Source: Mobula hypostoma (taxonomy: Eukaryota). Taken from it: a DNA stretch of 64,000 bases. The stretch lies in the NCBI RefSeq assembly GCF_963921235.1, contig NC_086097.1, positions 61,010,001 to 61,074,000 of the forward strand, read 5' to 3'. The notes below the pieces were generated by a model. It saw only the letters and a list, made by a program, of their open reading frames with translations. It was not told the DNA's origin and searched no databases. Positions within the stretch are counted from its first letter, which is position 1. Every line of letters begins with the position of its first letter. This document shows positions 1 to 64,000 of the stretch, in pieces. The position numbers and the translations under genes were made by a program.

Positions 1-74
1 CTGAGGATCTAACTGCATTTCATTGGCTTTGTATCTGTACTCGGCACAATGATAATAAAGTTGAATCTAATCTA

Positions 75-735
75 ATCCTGCCTGTTCCCAACATATTGAT
101 GCAGCTATAAAGAAGACAAGACAGTGGCTATATTTCATCAGAGTTTGAGAAGATTTGGTTTGTCACCTAAAACACTCAAAAACTTCTGTAGATGTACCGC
201 GGAGAGCATTCTGACTGGTTGCATCACTGTCTGGTATGCTGGGGGCAGCGGGGTGCTACTGCACAGGATCGTAATAAACTGCAGAGAGTTGTAATGTTAG
301 TCAGCTCCATTTTGGGTACTAGCCTCTGTAGTATCCAAGACATCTTCAGGGAGTAGTGCCTCAGAAAAGCAGCTTTCATTATCAAGGGCCGCCGCCACCC
401 AGGACATGCCCTTCTCATTGTTACCATCAGGAAGGAGGAACACACTGAGTGTGTCCGAAGGTACACACTCAGTGATTCAGAAACAGCTTCTTCCCCTCTG
501 TTAAACGATTCATAAATGAACATTTGGCCCATAAACACTACCTCACCACTTTCTTCTAATTTCTGTTTTTTGCACTACTTATCTGAATTGAAATATTTAA
601 TATACATATATACATACTGTAATTCAGGTTTTTTTTTTAAATTTATCATGTATTGCATTGTACAGCTGCCACTAAGTTACCAAATTTCACGACATAGGCC
701 AGTGATATTAAACCTGACTCTGATCATGGTCGTGC
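75..735 (+). mobile_element. Rex1/Babar-type LINE, 3' fragment
   Basis: Similar by eye to the 3' part of the longer copy at 3380-4000 (aagaagacaagacagtggctatatttc...agagtttgagaagatttgg; gtactagcct; ends aaacctgactctgat). Confidence 0.7.
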
Positions 736-859
736 AATCCATGTTATATAGTCCCTTCATAATTCTGTTATGTAGCATTGTAAGGGTTAGCATAATGTGT
801 AGCTGCACAAAACAAGGTGTAATTGCATGTTTTTGATCAGATTAAATGTGAACCAGCAC

Positions 860-1287
860 AAGCCTACCTGTCATCAAGGACATATATATGAAAAGGTGTC
901 GGCAAAGGGCCAGTAACATCATGAAGGATCGCACCCACCCTGCTCATGAACTGCTTGTTCTACTCCCATCAGAGAGGAAACTAGCTAGCCATCCATGCCA
1001 GAACCATCAGACTCAAAAAGAGTTACTTTCCCCAAGCAATAAGGCTGATGATCAACACCTCCACACACTAACCCACCACTCCACACCCCCAATGACACTA
1101 AGTTTATGATTTCCTGTCACTCACCTTATGTACAGATAGCATTGTGCCTAACGTCACTTCATGGACATAAAATCAATCAATGTATGTAAGCTACTTGTGT
1201 GATTATGTTAATAGTGTTTTCTTATTATTATTGTATTCTTTATGTTATTGTGATTTTTTTATGCTGCATCAGAACCAGAGTAACAAT
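860..1287 (+). mobile_element. Rex1/Babar-type LINE, short 3' fragment of a different subfamily
   Basis: Translates to RCRQRASNIMKDRTHPAHELLVLLPSERK, typical of the Rex1-type ORF2 C-terminus, followed by a 3' UTR-like AT-rich tail. Confidence 0.6.
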
Positions 1288-1289
1288 TG

Positions 1290-4000
1290 GGGATGTTAGG
1301 ACCGCATACGTCCTTAGTTTCACGGAATCCTGGTTAACCCCTTCTGTACCGGATGCAGCAATTCGGTTCCACAGGTTTACCAAAGATCATCAGGATAGAT
1401 CTATGGTGTCTCTCAAAAGCAGAGGTGGAGGAGTATGCCTCATGATCAACTCCTCTTGGTGCAGAAATATATCAGAGCTGTCCCAATTCTGCTTACCAGT
1501 CCTGGAACATCTTGCACTTAAATGCTGACCATTTTACCTACCACGAGAGATTTCCGTGGTTATTTTGGTAATGGTATAAATTCCAGCTGAGGCCAACGTT
1601 AATCAGGTTTTTGATGATCTGAACAATGGGATCAACATGCACGAAACAACACACCCTAATGCCTTCACCATAATTTTGGGGGATTTTAACCAGGCCAGTC
1701 TGAAAAAAATCACTAAACACTTACCATCAACAGATCACTTGCAATACCAGAGGAAACAACACACCGGACCTTTGTTACACCGCCATCAAGAATGGCTACC
1801 GTGCTATTCCACGCCCTCACTTCAGGAAGTCTCATCACCTGACTGTACTTCTACTCCCTGAGTATAGGCAGAGACTGAAGACTACAGCAACAGTAGTGAG
1901 GACCAAGAAGCTATGGACAAGGGAAGCACAGAAGTGCTTACAGGACTGCTTTGAATCGGTGGACTGGACTGTATTCAGGAATTCATCTTCAAACCTGGAT
2001 GAGTATGCTGCAGTTGTTAACAAATTCATTAAAACCTGTGTGGATGAGTGTGTTTCTCCAAAGACCTGCTGTACATTCCCAAAAGCCGTGGATAAACCAA
2101 GAGATACATCATCTGCTGAAGGTTGGATCTGTGGCATTCAAGGTGACCCAGGTCTGTACCAGAAAACCAGGTATGACTTGCGGAGGGCTATTTCAGGGGT
2201 AAAGAGACAACTTTGAATGAGGTTGGAGACGAGATCAGATATATAACAACTCTGGCAGGGTTTGCAAGACATTACTTCCTACAATGCGAAACCCAATAGC
2301 ATGAATGGCAGCGATACTTCACTACCAGATGAACTCAACACCTTCTGTGCCTACTTTGAAAGCGAGAATATAACTACAGCTGTGAAGATTCTTGCTGCAC
2401 CTGATGACCCCTGTGATCTCTGTCTCAGAGGCCAATGTTAGGCTGTCTTTAAAGAAAGTGAACCCTCGCAAGGTGGAAGGTCCCAATGGAGTACCTGGGA
2501 ATGCTCTGAAAACCTGTGCCAAACAAGGACAATGCCCTTGAGTATTCATTTTCAACCTCTCACTGTTATGGGTGGAAGTTCCCACTTGCTTCAAAAAGGC
2601 AACAATTATACCAGTGCCTAAGAGGAATAATGTGATCTGCCTTAATGACTATTGCCCAGTATTACTCACATCTACAGTGGTGAACTGCTGTGAGAGGTTG
2701 GCCGTGACTAGATTGAACTCCTGCCTCAGCAAGGACTTGGACACATTGCAATTTGCCTATCGTCACAATAAACCAATGGCAGATGCAATCTCAGTGGCTC
2801 TTCACATGGTCTTGGATCATCTAGACAATACAAACACGTATGTCAGGATGCTGTTCATCGACTATAACTCAGCATTTAACACCATCATTCCCACATTCCT
2901 GATTGATAAGTTACAGAACCTGGGCCTTTCTACCTCCCTTGACAATTGGATCCTCGATTTCCTAACTGGAAGACCACAATCTGTACGGAGTGGTGATAAC
3001 ATTTCCTCCTTGCTGACAATCAACACGGGGCAACTCAGGGGTGTGTGCTTAGCCCACTGCTCTACTCTATCTATGCCGATGACTGTATGGCTAGGCATAG
3101 CTCAAATACCATTTATATATTTGCTGATGATACAACCACTGTTGGTAGAATCTCAGATGGAGATGAGAGGGCATACAGAAACAAGAGATATCAACTAGTG
3201 GAGTGGTGTCCACTCCACAACTTTGCACTCAATGTCAGTAAGATGAAAGAGTGGATTGTGGACTTCAGGAAGTGTAAGACGAAGGAACACATACCAATCT
3301 TCATAGAGGGGTCAGAAGTGGAGAGAGTGAGCAGTTTCAAGTTCCTGTGTGTCAAGATCTCTGAGGAACTAACCTGGTCCCATCATATCAATGCAGTTAT
3401 AAAGAAGGCAAGAGATTGACCATACTTCATTAGGAGTTTGAAGAGATTTGGTGTGTCAACAAGAACCTCAAAATCTTCTATAAATGTACTGTGGGGGGCA
3501 TTCTACAGGCTGCATCACTGTCTGGTATGAGGGTGCGAGCTACTGGACAGGATTGAAAGAAGCTGCAGGGGGTTATAAATATAGTCGGCTCCATCTTTGG
3601 TACTAGCCTACAAAGTACCCAGGACGTCTTCAAGGAATGGTGTCTCAGAAAGGCAGCATCCGTTATTAAGGATTTCCAGCACCCAGGGCATGCCCTTTTC
3701 TCACTGTTACCATCAGGTAGGAGTACAGAGGCCTGAAGGCACACACTCAGCCATTCAGGAACAGCTTCTTCTCCTCTGCCATTTGATTTCTAAATGGACA
3801 TTGAACCCTTGAACACTACCTCACTTTTTTAATATATATTATTTCTGTTTTTGCACATTTTTAATCTATTCAATGTACATAAACTGTAATTTATTTATTT
3901 ATTTATTTATTTATCTTTCTTCTATATTACGTATTGCATTGAACTGCTGCTGTTAAGTAATTTCATAACACATGCCGGTGAAAATAAACCTAATTCTGAT
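1290..4000 (+). mobile_element. Degenerate Rex1/Babar-clade LINE, nearly complete ORF2 (APE endonuclease + RT), frameshifted
   Basis: APE motifs FTESWL, RGGGVCLMIN..WC and ILGDFNQA (1290-1860). RT motifs ATIIPVPK, LQFAYR, FIDYNSAFNTI, LSPLLYSIY, FADDTT and FKFL (2570-3420). These are split across several ORF-track frames, and the 3' end reads aataaacctaattctgatt. Confidence 0.85.
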
Positions 4001-5292
4001 TTTGTCCTCCTTTACTCTTGTGTACTGAAAATGACATTAAAAATAACAATAAACAATCTTGAATCTGGAATACAATTTTGAAATAAAAGATTGAATAGTA
4101 TATAGTTTTTATTGGGTACTAATACCTGCTTGAATATTTCTTGATAGGTGATTTTTATCCTGTAAAAATATAAAAATATAAAAATAAAAAATATAAAAAA
4201 TAAAGGATTCAAAAGTGTCACTATCTGTGTAATAATGACAGCTCTGAGAAGAAGTTTTTGGACAGTGCAGCAAGAAGGAGTGGACTGTTTTCCTTCAGCA
4301 TAAATAAATAAATTGTGATAGACTGCCAACAACATAATGTTTCTATTTGTAGATCCCTACACAAACACTAACAATCACTTCTGCTAACTTACATCAATAT
4401 GGTTCAGTATAAACTTACACATTTATTGCAAACTCAAAACTCACATTGATAGCTAATCTTTCAAATCACAGCAGGTATGTTACTTGAGTACATTGCAACA
4501 TCTATATCTTTCTTTTTGGTAGGAAAAGACAGCAGCAAATCAACGTGAGGGCATATTTGGGCCTTTAGGTTGCAGCAGGCACAGAGTGTTTTGAAGTTTA
4601 TAACCACCAGAGACTTCAGTGGGTGGCAGTGCTGAGACCAGTGAAGATAACAATATGCTCCCACTCAATTCCTCCCCCTCTTATTTCTTTATGTTTCTCA
4701 CTCCATGCACTTCTGAGTTGCCAGCCCTAGAAGTTCAAATCAACGTCTTCATTCCACCACCATGACTTTGTGCTTTTTCTGCTATCAGGTGGTCAAAAAC
4801 TTAAACCTATCTAGGTCCCAGTACTGAGAATGAGGGCAGTCAACAAAGAAGTAGCTCCCTAATCCTTGAATGCTTACTGCCATTAGTTCAGATAACAGTA
4901 CATCAAGCACATACATGTGGCACAAAAATCAAAATGAAATACAGATACTAGAAATCTAAAGTAAAAACAGAAAATATGATGAAAACAGAGACTGTGAAGA
5001 TATTTAAGGGAGATGTAGACAGGTTCTTGATAAGCAAATGGATAAAAGGTACTATGGGCTGACAGGAACGCCTGTCATGGTTCGGTCCGTGAAGTCCGTA
5101 TTCCGGTTCACGGTCCGGTCCATTGACCCTTGCTCCAGGTTTTCCTGTCTACTCTGTTTCTGTCCTTGTTGAGCTAATTGAGGCAGCTGATGCTCGTTGG
5201 GGCTGGCTGCATAAATACCTCCAGAGACCAGGGCTTGGCTGCTGGATTGTTCTTTTCCTTGTATGCCTTCCTCTGTCTTCTGTTTCCTTGGC

Positions 5293-5463
5293 TGAAGCCT
5301 TGCCTTGTTTTGCCGGTAACTCTCACCTCACCTGAAGTCCTCGTTTTGCCTTTCATTGCCTGAAGCCTTGCCTTGTCTTGCTGATAACTCACGCCTCGCC
5401 TGAAGTTCTCGTTTTGCCTTGCATTGCCTGAAGCCTTGCCTGGTCTTGCTGGTAACTCTCGCC
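5293..5463. repeat. ~68-bp tandem repeat, ~2.5 copies
   Basis: tgaagccttgcc(t/g)tgt(t/c)ttgc..taactc..cctgaag.. recurs at 5293, 5361 and 5429. Confidence 0.85.
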
Positions 5464-5640
5464 TTCAGTCTTGTCCTGGAGCCACCCTGTACCTAGCTCC
5501 ATTCCTAACCCTTGCCTCCATTGGGTAAGCCAGGCCGTCTTGCCGTTACCTGCGGTTGGTTCTGTCCCTTCCTGTTCCATGCCTCCATTGGGTGGTGAAC
5601 CGCGCCCTGCCCAGGAGTACCGTGCCCTGCCCGGGAGGAG

Positions 5641-6036
5641 CCTGCCTAGCCTCAGGCCTGAAGGCTCCAGCCTCCTGCCTAGCCTCAAGCCTGAAGGCTC
5701 CAGCCTCCTGCCTAGCCTCAAGCCTGAAGGCTCCAGCCTCCTGCCTAGCCTCAAGCCTGAAGGCTCCAGCCTCCTGCCTAGCCTCAAGCCTGAAGGCTCC
5801 AGCCTCCTGCCTAGCCTCAAGCCTGAAGGCTCCAGCCTCCTGCCTAGCCTCAAGCCTGAAGGCTCCAGCCTCCTGCCTAGCCTCAAGCCTGAAGGCTCCA
5901 GCCTCCTGCCTAGCCTCAAGCCTGAAGGCTCCAGCCTCCTGCCTAGCCTCAAGCCTGAAGGCTCCAGCCTCCTGCCTATCCTCAAGCCTGAAGGCTCCAG
6001 CGTCCTGCCTAGCCTCAAGCCTGAAGGCTCCAGCCT
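5641..6036. repeat. 33-bp minisatellite, 12 copies (cctgcctagcctcaagcctgaaggctccagcct)
   Basis: Directly visible. Units start at 5641, 5674 ... 5971 and 6004, and only the outer copies carry single substitutions. Confidence 0.97.
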
Positions 6037-9000
6037 CATCGTGCCTGCCTGCCAAGCCTCCTCCTTGTCTAGTTCTGGGGTCCGAGCCAGAGGCAAGATC
6101 CAGGTACTGGGTTCTTGTCCAGTCTCTGGCTCGGAGTCCAAGCCCGGGCTCCTAGCTCTCCTGTCCAGTCCTGTTCCGGGTTCCCGGTTGTCGTGTCCAT
6201 GTCTTGCCCTCACCTTGTATCCTAGTTCTGTCCCTAGTCCTTCAGTATCTGTGTCTTGCACTTGGGTCCATTCCCAGCCACCGCCTTATGACAATGCCAT
6301 ATTGAGATTGCAGACCAAATAAACAGGTAATGATTAAGCAGGGTCCAGGCGTTGAGTGACCTACTCCTGTCTCTAACTTTTATGTTAATATATTCATGTG
6401 AAAACTTTCTTTATGTCAGCACTACCCCATCACCAATGATCCTACTGATGTCTAAAAATTGTTCCTCTGTGTGTTAAATAGTCACTTCCATTCTGAGTAG
6501 CCACTTCCAGTGGAAGTAAGCATTCTTCCACCAATCTGCTTCTAACGGTTGGGGGACAACTGCAAAGCAGCAGGACATTTTTGTACCTCTGCTCTCTCTT
6601 GCACCCAGCATTTGCTCTAACCTTCTGATCTCCCTGACTTTGGCTCATCATCGATTTCTTTGTCAAATTGTGCTGTGGAATATTTGTATTTGTTTCGGGA
6701 GTCTATAAATGCTTGCAGTTATCTAGGTGGACTGTAGATGAACCAAATAGCCTTCCCATTCTAATCGCAACCTGAATCTCATTGTAGAATTTTAAACTTC
6801 CTGATGCTGACTGATTAGTCGTGAAGTATTATGCAATACAGAATTTTTGTCAGTGCAAGAAAATTTCCATCCAATTAAGTGACACATTCAATGTAACAGA
6901 ACAATTTCATTATTTCCTTTGAGTACTACTTTCCAATATTTTTAACTACACTGTGTCATTTAGCCAATCCAAATTAAAACAAAAAAAAAAATTGCAGGAT
7001 TCACAAACAGATCTGTTAAGCCCACAGGATTTCTACAATAGCTAGAATTTCTGTAATGCATTGCAATATATAATTAAAAAATCTCATGATAGCCTCAATT
7101 AGCATAGGTGTGGAACCAGCAACAGCAGAAAAACTGATGAGATGTCATGAGCTATAAAACAAAAAGCTGCCTCTCAGAGAAGAAACTTAATTCATCTGTG
7201 CAAGTAGTTCTTAAAAAAAAATGGTTGACTAGCTAACACAGATAGACAACCATAAAGACCTGGCATTCCAGATTGCCAAATAATTATGTATTAAGAAATG
7301 ATCTATAAATTCAGTGGTGTTCATTGTAATGTTTGAACTGTTAAGGTATTATTTTACTGATTTGTTAAAAAAGGTTATAAATTAAAATGTTTATATAAAT
7401 GAGAGAGCAACCACCATGACATGCGATTAATTTGGTACTGGTCCTAAATTATCATAATTTTTAGTGTAAGAGCACTACTAGCATTGTTACCTAACTACTT
7501 ATCTAAAGGGTGTAGTAATGATGCAGAGACAGATATTCAAAGCCCAGATGATGGGAATTTCAGTTTCAATTAAATCTGGAATATACTTTTTTTCCAATCT
7601 AATAACCATATTGCAAGTGACTTGTCATAAAAGCTCATGCAACAAATATAGGTTCTGTAGGGAAGAGAATCTGCCCTCCTATTTAACCTGGCCTATGTAA
7701 AACCAAATGCACAGCACTGGATAACAAGAAAATACCCTTTTATAAGATCCAACCAGCATTAAGCGCACTAAATACATTATGAAAATCAAAACAAACAGCA
7801 CCACTGGACACAAAAATACATTCATTCATTAAACCTAGCAAAACCTTCTTCATGACAATCTGCAGAATCATCCTAGATGACTTTTTCTTGCACAAACCTC
7901 TGAGAGTGTCCCACTATCCTTGCAAACATACCTCTGTATAGAGCAGCCAGGAGTCACAATGGGGGAAATAATTTAGATGGAGTGGTTGTGGAAGTTGCCA
8001 TCTGAACAAGGATGGACATGTATCTCCTGCAGATTGTCACCGATCAAGGAATCAGTAGTCTCTGCTGAAGACACGTTGGATGAAGTAAGGTAGCCTGATT
8101 AAAGAATGTACACTGGAATTATTTCCTGTTGCAAAAAAAAAATCATTTGGAGTTTGAACTACTGATTAACACATGAAGAGCAGTGGCACCACACTTGCGC
8201 TACAGCAGTTGGTGAGAATGAGTGAAAAACCTGTTTCCTCTTATTTTCACGCAAGTACATTCAGCAGCCCTTGGCAACGTTAGGAGCATTACACAACTCT
8301 GTGGAAAGAAAGCCATGTTTCCTCATTGAAAGCAATCTCTTTTATGTTGCATGACACTACCACTGCATTACATAAGGGATTCAGAACAGATCCAGCAGAT
8401 CAACACTCAGCTTTGAAAAGTCTAATAATTGCATCCCACCAGAATTCAACTTTAGGACTTGGCACGCCATCCTCCATTAAGCCAACAAAATCAACACTGA
8501 GGAATGAAAGCAAGAATGACAAGAATAGAACTAGGTGCATCAGTAATGAGGTGGCAACCTGACAAAACTACAACACAGGTGCGCAAGCAGCCTAAACAAA
8601 AGCAGGAGGCTATAAACTGTTTTTAATAATCTTGCAATCAGGACCAAATTCAGTCTTAAATTGTGATTATAAGCAATTAAATATGAAGAGACACCATGAA
8701 CTTTTCCACCTCAACCATAGTGGAGCCCAGTATTCAAATGCAAGAGGTAAGTATGGAACATTTCTAACCATCATCTAGCGCAGGAATCAACCTCTACCTC
8801 TTCACCATCAGAGAGCTCAATTCCACTCATTCCACACGATGAATCTGCTTTAGTACATGTCCCAATCTTTAACAGTAACTTTAGTGTAGCACTGAATACT
8901 TGTGCTTCAGTGCTGGCCATGTGAATGCCATTGTCCATCCTGGTTTGCAACTCACCCTATATATCCTAACCACAAAAGGAGGATACATCCAGTGTATTAC

Positions 9001-9308
9001 CTCTAGTCTCAGAGGTGAATGGTGCTATCACTAGCGCTATCAAATACTCACTGACAACAATGTGTTCACTTTTCCTTGTTCTGTATCTTGTTAGGCTTTC
9101 TATACCTCACATATTATTGCAACTCTGGTGCAAAATAGTATTCAACAGTAAGGCAATTTAGAAACATACACTAAAATTTTTACTTCTCTTGAGATTAAGA
9201 CAGAACTGAGCCTGGAACCAAGGAAGAAAGAAGCCTGCTAAGGTAGGAGTCAATATGCAGAGAGTTACAGAAGGCTCCCCAGTGGTTATTGCATTATCTG
9301 GTAAAAAA

Positions 9309-9470
9309 TAGAACATAGAACAGTACAGCACAGTACAATCCCTTTGGTTCACGGTGTTGTACCAATGTTTTAACCTAATCCAAGATCAATCTAAGCCTTC
9401 CACCCCACATAGCCCTCAATATTTCTTCCATCTATATGCCTAAGAGTTTCTTAAATGTCCCTGATGAATC
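9309..9470 (-). mobile_element. CR1 LINE 3' end fragment
   Basis: The tail tagaacatagaacagtacagcacag is the reverse complement of a CR1 3' terminal repeat. Confidence 0.6.
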
Positions 9471-9619
9471 TGCTTACTGGATAGGTTAACTGGTCATTGT
9501 ATATTGTCCTGTGATCAGGTTAGAGTTAAATCACGGTTGTCAGGGGATGCTGCGGCAGCACTGTTTGAAGGGCTGGAAGGGCCTACTTCGTGATGCATTT
9601 TTAAATAAAATAAAATGAA

Positions 9620-9900
9620 GAGTTCATTCAGGCTCGTAAGGCATGATCTACTCATCACAAAGCCATACTGACTATCTCTAATTAGACTATGCTTTTCTAA
9701 ATGCTCATAAATCCTGTCTCTAAGAAACTCTCCATTAGATTTCCTCCAACTGATGTAAGACTCACTGGTCTATAACACCTAGGATTAACCCTGTTACCTT
9801 TCTTAAACAAAAGAATAACATTTGCTGTCTTCCAATATTCTCGCACTACTCTTGTAGCGAGTGAGGATACAAAGGTAATCACCAAAGGCACAGCAATCTA
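9620..9900 (-). mobile_element. CR1 LINE RT fragment
   Basis: WKTANVILLFKKGNRVNPRCYRPVSLTSV on the minus strand. Confidence 0.8.
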
Positions 9901-10419
9901 ATTAGTAGAGTTTGCCAAGTAGTTATGATCACTTTATTTATTTTGATAAATATAGATTTTTGTTTATTCTGTTCTAATTGCCTCCTTTCTTGTAAAAATT
10001 ACACTTAATATATGTTTCTGTTTTTCTTTTGAGTATCACTTATACTGTGATGCTGCTGCAAGTAAGTTTTTCATTGCACATGGACTTGTGTGCATGACAA
10101 TACACTTGACTTTGACCTTATTGTTATCACAGAACTGTGAAATTCACACATTTTCTATTTCACAAGATCTCCAGATATGGGCATCCCTAAATGAGAGACT
10201 TGATTCAAAGCTGAGATTGCTTTGATGAGGAAGTGTAACCAAAGTAAATTCTAACAGGTGACTACAACATATAATATATACTGCTGACTCTCAGCAGTAG
10301 TTGTTTCATACGTCCTTAACCACTCATGTCTGTCACCTAAAAGAACAAAAGCAGCAGGAACATGAAGATATTATCACTTGCAAGATGTCCCTTATCATTT
10401 TGATTTGAAAATATTCCAA

Positions 10420-11578
10420 TGTGCTTAGCCCTCCGCTCACTCATAATTTATCCAAAAGACCTTTGCTCCATAACATATCATAATCTTTTTCAATATCAAA
10501 CAATACTGCCAACAGAACTCCTTTATTTACCTGTGTTTTCCTAATATCGTCTTCCAAACATAAAACTGAATCCAATGTCATTCTACCCTTCTGAAATCAG
10601 CACTGATAAAACACTATATCACCTCTATTTTCCAAAATATAATCCAATCACTCTATTGCCATATGTTTCATAAGTTTACACAATTGATAACGATCTGACG
10701 GGAGTTTCCCAGGTTTTAGAACAGGCACTCCTAAGGCCATGAGGAGGGAAGATGGCCTAAACTCCAAATATGATTCAAACTTTTAAATATTATCTCAAGA
10801 GAGTTGTCAGCCATACGTTTAAACGTACAATAACATATATCTTTTCCTGGAGCCGTCTGACCTCTACTATTAGTAGCTTTCTTAAAATCACACAAAGAAA
10901 ACTCTACATCACTAATTCCAACATTGCTCAGCTAGCTTCCAACACATCAGAATATTCACTTAGAACCTTGTCCCTAATTGTTTAGCCTCTCCAGTTAAAT
11001 TATCTTGATTATGAATTGCAACAAATGACTAAACCTCTATTTTTATAAGGCAATATAGATACTATCATTTTGCCATGTAAAGTCTTCAAACGTAATGCCT
11101 TCTCACACTAATTCTTATCCTTACAAATGACTAACACATTACCTGCTCTTAAAGTACAAACACAATCTATGTATATCCCCTATAGCCAATTTTAACTCTG
11201 TAGTTAATTTCATGGGTTTGATAGAGGGCAGCTGTTCTGGGTCAAATTTAAACAATACCTTGAAGTCTTCTTTTCCTTTTTCAGAATATCCTGCCCTTCC
11301 CCTCCATCAATTGGAATCGTTACAAAATTACGTTGCTTTCTCTGTTTTCCAGATCTAGAGTCAACTTCATTCCAACCTCCTCCCGCCAAACCGCATTCAC
11401 CCGAACCCTTCATTTGCAGTTCCTATTCCAGATCTTTCCCACCTATCTAAACCTGTAATATTTCCCAACATCTTCAAACCATTCGCAGCCTGTGTAACCA
11501 ACTGCCATTCCTCCGAGCCTACAACCTACGAGCTTTCTCGATCTCTCTTCCAAGCTCTCTCAGCCAGCCCAGTTCTTC
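10420..11578 (-). mobile_element. Nimb/I-type LINE fragment, inverted relative to the adjacent copy
   Basis: The minus strand encodes remnants VPVLKPGK...DIRKTQVNK...FDIEKDYDMLWSKGL (10440-10730), homologous to 11595-11905 on the plus strand. Confidence 0.65.
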
Positions 11579-11579
11579 C

Positions 11580-13949
11580 TCATGGAAAATGGCAGTCGTA
11601 GTGCCTATTCTAAAACCTGTGAAACTCCTGCTGGATCCTTTTAGATGTAGGCCACCGTCAACGTCTCATTTCTGTGAACTTATGGAATGTATTGTAAAAG
11701 ATGTTTGAATTGCATTTTGGAAAAGTGAGGGGATGTAGCATTTTATCGGAGCGGATTTTGGGAAAGTAGATTGACTCTGGATTCAGTTTTATGCTTGTAA
11801 GATGATATTAGGAAAGCACAGGTAAATAAAGAAGCACTGGTAACAGTTTTTCTTGATATTGAAAAGGCATGTCATATTTTATGGAAGGGAGGACTTGATT
11901 AAATTATGGAAATTAAGAATGAGGGAAAGATTGTATAATTGTTTTCTGAGTTTTTTATTTGAACAGTATATACAGGTAAAGGAATTTATATTTATATTTG
12001 AGTTCCATGAGCTAGAGAGCAGGACCACACAAAACAGTATTTGTAGCCCATTTTTATTTAATATTATGATTAATGATATTTTCTCTATGATAGGTACTGG
12101 AGTGGGTAAATAACTTTTTACAGATGATGGAGCTTTATAGATTGGAGGTAGATATTTCAATTTTAATGTACATAGGATGCAATTACTGATTTTAAGGTTG
12201 AACAGTAGCAAAAAGATTGGGATTTAAGCTTTCAGTAGCTAAAACACACGTTTTTTACAAAGAGCATTAATGGAACTGCACTTGATTTGAAATTATATAG
12301 TCAAACTCTTGAAGAAGTGTCAGTAGTAAGATTTCTCAGCATGTGGCTGGATAATAAGCTGATACAGAAGTATCATATCAGTAAAATAATTGTTACATGT
12401 AACTGAGCATTAAACGTTCTCCGGTGTCTATGTGGGTATTCTTGGGGTGCTACACAAAAATTCGGTTGACCATTGATATCAGTTTAATTAGATCTGTACT
12501 TGATTCTGACTGTGTGGCTCATGGATCAGCTTCATATTCAAATTTAAAATGTCTGGACATGATACGAGCACAGGCTTTAAGATTGTGTTGTGCTGCAATA
12601 AGGTTGTCCCCTGTTTCAGCTTTACTGTTTGAAATGGGAGAATTACCCTTACAGGTGCAGAGGTTGAAGTTGCAGTTAATGTACTGGATTAATTTAAGGG
12701 GGTAAATAAATGCTCATCCTGTTAAAGGTGTGTTGGAGGACTGTTGGGAACATCACAAGATGAGAGTTTTCAGTTTTGGGTGGCTGGGTTCTTATCACAC
12801 TAGGAATATGGGTTTTGTTGGATTATGCAATATGTCCCACTGTAGCTTTCTTGGTAACCCTACCTTGCTATTTTTTCCATTGACTTTAGTTGATTTCAGT
12901 TTACATGATTTAATAAAGTCTAAGGACTCTGTTATGCCTGAGAGTCGTTGGGTTCATTAATATATTAAGAAAAATTATTATATGTTAACTATTTTTACAG
13001 ATAGTTTGAAAGATAATTTAAATGGGAATGTTGGTGTAGTTGTTTTTGTTTCTAAATTATAGGTAACAATAAAGCAATGTCTGACTAACCATTTATCAAT
13101 ATATACAGCAGAATTAGTGGCCAACATTTTGGGCTTACAGTGGGTGGAGGAAATTTGTCTTTGCAAATTTGCAATTTTTTCAGATTTGATTAGTCTTAAA
13201 ACAGACCACTCTAGCAGTAGGTCAGTTTTACTGTTGTAGGCTCATCAGATTTTATTTTGTCTTTGAAGTATTGGTTTAAATGTCTGTTTCTTATGGCTCC
13301 TTGCACATAGAGGAGTTGAGGGGAATGAGCTGGTTGATTGTTTAGTTTAAAAAAACTGCTAAAAGTTCAACTGTAGATATAGACCTTCCACTTGGCAAAT
13401 CAGACCTAAGGGGTTGGAAGGATTAAGAATTAGGAGATTATAGCAAACTTGTGGGATAATGGGCGTAAGGAGAGACGCCTTTACAGAATACATAAAACTG
13501 TTGGGTTTATGGGAGAAGGGGGTAAAACAAGAAGGGAAGGAATTATATTGGCTCACGTAGAATTGGACATACTATTCTTAATTATTCCTTGTATCTTGTT
13601 GGGAAACATCATTTCGGGTTTTGTAGGTTTTGTCAATATGAAAGAGTTGAACATATGAATGTGAAGCATATGAGGTTGAAATAAATAAGATATAGGCTTC
13701 ATTACAATCTTTGGCGTTGAAAGTTTTCATTTAAAAACTTTATTAAATTTAAGACTTTAATTTAATTCAGTGCTGTCTCTCACAACTTACTATCGGGCTT
13801 TTTAGGGTAATTTAGTTTTCTTTTGAAAAATAAATAGCAAGGGCTTTTCTCCCCCCAGTTCTCTACACCATATTCCAGTCCAATAGGTGGTGGTAATGCA
13901 CCTTTAAGTTGGACTGACAGCTGCCATTAAAAGTCAAAAGAAGAAGAAG
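11580..13949 (+). mobile_element. Degenerate Nimb/I-clade LINE 3' portion (RT + RNase H, (GAA)n tail)
   Basis: RT remnants VPILKP, FLDIEKA, SPFLFNIMIND and F.DDGAL. RNase H remnants IFTDS, SIYTAEL, IFSD and WL.AHRGVEGNE. The 3' end is ggtggtggtaatgcaccttt...aaaagaagaagaag. Confidence 0.75.
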
Positions 13950-16900
13950 TGAAGATGGACAGGGAATGGTAAGGTGAGGTGTATTACTTCAGACTGATGT
14001 TTTGGAACTGTAGTCCTAAAGGTCGGATGGTATATATCTGCATTTTCTCTTTTCTTGTTTTTGTTATTTTGCCTTTTTTTTACTACAAATATTTTTGCAA
14101 CTTATTCTATAAGTCTTCAACGTCTGGCACACAGTATACACCTTTGCACTGAATGTACCTTTGCAGTCTGCTGTCTGATTTTTAACGTCCACAGCTTCAT
14201 AAGGACACACGACTTTCACTAAAACTCATTGGTATGACAGTTGTTAGTTGTGGAGAGATTACAAGCCACAAGAAAATAAAGATATTCAAGAAAAGAACTG
14301 TTTTTCACTTACAGACGACAGCTCCATTTTCAGCCAAACATGATGGATCTGATGATGAGTGATGGGACACTGTGGAGTCAATAGAAGAGGAGTATGCAGC
14401 CCTGGGTGCTGAGCTGAAGGGGTGGGAGTCCCTTGCTGACCCAGAGAGACCATACCGGATGTTGGATACTACATCACTCCCGGATAGGTTCCTGACTGGG
14501 CAGCAGTAATGGGAGAAATGTCTAATCCAGGAGTTCTGGGAACTAAATATCCATCTAATGATGCCTCCCCTGTCAGAGGAATGTACATAAGGAGACATGG
14601 TACAATTCCTGCTATGGGGCAACCAGATTTCATTAAAGGTCTGCAGAAAGCTCCAGCCCAAGACTGCCCTTTCGAGCTCCTAGGCACTCTCTGCATCCAG
14701 GTGAAGGAGGTGATATGTAGGAGGCCACTGTGAGACCCAGAGACCTCACTTACAGAAGAACAGCACTAAAAATGCTTGCCTTCCAAGATGGAGAGGCTAT
14801 TGAAAACTATTTGATGTGCTTTGAACACTGGTCTAGGACTGGCGCATGGCCAGAGGAAGACTGGGCCTGGGCCACTACTGTTGGGAAAAGTGCTCGACAC
14901 CTACTCTGCAATGGATGAGGAGGCATCCTACCAATATTCTCACCTGAGGAGTCTCTCCTTACCAAGTTTGACATCTCTTCAGAGCTCTACCGGTTGGTGA
15001 TCCGAGCCTGATCTACACTACCAGGGGAGTCACCAATGGAAAGCTACCACCGCCTGAAGGGGTTATATCACTGCTGGGTGAAGCTGGAGTTCTTGACCAA
15101 GGAAGACATTGGAGAGGTCATCGTACTAGAGCAGCTGCTGCAAGTCCTGTGAGGAGATATCCATACATGGGTACAGGAACATGAATATACAAATGGATTA
15201 GCTGCAGCCCAGCTGGCTCTCAACAGTACCTGAATGCCTGGCGAAGGGTGGTCCAACCAGTTTCGATCCAGCCACAGGAGCAGAGGACTGCTGCTGTGAG
15301 TAAAGGTTTTCCAGGACTTATGAAAGTTATACAGACAAGACAGTGGAAAGACCAAGCCTTTAATTTGCTGCTTCTGTCAAAAGCCAGACCACAAAGTTTC
15401 TTGTTGTCCCCTTAAGAACCCGAAACTGTCAAACTGTTTGGTTCCCTGAGATGGTGAAGAAACAGAGCTGGAAACCTATGGACATTCTAAAGGGGAGGGA
15501 GAGTATAGGAAGGAAAACGAACTTTCTGTGGAAGTAAATGGACAAACTGTTCAGGCATTATTGGACACTGGGAGTGTGGTGACCCTGACTAAGAGACAGT
15601 TTATTTCTCTGCTGATGTTAACTATTCTAAATGTGTGCATGAGGATGTTAAGTTATATCTTTCCACAGATCTTACCCTTGGCATTGACAATCAGGTCTTC
15701 CTTTTGCAGGTGGGAGTGATCAGCACCTTGTCAAAAGATATGGTCATTAGGCAGGAATTGTCTGGCTTATTTGACTTACAGCAAAAAGCTGAATCTGGTC
15801 GCACTGTTAAGCCTTCATGCCCTTGGCTTGAACCTTTACTGGTCTGCTCCGAAAACTATACCTCTCCCTATAACCCCTATTAGATACTGCAAGGGGAGAA
15901 GACAGTAAGGAATTATGCCTGCGAACAGATGAGCATGTAATTGACAACAACATTATCTGTCTCACTCCCCTGAAAACAGTCTAGCGGTTCCAATGATGTG
16001 CTGACCTCTCATGCTGACCCAGCACATACCCTCCCTTGGGCATGCCATCTGGGTCAACAGAAGATCTACTTGAGAACTGGGTGATGGTTCTAATTGCTGA
16101 CCATGTATCCAAATGTTCAGGAGTACTGACCCACCTGCCTAGAGTGTCAGAAGGCAAGTCCAGTCTTGAAGTTTGATGGACCCTCTCTTCAGTCGAAACC
16201 CATCATCACAACACCATTTAAACACATCGCCAAGGACATTGTGGGTTCCCTTGAGAAGAGCAGTAGTGGACTCAATTACATTCTTGTGGTCTGTGATTAT
16301 GCCACCAGATTTCCTGAGGCATTTTCCCTGTGCTCCTTAACTACTCCTAAGATAATCTCTGCCATCATCCAGTTATTTTCCAGAATTGGCTTTGCAGAAA
16401 GATTCTTACGGACCAAGGCACGACCATCACTGGTGTCCCAGCAACACCAACAGCTTGGCATCAGTGGCATTCGCACCAGTCCCTACCATCCCCAGACTGA
16501 TAGTCTTGTAGAAAGGTTTAATCAAACCCTAAAGTCTACGTTGAGAAGTTTATTTCTAACACTGGGAGGGACTGGGACAAATAGCTGCCATTTCTCCTTT
16601 TTCCTTACCAGGAGGCTCCTCAAGCCTCCATCTGGTTTTCAGTTTTCACACTTCTCTATGGGTGGACTGTCCAAGATCCTTTGGATCTGCTCTGCAACAA
16701 CTAGGAGACGAGCCAAAATAAAGCAGGAGAAAACAATGTTTCCTTCATTCTACAGATGTGGGATCATCTTGACCAGTATCATGAGGAAGCCTACCAGAAT
16801 ATGGTAAATGCACTGAAAAAGCCAACTCTGGTATGATACCAAAGCCTGACAAATGGAGTTACAGTCGGAACAAAAGGTCCTACTTCTTTCAGCTACCTCC

Positions 16901-19508
16901 AGCAACAAGTTGCTGGCCAAATGGCAAGATCTTATGAGGTTTTAAGGATGATAGGTCATGTGACCTATGAAGAGTCCCATCCAAAGAAGGGCAAAGGGTC
17001 CCAGGTCTAGCATGTTAAACTCCTGAAGGAATGGAAAGAGAGAGGAGGCTAAGATGTCCCTGATGATCCAAAGGTTGGAAGGGGAGGAGGATGATAATCA
17101 AGATTTCCAACCATGGGAAACCTTTACTGAATCTCGTCTTGACCACCTTGAACTTCACCAAAAGACAGTCCTAAAAGGTCTCTTCTTCCACATCCCACCT
17201 TATTTAAACTACAATATGGGTATACCCACTTGATCAAACACACCATCCATATAAAAGATGCCCAACCCATTCCTCAGAGGCAGACATACAGAACATATTG
17301 ACACTGGGTATTATCACACCATCATACAGTGAATGGTGCAGTCCAGTAGTTAATGTGCTTAAACCTGATGATTCCCCGAGAGTCTGTATTGACTTTAGAA
17401 AGATCAATACCATCTCCAAGATTAATGCTTATCTTATGCCACAATATATGGCGATAGATGAGCGAGTGGAGAGGTTGGGACATGCTCAGTATATCACCAC
17501 ACTGGATTTATGTAAAGGTGACTGACAAATTCTGCTGAATGAAATGTCCAAAGAGTACACTGCTTTCCAGACCCAATTTGGCCTTTTCCATTTCATGGTC
17601 ACACCATTTAGCCTGCATAGAGCTCCGGCGACATTTCAGTGCCTCATGGTCTGGGTATTGATTGGGTGAGAAGAGTTCAGCGAATACATGGTGATTTTCA
17701 GCACAAGTTGAAAAAAAACATCTCCAGCATGTCAACTAGGTCCTGGGTCAACTAGCCTCAGCAGGTCTTGTGCTCAACCTATGAAAATGCCAGTGGGCAA
17801 AGACAGAGACCTGTTACTTGTGCTATTAACTTGGGGATAATGGGGCTGATACACCCCCAAATAGACAAGGTACAAGCAACTGAGAATAGCCCCTGCCATC
17901 ACACAAAGAAGTCAGGTCTCTTCTTGGACTCGTTGGATGTTATCAACGTTTCATTCCACAGTTTACTGAAGTGGCAACTCTTCTGACTATTTTGACCTTA
18001 AAGTCTGCAAAGGATTCTGTAAATTGGAGAGCGGAGTGTGAACATACTTTTGTAAGTTGCAAGAGGGCCCTCTGTGAAGAATCAGTACTCATTAATCCTA
18101 ATTTCAAAAAGCCCTTCCTGATGCAAGTGTAGGGAGAGGTGCTATCTTGACCAAGGAGAAGGGAGCAATAAGCGGCCTGTTTTATACCTGTGTAGGAAAC
18201 TGCTACCCTGTGAAACTTGACATTTGACTGTTGAGAAAGAGGCTGTGGCTATCAAATGGGCCCTGGACAGTCTACACTATTACCTCCTTGGCTGGGAGCT
18301 CATTTTGGAGACAGACCACCATGCCTTGACTTGGATCCACACCATGGAGGATCAAATTGCTTATATTATTTAACCCTACAACACATCCATCACAGAGCAG
18401 GCGGATGGAATACCACTTTGGATTTTCTCTCCCATTTACCCAGCTAAATGAGAAGAGAGGGGAGGATAATGTGACAGAGTGGGTCTGCCACAGCTAATTT
18501 CTTTCTGCTCACCACACCTACCCCCGCACAGTCGCCCCATAATTCTCAATATCCCTCTCTGGTAGTGCTGATGCTATGCTCATCAGTTGCACACTCCAGG
18601 ACAGCGGTATTCTTTGATGTGTCCTGTTTGTTGTTGCTTCCAGTTTTAGGGACTGGACACGACTGATAGGTGGGATGTTGTAAAAAAAGAGGTCCCTGTT
18701 TGTGGTGGCACATGCTATGTGCTGGCTCAGTGGAAGACCTCATTTTGGGGAGATGGGATGAGTGCAGGCTCCTGGAAAATTATTAGTGGTTGGTTAATTT
18801 TGTTGTGCAATGTCATTGTGATGAATGTATTTGTATTTGTGAAGAAGGATGTGAAATCCTATGTTTTCTTTTTTGTGTAATTGTTGAAGCTCATGGTAAC
18901 AACTTCCCCTGCATTCCAAAGAATGGACTATTCCCTTTTCTCTTCGAGTAATGAGATCCTTACTTGAAGGCTCTGATGCACCATCAATAACTCCAAAAGA
19001 CTGGAAGTAGAGTAAATACTGAAAGGCTTTTATTAGCAGTAAAATGTGACCTCCACCATGCTGAGTATCTGCTCCTGGACTGAGAGGAGGAGTAATGGCA
19101 CAATTGCCTTTATTCAGGGGTCTGTGGGAGGAGCCACAGGGGCAGTCAGCAGAAGGGCGGCTCCAGACAGGCAACTCAGTTACAACATATATATATATAT
19201 GGTTTACCACAGGCTTATTTTGGCGTACGTGAAAAGGGAGAGAGGGTGAGGTCTATTCGTTCAGACTAATGTTTTGGAGCTGTAGTCCTAAAGGTGTGAT
19301 GGTGTACATCTGCATTTTCTCTACTGTCATTTTTGTTATTTTGCCATTTTTTTCACTGTAAATATTTTTGCTCTTTTTCTGAAAGTTTTGCACCTCTGAC
19401 CCACAAACACCTTAGCACTACAAGTACTATTGCAGCCTGCCATCTGATGTTTAAAGGACACACCTTCATAAGGGCATGTGACTTCCACCAAAAACCAAGG
19501 GTGGGACG
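13950..19508 (+). mobile_element. Ancient degenerate Gmr1-type Gypsy LTR retrotransposon (gag-PR-IN-RT-RH)
   Basis: SCAN-like EQLLQVL.GDIHTWVQEH (~15130), CCHC remnant (~15365) and protease ALLDTGS (~15555). Integrase DIVG..SPYHPQTDSLVERFNQTLK (16230-16540) precedes RT WCSPVV..KPD..CIDFRKIN and LDLCKG (17330-17520). A PPT is followed by TGTGACA at 18470, and 13950-14239 resembles 19225-19508 (LTR pair). Confidence 0.85.
18974..19211 (-). mobile_element. 238-bp Gypsy-type solo LTR nested in the 3' LTR of the ancient element
   Basis: The minus strand reads TGTGGTAAACC...aataaa...GATGGTGCATCA, with a 5-bp TSD ggctc/ggctt. Confidence 0.75.
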
Positions 19509-22058
19509 TTAGGCTAAAGCAGTTTTGAAATTTGCTGATTATATTTATCAATTTCCCAACTGGTCATATTGACACAGATTTGCCAATAACTTTGTTCTTT
19601 TTCTGGGTGTCCATAGAAAACAGTTTTTACTTGTCAACATTCAAGTTTTGTCATGTATCTTTTTGACCCCCCCCCAAAAGATCTTGTTTATAAGTGTTTT
19701 TTTCTTGATGAACATCTGCTCTTTAGTGTCTCCCTTCTTTAAACTTTTCCCAGCAAATCATTTAATGCAGTTTAGTAAACTTGGTCCTTCAGCGTAACAT
19801 GGACCAGGATCAGTTTTATCTAGTTTTGAATAAATGAGTTTCATGCTTTGTATCGTTAGATTGTTTTGCAATTGAGTTACTGGGGAAAAATGTCTCCATG
19901 TTTAATATCGAAACAAAAATATACTGCTGTTATCAGGGCAAATAGTATTAATTGGAAAAATCACCCATAATGAATACATCAAGATGAAATGGAAGCAAGA
20001 AAGCTGTTGGAAATATTTAGCAGGTGACAGAAAGAGAAATAGCAAGATAAAATACCAGGTATAGGAACCATGCATCTGATCTCTATTTGCTTTGTAGTCT
20101 GTGCTGTGTGTTTATTATGGTAACTAGTCACATGGGTGGGAGCGTGGTAGAAGCAAAAGGATCAAATTGCATATTCATGCTTATTTCTTGGCAGTTTATA
20201 ACTTGGGACTGCAGAGGTCATGATTTTGCTGACCACTGAGATAATTCTCAGTAATGCTTAATTATATGTTTCCTAATTGCTAATAAAGGATCAGAATAAG
20301 GAATTCAACTCTTTGATGCAATTATTGGGGCTGTGCCTGTGTCACACAAGTATAACAACTCCGTGGAGTTGCAGACAGGCTGTCGGCAATTGCTCTGTTT
20401 TGATCTTGGATCAATTTTTTACTGCCACATCAGGTTACTTTTCATTAGATTTACAATGCCTATAATGTTTTACTATTACAACAATTATAATAGAGGTGGC
20501 GGCTGTCATTCAAGAGGATGACCATGATTAAAAGTAGCAGTGTCACTGTAACAAAAATTCTATAATTAATAGATGGACAGAGGGATTCTGATCATTCTGA
20601 GGCTCAAATCACAAGTGGTGTAACACAACAGACTGGGAGGAAAAAAATAATTGAAAAGGAATCATTCATGAAATAACAAATGACAGATGAAATCAAAATC
20701 GATTTTTTAGAAGAGATGTTTTGAAGTTCAGGTTTTGAATGAAATATTGGACTTTGAAGTAGTGTGAGCATATTGAAGAGGAAAAATAGTTTGAAGTAGT
20801 AGGCTTCAGGGTAAAACTGCAAGTAAATATCTAAGGGATGAAGAGGAAATAAGTTATGAAATAAATTAAAGAAAAAAGTGAAAGTAAAAGATGAAAATGA
20901 ATCAGTTTGTGAAAGTTGTGCACCATCAGAAAACATCACAGAATCGAAGCATTGATTAAAATGAAAAAGCCACAATTCAACAACTGCAGGCTGTTCGGAA
21001 TGGGGGGACCAATTATACTACTGCAAATTATATTCAGGAAAGATAAAAAGTTTCAGAAAAGAAACAAAGAAACTTTGTAGAAGCCTGTTTCAGGACAAAG
21101 GGTCATCCCAATTTTTCTCTACCTACTGCTGCTGCCTGACCTGTTGAGTATTCCTAGCATTTTTGTTATATTTCAGATTTCCAACTTCAACACTTCCTTT
21201 CATTTTCAGTTTCAGGAAACCTGGTGGGTATAGAGTTATTATCCACAACAACTGGATGTAATTTGCATATTGAGACTGGGACCCATTTTGCAATGAATCC
21301 ACATAAAGTTTGTCCATCTCGAAGTAGGCGATTTTAAGGCCTAGATTTTCTAAGGAAAAATAAAACAATGCACTGATTTATGCTGCTTATTTCTCAGTAC
21401 AGCATAAACCAAACCAACATGAACAGTCACAGTGTTAATTACACCACATTCAATTTCCTGGTGTCTGTTGTACTAATTTATAGAACAACCACACTTGCAG
21501 TTAGCTCCAGTCTAGACAGGTTCCTTTTCTAATTAAGATTTTCTACTAATTCTGATTACTTGGGGGCATTTAAAGAGACGATTACTTATATGTACAAGAA
21601 CTCTTAAAGGCTCAAAGCTGTGGCCTAGAAATTGGATTTTACCCAATCTTGGTTCTAACATTAGAAGAGTTCTCTGTGAACAAACTAGGAAATTGGTCAA
21701 AATGATATTTTAAGCAGTGTTAAGATAATTAAAACTCCGGTGCTACGTTATGTTATTCAGTTAACAATTGCAACAACTCCTCAGAACCAAAGACCCAGCT
21801 TCAGCACTCCAATAAGATTAGCATTTATGCACATTCAGTGGCTGAAATTCAAGCCAAGGACAACTTGTTCACTGAATTATATGAAAGATGGACCTTACTT
21901 GTCTGCAACTGTTTCCACAGAAGAATATTGGCTACCTTCAATAAAAGTTTTGGAAGGGAGATACTAAAGAGCAGATGTTCATCAAGAAATAGTCATGGGG
22001 AAACTCTGGAAAATGTTGACCATTTCCCATCTCACAGGGACTACCCTCTCAGCAAAGG

Positions 22059-23003
22059 CAGTCACGTGAGTATCTTGTGAAAAATGATGTAATTGTCTTA
22101 TGCTATATTGGCTATATTTAAGAGGGAGATAGATATGGCCCTTGTGGCTAAAGGGATCAGGGGGTATGGAGAGAAGGCAGGTACAGGGTTCTGAGTTGGA
22201 TGATCAGCCATGATCATACTGAATGGTGGTGCAGGCTCGAAGGGCCGAATGGCCTACTCCTGCACCTGTTTTCTATGTTTCTATGCTATTGGAATGATGT
22301 AATGTTCTCGTGCCATTGGAATGATGTAATTGTCTTGTGATAGCAGGGTGATGTGATATCACATGATGGCATGTTCTAACTGGCATATAAGGGGAGACAG
22401 CAGTTGTTGCGTAGTTTATTTTGGTGGGAACACTGTTAGTAGTTACGCCATCGGAGAAGAAGAGAGAGTGAGAGTGAAGAATCCAAACGAACCCCAGAGG
22501 GATTTGGTTAACTAGCGACATTCGGCGCATTGTGGGTGTGACTGGCATTTGGAGCCGTCCGTATGTGGCACGCACGTTTTGCTAACCCTTACACGGTTTG
22601 GGTATTCTGTGATGACCACTTCCAGCAGAAAGGTCAGTTACTTTGAGAACTAGTATTCTGCGTCATAACTTCGGAAAAGGTACTTCTCGGCTGGAATCGG
22701 GGTCAGCAGTTTCGACTTTTCTTCATCGCAAGGTTCGGGAAGTCTCTCCTCTCAGTTATTTTATAAATCATATGGACTTATTAAACTACCACCTTAAGAT
22801 TGTGCTTAAATGGGATCTGTTGAAAATGGTCTTTAAGTTCGACCGTTTGATAACTATAGAAGCATAACGCTGTTAACATCCGTTTAAGTTAATCGTTCTT
22901 TTACTGTTCCATTTTTAAAATTTGAGTAGAGGTTAATAAATGTCATCGTTTATTTTATAAAAACTCGACTCAAATTTATCTCTATTGCTGGTGATTCATA
23001 ACT
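22059..23003 (+). mobile_element. Diverged solo LTR related to the 32101/37869/41031 LTR family
   Basis: Shares gagtatcttgtga, the repeated tgatgtaat motifs, a TATA-like catataa (~22384), aagtctctcct and the aataaatg...ataaaaactcgactc...attgctgg end layout. Confidence 0.7.
22107..22285 (+). mobile_element. Young, 5'-truncated CR1 3' end inserted in the solo LTR
   Basis: ggctcgaagggccgaatggcctactcctgcacc...ttctatgtttctatg, flanked by duplicated tatgctat. Confidence 0.85.
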
Positions 23004-25734
23004 ATATATACATAGTCCAAGTCCCTCAGTCCATGAATGTTGCAGCAGTCCGCAGTCAAACACAATATGCCTTGTGTTTTGCTGAATGAACACTGGGGGC
23101 AGCACCAGCTCCAGCATGGATACCGCACCATGCTGTCACCACACTCTGGAGGAATGCACCAGCCCCCTGATACCTCCGGCTGTCCTGGGCGGCTATAAAC
23201 AGGTGACACTGTGGCTTGAGGCCTAGTCCTTACTACAGCTGAGGCCATGCAGCTCCCCTGGTGTCAATCAATAAACCAATGAATCGGACTTCAGCATCTC
23301 ATATTAGGTATGTCCAACAGGGTCTTGCAATGACAAGGAAAGCAACTAAGATGATCACTCACTGTTAGACTACACACCACCTTTTTGGATTGACTCTTCC
23401 AATGCCTCTCTGAAAAAGGCAGCAGTGCGATCTGCACCAAGTCCAGCTCTTTCAGTTTTTTACGTCACTGAGCAAATCACAGAAGGGGCAGACCTTCAGT
23501 ACTTTAATTTCTCAATTGCCAGCTGAGTCTTGCAAACTTAAAAAAAATACATTTTAAAAAGACAATAACATCTTTGGTTAGTACAATGGAAGCCATTGTG
23601 TTTGAAAGTGCTACAATCAATATTGAATAAAACCGTTAAAGCAGTATGTGTGAAAAGTGGAAACAGAGCTAAACTTTCAGGTTAAAGATCTTTCATTAGA
23701 TCATGATGAAAGTTACTATTGCCATAAATATTTCAGCACAATGTCTGGTAAGTTGAAAGAAAAGTGATTGCAGATCAGGATCTCAGACCTGGTACAAAAC
23801 TCATGCATTTTGGGCAGCTGTGATTCCTTATCTGCTCTGAGATCTGGGCTCTCAACTACTTACAAACAGAGAACTCAAACCTCTAGAAAGTTCCCACCAA
23901 TGTCAGTGTCCTCACCCAATCCAATATGCCCAGGACTGTGGCCCTAATCATGTTCACTCAACACAGGCGGGGGGTGGGTGTTGGGGGTGAACAGATTATG
24001 TCATTGACATGATCGATGCCAGACTCTGAGAAATGGCACCATAATTTGAGTTTCACAAGAGAGATAAATGGGCAGGCAGGGAAAAGCTTCAAGGATATTC
24101 TCAAAGATGCATCATCCATACAGACTCTTCCTGCTGGCTATGATCATTAAAATGGAGAAGGAGCAATGGGATGTATTATGAGCCTCAGGCTAATGCTTCA
24201 AGAACACGTAAGTGCCCTACCCAAGTCATGTAAGGAGGATACTACCTTAAAAATAACACATCACCTGCTGCCCCATCAGAGGAAGATGCCATGATTTCCA
24301 TATCAACTTCATCTGCCATCTCAGAATTTATAAAAATGAATTGGAAACCAGTCATCCTTGATAACTTTGGTATCTAAGACTACCTGAAAGATGATAACCC
24401 TTGGTTGCAATGCTTCAGTACAATACACACTGTGGCTATCATTCATGGAAGGACTCTCGTGAAAGGTAAGGACATATAAGAGAGGTCAGATGGTGAGTTG
24501 TTTAATGTCAGCTATTCTGCTGGAGTCTTGTTCCTCCTTCTCTCAGATTATTTGTTTGTTCAGCGTTGCCCTGCAGAGTAAAGTGTATGTTTTACATTGG
24601 ACATATTTGTCTCAGCAAGGTGCCACTCATCGAAAAACATGATAGTCGTTAATCAAGAATTTCACAAAACATGAGTAAGGAATCTTTTATTGAAGTGTTA
24701 TGCTCAGCAGGTGAACCTGCACAGCAGGAACTGCATATTTCTATGCATAGTATATTGATATCTGTGATATCATGGGTTACTTGTTGAGAACTAGTCGTTG
24801 AGAAATTGGATTTCACACTTGCCCTGATGCACAGAACCTCCTGCTGTGTACTCTGCTGATGGTCAGTAGGATTCCCTGCAAGAATAGAATGTGGAAAGGG
24901 GCCCAAAAACATTTGAAATGGTGACTTACACCCAGAATCATATGCTGAATGGAGATCTGTGTGGCTCTGCAAGGCAGCAGGTTCAGATGAACACAGCTTT
25001 TGAAATTTTGATGCAGACTCACCTGAGAAGGGCAACAGCACTTAAAAGCACATTCCTCATGGCACCTGGACAGCAGCAATTCATGTTATGGCTATCATGG
25101 AGTGGAAAGGTGCAGCAGAAAGGAGGATGAGAGGTGAAAGTCGTAATATCATAGTGCAATGTGGAGTCCATCATTAGCAAGTGCACTGTAAGTAAACATT
25201 GATTAAAAATTGACCAAAATTTATATCCCAGCAGGTTCCGAGGAAGGAGGAAACTCTGTAATAAACTTTTCAATCAGGGTGTGATCTAAAAGAAATGCCA
25301 GTGGAGTTGTTCCTACCAAGTCCAAATGAACACATTTGGAATTTATCTGTCTGTGTTCTTCTCTGAACTCTTATGTCCTCTGGCCAACAAGGTCAACACA
25401 TAACAACAATGGTCCACCTAAAGTCCAGCTTTGTCCACTGCAATACTTGAAACATAAGAAGGAACACTAGAATAAAACGTGTCTGCCAACATGTCAGTTT
25501 GCTGATTAACACCGATCTGCCCCCACTGAGATATTTTTGTTATACTATGAGAATATCAAACAGAATGGCATGGATATACAATCAGGCTGAAAATCATTCA
25601 AAGGAGATGGGTCAGGATTCATCAATCAAAATATCATTGGAGTGTTATTTGTATCATAAATAGGAAGGCTTCAAAAAACAGATAGAGGGAAACTGGCAAC
25701 TCCCATGATCTGCAACTGAGAAAGGACTTAGACC

Positions 25735-27560
25735 ACGAAACAAGAAGATATACAGTAGGAGCAGAATTAGGCCATTTGACTCATTGTGTCTGCTCTGCCA
25801 TTTCATCATGACTGATCCAATTTTCCTCTGAGCCCCAAACTCCTTCTTTATCCCTGTATCCCTTCATGCCCTGACCAATCAAGAATCTATTAACTTCTGC
25901 CTTAAATATATAAAGAATGTCTCCACAGCAAAGAAGTCCACAGATTCATCACTCTCTGGCTAAAGAAATTGCTCATCATCTCCATTCTAAAAGGAAGCCC
26001 CTCTGTCTGAGGCTGTGTCCTCTGGTATTGGACTCTCCCACCAAAGAAAACGTCCTCTCCACTTCCACGCTATTAAGGCCTTTCACCATTTGATAGGTTT
26101 CAATGAGGTCACCCCTCATCTTTCTGAATTCCAGTGAATACAGGCCCAGAGTCATCAAGCTGTCTTCATATGACAAGCCATTCAATCTTGGAATCATTTT
26201 TGTGAGCTTCCTTTGAGCCCTCTCCAGTTTCAGCACATCCTTTCTAAGATAAGGAGTCCAAAACTGTTCACAGTACTCCAACTGTGGCCTCACCAATGCT
26301 TCATAAAATCTCAACATTACATGATAGCAGTGGGGAATTCAACTGCATCCTATATAAGAATGATCAGGTGACTGATGTTAAATTATATTGTAGCCTTCTT
26401 GAAATGAATGTTAACATTACGTTTGCCTTCCTCACCACAGACTGAACCTGCAAATTAACCTTTAGGGAATGCAGCACAAGGACTCCCAAGAACCTTTGCA
26501 CCACAGTTTTTTTTTGTATTTTCTCTCCATTTAGAAAATACTCAGCTCTTTCATTTCTACCAAAGTGCATGGCCATATATTTTCTGAGACTGTATTCCAT
26601 CTGCCATTTCTTTGCCCATTCTGCTGATCTATCTAAGTCCTTCTGTAGCCTCTCTACTTCTTCAAAACTACCTGCCCCTCCAACTATCTTCATATCATCT
26701 GCAAACTTTGCAACAAAACCATCAATGCAATCATTCAAATCATTGACAAATAATGTGAAAAGAATAGGTTCTAACACAGAGCCTGTGTCACTAGTCACCA
26801 GCAGCCAGCCAGAAAAAGGTTCCCTTTATTCCCATTCCTTGCCTCCTGCCAATCAGCCACTGCTTTATCTATGCTAGAATATTTCCTGTAACACTATGGG
26901 CTTGTAGCTTGTTAAGCATCCTCGTAAGCAGCACTTTGTCAAAGGTCTTCTGAAAATCTAAGTACACAACGTCAACTGATTCTCCTTTGTCTATTCTGCT
27001 TGTTATTCCTTCAAAGAATTCCAACAGATTTGTTAGGCAAGCTTTTTCCTTGAGGAAACTATGCTGACGATGGTCTATCAAATACCCTAAGACCTCATCC
27101 TTAATAATTGACTACAACATCTTCCCTACCACTGAGGTCAGACTGACTGGCTTATAGTTTCTGTTCTCCTGCCTCTCTCCCTTCTTGAAGAGTGGAGTGA
27201 CGTTTGCAATTTTCAAGTCTTCTGGAACCATTTCAGAATCTAGTGATTCTTGAAAGATCATTACTAATGCCTCCACCATCTCTTCAGCCATCTATTTTAG
27301 ATCTCTGGGGTGTACTTCATCTGGTCCAGGTGACTTACCGACCCTTCCAAGAACCTTCTCTCTATTTATGATAGGTTTATACACATCATGTTCCCTGACT
27401 TCTGGAACTTCCACCATACTGCTAGTGTCTTTCATTTTGAAGACTGAAGCAAAACACTTATTCAGTTTGTCTGCTATTTCATTGTCCACCATTACTAGCT
27501 CTCCAGCATCATTTTCTAGTAGTCCGATAATCACTCTTGCCTCTCTTTTACATGTATGCC
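25735..27560 (-). mobile_element. CR1 LINE, 5'-truncated, degenerate RT
   Basis: Minus-strand ORF pieces KSPGPD, QHSF..ACLTNLLEFF, YLDFQKTFDKV, KFADD and YEALVRPQLEYCEQFW; the 3' end lies near 25740. Confidence 0.9.
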
Positions 27561-28039
27561 TTATAGGAAGAAACGTAATTGTGAAGGTGACATGAATTCA
27601 GTGGAGAGTTCAGTCAAGCCAGAAGTGTGTGGGTAAGAGGCCTTTTCACATATCCTGGTGATAAAAATTTTGGAGAATTTAATTCTGCAAAAACATTGTT
27701 CACCAGCAAGTTCCAAGTAGAATGCTGCATTTCTGGAGACGGTTTCACAGCTGGCTTTTTACAAATAGGAATGTCCCATTACATTACCCAAGGTCATCAT
27801 CTCCCCTGAGTGAGCAATTTGTACCACACTAATGAGGTGCTGCCCGCAGCCATAGTACAGAGGTACTTTCAAATAAGCATTGCTGCAACCAATATTGCAT
27901 TGTGTTGCATCCCTGAAGATCTCGAAGAATACTGCAAGTCAGTTCTGAAGGTGCTCAACTCCGGTCTCCTGATATCAAAGAATTTCCATGTTGGAATGTA
28001 AAAATACAACAAGACTGTTTGCTTGCTTTGAGCTGAAGA

Positions 28040-28400
28040 TAGTCATGACACAGGTATACAAACAATGTGGGGTATAAATAGGGTCAACAAAGAGAAACCT
28101 TTCTCCATATAGAAACATCTGCGAACAGAGGGCGTAAGTCAAAAGTGAGATAAAAGGTTAGAGAGGATCTGCTGGAATTTTTCCACTCAAAGCACAGTTG
28201 AAATTTAGAATGATTTGGGTGAGAAGGTGGTGGAGACAGATACTCTCAAAACATTTAGAAAATATCCAGATGGACAGTTGAATTGCCAAGGCATAGAATG
28301 TTACCGACCAAATGCTGCAAGATAACATTAGGATAGATGGGCAGTTAATGGTTGCCATGGTCTTGGTGGCCCAATAGGAATGCTTTAGAATTGTATGATT
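28040..28400 (+). mobile_element. Old CR1 3' fragment
   Basis: Degenerate match to the CR1 3' region, ending ttgtatgattctat. Confidence 0.5.
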
Positions 28401-28406
28401 CTATCA

Positions 28407-28485
28407 TAGGAGTTCCCAAAATGGGGTCCACAGACACTTGCTTAATGATATTGGTCCATGGCATAAAAAAGTTTGGGAACTCCTG
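28407..28485. mobile_element. Tiny hAT/Charlie-like MITE
   Basis: TIR aggagttcccaaa / tttgggaactcct, with flanks ttctatca / ctctatgc that resemble a decayed 8-bp TSD. Confidence 0.6.
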
Positions 28486-30145
28486 CTCTATGCCTACAGC
28501 AAAATACAAATAGTTGCAGTCTCAGGGTTGAACTAAGATCGTAGGTTGAACCTAAAAGTCGAAAGTTATTTTATTCAGGGAGAATTGTTTGGGATGTGAC
28601 TAGAGACACTATCATATATATAATCATACACCAGAAAATGGCAATTATGCTAAAACAATTTGTACATAAATATGAATCACTAATATATCTAATATCTAAT
28701 TCATATTGTAGTGAAGGTCAGTTAGTCAACACTATGAATTTTTATGTTAGCTCTTCTATCACAGTTAGTGAATCTTTGGAATTTTCTTTCCAAGAGAATA
28801 TTGGATGTTCAGAGATTAATTAGCTTCATGTAGCAGAACAGAGTATTTTTGATTATGATGTAAATCAAGGGATAGGGAGTTTGTGCAGGAGAATAGGATC
28901 ATATTGAGTGGTAGAGTGGAATTAAGGAACCATATGGACTTCTCTGCTCATGTTACTCATGAAAACATCTCAGTTTTTGAAAGTCCCTTTAATCTTGTGA
29001 GTCCATGGCAGGCCTCCTCTGCTCAGCTGCAAAATGAGGTTACAGATGTTGAACAGGGACATCCCCTGGTGGGACATCCCAATGGACATGTTCCCGCTCC
29101 TCTCTAGATTCTAAATCAGACTCCAGATTTTCTTACGTTTCATCTCCTGAGTGTGGTACTGACTACAATTGGAAAGGATGTTTAGCATGCGGCACAGTTT
29201 TGCTTGCATGCACTGCAAGGTACCCTGGGATGCTGCGGGCAACAACATCAGTAGATCAATGATATCCTCCATTAAGTTCTTGTTGCTTGTGTGGTGTTGT
29301 GCACCACTGTGACCAGACATGAAACAGATTTTCCCTGACCACCAGGATTTATCATTCAGGACAGTCTGAGTGGCTGAAAATCTCTGGCAGCTTGAATTTC
29401 AAACGTTTATCACTCTCTGGTTAAAAAAGTCCTTCCTCATCTCTATTCTAAAGGGACATCCTTCTATTCTGAGCCTCAGCATTACATCCTTCTATTCTGA
29501 GGCTGTGCCCTCTGGCCAAAGACTCTTACTGTCAAAAGTTTTAATGAGATACCCTTATTCTTCTCAACTTCAATGAGTATAGGCCCAGAGCCATCAAATA
29601 CTTCTTATACATTAATTCTTTCATTCCTGGGATCATTCTCATGAACCTGCTCTGGACCCTCTCCAATGCCATAACATCCTTTCTTAGATAAGGGGCCAAA
29701 ATTACTCATAATACCCCAAGTGCAGCCTAACCAATGCTTTATACAACCTCAGCCATACCCTTTGCTTTTATATTTTAGCACCCTTGAAATGAACACTAAC
29801 ATTCCATTTTCTTTCCTTCCCACTGATACAATCTGCATGTTAACCTTTAGGGAATTCTGCACAAAGACTCCCAAATCCCTTTACAATTCTGATTTCTGAA
29901 TTATCTCCCTGTTTAGAAATTAGTCCATGCCTTTATTCCTTCTGCCAAAGTGCATGATCATACATTTCCCTACGTTATTTTCCATCTGTCACTTCTTTGC
30001 TCATTCTTCAAATCTGTCTACATCCTTCTGCAGACTCTCTGCTTCCTCAACACTACCTACCCTTCCACCTATATTTGTATCATCCGCAAATGGCCACAAA
30101 GCCATCATTTCTGCCATCCAAATCATAGACATACAGCATAAAAGG

Positions 30146-30367
30146 AACACACATCAAAGTTGCTGGTGAACGCAGCAGGCCAGGCAGCATCTATAGGAAG
30201 AGGCGCAGTCGACGTTTCAGGCCGAGACCCTTCGTCCTGACGAAGGGTCTCGGCCTGAAACGTCGACTGCGCCTCTTCCTATAGATGCTGCCTGGCCTGC
30301 TGCGTTCACCAGCAACTTTGATGTGTGTTGCTTGAATTTCCAGCATCTGCAGAATTCCTGTTGTTTG
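30146..30367. mobile_element. Penelope-like element terminus as a perfect inverted repeat (91-bp arms, 2-nt spacer) plus ~38-nt tail
   Basis: 30146-30236 is the exact reverse complement of 30239-30329. 13-bp TSD cagcataaaagga (30134-30146 / 30368-30380). Same family as the GIY-YIG-bearing copy at 51047. Confidence 0.9.
30234..30267 (+). ncRNA. Minimal type I hammerhead ribozyme motif (PLE-associated)
   Basis: gtc-CTGACGA-AGG(gtctcgg)CCT-GAAA-CGTC-gac: CUGANGA and GAAA cores, short stems I and II, and an ACGU palindrome in place of stem III. Confidence 0.7.
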
Positions 30368-30559
30368 CAGCATAAAAGGATGTGGTTTCAATACCATCCC
30401 CTGTGGAACACCACTAGCCACGGGCAGACAACCAGAAAAGGCCTTCTTTATTCCCACTCTTGGCCTCCTGCTGATCAGCCAAACTTTTATCCAATCAATC
30501 ACCCATCTCTTCTTATTTTATTCTTCCCACTTTACCATCATCTTCTCCCAGATTCAACC

Positions 30560-30755
30560 ACTCACCTAGGAACAATTTATAGTGGCCAAATACCCTATCA
30601 ACACATATGACTTTGGGATGTTGAAGGAAATCAGAGTTTCCAGTGAAACCCCTGCAGTCACAGAGAGATTGTGCAAACTCTACACAGAGAGTCCAGGGTT
30701 AAATAAGGATTACAGTAGCCATAAGACAGCAGCTCTCTGTATTGTACCACCATGC
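30560..30755 (-). mobile_element. Degenerate V-SINE/HE1-like SINE
   Basis: ctttgggatgttgaaggaaatcagag...gaaacccctgcagtcacagagagattgtgcaaactctacacag resembles the reverse complement of the conserved vertebrate V-SINE core. Confidence 0.55.
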
Positions 30756-31080
30756 CTCTTGCAAATTATGTTTTAAAGCATTGTTTTTATTAGAGGAGAA
30801 CAAACGTGTAACCACTAAAGAACAGACTGTAGATATTAACTGGGGAATTTCATAGTCACCTTTGTTGATGACGTGATCTTTTAGAGGGAATCAAGCAGTC
30901 AGCAATCACATGATTGAATAATGCAACCCAGTGATGGAAGAACTGCAGGTGATAGAAATCCAAAACAAAATCAGAAAATGTTTGAAATAATCTGCATCTC
31001 GGGTCACTTCTGTGGGAAGGGAAGCTGAGTCAATATTTCAGATTTGACAAAGGGTCTCCAAACCTACACATTGATTTTAT

Positions 31081-31176
31081 GCAACACACATCAAAGTTGC
31101 TGGTGAACGCAGCAGGCCAGGCAGCATCTATAGGAAGAGGCGCAGTCGACGTTTCAGGCCGAGACCCTTGGTCAGG
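31081..31176 (-). mobile_element. Penelope-like terminal fragment nested in an older related element (~30940-31240)
   Basis: Near-identical to the left arm at 30146-30236 and flanked by ttttat/ttttat. The hammerhead core is mutated (CTGACCA). Confidence 0.8.
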
Positions 31177-32100
31177 TTTTATTTCTCTTTTGACAGATAC
31201 AACCTGACGTGGAGTATTTCAAGCATTTTCTGTTTTTGTAATAAAACTGCCACATAATTTATATGAAAACTAACTGTTAAGCAGTCCAATAGGAATGGCA
31301 TAATATTTTGATTGAAAGATCAGCTTGCCCTCAGTCTGACTAAGAAAGGAATAAAAAAAATGACTGGCAAAACTGTGGTATAAAATACTTAGATAGTCAA
31401 GTTAGACAGAGAAACGCTGGTGACAAGTTGAGTTGACGCTGGTAGATATTAGAATCATTTGCATATGTTCACTTGAGAATTTAAATGTTGCTGCAGCTCC
31501 TTCCCCTATAATGGCTGCTCTGACTTCTCACATTCAGATTGGCAAACCACCCACTGGGAAATAACAATGCACAATGATTTCCCTTCAACTTCATTGTAAT
31601 GAGGGCCCTACGCCACAGTAAAAAAGTTCTCATTCAATTAGTTTTACAGTTCTCCCTTAAGTCCAACATGCTCTGTAGCAACAATACATTCCAGATCACT
31701 ACCAATTTCTTTATTTTCTACAAACTATAATTGTTTTCCAGAACATCACATATACAATGCAGCAACATTACACGGGGTTTTGATTAGTTCCTTTCATTAC
31801 TGTAAAACTGAATCTTATTTTTCTTTTTATTGCTAAGTATTTGGGTAGTATCTTCACTGATTTACCCTTTGATGCTTTAGGTACCTTAATCAGTATGGTA
31901 TGGTACTTCATTAACATTCCTCATCTGTGTCCTTGCTAATCCATTAATTTAACATAAATCTGTTATCCAGTTGTAATTCTAAATATACTTGCAATTTTGT
32001 TATCATTAATATTGAGAATTTGCATGTCAGATGACTCAAATCATACATTTTGTTTAAAATAGCAAGGGACTCAAGAATCAATCATACCCATTCATTCCCT

Positions 32101-32983
32101 TCTAACATACCTCATGGATATCTTGTGACTGTCTTATGACCGTGATGTAATTGAGTAGATGATGAGCATGATGTAATGGTCTTTTGGAGGTCACCTGATG
32201 CAATTTTCCCACCGATGTGAGGTCACGTGATGACATGTTCACCACGGGTATAAAAGGAGACCCCTGGGGTGACACAGTTAGTTTTCCAGTTAGAACGTCA
32301 GCCAGATACTCCGCTCCGCTGAGTATTTGCCTTATAATGTATTTTTGATTTAAAATGAAGTTTTACGTTCTGTTGTAATGTACAAAAGTATTGGGCCGGC
32401 AGTTTAACCAATCACTGCCAGGTTTGTTGATGTAACTTTCCAGTAGTATTGGAGAGTGAAGACAGGAACCTGAAGGAGTCGTTCGGCAGTTTTGTATAGT
32501 ATCGACTATTATTGAATTTGTTCAAGAAATAGTGATCTGCATGAGATAGCCTCTGCTAAAAGCAGCAGAAAAGGTTGTGCTGTCTCTAGTATCCAGAGGG
32601 AACGGTCAGTGCCTTTAAACCATTTTATTTCTGTCGTCGTGAGTTCTGTGGACAAGGCAGGATCTGGCTGGGATCGGCAGTGACGTCGCGTCTTCGATGA
32701 ATTTTTTACTCCAGTTAAGTCTCTCTTAATTGACTGCATAAATCTCTTGGACTTTTGAATTTACCATTCTAAGAACTGTTTTTGAATTTACCCCTTTAAG
32801 AACTGTTTTCGCATTTATCACTTTAAGAACTAGTACAGACTGGCCACATAAATGGCCACATAGCAGTTTACTTCTGGTTAAGATTTTTGTTTTTTTAAAA
32901 ATATTCAGCAGAGTTTAATAAATGTTTGATTGTTTTTATAAAACCTGACTCGATTGATATTCATTGTTGCCGATCATGCGACA
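32101..32983 (+). repeat. 5' LTR
   Basis: Direct repeat of 37869-38767, with TATA tataaaa at 32249, aataaa near 32917 and end gcgaca. Confidence 0.92.
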
Positions 32984-32989
32984 TAAATT

Positions 32990-33007
32990 TGGGGGCTTGT
33001 CCAGATA
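32990..33007 (+). promoter_or_regulatory. Primer-binding site, tRNA-Pro-like
   Basis: tgggggcttgtccagat versus the canonical Pro PBS TGGGGGCTCGTCCGGGAT, just after the 5' LTR. Confidence 0.75.
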
Positions 33008-33113
33008 TGTTCCAATTTTGAGCTTAAGTGCTTGTTTAAGTATCACTCTGATTTGGAAAAGGGAAATACCCAATTATTTTGTTTGTTTTGTGTGTGAGTG
33101 GTATTCAGCAGCA

Positions 33114-34577
33114 ATGAATGTTGACAGCTTTATGGAAACACCAGACCCGGAGTTTTTAGTGACAACAAGAAAGGGTGTTGTATACGAGATTGCGAGAAGG
33201 TTGGATCTTAAAGGAATTACGAAGGTTACAACAAAGCCCATACTTCAGAGAAAAATCACTGAGAATTATATGAGTTTGGGAAAGTTTGATGAAGAAGTGT
33301 TAGATAGGTCTCCAATGAGTAATCTGGAAATGCAGTTACATCTTGAACAAATAAAGTTAAAGCAATTAGAAGCTGATTTGGAAAGAAGTCTGTTAGAAGC
33401 TGAAAATAAACAGAAGGAATTTGAGGCTAAAGAAGCCCATAGGAAAAGGGAATTTGAAGAAAGAGAAGCAAATAAAAAGAGGGAATTTGAGCTAGAGATG
33501 GAGAAATTGAAGTCCGAGAATCAGTCCTCTGGTTCTAGGAAACAGTTTGTAGCTGGTCGTGAGGTTATTTTGGCTCCTCCATTTAGTGAAGCAGAAGTGG
33601 ACAAATATTTCCAACATTTCAAAACTATTGCTCTGAGTTTAAAGTGGCCGAAAGAGCAATGGTCAGTGATGTTACAAAGTGTAATAAAAGGGAAAGCACA
33701 GCAAGTTTATACAGCTTTAAATGCTGAGCAAGCACTGGATTATGATATTGTCAAACAGCATATACTGAAGGCGTATGAGTTGGTTCCGGAAGCGTATAGA
33801 GAAAGATTCAGAAATTTGAAGAATTCTGTGGAAGAAACTTACGTGGAATTTGCCTACAAGAAGTCTGTGTGTTTTGAGAGATGGGTTTCCTCTAAAAATG
33901 TGAATGGGGAGTATAATAAATTAAAAGAGTTGATTTTGCTGGAGGAATTTAAATGGAGCATTCCTGTTGAAGTAAGGACAAATGAAAAGGACACTGCTAT
34001 ATTGCAGGAGACTGCTAAATTAGCTGATGAGTATGCTTTAATTCATAAGAATAAATTTTCTCCAGGTAGGACTTTTAAAAGGAAAAGTAGCACAGAGAGT
34101 CAAAATTAAATTAAATCTGAAGTTAGTGAGAAAGGTAAGGATGAAGGGAGACATGTGGAGGAAAGACATTTTGGTCTTATTTGTAATTATTGTAAGAAAC
34201 CTGGACATGTAGTAGCTAACTGTTTTCGATTGAAAAAGAAAGAGAAGGAAGCAGTCCCAGATGCCTGTGTGCAGCATATTGACACACCTGTAAATCCACA
34301 GAGTCTGATAAATACCAATGAAGCTTTGCCAGAGTCAGACCAAGTTAAGAGTGGATATGAACATTTTATAACCAAGGGATTTGTATCCTTGAAAGAGGGA
34401 TCCATTCCAGTACCGATAGAAATACTTAGAGATACTGGAGCTTCTCAATCACTAATGTTAGACAGTGTTCTAAAGTTTAGTGATGAGTCTAACATTGGTG
34501 AGGTAAACTATATAAGAGGAGTTGGGAGTGCCCTTATGCCGGTACATTTACATAGAGTAAATTTAAGGTCAGGGTAA
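33114..34577 (+). pseudogene. gag: gag-protease pseudogene (coiled coil, SCAN-like capsid region, CCHC knuckle, aspartic protease)
   Basis: ATG at 33114. PPFSE..VDKYFQHF and ELVPEAYRERFR..LILLEEFK..AKLADEYA, then a frameshift/stop at ~34109, CNYCKKPGHVVANC and ILRDTGASQSL. Confidence 0.88.
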
Positions 34578-34619
34578 GTTGCAGGGCCTGTTGAAGTAGG
34601 ACTACAACCCAGTTTATCT

Positions 34620-37600
34620 GTGAATGATGTTTCTCTATTGTTAGGGAATGATTTAGCAAACGGACAAGTTTTTCCTGATGTACATTTGACAATAAAGCCT
34701 ATTTCTGAGGAACCACAGAGGGATTCTAACACAGATTCTTCTTGTGTTGTAAACCAAGCTATGGCTAAAAAGACTGATGTACAGGATGAGGTTGTTACCC
34801 ATGACTGTTCAACTCAAGATACAAATTTTGAGGATGTGTCAGAAACTTTCTTACCTTCGTTATTTGATGAAGATTATTGTAATAAGTCTGACCATGAAGA
34901 TTTATCTTTATCTCAGAAGGAGATGATGGCAGAGCAGGGTAGAGATCCAGAGAGAGTTAAGTTAAAGGAACAAGCTCTTCCAGATAGTGAAATTGAGAAA
35001 GTGGCAGTAGGATATTAATTTGAAAAGAACTATTAATGAGGAAGTAGAGATCTCCTACCATTCCTGCAAGTAAGGAATGGGAAATTAATCACCGGGTAGT
35101 AGTTCCTAAAATTTATCGAAGTGAGATTTTAACTACGGCTCATAGTATACCTTTGGGTGGCCATCTAGGTGTAAAGAAAACTATGAACAAGGTTTTTAAA
35201 CATTTTTACTGGCCCAGCTTAAGAAAAGACGTTGCGACATTTTGCAGAACGTGTCATACGTGTCAAATTGTGGGTAAACCTAATCAAGTTACTGCAACCC
35301 ATTCCAGCATTTGGTGAACCATTCTCAAAGATCATTGTAGACTATGTAGGCCCATTGCCAAAAACTAAAACTGGACATCAATATTTGTTGACCATTATGT
35401 ACACAGCATCTAGATTTCCAGAGGCAACACCTCTTAGGAATATAACAGCCAAAACTGTGATAAAGGCTCTTATAAAACTCTTTACTTATTTTGGATTGCC
35501 TAAGGAAATACAATCTGATAAAGGTAGTAATTTTATGTCTGGATTGTTTCAGCAGGTAGTTTATAAACTGGGAGCAAAACAGATTACCTCATCTGTATAT
35601 CATCCAGAATCACAAGGAGCCTTGGAGAGATTCCATTCTACCCTCAAAATCTATGATTGTGTGGAAAATGAAAAGGACTGGGATGAAGGCGTACATTTAC
35701 CACTTTTTGCAGTAAAGGAGGCAGTGCAGGAATCATTAGGTTTTAGTCCTTTTGAACTTGTGTTTGGGCATAGAGTTTGAGGACCTTTGGTCTTGTTGAA
35801 AGAACAGTGGATTAATAAATAGGTACACACTAATTTGCTGGATTATGTTTTGAAATTTAAAGAAAGATTATATAAAGCTTGTAGCTTGACCAAGGAAAAT
35901 TTAAAATTGACTCAGGAGAAGATGAAAACTTGGTATGATAAGGAAGCTAAGATGAGGTCATTTAAGTCTGAAGATAAGGTGTTGGTTCTTTTCCCGGTCC
36001 AAACGAACCCATTACAAGCTGAATTTCATGGTCCTTATGAGATTAAATATAAAGTAAATGCTGTGGATTACGTGATTAAAACCCCAGATCAAAGAAAGGC
36101 AACATAGCTGTGTCATATAAATACAAGCGTGTGTATGATAAAACTGTATTATGAGAAAAAGGCTGCTACTATGACTGTTGTTTTCAATAATGAGTCTGAT
36201 CATAAAAAATTGATGGATGATTCATCTGAAACTCATTTTAAACCCAACATTATTTCAGCCAGATTACCAAACTCAGCAATTCTGGAAAATATGAATGAGA
36301 AATTATCTCATTTACAGCCAGAGCAGAGAGAGCAGATGAAACAATTATTTTTAAATATAGAGATTTATTTCCCGACATCCCTAAAAGAACCACCATGGCT
36401 TCTCATGATGTAGATGTTGGAGAGGCAAAGCCCATAAAACAACATCCATATTGGATGAATACGGAAAAATGTAAACTTGCTGAACAAGAAATTAAGTATA
36501 TATTAGAGAATAATATTATTAGACCTTCAAATTTGAATTGAGGATCATCGTGTGTTATGGTGCCTAAGCCAGACAATAGTATTAGGTTTTGTACAGATTA
36601 CAGGAAGGTGAATGCTGTGACAAAAACTGATGCATATCCAATCCCTAGGGTAGATAAATGTGTAGATAAAGTTGGACAAGCCAAGCTCCTTACAAAGATT
36701 GATTTGTTAAAAGGTTATTGGTGTGTTCCATTGATGGATAGAGGTAGAGAAATTTTTGCATTTGTAACCCCATCTGGGTTATATGAATATAATGTTATTC
36801 CATTTGGAATGAAGAATGCACCAGGTACTTTCCAAAGGATGATTAATTGTGTGATTCATGGGTTAAAAGATACAGATCCCTATATTGATGATTTAGTTAC
36901 AGGAAATAATATGTGGAATGTACATATTACTGCAGTGGACATACTATTTGAAAGAGTTTCAAAAGCTAACTTAACTATTAACTTAGCTAAAAGTGAATTT
37001 GGCCATGCCACAGTGACCTCCCTTGGTTATGTTGTGGGTCAAGGAAAATTAGCTCCTGTTCAGGCAATATTAGAAGTACACACTCCAACTGGTAAGAAAT
37101 CTCTCAGAAGATTCTTGGGTATGGTAGGATATTACAGAAAATTTTGTAAGAATTTTGCAAACATTGCTCTTCCATTAACTAACCTCTTGAAGAAAAGTAA
37201 AAAGTTTGTTTGGACAGAGTGTTGTCAGGAAGCATTTGATAAATTGAAAACTATACTATGTAGTCAACCTGTGCTCAAATTTCCTGACTTTGAAAAGTCA
37301 TTTTCATTAGCTGTAGATGCTAGTGATGAAGCTACAGGAGCAGTGTTAGTTCAAAGAGATGAGCGTGACGAAGTTGATCGTCCGGTAGCTTACTCTTCTA
37401 AGAAATTTAATGTCCATCAAAGAAATTATTCAACAATAGAAAAGGAATTATTATCTCTTGTTTTGGCTTTACAACATTTTGATGTGTATGTTGGTACTAC
37501 TCAGAAACCACCGTAGTTTACACCGATCATAATCCGTTAGTGTTTTTGAGTAAGATGAAAAACAAAAATAGAAGATTACTAAATTGGAGTTTAATGTTAC

Positions 37601-37674
37601 AAGAGTATAATATTTTGATCACTCATATTAAAGGTAAAGATAATGTGATCGCTGATTGTCTATCTACATGTTAA
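34620..37674 (+). pseudogene. pol: pol pseudogene: integrase, then reverse transcriptase, then RNase H
   Basis: IN: GHLGVKKT..CHTCQ, IVDYVGPLP, IQSDKGSNF, YHPESQGALERFH. RT: VPKPDNSIRFCTDYRKVN, IDLLKGYW, PFGMKNAP, YIDD. RH: VDASD, YSTIEKELL, DHNPL. Several stops and frameshifts. Confidence 0.92.
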
Positions 37675-37868
37675 ATGTACACTGTAATTTTTTATGTGGA
37701 GTGGTATTTTAACATTTGTAACACTCCTACTGTATATTAGTTTGTAAGGTGTTGTATGATGATACTGTGTATATTGTGTATGTTGTAAATTTATATTTGT
37801 CTTTTTTGTAAATGGTTAATTGTTAAAATTTTGCTCCGAAAAAGTCCAAAAAATTTTTTGGAGGGAGG

Positions 37869-38767
37869 TGTTACATACCTCATGGATATTTTGTGACTGT
37901 CTTATGACCATGATGTAATTGAGTAGCTGATGATCATGATGTAATGGTCTTTGTCTTTTGGAGGTCACCTGATGTAATTTTCCCACCGATGTGAGGTCAC
38001 ATGATGACATGTTCACCACGGGTATAAAAGGAGACCCCTGGGGTGACACAGTTAGTTTTCCAGTTAGAACTTCAGCCAGATACTCTGCTCCGCTGCATAT
38101 TCGCCTTATGACGCAGTTTTGATTTAAAACGGAGCTTTATGTTCTTTTGTAAGGTACAAAAGTGTTGTGCCAGCGGTTTAACCAATCGCTGCCAGGTTTG
38201 TTGATGTATCTTTTTAGTAGTATTGGAGAGTGAAGACGGGAACCTGAAGGAGTTGTTAGGTGGTTTTGGATAGTATCGACTATTATTGTATTCGTTCAAG
38301 AAAGAGTGATCTGCATGAGATAGACTCTGCTATGAGTAGCAGAAAAGGCTGTGTAGTATCTAATATCCAGAGTGAAAGGTCAGTGCATTTAAACCGTTTT
38401 ATTTCCATTGTCGTGAATCCTGCAGACAAGGCAGGTTCTGGCTGGGATCGGCAGTGACGTCGTGACTTCAATGAGTTCTTTACTTCAGGAAAGTCTCTCC
38501 TAATTAACTGTATAAATCTCTTGGACATTCGAATTTACCATTCTAAGAACAGTTTTGGAATTTACCCCTTGAAGAACTGTTTTCGCATTTATCGCTTTAA
38601 GTACTAGTACTGAGTGGCGGTTTGTTAAATGGCCGCATAGCAGTTTCCTTCCGGTTAAGGTTTTCATTTGTTGTTTTCAAATATTGAGCAGAGTTTAATA
38701 AATGTTTGATTGTTTTTATAAAACCTGACTCGACAGATCACGACAGATTGTTGCCGATCACGTGACA
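37869..38767 (+). repeat. 3' LTR
   Basis: TGTTAC...GTGACA, preceded by a polypurine tract. Confidence 0.93.
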
Positions 38768-39375
38768 CCCTCACTTGCTCAAAATATTTAAACATCCAAT
38801 CCAGACTGCCTGAAATTACTAAAATTATCCACATTTTTCCTCAGTTTCCAACTTTTCGTTTGCAACAGAAGCAAAGGAAAAATGTGCTCATAGCTTACCA
38901 CCTCCTAACTGAGCTTTTAAACCAGAAATGGATCTCACTGTATTTACAGGAGATTTAGAACTTGACTTAGGTGATTTTGGTTTCAAGAAACTAGGAGGAG
39001 GCTGCAGTTAATGTTACAGTTTATTCTAGAAAAAATTTCTCTCCCTCCACCAACTTGGACATTAATAATTAGTGAAAATGAGTGGAGCGGAATTTAGAAG
39101 TAGCATTTGTATATCTTCTTACCACTGTTATGCTTTGCACCTTCAGAATATTTTTCACTTAACTTGCTCTGTTTTACACCCCTATATTTGTTCATAATTT
39201 CTGAAGGAATATATTTTTTTTGTTCCTTCCTCCCCTGCCTTCCTGTTGTATTTACTTAATTGTATGTTCATGTACTTTGTTTGAATGGATAAATGTGTAG
39301 ACTATTTTCTAAACAGTAGGAAAAATAAAAAAATCAAAGGTGCAAAAGGGGCTTGTGAATCCTTGTGCGTGATTC

Positions 39376-39992
39376 ATAGAAACATAGAAACATAGAAAAT
39401 AGGTGCAGGAGTAGGCCATTCGGCCCTTCGAGCCTGCACCGCCATTTATTATGATCATGGCTGATCATCCAACTCAGAACCCAGCCTTCCCTCCATACCC
39501 CCTGACCCCTGTAGCCACAAGGGCCATATCTAACTTCCTTTTAAACATAGCTAATGAACTGGCCTCAACAGTTTGCTGTGGCAGAGAATTCCACAGATTC
39601 ACCACTCTCTGTGTGAAGAAGTTTTTCCTAACCTCGGTCCTAAAAGGCTTCCCCTCTATCCTCAAACTGTGACCCCTCGTTCTAGACCTCCCCAACATCG
39701 GGAACAATCTTCCCGCATCTAGCCTGTCCAATCCCTTTAGGATCTTATACGTTTCAATCAGATCCACCCTCAATCTTCTAAATTCCAACGAGTACAAGCC
39801 CAGTTCATCCAGTCTTTCTTCATATGAAAGACCTGCCATCCCAGGAATCAATCTGGTGAACCTTCTTTGTACTCCCTCTATGGCAAAGATGTCTTTCCTC
39901 AGATTAGGGGACCAAAACTGCACACAATACTCCAGGTGTGGTCTCACCAAGGCCTTGTACAACTGCAGTAGTACCTCCCTGCTCCTGTACTC
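39376..39992 (-). mobile_element. Young 5'-truncated CR1 LINE with open RT C-terminus
   Basis: Uninterrupted LYKALVRPHLEYCVQFWSP...RTRGHSL...FFTQRVVNLWNSLP, with a (catagaaa)3 tail at 39376. Confidence 0.92.
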
Positions 39993-40417
39993 GACAGGTA
40001 GTAAGAAAGGCAATTGCAATGTAAGCATTCATTTCGAGAGAACTAAATATAACAGCAAGGATGTAAAGCTCAGGCTTTATAAGGCATTAGCTAGACCACA
40101 CTTGGAGTATCGTGAGCAGTTTTAGGCCCCTTGTCTAAAAAGGATGTGCTGGCATTGGAGAGGGTCTAGAGCAGGTTCACAAGACTGATTCTAAGAATGA
40201 AAGAGTTAACATTCATTGTGAAGAACATTTGATGGTTCTGTGCCTGTACTTGCTGGAGTTTAGAAGGATGAGAGACAATCTCATGGAAACCTATTGAATT
40301 TTGAAAGGTCTAAATAGAGAGGATGTGGAGAGGAAATAGTGGGGATGTCTAAAACCAGATGGCACAGCCTCAGAACAGAGGAATGTCCATTTTGAACAGA
40401 GATAAGGAGGAATTTCC

Positions 40418-43156
40418 TGAGACCAAAAAACATAGGTGCAGAATTAGGCCATTTGGTCCATCAAGTCTGCTCCACCATTCCATCATGGCTGACCCTTTAT
40501 TCTTCTCCTTAACCTCACTCCCCAACCTTCTTCCGTTAACTTTTGATGCCATATCCAATCAAGAATCTGTCGATCTCTACTTTAAATACACCCAAAGACC
40601 TGGCCTCAACACCTGCCTGTGGTAATAAATCCACAAATTCACCACATTCTGGCTGAAGAAATTTTTCTGCATCTCTGTTTTAAATTGACGCCCCTCTATC
40701 GTGAAGCTGTGCCCTCTTGTCCTAGACTCCTCCACCATGGGAAACATCCTTTCCACATCTACTCTCTCTAGGCCTTTCAACATTTGGAAGGTTTCAATGA
40801 GATCCGCCTCATCCTTCTAAATTGCAGTAAGTACAGACCCACAGCCATCAAATGTTCCTGGGATGATTACCCTTTCATTCTTGGAATCATCTTTGTGAAC
40901 CTCTTCTGGATTCTCTCCAATGCCAGCACACCTTTTCTTCGATGAGGAGCCCAAAACTGTTCACAATACTCAAGGTGAGGCCTCTCTAGTGCCTTATAAA
41001 TCCTCAGCACCTTGTCCCTGCTCTTGTATTTGTTACATACTTCATGGATATCTTGTGACTGTCTTATGAGGATGATATAACGGTCTTCCGGAGGTCACAT
41101 GATATAATTTTTCCTCTGATGTGAGGTCACGTGATGACCTGTTCTCACCAGGTATATAAGGGTAGACCCCTGGTGACGCAGTTAGTTTTTAGTCAGATCG
41201 TCAGTCAGATACTCCGCTGTGCTGCATATTCGTCCCATGATGCAATTTAGTTTTAAAATGGAGTTTTACTTTCTATTGTAAGGTACAGAGGTGTTGGGCC
41301 GGCAGTTTCACCAATAGCTGACAGCTTTGTCAGTGTACCTATTCAGTAGTATTGGACAGCGAAGATATTACTAAGGTACAGAACTTGAAGGAGCTGAGTC
41401 AAGCTGATATCATTTGGCGGTTTTGGAGAGTATCGACCTTCATTGAATCTTCGTTCAAGGAAGAATGACTTGCAACTGAGCTATCCCCTGCTAAAGTAGG
41501 AAGGATAGTGCAGTGTCTAATCACCAGAGGAAAAGGTCAGTTCCTTTAAAGCGTTTTATTTATCGTCGTGAATCCTGCGAATAAGGCAGGTTCCAGCTGG
41601 GATCAGCAGTAACGTGACATCTTCGAGGAATTCTTTACTTCAGGAAAGTCTCTCCTAATTGACTGTATAAATCTCTTGGACTTTCAAATTTACCATTCTA
41701 CGAACTGTGTTTGAATTTACCACTTTAAGAACTGTTTTCGCATTTACCCTTTTAAGAACTGTTCCAGAGTTGCCGTATAACAGTTAACTTCCGGTTAAAT
41801 TAGTCGCTTAAATACATTTTGCTATGTTTGAGAAAAGTTTAATAAATGTTTGTTTTTCTTTATAAAACCTGACTCAATTCTATATTCATTGTTGCCAGTC
41901 ACGTGACATATTCAAGACCTCTTGAAATGAATGCTTAAATTATTTTTGCCCTCCTCACCACTGACTCTACCTGCAAGTTAACCTTTAGGGTGTTCTACAC
42001 AAGGAGTCCCAAGTCCCTTTGCATCTCAGATTTTTGGATTTTCCCCCCATTTAGAAAGTAGTCTGCACATCTATTTCTTCTATCAAAGTGAATGACCATG
42101 CATTTTCTAACATTGCATTTCATATGCAACTTTCTTGCCCATTTTCCTAATCCATCTAAGTACTTCTGCAGCCTACCTGTTTCCTCAACATTACCTGCCC
42201 CTCCACCAGTCTTTGTATCATCTGCAAACTTGGCAACAGAACTATCTAATCCATCATCTAAATCATTGATATTCAGCATAAAAGGAAACAGTCCCAACAA
42301 TGTCCCCTGTGGCACACCACTTGTCACTGGCAGCCAACCAAACAAATCAGTCAATGCTCTAACCATATTGATAACTTTCCTGTAATACCATGGGCTCTTA
42401 ACTTGGTAAGCAGCCTCATGTGTGTCACCTTGTCAAAAACCTTCTGAAAGTCCAAATATATAACATACACTGCATCCCCTTTATCTATCCTACTTGTAAC
42501 CTCCTCAAAGAATTCCAACAGGTTTGTCAGGCAAGATTTTCCATTAAGGAAACATACACACTTTGTCCTGTCTTGTCTTGTCTGACCAAGTATTCCATCA
42601 CCTCATTCTTAACATTTGAATCCAATATCTTCCAGACCACTGAGGTCAGGCTAACTGGTCTATAATTTCCTCTCTGCTGCCTTCCTCTTTTCTTAAAGAG
42701 TGAAGTGACATTTCAATTTTTCAGTCCTCTGATTCCATGCAAGAGTCCAATGATTTTTGAAAGATCATTGCTATTGCCACCAGAATCTCTAACCTTACCT
42801 CTTTCAGAACCTGGGGGTGCAGTTCATCTGGTCTGGCTGACTTATGTACCCATAGGTCTTTCAGCTTTTTGATCACCTTCTCCTAGTAATACTAACTTCA
42901 CTCACTTCTCTTCCTTCACATACTACAACATTTGGCACACTGCTGGTGTTTTCCACAGTGAATGTTGATGCAAACCACTCATTTAGTTCATTTGCCATCT
43001 TTTGCACTGTTATTATTTCTACTCATTTCAGCCTCATTTTGTAGCAGTCCTATATCCACTCTCATCTCTCTTTTTTTTTACATACTTGAAAATGCTTTTA
43101 CTACCCACTTTGATATTGTTTACTAGCTTGCTTTCATATTTCATCTTTTCCCTTCT
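40418..43156 (-). mobile_element. CR1 LINE, 5'-truncated, itself interrupted by a solo LTR
   Basis: GWLPVTSGVPQG, KFADDTK and RTRGHS on the minus strand, with the 3' end near 40420. Confidence 0.88.
41031..41908 (+). mobile_element. Solo LTR of the 32101-38767 family
   Basis: TGTTACATAC...CACGTGACA with a 4-bp TSD tatt/tatt; collinear with the 37869 LTR. Confidence 0.93.
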
Positions 43157-43789
43157 TGTTAGCCAGAGAGTAGTGAATCAGTGGAATTTGTTGCCACAGA
43201 TTGGTGTGGAGGCCTAGTCATTGAGTATACTTAAATCTGTGTTTGATAGCTTCTTGATTAGTCAGGGTGTCAAAGGCCGAAGGCAGGAAAATGAGTTTGA
43301 GAAGGATAATAGAATGGTGGAACAGACTCAATGGGCAGAACGGCCTAATTCTGCTCCTATGTGGCCTTAAACCTAAAACATCTGCTTCTCAGCTTTGAAG
43401 AATGGCAATATTTTAATTCTTTTCCTCTGTATATAAATGTTTCCAGCGCCCTGGTCTCTTTTCAGAGTACTCACTCACTATATAATTCAATATTTGAAGC
43501 AACTGGAATTCCATTGCTTGGACATTGAAAGTATTGGATGTCATCAGTTACACACCATGAAATATGGTTCGTGCTCAAAACTAGAATTCTGTCAAATCAA
43601 GGAGTTTAGGTCTACTTTGGAAATTCACTTACACGTGGCTGTTTTCCCTACAGATAGTGCACATTTGGAATAATGTTTGAAAAATCCCTCTCAACGCAGA
43701 TTTTAAAATAGAGGAAGCTGTATGGATGTATAAATTTGTATTTTTCAGTTCGTAAAGTTGTAACAAGCAGTGCGTCACTATAGTTGCTG

Positions 43790-44610
43790 CTGGGATCTCA
43801 AGCTGAATGAAGCCAATGAAGGAATGATTGCTGAATTTGCTGATGACACAAAGATGTATGAAAAGTAAATTGTAAAGAGGGTATAGCAAAATTATAAATA
43901 GGTGCAGGCTAAATGACCAGGCAAAAATCTAGTAAATGATGTATAATACAAAAACCTGAAAAAAACATCTGTTTTGATAAGAAATATTGAAAAGGAGGAT
44001 ATTATTTAAATGAAAAGATATTACAGATCTCTGAGATTAAGAAAGCCAGCAGAAAATTAATGTTATTGTTCAGGAAATCACATTTAAAATCATGTAGGCT
44101 ATGCATACTTCAGTTATTTAGGGGCCTTGTGGGATACATTAGATTACAATATATATAAGGAAAGATATGCATTGAAACAGATCAGAGATTGTTTATTGAA
44201 CGGCTACCTTGAATAAAGTTACATGAGGAAAGATAGGACAGACGTAGAAAAGTGAAAGGACATTTGCTTTAAGTGTTCAAGATCCAGTGGGATCTTGATA
44301 GGGTGAGTATGGAGAGGATGCTCCCTCTTAAAAGTGAATATTGGGGGAGAATAATGGATCACCTATTTAAGGTAGAGATGAGATGAAACTTTTACTCACA
44401 GAGAGTTATAAATCTTTGAAACTCTCTTCTTTAAAGAACAGTAGAAACAGTATTTTTAAGGCAGAGTAGATCCTGATGAATAATGGACTAAAATGTTACT
44501 GGGGGTCGTGGGAATGCTATTACAGTCAGCTCAGCCATAATATTATTGCATGCTGTAGCAGGGTGGTGGGATAGAATGGCCTACTGCTACTTTTTATTCC
44601 TATATGCATG
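43790..44610 (+). mobile_element. Highly decayed CR1 fragment
   Basis: aatttgctgatgacacaaag (FADDTK) and a 3' end gaatggcctactgctact. Confidence 0.6.
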
Positions 44611-45669
44611 TGAAATTTTGCAATACAATTTGGAAGAGGCTTCTCTCTCCACTGCACCCACCCAAGATCACAAAGGAATAGTATTTTGTTTTCCATCCTA
44701 TGAATTTTATGATGTACAATTGACAGGAGAATCAGTTAATAGGTAACATGAATGTCTGTGACCATGAAAGTAGTTTACATTTCTTCTGTACAGGCCTGAT
44801 TTCTTTTTATAAGGAAGCATTAAAGCTTTTGTCACTTTCAATTATCAGTGGTATGTCTGGCATGTTGGTGACATTTTCCTTCTGTTCTAATAAGTGATTC
44901 ACAAAAGATCTTCAAAGAATGAAGAAATGCCAATGTTTGCAATCCCTGCACTACCTAGTCACACACTAACCTCTGTCAAATATGCATTTAACTAGGGAGG
45001 TGATTATATTTTGACATAACCTTGAGGCTAAAGAGCAACAGTTAATATGCTTCGAGTTGTTCCAGCCAGGAGTTTTATTTTGTCCTGAGATTTAAAGTTT
45101 ACCAGTGCTGAAGGTCCATTATCTATGGATAATTTCCAGCTGGTTGCAAAGGAAAACTGTCAATTGACGTTCTTCCATAGTTACTGAACAAAGTCCTGAT
45201 GGTGACAAGGAAAGAATTACATCCTGCCAAGCTACCAAACTGAGTTTTGTACTGGTTGGCACCCTGCAGACTATGAAGTATATTAACAATATAAAGTTTG
45301 AAAATGAATCTATTTCTAAAGGGTACATATTTGGCAAATAGAGATCCACCAAAGAAACTGAAGCAGTGTTATGGTGTATAGTTTGCTGTGTCCTTCAATA
45401 TTAGTTCTGATCCTTGCCAATACATCTGATTTCCAATAGTACTCCAAAAAGACATCAAAGCAATCATAACAATATTCAGAATTTAAGCATCCACAGACCT
45501 CTGTTGATGGTCAACTTCTCAGTAACCACATATCTTTAGATTTTTTTGTGTTTCATCTCTCATTCTTCAAAATTATAGCTAGAAAATACTAACCTCATTC
45601 CAATCTCTCCAATGGTTGAAAGTCAGGGCATAATTCAGGCTACAGAATGTTCTATAAACCCGTTTTTTT

Positions 45670-45995
45670 TATTTGTTGTGTATCGTGTTGTATGACATGG
45701 GTGATCATGGTCTTTCTGGTTTGCCATTGCCTTCTTCTGGGCAGAAGGTGGCTGACCCTTGTCACTGTCAATACTTTCCAGAGATTGTCTGCCTGGCGTC
45801 AGTGGTCGCATAGTCAGGACTTGTGATATGCACCAGCTACTCATATGATCATCCAGCACCTGCTCCAGAGGCTTCACAAGACTGTGATCAGGGGGCTAAG
45901 CAGGTGTGCACTTTGCTCAAGGGTGATCTGCAGGCTAGTGGAGGCAACAAGTGCCTTACGCCTTTGGTAAAAATATATGCCCAATCCCCACCCTA
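45670..45995 (-). mobile_element. RTE-derived short non-autonomous element (Bov-A-like architecture)
   Basis: The minus strand contains agaagaaggcaatggcaaacc (similar to the Bov-A/RTE motif agaaggcaatggca) and ends accatgatcacccatgtcatacaacacg. Confidence 0.5.
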
Positions 45996-46029
45996 ATAAG
46001 CCAGTAAAGAAGCAAAGTCTTCCTTAGGA

Positions 46030-47040
46030 AATGATACAATATTAACATTTACGAGATCATAGAACTCAATACACCCCGAGATTTGTTTACTTGTGGGCTT
46101 CACAGTAAATACAAAGAAACACAATAAAATCTATGAGAAACTGCACACAAACAGAGATGGACAGACAACCAATATGCAAAACAAAACAAATTACAACAAA
46201 GAAAAAGAACAAAATGTAGTACCTGTACATAAATAATAAATATTGGTAACATGAGTTGCAGAGTCCTTAGAAACGAGTCCATAGGTTGTGGAATCAGTTC
46301 AGTGTCGGGGTGAGTAAAGTTATCCACTCTGGTTCAGAAGCCGGATGGCTGAAGGGTAATAACTGTCCCTGAATCTGGTGGTCTGGGACCTAAGGCACCC
46401 ATACCTCCTTCTGATGGCAGTAGCAAGAAGAGAGCATGGCCTGGGGGGTGGGGATCCTTGATGAAGGATGCTGCTTTCCTGAAACAGCACTGCTTGTAGA
46501 TGTGCTCAATGATTCAATGATGGGGATTGGGCTATATCAACAACTTCCTGCGCTTTTTTTTTCCATTAAAGGGCATTTGGTGTTTCCATACCAGGTTGTA
46601 GTGCAACCAGCTAGTAAGCTCTGCAGCGTGAATCAATTAAATTTTGTCAGATTTTTAGATGACAGGCCAAATCTTTGCAAAGTTCTAAGAAAGTGGAGGC
46701 ACTGCTGCACCTTCCTGGTAAGTTACATGCTGGACCCAAGACAGATCCTGTGAAATGATAATGCTAAAGAATTTAAGGTTAATGGTCATCACCACCTCTG
46801 ATCCCCTGATGAGGACTGGTTCATGGATCTCCTGTTTCCTGCTCCTGTAGTCAATAATCAACTCTTTGTTTCTGCTGACATTGCGTGAGAGGCTGTTGTT
46901 GTGGCACCACTCAGCCAGACTTTCAACCTCCCTCATATATGCTGATTCATCACCATTTTTGATTCAGCCAATGACAATCAGCAAATTTAAATATGGTATT
47001 GGAGCTGTGTTTAGCCTCTCAGTAATAAAGTATAAAGCGA
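46030..47040 (-). mobile_element. Rex1/Babar-type LINE 3' fragment
   Basis: REVESLAEWCHNNSLSRNVSRNKELIIDYR..PVLIRGSEV on the minus strand. Confidence 0.8.
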
Positions 47041-47145
47041 GTGGTGGCGGCGGTGGGGGGGGGGGGCGGTGGATGCTAAGCACCTGTGCTCTGGATTCTG
47101 ACATTTTACTTATCTCTCCACTCTGAAACATTTTCCTTTTCTATC

Positions 47146-47360
47146 CATAGAACCTAAGAACCGTAGAACACTACAGCACAGAAAACAGGTCATTCGGCCC
47201 TTCTAGTCTGTGCCGAAACATTATTCCGCTAGTCCCATTGACCTGCATCCAGTCCATAACCCTCAAGACCTCTCCCATCCATGTACCTATCCAATTTATT
47301 CGTGAAACTTAAGAGTGAGTCCGCATTTAACACTTCAGACAGCATCTCATTCCACACTTG
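47146..47360 (-). mobile_element. CR1 3' end fragment
   Basis: catagaacc..tagaacactacagcacagaaaacaggtcattcggccc tail. Confidence 0.65.
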
Positions 47361-49994
47361 TTCCCATGGATCTGAATAATTTCATATTTTTGTAGAGTAA
47401 ACTCAAAATGCTAGTTTCTAGTCTGTAACTTAATAGGTCAGTATTATCTCCCTACTCCTTTTAATATTTCCCTATATCTCTTCATACAAATAAAATTGAA
47501 TATATTATACATGATTCCTTTATTCAATTCAATAATAAAGACTGTAAATAACAGCATAGACCCTGATCATAATCTGCATATTTTATACAGTATATACTGT
47601 CACCTAAGACATCTATTTCCACTATCTTCTGTCTTTTAACCATATAGTAATTTCTTTTGTAGCAACTTAATCAAATGAATTTTGAAAATTTAGTTTTGCT
47701 ACTGGTTCCTCTTTATTTGTTACTTAATGGGACATTAGGTTTCATAATCACAGTAAATTTCCGATTGTCCACTTATCAGGAACGTAATAAATTCTCTCAT
47801 TAGATTAAATGCCTCCTTTCTTTAACATTGTTCTACTTTTGCTGTTTTCTAAAGCAAAATCATTCAGCCATCTAGGGAGTATCTGTAAGATCAAAACCAA
47901 AATATCAACTTTCTACCCAGAGACTTATTAAAATAGTAGTATGAAACAGATTTACGAATTTCAAAACATTTGTTTATCTGTTAGTTTTCTAAGTTCCTGA
48001 CTCTCTCTAGACCCTTAATTCTCCACAGTCTCCAATATTCAGTTTGAACCTACTGAGAGTACTGACAACATTTATGTCTTATCTGCCATTTCCCTTGTCT
48101 CTGTTATAAATTCATCTGTCTCAGTCACCAAGGCATGGTCACTTTATTGTCACTATCAAACAATTTTAATTTTGTATCAATTATTTTAAAAACAAAAATT
48201 GAGGATGTTGAGTCAGGATTGAAAAAAAAATCTATGATTTTTTGTTCCAGGTCTCTTTGGAGCATAAAGCACAAAAGACACAGAATATGCTCAGAGACAC
48301 TCATCTTGTCATTGGATGCTTCTTCATGGTTTCTTCATTCACATTACAGAGATCCACTATTTAAATGGAGCAGGTTCTCACATTGCTCATGACACCAACA
48401 TCCGAAAGAATGAAAGAAGTCCTAGCTGTGCAGGACTCTATCAGATACCGTGAAGCTGATTTAGTGAGTTCCCTTCAAGTTGTTTTGTTAGTGGATCTCC
48501 TTCAGGTACTGCTCATATTCTTAACCCATACCCACTTTCCTAGTTTGTAACTTCTGTCCAATAACCTTTTCTTGATCATGCAACTTGACCACTCCAACTG
48601 TCCTAGTCATCTGACTGCTCCCTGTCTACTCAATTGTAAAGCTCAGCTTCCTCATTTTGCCCTACACCTCCCCCCGCCACTACCAATAACTACCAACAGG
48701 TGAGATTCTTCCTTGCTGTCCCTTCTGATTTATGAGCCTTCATCTCTTGGGCCTCTATGTGAAATGAAGGCTTCCCTTGTGTCTTGCTGACTCAGAGTAC
48801 ATATACCCTGTTGAACTTTGAAGGATCAAGTCAGGGAAAACCTCACCATGTTGCACAGTGACTATTTAACATCCCTGTGGGCTTTAATCCTTTCTTTAGA
48901 TCCAAGACAATGCACCATAATACTCGTTCGATTCAATCTATGGACTCTTCCTCAAAGCGAATTTCACTATTTTAGTTTACAGTTGTATTAAAAGTAAAAT
49001 TTCTCAAGGGAGTATTGTATTACTTTTTCATATTCTCCAGTAATTTCTTGATTTAACTCTGTTCAACGTTATAGTTATTGCTAGGTGCCCTAGAAACTAC
49101 TCTATTCTGTGTTTTCTTGTTATTATTTGTTCTTACCTGAGGAACTATTTTGCTCATATTAAGAAGACCATGTATGTCCCCATATTAATCTAAATGATGC
49201 AGAAGAATAAAGGGATCAGAAAGTACAGATATATGGACAGTTACGTGGTAAACAAATCGCAAAAGACTGAACAAATTCAACCAATTACTGGGATTTTTAG
49301 AGGGACAGAATCATAAGTTGGACATATTAAGCAAATCAAATATTGAACTTTGGTTGGATCACACTTGGAAGTAAAGATGCAATTCTCCAAACAGCTACAG
49401 TTGGTGCAATAATACATATAACTTTAATTTATAAGGGCAGTGCAGTTGTCTACATAGACTTTAGCAAAACTTTTAACAAGGTTTGGCAGATTAGATCAAA
49501 TGACATGCAGTGTGAGCTAGCCAACTATTTGCAAAATTAGCTTGGTGGAAGAAGACAAAAACGGTGGTGGAGGGTTGTTTCTCAGACTGAAGGCTTCTAA
49601 CTAGTGCTGAGCCACAATGCTTGGTGCCAGGACCTCTATCATTTGTCATATATATTAATGATTCAGATGATAATATTGGTGGTATGATAAGTAAGTTAGT
49701 GAATGATATCAAAATTAGTGGTGTGATGGAGAGTGAAGAAGGTAGTCAAAGGTAACAACAGGATCTAGATTAACTGGAAAATGGGCAACGGAATGAGAAA
49801 TGGAATTTATCTCAGTCAATTGCAAAGTGATGCATAAGTTACACCAGGGCAGGACTGAAACATTGTCAAGTCCTGCAGAGGACTGTTTAGTAGGGAGACC
49901 TAGAATACAAAACATAGTTCCATAAAATGGTGTCACAGGTAGGCAAAGAGCTGAAAACTGGTTTTGGCAAGCGTCCTTTTATCAAGTAGAGCAT

Positions 49995-50550
49995 TCAAGA
50001 TCAAAGATTCCAGATTGTTGATTGTCTTTCTTCAGTACACAATCATAAAAGAGAACAAAATGATTGTGACTCTGGAACAGATGCAGCATTAAAAAAAAAC
50101 ACACAATAAGTATGAACAAACCACAATAAATATAAATATAAATGCAATTCTATGAAACACAATGTACCAGTAACTGTTTAGTGTGGCTGTATATAGATAA
50201 GATTAGCTTATTTACATAGTCTGATTGTACGCGAAGTGATGCTAGATCCAGGAGTATCTAAAATTAAAGAGGCTCTGACAGATAATGGAAGTGACAAAGT
50301 GACTTCTGGCAAGAAGACCTCTTCTATGTAACAGGAGGACATACCAAAGCACGGTAGGACAGTGATGTGTCAGTGAAGGTAAGAGACGTGAAGTGGCAAT
50401 ACATGGGGGGGGGGGCGCGGTTGATGTGTATGTAGTGGTAGTGGGGGATGGTGGGTTGGGTTCGTGGGTGGAAGTGATGATCGGCCTGATAGCTTGGGGC
50501 AAGTAAATTTTTGTATCAAGTGGTCCTGGTATGGATGCTGCATACAACAA
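49995..50550 (-). mobile_element. Rex1-like LINE 3' UTR fragment
   Basis: tcaagatcaaagattc tail and ggcctgatagcttggggcaagtaa, similar to other Rex1 3' regions. Confidence 0.45.
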
Positions 50551-51107
50551 GTACTTCCAGTATATTTGTTGTTAAAAAAGGTTGAGTGTTAGCATTCCTG
50601 CCCAAGACATTGGTGAGAACGTACCTGGAATATTATGGACAGTGTCACCACACTATAGGAAGAATATGAATAACCTAGAGTGGGCACTGAAAAGGTTTGC
50701 AAGGATATCGCCAAGACAGGAAGGCCTGAGTTATCAGGGCAGACTGGATAGACCAGGACTGTTTTATATGAAGCAAAAGGGATGGGATGGGATGGGAGAG
50801 GGGGAGGCATGGCCTTATAGAGATTTCCAAACTCATGACATAAGATTGGCACCATCTATTTTTGCAGGATAGTGAAGCCTAAATCTATCAGGCATAGGTT
50901 TAAGGTAAGAAGGAAATCATTGTAAGGGAAGCCTAGAGGCAAGTTATTTTCCACACAGATGGTGGTGGGTATATGGAATGAGCTGCCAGAGGCAAATACA
51001 ATTGCACTGTTTAAACAGTACTTTGACATGTACAGCACATGGATAACAACACACATAAAGATTGCTGGTGAATGCAGCAGGCCAGGCAGCATCTATAAGA
51101 AGAGGTA

Positions 51108-51149
51108 CAGTTGACGTTTCAGGCTGAGACCCTTCGTCAGGACTAACTG
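51108..51149 (-). ncRNA. Minimal hammerhead ribozyme motif in PLE pLTR
   Basis: The minus strand reads cagttagtc-CTGACGA-AGG(gtctcag)CCT-GAAA-CGTC-aactg; the core is intact, with one stem-I mismatch. Confidence 0.6.
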
Positions 51150-51450
51150 AAAGAAGAGATAGTAAGAGATTTGAAAGTGGGAGGGGGAGGGGGAGATCCA
51201 AAATGATAGGAGAAGACAGGAGGGGGAGGGATGGAGCCAAGAGCTGGACAGGTGATTGGCAAAGGGGATATGAGAGGATCATGGGATGGGAGGACTAGGG
51301 AGAAAGAAAGGGGGAGGGGGGGGAAACCCAGAGGATGGGCAAGGAGTATAGTGAGAGGGACAGAGGGAGAAAAAGGAGAGAGGAAAAAAATATAAAATAA
51401 TGATAGATAAATAAATAAATAACGGTTGGGTATGAAAGGGAGGTGGGGCA

Positions 51451-51735
51451 TTAACGGAAGTTAGAGAAGTCAATGTTCATGACATCAGGTTGGAGGCTAC
51501 CCAAACAGAATATAACGTGTTGTTCCTCCAACTTGCGTGTGGCTTCATCTTGACAGTAGAGGAGGCCATGGGTAGACATATCAGAATGGGAATGGGACGT
51601 GGAATTAAGATGTGTGGCCACTGGGAGATCCTGCTTTTCTGGCGGACAGAACGTAGGTGTTCAGTGAAATGGTCTCCCTGCCTGCGTCGGGTCTCGCCAA
51701 TACATAGAAGCCCGCATTGGGAGCACCCAATGCAG
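51451..51735 (-). pseudogene. GIY-YIG endonuclease C-terminal fragment (Penelope-like)
   Basis: CSQCGLLCIGETRRR.GDHFTEHLRSV / DLPVATHLNS..H..RKLEEQHVIFCLGSLQPDVMNIDFSNFR* with one frameshift. Confidence 0.85.
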
Positions 51736-52109
51736 CCTTCTTATGGTCTTATATAAGATATATATATTATGGTCTTATGAACTTCTCTAACTTCCGTTAA
51801 TGCCCCACCTCCCCTTCGTACCCCATCCATTATTTACTTATTTATCATTATTATATATATTTTTTTCTCTCTCCTTTTTCTCTCTCTGTCCCTCTCACTA
51901 TACTCCTTGCCCATCCTCTGGGCTTCCCCCCTCCCCCTTTCTTTCTCCCTAGGCCTCCCATCCCATGATCCTCTCATATCCCTTTTGCCAATCACCTGTC
52001 CAGCTCTTGGCTCCATCCCTCCCCCTCCTGTCTTCTCCTATCATTTTGGATCTCCCCCTCCCCCTCCCACTTTCAAATCTCTTACTATCTCTTCTTTCAG
52101 TTAGTCCTG

Positions 52110-52964
52110 TGTTACGAGAATACACATAAAATTAAGATGTTTGCTGGCCTGGGCTAGCATCAGTGGCATCAGCAGTTGGTCTGCCACCTGCCCTCAGGGG
52201 AAGGAGAGATAAGGAACAATGGAGCAGCGTCTGGAGATGTGTAATGAAGGGATGTGGGAGAGAGAGCTGTCTGGAGCGGCTCCCCCCTTTGAACCCTGAA
52301 CTGTTTGAAGTGATGGACAGGCGATACCCCAGCAGGGGGATAAAAAGGGACAGGTTCGCTAAGACAGACACACACGCCACCCGAGGTAACGAGACCCTGG
52401 AAGTGGTGCGCCTCTCACGAGTGGGTGAGAAGTATCAGACAACGACAAGGGTGGAAAGGTACGATCAGCGGGAACCCGGTGTGTGTCCGCCCTTGCCTGG
52501 GTGCCGGGTTCACTGCAGAGGATCGACCGCATCTGGAGGAGGGGTCACAGTCGGTGACCTCAGGTGACATCACCAAGGACCCGCCCAAAAGTTGCTCGTG
52601 AGCATCTCGTCGGTCTGTGAGTGAAGCTGTGCTGAATGATGAGTTGTTCCTGTTCTCTCTGTCTCTCTCCCCCCACGTTGTCCCTCGCCATGGCAACGAT
52701 TACTGCGAACTGAACTGGACTGAACTTTGAGTCATTTTGAAATTTGGTCATTTACCCCCTAGACAACGATAGAGCTTGATTGATGCTGTTATCTTAATTC
52801 TGTGCACATGTGTGGTTATCATTGTTGAATTGTTGCATTTATTATCCTTTCGATTACTGTGTTGCTTGTTTCTTTAATAAAACTTTCTTAGTTCTAGTAC
52901 TCCAGACTCCAACTGAGTGTTCCATTTCTGCTGGTTTGGCAACCCAGTTACGGGGTACATAACA
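52110..52964 (+). repeat. 5' LTR
   Basis: TGTTAC...ATAACA, with aataaa at ~52876. Confidence 0.96.
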
Positions 52965-52968
52965 TAAG

Positions 52969-52987
52969 TGGGGTTCTCGTCCGCGAT
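52969..52987 (+). promoter_or_regulatory. Primer-binding site, variant tRNA-Pro type
   Basis: tggggttctcgtccgcgat versus TGGGGGCTCGTCCGGGAT, 4 nt after the LTR. Confidence 0.7.
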
Positions 52988-53063
52988 TTTGAACGCTAAA
53001 TTTGGGACGGAGTAAATTGATTGGGTTAAAATTCCCGAAAGAAAGAAAAGACAAACAGCAGAA

Positions 53064-55970
53064 ATGGAGGTTGAGGAATTTATAAAGGCGCCGACCTTGG
53101 AGGCATTAGAGGATGCCAGGAAATCGGAATTGATAGCTGTGGCCAAACGGGTGAATCTTGCTAAGGTGAAGTCGACAATGAGGAGAGAGGAGATACACAG
53201 AGCTATTATAGAGCACTATGTATCTAAAGGTGTGTTTCCCCAAGGTGAGCTGGGGGAGGTGTCTATTGAAAAACCTGCTGGAGACGCTGTACAGGTACAG
53301 CTTGAAAAACTGAGACTCGAGCACGAGTTCCGGGTACGGCAGTTAGAACACGAAGAGAAGCAGTTAGAAAGGCAGGAGAGAGAGTTAGAAAGGCGGGAGA
53401 GAGAGAAAAAGTTAGAAAGGCGGGAGAAAGAGAAAGAGGTAGAAAGGCAAGAGAGAGAAAGACAGTTGGAGAGAGAAGAGAGAGAGAGGGACAGACAGTT
53501 GGAGAGAGAGGGGAAACAGAGGGAAAGGGAATTTGAGCTGGAGAAGTTAAAGATAAGGGCCGAGCAGGGGCTCGTGCCGAACCAAGGTGGAGGGTTCCGG
53601 GCGACCCAGGAGGTTAGGCTGGTTCCCCCATTTGACGATACCGATGTGGATCGGTACTTTCTCCATTTCGAAAAAGTGGCTATAAGTCAGGACTGGCCGA
53701 GGGAGAAGTGGGTTGTTTTACTTCAGAGTGTACTGAAAGGGAGGGCCCAAGAAGCTTACTCAGCTTTGTCCGCGGAAGATGCCCAGAGATATGAGGTGGT
53801 GAAAGAGGCCATCCTCAGGATTTATGAGTTGGTCCCGGAGGCATACCGGCAGAGGTTCCGGAATGCGAGGAAGCAGTGGGACCGCACGTATTTGGAGTTT
53901 GCTCGTGAGATGCAAACATATTGTGAGCGTTGGTGCGCCTCGAAAGGGGTAGAGGGGGATTATGACAGACTGCTGCAGCTGATTCTGATTGAGCAGTTTA
54001 AAGGTTGTGTCCCTGAGGGTATGAGACCCTACCTCGACGAGAAAGAGGCAGCCACGTTAGCCGCAACTGCTAAGTTAGCGGATGAGTATGCGTTGACGCA
54101 TAAAATGAAGTTTGCCCCGAGTAAAGGCTACCAGAAGGGTAGTCAGGACGGAGGGGAGAGTCCGCCGGAAAAGTCAGAAAGTAAGCCGGGGACTAGTGAA
54201 AAGGATAAGGTAGACCGGGAGCAGTCTGGTAGGAAGTCTCCTGGGGTCGTCTGTTATAATTGTGGGAAAGTCGGACACTTTGCGTCCAGGTGCTTTGCCC
54301 CAAGGAAGGAGACGGGGAAAGGAAAAGCGGAAATTTTGAATGGCTGTATCGAGCTGTTAAGTGAACCGCTAGGGAAGGACAGGTCTGAAAAAGTCCAGGA
54401 AGGGCGCGAGAGGTTTATCTCGGCCGGACTGGTGTCAGTGAAGGAGAGGTTAAAACCAGTTCCAGTGCGGATCTGGAGAGACACGGGAGCGTGTCAGTCA
54501 CTAATACTGAAGAGTGTATTAGAGTTTAGCTCAGAGACCCAGACTGGGGAGGTAGAGGTCAAAGGTGTTGGGGAAGGGACAGAGTCAGTCCCTTTGCACC
54601 AGATACATTTACAGAGCAACCTGGTCTCTGGACTAGTCACGATCGGGGTGAGGTCCGAATTACCGATGAAAGACGTGGAAGTCTTGCTCGGTAATGACAT
54701 CGCCGGAGGAATCGTGTTCCCAGTCGTGAGATTGACGGGTCAGCCTGCTAGCATGGAGGCCCCGCCCCCGATGGTGAATTTGGCTGAAACATTTCTGCCA
54801 ACCTTGTATGAGACAGGGTGTAGTGAGATAAGAGGTAGTGAGGGAGCTGGGACAGACGTAGCAGTAGCCAGGAAAGAATTTGTGCAGACGCAGGAGCGAG
54901 ACGAGGGGCTGATGGTTTTTGCCGAGACCGCTCTCTCTGACACAGCCTTGACAAGCTATTGTGCGGATGAGGAGGTGCTAAGGAAGAAAGGGAAATCAAG
55001 TACAGCATCCGCAGATGAGGAGTGGGGGGTGGTGCAAAAGAGTTATGGGGATGAGGTTTTTAACATGGCCCACGAGGTACCCCCCGGTGGACATTTTGCG
55101 GTGCTGGAGGAAACAGTTGGTGGAATCATGAAAGAGATTTACCGGCTGCCCAGGGGGAAAAATGTTATTGATCATGACCGACGCGAACTGAGACGGTCAC
55201 CGGCTTTTGATATGCTAACAAACCTAGTCGGTGTTAGCGTGGAAATCAATGAAGCTAGGGGCCCCTTGATAAGAGGAAAAAAACATTTTGAAAAGATTAG
55301 TATGGGATCGATCAGACGGGAGAAGGCTATTGTTTTGGCCAGGTCTACTGATAAGGTCTCTCCCTTAATCCCCGAACAAAGCGAATCTTTAGAAGGAGTA
55401 ATTAAACGACTCGCGCCTATGTGTTTGATTGTCCCGAGGAAATGCAAAGAACTGGGACGTTGGGTGATTGTGGTTACAATAGGGCAGCCAAGTAAACAAC
55501 ACCCATATTTTTCGAGTAATTCAGTGACTAAAGGGCTGATGAACACAGAGGTGTGTATTGGCAATTTAATACGGCTGTCTGAAGCCAGTTTGATAGTGAA
55601 CCTTGAAAAAAATGAATTCGGCCACACGAGGGTCACTTACCTGGGAATTGTGGTGACCCAGGGGCAGCTGGCAGTGATGCAAGCTACAGTGCAGGCTATC
55701 GCTGACCTCCCAACCCCGACAGACAAGAGGGCCCTCAGAAGGCTCTTGGAGATGGTGGGGTACTGCAGGAAGTTTTGCAATAACTCTGCGGTCAATACCC
55801 GTCCCCCTCCTACTAAGCCCTTGCGAGAGAAAATTGAGTCGGAATGGGACGACCCTTGTTGTTGTGGTCCGGGACAAAACCAAATGAGAGGTTACATTGG
55901 TCGCAATTCATCAGTGTTTTTGGCCACTATGGAGTTTGCTGAGTTGGAGCCTGGTCTAAGGGATTATTAA
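53064..55970 (+). CDS. gag: Gag-protease fused to a truncated, catalytically dead Pol remnant (968 aa)
   Basis: Open from ATG to stop. E/R coiled coil, PPFDDTDVDRYFLHFEK, SCAN-like ELVPEAYRQRFR..LILIEQFK..AKLADEYA, CYNCGKVGHFASRC and protease WRDTGACQSL. The C-terminus aligns in pieces to IN-N, the linker (KQHPY) and the RT thumb (LRRLLEMVGYCRKF). Confidence 0.9.
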   Translation: MEVEEFIKAPTLEALEDARKSELIAVAKRVNLAKVKSTMRREEIHRAIIEHYVSKGVFPQGELGEVSIEKPAGDAVQVQLEKLRLEHEFRVRQLEHEEKQLERQERELERREREKKLERREKEKEVERQERERQLEREERERDRQLEREGKQREREFELEKLKIRAEQGLVPNQGGGFRATQEVRLVPPFDDTDVDRYFLHFEKVAISQDWPREKWVVLLQSVLKGRAQEAYSALSAEDAQRYEVVKEAILRIYELVPEAYRQRFRNARKQWDRTYLEFAREMQTYCERWCASKGVEGDYDRLLQLILIEQFKGCVPEGMRPYLDEKEAATLAATAKLADEYALTHKMKFAPSKGYQKGSQDGGESPPEKSESKPGTSEKDKVDREQSGRKSPGVVCYNCGKVGHFASRCFAPRKETGKGKAEILNGCIELLSEPLGKDRSEKVQEGRERFISAGLVSVKERLKPVPVRIWRDTGACQSLILKSVLEFSSETQTGEVEVKGVGEGTESVPLHQIHLQSNLVSGLVTIGVRSELPMKDVEVLLGNDIAGGIVFPVVRLTGQPASMEAPPPMVNLAETFLPTLYETGCSEIRGSEGAGTDVAVARKEFVQTQERDEGLMVFAETALSDTALTSYCADEEVLRKKGKSSTASADEEWGVVQKSYGDEVFNMAHEVPPGGHFAVLEETVGGIMKEIYRLPRGKNVIDHDRRELRRSPAFDMLTNLVGVSVEINEARGPLIRGKKHFEKISMGSIRREKAIVLARSTDKVSPLIPEQSESLEGVIKRLAPMCLIVPRKCKELGRWVIVVTIGQPSKQHPYFSSNSVTKGLMNTEVCIGNLIRLSEASLIVNLEKNEFGHTRVTYLGIVVTQGQLAVMQATVQAIADLPTPTDKRALRRLLEMVGYCRKFCNNSAVNTRPPPTKPLREKIESEWDDPCCCGPGQNQMRGYIGRNSSVFLATMEFAELEPGLRDY

Positions 55971-56130
55971 TAACACGTGTAAAAGGAACAGAAAATGTGA
56001 TGACTGTCTGTCAAGGTGTTGACAGCTTCAAACTCGCTGTGTTAGCCAAATAGCTGATAAAGATGTACATTGTGTATGTATCAGATAATGTAGTCATGTT
56101 TGTAATTTTTACCTCCCGGTAAAAATCCTT

Positions 56131-56142
56131 AAAGGGGGGAAG
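56131..56142 (+). other. Polypurine tract
   Basis: aaaggggggaag immediately before the 3' LTR. Confidence 0.85.
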
Positions 56143-56997
56143 TGTTACGAGAATACACATAAAATTAAGATGTTTGCTGGCCTGGGCTAGCATCAGTGGC
56201 ATCAGCAGTTGGTCTGCCACCTGCCCTCAGGGGAAGGAGAGATAAGGAACAATGGAGCAGCGTCTGGAGATGTGTAATGAAGGGATGTGGGAGAGAGAGC
56301 TGTCTGGAGCGGCTCCCCCCTTTGAACCCTGAACTGTTTGAAGTGATGGACAGGCGATACCCCAGCAGGGGGATAAAAAGGGACAGGTTCGCTAAGACAG
56401 ACACACACGCCACCCGAGGTAACGAGACCCTGGAAGCGGTGCGCCTCTCACGAGTGGGTGAGAAGTATCAGACAACGACAAGGGTGGAAAGGTACGATCA
56501 GCGGGAACCCGGTGTGTGTCCGCCCTTGCCTGGGTGCCGGGTTCACTGCAGAGGATCTACCGCATCTGGAGGAGGGGTCACAGTCGGTGACCTCAGGTGA
56601 CATCACCAAGGACCCGCCCAAAAGTTGCTCGTGAGCATCTCGTCGGTCTGTGAGTGAAGCTGTGCTGAATGATGAGTTGTTCCTGTTCTCTCTGTCTCTC
56701 TCCCCCCACGTTGTCCCTCGCCATGGCAACGATTACTGCGAACTGAACTGGACTGAACTTTAAGTCATTTTGAAATTTGGTCATTTACCCCCTAGACAAC
56801 GATAGAGCTTGATTGATGCTGTTATCTTAATTCTGTGCACATGTGTGGTTATCATTGTTGAATTGTTGCATTTATTATCCTTTCGATTACTGTGTTGCTT
56901 GTTTCTTTAATAAAACTTTCTTAGTTCTAGTACTCCAGACTCCAACTGAGTGATCCATTTCTGCTGGTTTGGCAACCCAGTTACGGGGTACGTAACA
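56143..56997 (+). repeat. 3' LTR
   Basis: Near-identical direct repeat of 52110-52964. Confidence 0.96.
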
Positions 56998-57354
56998 CCT
57001 GACAAAGGGTCTCAGCCCGAAACTTCAACTGTACCTCTTCCTATAGATGCTGCCTGGCCTGCTGCATTCACCAGCAATTTTTATGTGTGTTGTTTGAAAT
57101 TCCAGCATCTGCAGACTTCCTCGTGTTTGAGCACATGGATAAGATTGGTTTTAAGGGGTGTGGTCCAAATGCAAGGAAGTGAAGCCACCTTGGTCAATAT
57201 AGATGGGTTAGGCTGAAGTGCCTGTTTCCATGCTATTTATGACATTATAACTTTAAGGTCATGCGCAGTAGGATTAGATGAACAGACAGGCCCTTTAATC
57301 TTGAAAGAAGGCAATTGAGAATTGATCTACTTGATGTCTTCAAAATTTATGGTT

Positions 57355-59890
57355 CAATCCATTGTCCATCATTCAACAATGACAATCACTCTAGTCATCC
57401 TCGATTTGTAGGGGCTTGACTGGTAGAGGGATTGGAGAAGCCAATCCACACTTGAGAAATTCTTTGGCGGACTGTACAAAATGTGGTAGCCATGTTAAGT
57501 TGGCAGCCAATTGCACAGGCTTCCCTGGCCTGCCTATGTCTCTCTGCTGCAATTGTCGTTCAGGTTCATGTGTCATTGCACCCTTATGGAGGAATGAGAG
57601 CCACTCAACCTAATCCTAGGAGGTATGTTCCCATGTGTCTGGGTTTATGCTAAAGACCTAAAATGAAATTTTCAGGGTGTCTTTATAGCATTTTCTTAGG
57701 CCTCCATGGGGACCCTTTCCTTCCTGTAGTTCATCATAAAGCAGACTCCTGGGCAACTGATTATCGGAGATATGAGCTCTGTGGCCAGCCCAGCATAACT
57801 GGGACTGCATCATGAAGGTATAGCTACTGGGCAGGCCCACCTTGATAAGTACCTCAGCGTCAGGGATTCTTCCTTACTTCAGCTTTCTTGATGGTAATGT
57901 CGAGGAGCTTCCTGGGGCAGACTGTGTCGAAGTAGTTCAGTTTTTTGCCATGCCTTTGGTAGACTATCTATGTTTCACTGCCATAAAGCAGAGTGGGAAG
58001 TACTATGGCCCTTTACACCTTCAGTTTTGTTTGTAGACTTATACCTCTTCTGTTCTAAACATTGGTATAAAGTCTGTCAAAGGCTTCACTTGCTTTGGTG
58101 ATCCTGGCATTTACTTTATCATCAATGATGATAGGCTGGGTGAATGTGCTGCCAAGATACATGAACCTTTTCACTGGGTTGAGCCTTTGATCATTGATTG
58201 TGATGTTTTGCTCAACATATGATTTCCCTGGAAATGGCTGTTACATTATTCAATCTTCTTGGTGTTCATGGTGTTGGTATACATACTAGAAAGCTTGTCA
58301 ACACAGCTCTGAATATCATCTTTTGAACTACCATTGAAGGCATAGTCATCAACAAAAAGAAAGTCTCTGATGATGTTTGTCATAACCTTAGTTTTTGCTT
58401 GGAGCCTCCTGAGCTTGAACAGTTTCCCATCAGTGTGGAATTTGATGGAAATGCCTACCTCGTCATCTCTGAAGGCATCACTCAACATGGCAGAAAGCAC
58501 CAGGCTGGATAGTGTTGGAGCCAAGATGCAGCCCTGCTTGACCCTGTTTGAGACAGAGAAGGGTACAGACGTCTCACCATTGTCCTGAACTCTAGTTTGC
58601 ACCATGACAATAAATTTCTTTGGGCACCTGTGGTTCATGATGATCTTCCACATACCCTCTCTGCTAACAATATCAAAGTCATCAGTCTGATCAACATAGC
58701 AGGAGAACAGGTTAGCATTTTGCTGCTGATATTTCACTTGCAGCTGCCTTGCAGAAAACACTACGCAAAGATATCTCCCGACAGTTGTCACAGGACTGTT
58801 GGTTTCCCTTTCACATATACAGGTGGATAATGGATATGTTTTTAAATTCCCATGGAATCATCTGGAGCTTTTCTGTTAGCACTGTATCATCTTCCTTGAA
58901 GACTTCAGCTGGTATTGCTTCTGATCCAGGCGCTCTGCCTCTGATGAGCTAATGTATCACTTTCTGGGTCTCGCTAAGGTCAGTGGAACATGCAGTGCTT
59001 CATTGACAGGTACTTGGGGTTTTGTCATTTCTACTGGAAGGATGATTCAGAACACTGTTAAAATGCTCAACCCATCTATGAAGAATTTTCTCTTTGTCCA
59101 TGTGTGTGTTTTAGTGTGTGCTCCTTAGTGTTCTTATCAGCACTAAGAAGAGAGGATTATCCTGTTGATATGGGGCCATGGACATCTTTTAGTGCAGCAG
59201 CATAGCAGTTCTTTTAAATCACATTTATCTGCATATGCCTGGATCTCATCAGTTTTATTGCTCAGTCAAGAATCCTGCATCCTGCATAGTTTGTGTTATA
59301 CAGTCCTTTGTATGCTATTGATGGCATACTTCTTCAAGATGGATTTTGGGTTGCTTTATAGACACTATGTTTCTCATCGAGCAGTTGTTTGACATCAACA
59401 CAGTTTTCATCAAACCAGCTCTTGCGCTCCCTGGTAGCAGGCCCCAGTATCTCTGTAGCAGTGTTGTATATCAGCTGACCTAACAGTTTCCACTTTCTGA
59501 TGGTTCAGGGGGATGGAGTTCAAGCAGACTTCCAGTGTCAAGAAAAGACTGCTTTATATTAATGCTTTTCAGCTTGGAGATCTTCACCCATCTTGTGGCT
59601 TTCTTTCCTTGTGGATGTCTCTTGGGCTGGATATTGAAGTTTAGACTAGAAGCAATGTGGCGGTGACCCTTACATTCTGCCTGTCTCTCCTTGCACGGCC
59701 CTTACATCCTGCCACTCTCTTCTTGACAATGACGTAGTCAATTAGATGCCAGAGCTTAGAGTGGAGCTGCAGCCACAAAGTTCTGTAATGAGTGGGAAGG
59801 TAGAAAACAGTGTTGCTGTTCAACACTTCACATTCACCACATGTCTGGAGTAGTAGAAGATTGTTGCATTTACAGCGGCCAACACCAAGG
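57355..59890 (-). mobile_element. Degenerate RTE-clade (BovB-like) LINE
   Basis: APE remnant SKLWHLIDYVIV. RT: VKQGCILAPTL, FHTDGKLFKLRRLQAKTKV..FLFVDD. C-terminus QLCWAGH..LPRSLLYDELQEG..GGLRKCYKDTLK. Confidence 0.88.
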
Positions 59891-62125
59891 AATGGTCCTT
59901 AATTGTCTCTTTTATGTAATTTGACTGCTGTGTTAAGGTCTCGCCAGCCACAGTAAACTGGCCAGGGAAAGAAGGGAACAGACAGTTTTTCTAGCCCCTT
60001 CCTGATACCAAGGAGGTGAGCAGTGTTTTCTTGAAAAGGGCCGCTCTGCCGCGCAAGTGGCTGTCAAAAGCCGCTACTACTCCATGTCATTGGATAACAT
60101 CTTCACAGCCTGAGCCACCAGTATGCGGCTTCATGGCTACATCTGCCAGTGTGTCCACACCTGCCACTTCATCACTAGAGTCAAGATGGCTGGAGCTGGA
60201 GTCAGATGCAGTGGATTACCATGACGTCCTTGGTGCTTTGTCACAGTCCACAACATCTAGTTGGCTCCAATTTCCTGCCCATTAAGCCAAACTCATGGTT
60301 ACCTCCACAAAGTCTGCTGGATCTAGTCTTCTCTAGCTTCTCAAGCCCAAATTCGCTGAGCGTTTAAGACTCATCAGTTACCCTCACCTGGTTTAGCCCA
60401 CTCGTCAAAGTGGTTTAACAGGGTGTAGCCCCTGTCACTAGCAAACAGCTGCTAGGCCACAAGTGACAGCTGAGTGCCAAGTGAGGGCTAATGGTGGACA
60501 GGCTACTCACAAGGAAGCAGGATGTGCCAGAGGTTCTACACCTCCCTGACACCGTATACCCCTAAATTTATGGTAGACTTTGATGGAATAAACAAATAGT
60601 ACTTCAACTTGAAGGGAGGAGCAAAACCAAAGGTATGTTGAGAAGTCTAACAGCTAATTCAGTAGACTCATCTAGACCTAAGTTAATGAGACAGTTTAAC
60701 TTGTTATCACAGAAAGTAATTGAGCAAGTTGTATGTTTTGGGGGAGAGTGTGATTAACAGAGGGATGGAACTGGAGATTTTTGCTGATGGGCCTATTTTG
60801 ATAAGGTTAGCTAAGACAACTGAAGGAAATTTAGTACAAGGATAACTGATAAGCTGCATATTTTATGTACGCTTCAGCAAGTTCCTTTTGATGGCAATGT
60901 TAATAATTATGAATACCCAATTAGTCTCCCAAAGCCAGTATAACGGGGCAGGCATTGTGAATAGGAACCAGGAATGAAGAAAATCTGAGCATCTTCAGAA
61001 AGGCAAGTACTTCAAATATTAGGTGTTCCAAGATATTCTTGGGAATCTTTCGCAGTCAAGAGAACACATGGGCTTGTGGTCAAAGGGCTAGAGAAGAGAC
61101 AGTAAATACTAGAAATCCCCAACAGTGTTGCCTTATGACGCAATGAAAGTTTTTGATGCAAGGTCCTTAACCTTATGGAAAACTCTGTTTCTACCTGAAA
61201 TACTGAGCTTTCTAGAGCTGTTTTATTTCAGAGAGAGAAGTCTGAACCACAGGAGGAACATTTCTTTGAAACTCCCTACTCTGCATGAAGAAGAATGCAA
61301 AATCAGAAGTATGAGTAGAGGCGACAAGAAGGTTCATGAAGATGAGGCAATAAAAAAAAAGTTAAAAGGAAAATGCTGAGGATACTCAGCAGGTCAAACC
61401 ACATCCATGGAGAAAGAAACTGAGTTGACATTTCAGGTTGGTTTTTCTTCCCTCTGGGTGAAATATTTCTTCTTAGCTCTGTTCAGAATGACTAAGCCCT
61501 GCAGTTGAGAATGTGACACCAGTTTCTTGAAACCCTGCCTTGGGAATCACCAACTGTACATCAATCCTAACTGGCCCATAAGTATTTGGTATGTTTCAGT
61601 GAGGGCACTTGATATTCTTCTCAATTAAAGAGGCTGCTTAACTGTACCTTTATAGGACAGTCCTCTCCAATGACAGATAATCAATTTATTGAAAAACAAA
61701 CACAAAATGCTGGAGAATCAGCAGGTCAGGAAAAGGTTCAATCTATTGAACAGTTGATGCAATCCTTCCATCACAGTCACATCGTTCTGCAGGGAGGGAG
61801 GCCACACCTGTGCACAATATTTTAAATGTAGCTTTGGCAGAATCATACAGAAATGCAAACATATTTTTATGCTTGCTCAGTGCAGAATCAGGATCAGGTC
61901 TAATATCTCTGGTGTACTTATGTTGTGAAATTTGTTGTTTTACAACAGTACATTGTAATGCATAATAATAAATAAAACTATAAATTGTGATGAGTAAATA
62001 CAAAAAAATAAAATTAAGTAAGTAGTACAACAAGAGAGGAAATAAAAAGTCAGGAAGAGTTCATGGATTCATTGTCTATTTAGAAATCTGATTGCGGAAG
62101 GGAAGAAGCTGCTCCTTAAACATAG

Positions 62126-62126
<1 letters not shown>

Positions 62127-62158
<32 letters not shown>
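62127..62158. repeat. (TG)16 microsatellite
   Basis: Directly visible. Confidence 0.97.
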
Positions 62159-62160
<2 letters not shown>

Positions 62161-62551
62161 CAGGCTCCTGTACCTCCTCCTTGACAGTAGCAATGAGAAG
62201 AGGGCATGACCTGGATAATGGGGATCCTTAACGCTGGATGGTGCCTTTTTCAGGTAACACCTTCTGAAGGTCCTCAATGCTGGGGATGCTAGTGCCCATG
62301 ATGGAGCTGGCTGAGTTTACAGCTTTCTGCAGGTTTTTGTGATCCTGTGCAGTGGCTCCTGACAGTAATACAATCAGGTAGAATGCTCTCCACTGTATGC
62401 CAGCAGAAATTTGTGCATGTTCTTTGTGACATACCAAGTCTCCTCAAACTCCTAATGAAATATGGTCTCTGACATGCCTTTTTTTTGTAATTGCATCAAT
62501 ATGTAGGGCCCAGGATGGATTTTCAATGACATTGACACCAAGGAGTTTGAT

Positions 62552-62604
62552 CAACACACACAGTATCTGCAGATTTCCAACATCTACAGATTTTCTCTTG
62601 TTTG
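62552..62604. mobile_element. Minimal Penelope-like insertion (only the two termini)
   Basis: caacacacac + cagatttccaacatctacagattttctcttgtttg, flanked by a decayed duplication ccaaggagtttga / ccaaggaacttga. Confidence 0.6.
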
Positions 62605-63089
62605 TTCCAAGGAACTTGAAATTGATCACCATTTCCATTGCTGATCCCTCAGTGAAGATTGGTGTGTGTCCCTTTGAATTCCCTTCCTAAAGTTCACAAT
62701 CAATTTCTTGGTCTTACTGACATAGAGTGCATGGTTGTTGTTCTGACACTACACAACCAGCTGATCTATATCCCTCCTGTAAGCCTCCTCGTCACCACCT
62801 GAAATTCTGCCAACAACAACTGTGTCATCAGCAATTTCATTCATGTAGCTTGAGGTTTGCATGGCCACACAGTCGTGGATGTAGAGAGAGTAGAACAGTG
62901 GGCTAAACACACTTCCTTCAGGTGTGTCAATGTTGATTGCCAGTGAGGAGGAGATGTTATTTCCAATCTGCACAGATTGTGGTCTCCTGATGAGTAAATC
63001 AAGGATGCAGTTGCAGAGGAAGGTACAGAGGCCCAGCTTTTGGAGCTTGTTGATTAATACTTGTAGGGCTCTCAGTATACTAGGTGGAC

Positions 63090-63437
63090 TGTTAACAGTT
63101 AATCGCTTATTACCAAAATGGCTTCTCTGAAGTGTTATATTAAAATGCTTTCTCGTAATGTTCACCGCTGAGCAAGGGGTTCTCTGTAACTGCAATGTTT
63201 GGGTTATACAGGGAGATAATGGAAATTGTATTCATTTGTTAGCCAATAGAAGTCATGTTCTGTTATCTTGTATACGTGTGCTGAGTTGAGGAGCGGGGGC
63301 TTTTTTGGGAGGTGAGCAGAGAGGACGGACGTGTGAGGAATGGACGGTGGTTCCCGGGTGGCGGACACCGGGCCTCAGGGGTTCGGATGGTGGACGGAGT
63401 CTGGGAAGGATGTTGTGGATGGAATCGGAGGTGTGAG
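63090..63437. mobile_element. Truncated LTR-like fragment inserted in Rex1
   Basis: Interrupts the Rex1 RT, starts TGTTAAC, contains a CCAAT box and a GC-rich segment; no matching CA end was seen. Confidence 0.45.
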
Positions 63438-63652
63438 CAGCCTGACATAGGTATTACTATTGTCCAGGTGATCCAAGGCTTAGTGAAGAGATAATAAGAT
63501 TGCATCTGCTGTAGACCTATTGTGGCAAAAGGCAAATTGCAGTGGGTCTAGGTATCTGCTTAGGCAGGAGTTGATTTTAGCCATGACCAAGATCTCAAAG
63601 TATTTTATCACTGTAGATGTGAGTGCCAATGGGAGATAGTCATTGAGACAGT

Positions 63653-64000
63653 TGTTACATACCCCGTAACTGGGTTGCCAAACCAGCAGAAATGGATCAC
63701 TCAGTTGGAGTCTGGATTACTGGAACTAAGAAAGTTTTATTAAAGAAACAAACAACACAGTACTCTAATCAAAAGGATAATGAATGCAACAGTTCAGCAA
63801 TGATAAACATACATGTACACAGAATTAAGATAACAGGATCAATCAAGCTCTATCGCTGTCTAGGGGTAAATGACCAGTTTCAAAGTGACGCAAAGTTCAG
63901 TTCAATTTAGTTCAGTTCAGTTCGCAGTAATCGCTGCCGTGGCGATGGACAGTGGGGGGAAGGAGAGAGAGAGCAAAACGAATGAATATTAAAGGCTTCC
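63653..64000 (-). mobile_element. LTR related to the 52110/56143 LTRs (3' end; runs off the window)
   Basis: tgttacataccccgtaactgggttgccaaaccagcagaaatggatcactcagttggagtctgga is the reverse complement of the young LTR 3' end; the left flank is Rex1, not a PBS. Confidence 0.92.

Follow-up and report, generated by a model that had tools for sequence, protein, structure and literature searches.

RESULTS

A complete LTR element that carries one open reading frame

Positions 52110 to 56997 of the window, by which we mean the whole 64,000-nucleotide stretch of Mobula hypostoma DNA that was analyzed, hold a complete LTR element made up of an LTR pair flanked by a target site duplication (TSD), a PBS-like site, a PPT, and one open reading frame (ORF) (Table 1). 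The two LTRs align over 856 nt with 5 mismatches and no gaps (99.4% identity), and an extra matching G that precedes each of them is part of the flank or of the PPT and lies outside the 855-bp LTR. Alignment and an ORF check bore out the initial annotation of the locus, which had described 855-bp LTRs with about five differences, a 4-bp TSD, a PBS, a PPT, and an open frame of 968 aa. The PBS-like stretch presumably resembles a tRNA-Pro-type PBS; a search for tRNA genes within the 64-kb window found none.

Table 1. Features of the element and its flanks, in window coordinates
Feature	Position	Strand	Basis or remark
Left TSD, CCTG	52106..52109	.	recurs at 56998-57001
5' LTR, 855 bp, TG...CA	52110..52964	+	5 mismatches to 3' LTR; ~95% identity to autonomous-family LTRs
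PBS-like stretch TGGGGTTCTCGTCCGCGA	52969..52986	+	starts 4 nt past 5' LTR; one base off autonomous copy L044
Leader, PBS to ATG, presumed packaging region	52987..53063	+	inside 92.5% blastn match to autonomous copy
Single ORF, 968 aa, gag-PR-degenerate Pol	53064..55970	+	intact in 18/30 fetched family copies
Glu/Arg-rich coiled-coil-like gag repeat, aa 96-169, length-hypervariable	53349..53570	+	holds most family indels
Capsid C-terminal domain (SCAN), aa 258-347	53835..54104	+	Pfam E 5.2e-13
5' recombination breakpoint (approximate)	54223..54263	.	helper-like upstream, older lineage downstream
CCHC zinc knuckle, aa 396-410	54249..54293	+	four Cys/His kept in 30/30 copies
Aspartic protease, aa 440-568; DTGA at 54480-54491	54381..54767	+	fold match; DTGA in 30/30 copies
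PR-IN spacer, aa 569-629	54768..54950	+	in-frame deletions of 45 and 21 nt vs other subfamilies
IN N-terminal remnant, aa 630-707; both His kept, CxxC lost	54951..55184	+	49% aa identity to parent aa 639-722
IN-RT linker remnant, aa 716-815, ending KQHPY	55209..55508	+	49% identity to parent aa 1027-1125
RT palm-end/thumb remnant, aa 819-932; YIDD to CIGN; 18-aa internal deletion	55518..55859	+	57% identity to parent aa 1257-1387
RNase H C-terminal remnant, aa 933-956	55860..55931	+	alignment to parent
Last 12 codons and stop, off ancestral Pol frame past 14-nt deletion	55932..55970	+	alignment to autonomous copy
3' recombination breakpoint (approximate)	56000..56060	.	sliding-identity switch
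PPT AAAGGGGGGAAG	56131..56142	+	common to autonomous family
3' LTR	56143..56997	+	5 mismatches to 5' LTR
Right TSD, CCTG	56998..57001	.	repeats 52106-52109

At a threshold of E<=1, Pfam recognized a SCAN domain and a CCHC zinc knuckle (zf-CCHC) in the 968-aa ORF and nothing else; rve, RVT_1, and RNase H were sought in the same search and none was found, as expected from the earlier reading that the catalytic cores of integrase (IN), reverse transcriptase (RT), and RNase H are gone. By sequence the protease (PR) matched neither Pfam nor, with a 15-sequence profile, the PDB, and its identity was settled only by a fold search, in which an AlphaFold2 model (pLDDT 71.7) matched retroviral proteases in Foldseek/PDB, with XMRV PR at the top (E 9.4e-4, prob 1.00). 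The PR is thus predicted to adopt a retropepsin fold.

The Pol tail is a collinear set of in-frame remnants

The last ~340 aa of the ORF, a 339-aa Pol remnant, consist of collinear, in-frame pieces of IN, the IN-RT linker, RT, and RNase H from which the catalytic cores are absent. When the ORF is aligned to the autonomous parent described below, aa 1-707 correspond to parent aa 1-722, aa 716-815 to 1027-1125, aa 819-932 to 1257-1387 with an 18-aa gap, and aa 936-957 to 1477-1498. Judged by the Pfam map of the parent, IN has lost the CxxC half of its zinc finger, its rve core, and its C-terminal SH3; RVT_1 is gone as far as the residues just ahead of YIDD, and RNase H lacks its N-terminal half. 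Past each large deletion, each remnant is read in its ancestral frame, and the ORF frame is stop-free where stops number 24 and 26 in the tail's two other frames. The tail motifs named in the initial annotation were all found at their places, namely AHEVPPGGHF (aa 669-678), KQHPY (aa 811-815), CIGN (aa 831-834), and GYIGRNSSVFLATM (aa 943-956). The position of YIDD reads YIGD in the older subfamilies L049 and L047, and since L047 retains most of the 18 aa deleted from the RT remnant, this deletion postdates non-autonomy.

The same annotation had recognized the tail as a collinear Pol patchwork by comparison with a second element in the window, at 32101-38767, which it took for the related full element. 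The patchwork is clearer still against the autonomous parent, and the element at 32101-38767 proved to be distant. As a candidate parent we rejected it, with 37% identity in gag-PR, 43% in the RT remnant, several ORFs, and LTRs that are ~91% alike.

A co-resident autonomous family with matching ends

Four loci of the same genome (L043-L046), which we fetched, represent an autonomous family with ORFs of 1535, 1548, and 1564 aa in three loci and 1271 aa in one. Where two LTR copies are present these are 97.0-99.65% identical; at the fourth locus the family forms a tandem array. Along the 1535-aa ORF, Pfam recognized, in order, SCAN, CCHC, Integrase_H2C2 (673-729), rve (750-845), RVT_1 (1162-1319), and RNase H (1383-1514), so that IN precedes RT, and the remnants in the element ORF keep the same order. 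The LTRs of this family are 94.6-95.9% identical to those of the element, its PBS and PPT match, and the stretch from the LTR to PR is 92.5-93.4% identical. On these sequence comparisons, the true parent of the element, and its probable helper, is this co-resident family, which encodes gag-PR-IN-RT-RH in a single ORF. The earlier proposal that RT and IN are borrowed from a helper is strengthened by such a partner with matching LTR ends, PBS, and PPT, which is able to provide both enzymes; mobilization in trans is probable.

The order of IN before RT defines the Gmr1-like clade. Together with the SCAN-type capsid domain, it suggests that both families belong to the Gmr1-like Ty3/Gypsy elements, from whose gag the SCAN genes are said to derive in PMC8321522.

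The element is a mosaic of helper-like and older sequence

Of the eight 150-nt windows that lead up to ORF nt 1161, seven are 0.95-0.99 identical to the autonomous copy and the remaining one, in the length-variable repeat, is 0.91 identical; beyond nt 1161 identity falls to 0.84-0.93. Synonymous divergence from the helper changes in parallel, with a dS of 0.016 for the gag N terminus, 0.069 for the gag core, 0.33 for PR, and 0.49-0.95 for the tail segments. At the other end, past ~56058, the element matches the autonomous copy at 0.93-0.98 identity and L049, an older non-autonomous subfamily, at 0.78-0.85, and the order is reversed upstream. These switches mark the element as a recombinant in which LTRs, leader, and gag are helper-like and the part from PR to the tail comes from an older non-autonomous lineage, a mosaic nature that the first reading missed. 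The start of the L049 LTR is only ~80% identical both to the element LTR and to the helper LTR.

Many independent insertions carry the same structure

All 40 genomic matches that were scored, out of 2813 first-look candidates, span the whole ORF at 94-100% identity. Each of 30 fetched copies has two LTRs, which differ at 0-17 positions and are identical in three copies; perfect and distinct 4-bp TSDs flank 26 of the 28 copies that could be evaluated, and the ORF is complete in 18 of the 30. The copies are many independent insertions made after the Pol catalytic domains were lost. Deletion junctions are common to diverged subfamilies, as in L049, which has the same junctions and a 959-aa ORF, and L001, L047, L048, and L049, the four subfamily representatives that were compared, all keep the same Pol pieces. 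The notion of a long-lived, multi-copy, non-autonomous lineage is therefore well founded, and the element at 52110-56997 was inserted recently as one member of a non-autonomous, high-copy subfamily that we assign, on the features given above, to the Gmr1-like Ty3/Gypsy elements.

Public proteins were searched for the parent and for the degenerate tail in other genera; among the 58 matches the autonomous parent protein was absent. The nearest full-length relatives there are 30-39% identical and have the same Pfam set, the matches of three proteins from stingrays (P0011, P0012, and P0014) are confined to gag-PR, and two annotated proteins (P0003 and P0004) stop ~100 aa early. Of eight sequencing runs listed, none is catalogued as RNA, and the four examined consist of short contigs at high depth, possibly DNA, which weigh neither for nor against expression.

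Selection acts on gag and PR and leaves the tail free to drift

Compared with L049, gag and PR together have an omega of 0.20, and their differences fall on the three codon positions as 28/18/57. PR by itself has an omega of 0.19-0.22. The tail, in contrast, has an omega of 0.71 against L049, with differences spread as 46/51/48 over the three codon positions, and of 1.05 between the closer subfamilies L001 and L048; its lowest value, 0.50 against L049, belongs to the RT remnant. Shared variants among the 30 copies show the same contrast, with 25 non-synonymous and 35 synonymous variants in gag-PR versus 38 and 11 in the tail (Fisher p 2e-4; neutral ratio 2.4), and the nucleotide diversity of the tail (2.4%) is the highest of five ORF segments in these copies. 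These patterns place gag and PR under purifying selection and leave the amino acid sequence of the tail unconstrained and free to drift. The claim that the element makes its own capsid and protease agrees with the low omega of gag-PR, the retropepsin fold, and the conservation of DTGA and CCHC in 30/30 copies.

The evidence on the open frame of the tail is mixed

Several observations suggest that the tail has been kept open. L001, L048, and L049 differ by 11 indels, each of a length divisible by three, and six of these lie in the spacer or the IN remnant. The probability of the tail staying stop-free through 145 neutral substitutions is ~0.01, a value that is biased because L048 and L049, the deep comparators, were chosen for their long frames. 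Downstream of the present stop, indels of 14, 1, 1, 5, 1, and 4 nt set the formerly coding sequence apart from that of the helper. A nucleotide alignment of the tail itself with the helper contains small gaps that are not multiples of three, possibly alignment noise or compensated shifts, and this indel census was set aside, as small gaps are untrustworthy at 63-82% identity.

Other observations weigh against a strict requirement. Three distinct stop variants occur in the tail among the 30 copies, where ~4.9 would be expected under neutrality, a depletion that is not significant (Poisson P 0.28). A stop at codon 808 is common to three copies at separate loci, of which the two that could be evaluated have perfect TSDs of their own; copies with truncated tails have transposed. 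When gag-PR alone was the query, the frame reached at least 900 aa in 8 of the 34 non-autonomous copies with stop-free gag-PR, beside an expectation of ~0.7, by our own arithmetic, if lesions were equal in both parts; in the other 26 copies it ends before 900 aa, in the spacer or the tail. Even gag may tolerate interruption in cis, as 5 of the 12 copies with a broken ORF carry a frameshift inside the gag repeat and have young LTRs (1-13 mismatches), which suggests that an intact gag in cis is not obligatory unless these frameshifts are assembly errors in low-complexity sequence. The proposal that selection keeps the tail translated thus stands in part: in-frame deletions, indels of whole codons, and the lack of stops in the tail speak for it, the transposed stop and the low proportion of long frames speak against it, and a translation-linked benefit of the open tail is only moderately supported.

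DISCUSSION

Our results leave little doubt that the element is non-autonomous, helper-dependent, and mosaic, with a functional gag and PR. The explanation that we consider probable as a whole is that of a helper-dependent mosaic parasite whose Pol tail is decaying and may well have conferred an advantage by staying translatable. Several in-frame internal deletions in an autonomous lineage took out the core of IN, the fingers and palm of RT, and one half of RNase H. The RNA of the element would be packaged together with that of the helper, whose RT and IN would reverse-transcribe and integrate it in trans. Recombination between co-packaged RNAs would then keep the cis ends and Gag matched to the current helper.

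We lean, by a narrow preference, toward the view that staying translatable gave a quantitative, sequence-independent advantage without being strictly required. Candidate advantages are a short 3' UTR that escapes nonsense-mediated decay and a longer ribosome occupancy that favors the element's own RNA in cis. A more specific and speculative version, which we think rather unlikely, is a "translational tether" in which the folded Gag-PR would be held on its own RNA while ribosomes read ~340 meaningless codons, and the 3' UTR would be kept short. In competition with helper RNAs, the RNA of the parasite would then enjoy cis-preference and be shielded from decay, and the parasite would re-arm its LTRs and gag by recombining with whichever helper is currently active. 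If this were true, the element would be a natural case of selection on ORF length without selection on protein sequence.

An appreciable if lesser possibility is that the open tail is a historical accident, in frame by chance and free of selection on translatability, in a young and successful subfamily that is now losing it. The near-neutral omega of the tail (0.7-1.05), a number of stop variants close to expectation, the transposition of truncated variants, the loss of the long frame in 26 of 34 copies, the last 12 codons, which are already off the ancestral frame, and the choice of deep comparators for their long frames are all consistent with such an accident. It would, however, require that at least four large deletions and the later 18-aa deletion all preserved the frame by chance, as did 11 of 11 indels among the three subfamily representatives. 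Six in-frame events in ~80 codons would, if neutral, imply many frameshifts, yet open lineages are common (18/30); the low probability of the stop-free path and the accumulation of frame-breaking indels right after the stop also argue against chance.

We regard it as improbable that the tail serves an RNA-level function in cis (packaging or dimerization, export, an internal PPT, or a length optimum) with the frame incidental. Such a function could account for the presence of the same fragments in every subfamily examined and for some 60-nt windows of the RT remnant that are 0.92-0.97 identical between L001 and L049 where their neighbors are 0.81-0.88, but it leaves the frame-preserving indels unexplained and fits poorly with a tail that is the most diverse segment of the ORF.

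Less credible still is a sequence-selected protein module acting as a decoy, as a dominant-negative, or in co-assembly, roles that the initial annotation had entertained. The retention of particular Pol pieces in all four subfamily representatives and the comparatively low omega of the RT remnant would fit such a module, but the even spread of differences over codon positions, the tail omegas, and the excess of shared non-synonymous variants do not, nor do the stepwise decay of YIDD through YIGD to CIGN, the loss of the zinc-finger Cys, and the failure of Pfam to recognize the Pol domains. The lack of constraint on the tail amino acids, together with the transposition of copies with truncated tails, makes a decoy role unlikely. 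That the ORF is a domesticated gag/SCAN host gene is hardly conceivable: the closest public proteins bear host-gene-like names (P0001, 93% identical, is called "metastasis-associated in colon cancer protein 1 isoform X1"), but the element is multi-copy rather than a single LTR-less locus, each locus has its own LTR pair and TSD, the insertions are young, and a host-like exon structure is absent.

Returning to the helper-dependent parasite that we favor, its closest counterparts are the autonomous Gmr1-like elements themselves, with which it shares ~95% LTR identity, the same PBS and PPT, SCAN and CCHC, a single ORF, and IN before RT. It differs from them in having no IN core, no catalytic part of RT, and half of RNase H missing, and its PR and Pol remnants have a dS of 0.3-0.9 versus 0.02-0.07 for gag.

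Among described non-autonomous elements, the mouse IAP I-delta-1, according to the review PMC6466679, has one fused ORF, depends on full-length relatives in trans, and is the most active form, and its fusion protein is reported there to act in cis. The element resembles I-delta-1 in that internal deletion has left one continuous fused ORF. In I-delta-1, gag is joined to a still recognizable pol by one 1.9-kb deletion, whereas the element has a whole gag and PR, several deletions, noncatalytic scraps of Pol, and a neutral tail for which a cis effect is hypothetical; moreover, I-delta-1 belongs to a clade of betaretrovirus-like ERVs and the element to the Metaviridae. The TR-GAG elements of plants are described in PMC8704663 as non-autonomous LTR elements with a gag ORF, an autonomous relative in the genome, and demonstrated transposition, and the same paper names BARE-1/BARE-2 as an example of parasite and helper. 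TR-GAG encodes GAG only, and the element adds a conserved protease and the Pol remnant; TR-GAG are plant Copia or Gypsy elements, and the element is an animal Gmr1-like one. As in BARE-2/BARE-1 and other pairs, the proteins of a partner would be parasitized through shared cis sequences, but BARE-2 is the opposite case, since the element keeps gag and PR and drops the Pol enzymes.

BARE-2 itself is reportedly without functional gag, and recombination among family members is said, in the title of a paper, to take place during bursts. LARDs and TRIMs are not known to have coding capacity, unlike the element with its 968-aa ORF and its gag and PR under purifying selection. Among the 15 of 326 papers that a literature search listed, none describes a gag-PR non-autonomous animal element, which is not proof of absence, and we know of no non-autonomous LTR family described in cartilaginous fish. 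The element is a good instance, found in nature, of one parasite living on another, and it is of a known type rather than a new one.

The host-gene names given to these ORFs in public annotation mean that the family can contaminate gene sets and surveys of SCAN domains. At this locus, a cartilaginous fish offers a clean helper-parasite pair of LTR elements that is high in copy number and apparently still active. Because the parasite keeps its capsid and PR, sheds the enzymes, and is a recombinant whose ends and Gag match the present helper, comparative genomics can address which coding functions are needed in cis, how a parasite tracks its helper, and whether selection acts on translatability.

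An intact ORF with an eroded Pol tail

The stretch 52110-56997 is a complete LTR element, with the LTRs, target site duplication (TSD), putative primer-binding site (PBS), polypurine tract (PPT), and 968-aa ORF reported in the initial annotation all present and the motifs quoted there in place. The two LTRs mismatch at 5 of 855 positions with no gaps, and a 4-bp duplication, CCTG, lies on both flanks. Their divergence of 0.58% would correspond to an age of about 1.5-3 million years at an assumed, not host-derived, rate of 1-2e-9 substitutions per site per year. As the reading of a catalytically empty Pol predicted, Pfam searches of the ORF at E<=1 recognized a SCAN domain and a CCHC knuckle and gave no match to rve, RVT_1, or RNase H. 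In the last 339 codons (the tail, with the integrase, IN-RT linker, RT, and RNase H remnants), the two alternative frames contain 24 and 26 stops.

Features of the element and its surroundings (window positions unless marked aa; helper, the autonomous family described below)
Feature	Position	Remarks
5' LTR	52110-52964	855 bp; TG...CA ends
107-aa ORF, 5' LTR	52244-52567	
PBS-like stretch	52969-52986	begins 4 nt past 5' LTR
Single ORF	53064-55970	968 aa
Glu/Arg-rich gag repeat	53349-53570	hypervariable in length
PPT	56131-56142	adjoins 3' LTR
3' LTR	56143-56997	855 bp; TG...CA ends
107-aa ORF, 3' LTR	56277-56600	
SCAN	ORF aa 258-347	
CCHC knuckle	ORF aa 396-410	
Collinear block	ORF aa 1-707	helper aa 1-722; 78% over block
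Collinear block	ORF aa 716-815	helper aa 1027-1125; 49%
Collinear block	ORF aa 819-932	helper aa 1257-1387; 57%, 18-aa gap
Collinear block	ORF aa 936-957	helper aa 1477-1498; weak
Second Gmr1-like element	32101-38767	older, different family
184-aa ORF	39474-40028	minus strand
LTR-like fragment	63653-63973 of 64000	minus strand; 84-87% identical to 3' third of family's LTR

Eleven of the 29 other fetched copies keep the 107-aa LTR ORF open in at least one LTR; the ORF has no Pfam match and probably reflects chance in GC-rich sequence. Elsewhere in the window, the LTR-like fragment could come from a related subfamily, as a solo or truncated LTR, and the 184-aa ORF, without a Pfam match, may resemble the C-terminal end of a LINE ORF2.

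An autonomous partner in the same genome

The second Gmr1-like element, used as comparator in the initial annotation, was rejected as a parent, being decayed and only a distant relative (37% identity over gag-PR, 43% over the RT remnant). Its coding sequence, split among several ORFs, includes a SCAN-bearing gag ORF and an rve fragment that precedes RVT_1/RNase H, and its LTRs are about 91% alike. A genome search with P0008, a stingray relative retaining integrase, located instead an abundant family whose open frames reach 1580 aa. The four copies fetched have ORFs of 1535, 1548, and 1564 aa in three and 1271 aa in one, with LTR pairs 97.0-99.65% identical; one locus, L045 (G000:C80:24467500-24477400), which gave two adjacent matches in the search, repeats the element in tandem (LTR-internal-LTR-internal-LTR; period, 5774 nt; identity, 99.4%). 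Integrase lies upstream of RT in typical Gmr1-like Ty3/Gypsy elements, and the 1535-aa ORF reads SCAN, CCHC, Integrase_H2C2, rve, SH3/C-terminal integrase domain, RVT_1, and RNase H. The gag of Gmr1-like elements is linked to the SCAN domain in one report (PMC8321522). Since this family carries the full Pfam set in its 1535-aa ORF, its LTRs are 94.6-95.9% identical to ours, its PPT is the same, and its PBS differs by one base, the partner from which the element had been proposed to borrow RT and integrase does exist in this genome. From LTR to protease the two are 92.5-93.4% identical.

Against this helper, our ORF forms collinear, in-frame blocks, with gag in the first of them about 96-98% identical. 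Judged by the helper's Pfam domain map, it is without the CxxC half of the integrase zinc finger, the entire rve core and integrase C-terminal domain, RVT_1 up to just before YIDD (here CIGN), and the N-terminal half of RNase H. Owing to a 14-nt deletion, the last 12 codons lie outside the ancestral frame, and 172 nt separate the ORF end from the 3' LTR versus 119 nt in the helper. The protease has no sequence match in Pfam or PDB, and its AlphaFold2 model (15-sequence alignment; mean pLDDT, 71.7) matches retroviral proteases, with XMRV, HTLV, and FIV proteases and DDI1 on top (probability, 1.00; best E, 9.4e-4); the DTGA motif is present in 30 of 30 copies. In a stickleback protein of 813 aa (P0033), rve and RVT_1 are missing and gag-PR continues into the RT connection and RNase H; a teleost Gmr1-like element may have undergone deletion independently here, or the gene model may be an artefact.

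A long-lived, multicopy lineage

The structure is not a one-off. With the ORF as DNA query, the genome yielded 2813 candidate places, and each of the 40 scored covers the whole 2907 nt at 94-100% identity. In all 30 copies fetched from these 40, two LTRs are present and the pair differs by 0-17 mismatches, three pairs being identical; 26 of 28 evaluable copies have perfect 4-bp duplications that differ between copies, and they are therefore separate insertions. The ORF is complete in 18 of 30 (954-997 aa), its length varying in the Glu/Arg-rich gag repeat. Eleven of the 12 broken copies carry a single lesion and L023 carries two: frameshifts in the gag repeat (L015, L020, L021, L023, and L028), near aa 918 (L002), and near aa 937 (L023), and stops in six copies at codons 608, 676, 808 (three copies), and 905. 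That repeat is hypervariable in length throughout L001-L030, and its frameshifts could be due to slippage or to assembly error in low-complexity sequence. The nearest named public proteins come from devil rays and stingrays, in line with a host that is presumably a myliobatiform ray; three ORFs of this retrotransposon group bear host-gene names ('metastasis-associated in colon cancer protein 1', 'axoneme-associated protein mst101(2)-like', and 'mucin-6-like' for P0001, P0012, and P0032), which are likely mis-annotations or chimeric gene models.

Three copies from more diverged subfamilies support the proposal of a long-lived non-autonomous lineage through common junctions and stepwise motif decay. 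L049 (87% identical to our copy in gag-PR, 85% in the tail) shares the large junctions and C terminus and has a complete 959-aa ORF; that of L048 is also complete (978 aa). The older, decayed L047 shares the integrase-core, RT, and RNase H deletions, retains most of the 18-aa RT segment plus extra residues at the integrase junction, and keeps an RT remnant with 84% protein identity to the helper. YIDD (helper) becomes YIGD (L047 and L049) and CIGN (our copy), and YCRRC (helper) becomes YCRRE (L049) and HDRRE (our copy). Both gag-PR and the RT remnant of L047 are about 86% identical to helper nucleotides, which fits a single old split at about 14% divergence, roughly ten times the LTR-LTR divergence of young copies. 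In the last 80 nt of the L049 locus (G000:C40:48506728-48509908), the start of the 3' LTR is about 80% identical to our LTR and the helper's, and this subfamily's helper may be, or may once have been, a different one.

Nucleotide comparison indicates that our copy is a mosaic. Its dS versus the helper changes sharply, from 0.016 in the gag N terminus and 0.069 in the gag core to 0.33 in the protease and 0.49-0.95 in the spacer and tail segments; protein-level constraint cannot produce such a difference, and we therefore infer recombination. Scanned in 150-nt windows, the copy is 0.95-0.99 identical to the helper through ORF nt 1161 (0.91 in one window of the length-variable repeat), 0.84-0.93 past it, and 0.70-0.74 beyond nt 1707. 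Gag is nearer to the helper than to L049 and the protease equally distant from both; a 3' switch lies near 56000-56060, downstream of which identity is 0.93-0.98 to the helper and 0.78-0.85 to L049. The LTRs, leader, gag, and PPT region would stem from recent exchange, in either direction, with the present helper lineage, and the protease and tail from an older non-autonomous lineage. In retroelements, such exchange usually proceeds by template switching between co-packaged RNAs.

Selection on Gag, protease, and the open tail

Between our copy and L049, both non-autonomous, omega (dN/dS) is 0.20 for gag plus protease (differences by codon position, 28/18/57) and 0.71 for the tail (46/51/48); versus L048, the tail reaches 1.05. 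Variants in at least two of 30 copies, taken as pre-insertion, number 25 non-synonymous to 35 synonymous in gag-PR without the repeat and 38 to 11 in the tail (neutral ratio, 2.4; Fisher's p, 2e-4). Gag and protease are thus kept by purifying selection in transposing lineages and the tail's amino acid sequence is not, which argues against the suggested decoy, dominant-negative, or co-assembly role insofar as it depends on tail sequence.

Selection might still act on the open frame itself, and we incline slightly toward a quantitative, sequence-independent advantage. After every large deletion the next remnant stays in the ancestral frame, the in-frame 18-aa deletion arose with RT already dead, and the 11 indels that separate L001, L048, and L049 all have lengths divisible by three, with six falling in the spacer or integrase remnant; immediately beyond the present stop, what was once coding sequence shows indels of 14, 1, 1, 5, 1, and 4 nt relative to the helper. 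With 145 neutral substitutions, about 1% of simulated runs left the tail stop-free, a P value biased by the choice of L048 and L049 for long frames. However, tail stop variants are not depleted in the 30 copies (3 observed versus about 4.9 expected), and the codon-808 stop is common to three copies at separate places, two with perfect TSDs and the third not evaluable. Among copies sampled by a query of gag-PR alone, just 8 of 34 non-autonomous copies with stop-free gag-PR have a frame of at least 900 aa, where about 0.7 would be expected by our arithmetic if lesions were equal in both parts. We conclude that mobilization does not need an open tail. The likeliest causes of an advantage would be escape from the nonsense-mediated decay triggered by a long 3' UTR, and longer tethering of nascent Gag, through ribosomes, to the RNA that encodes it. 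As a precedent, the fusion ORF of IAP I-delta-1 is described in a review (PMC6466679) as acting in cis.

Relation to known elements

The element is a non-autonomous LTR retrotransposon, with three of four defining features found and the fourth, mobilization in trans, inferred. A check for expression covered 8 listed runs, none of which is recorded as RNA. Many copies with LTRs and TSDs set the element apart from a host gene, and its coding capacity for protein from a LARD or TRIM. By analogy, it may work similarly to IAP I-delta-1 and to plant TR-GAG elements (PMC8704663); it is not a strict TR-GAG, because it also keeps the protease and a Pol remnant. Our full-text literature search found no description of a gag-PR-ghost-Pol element in animals among the 15 papers listed of 326, which does not prove absence.

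The basic kind is thus already known, and our element adds a member. Of interest are its "re-arming" by recombination with ends and gag of the helper, and the possibility that selection acts on ORF length without acting on sequence.
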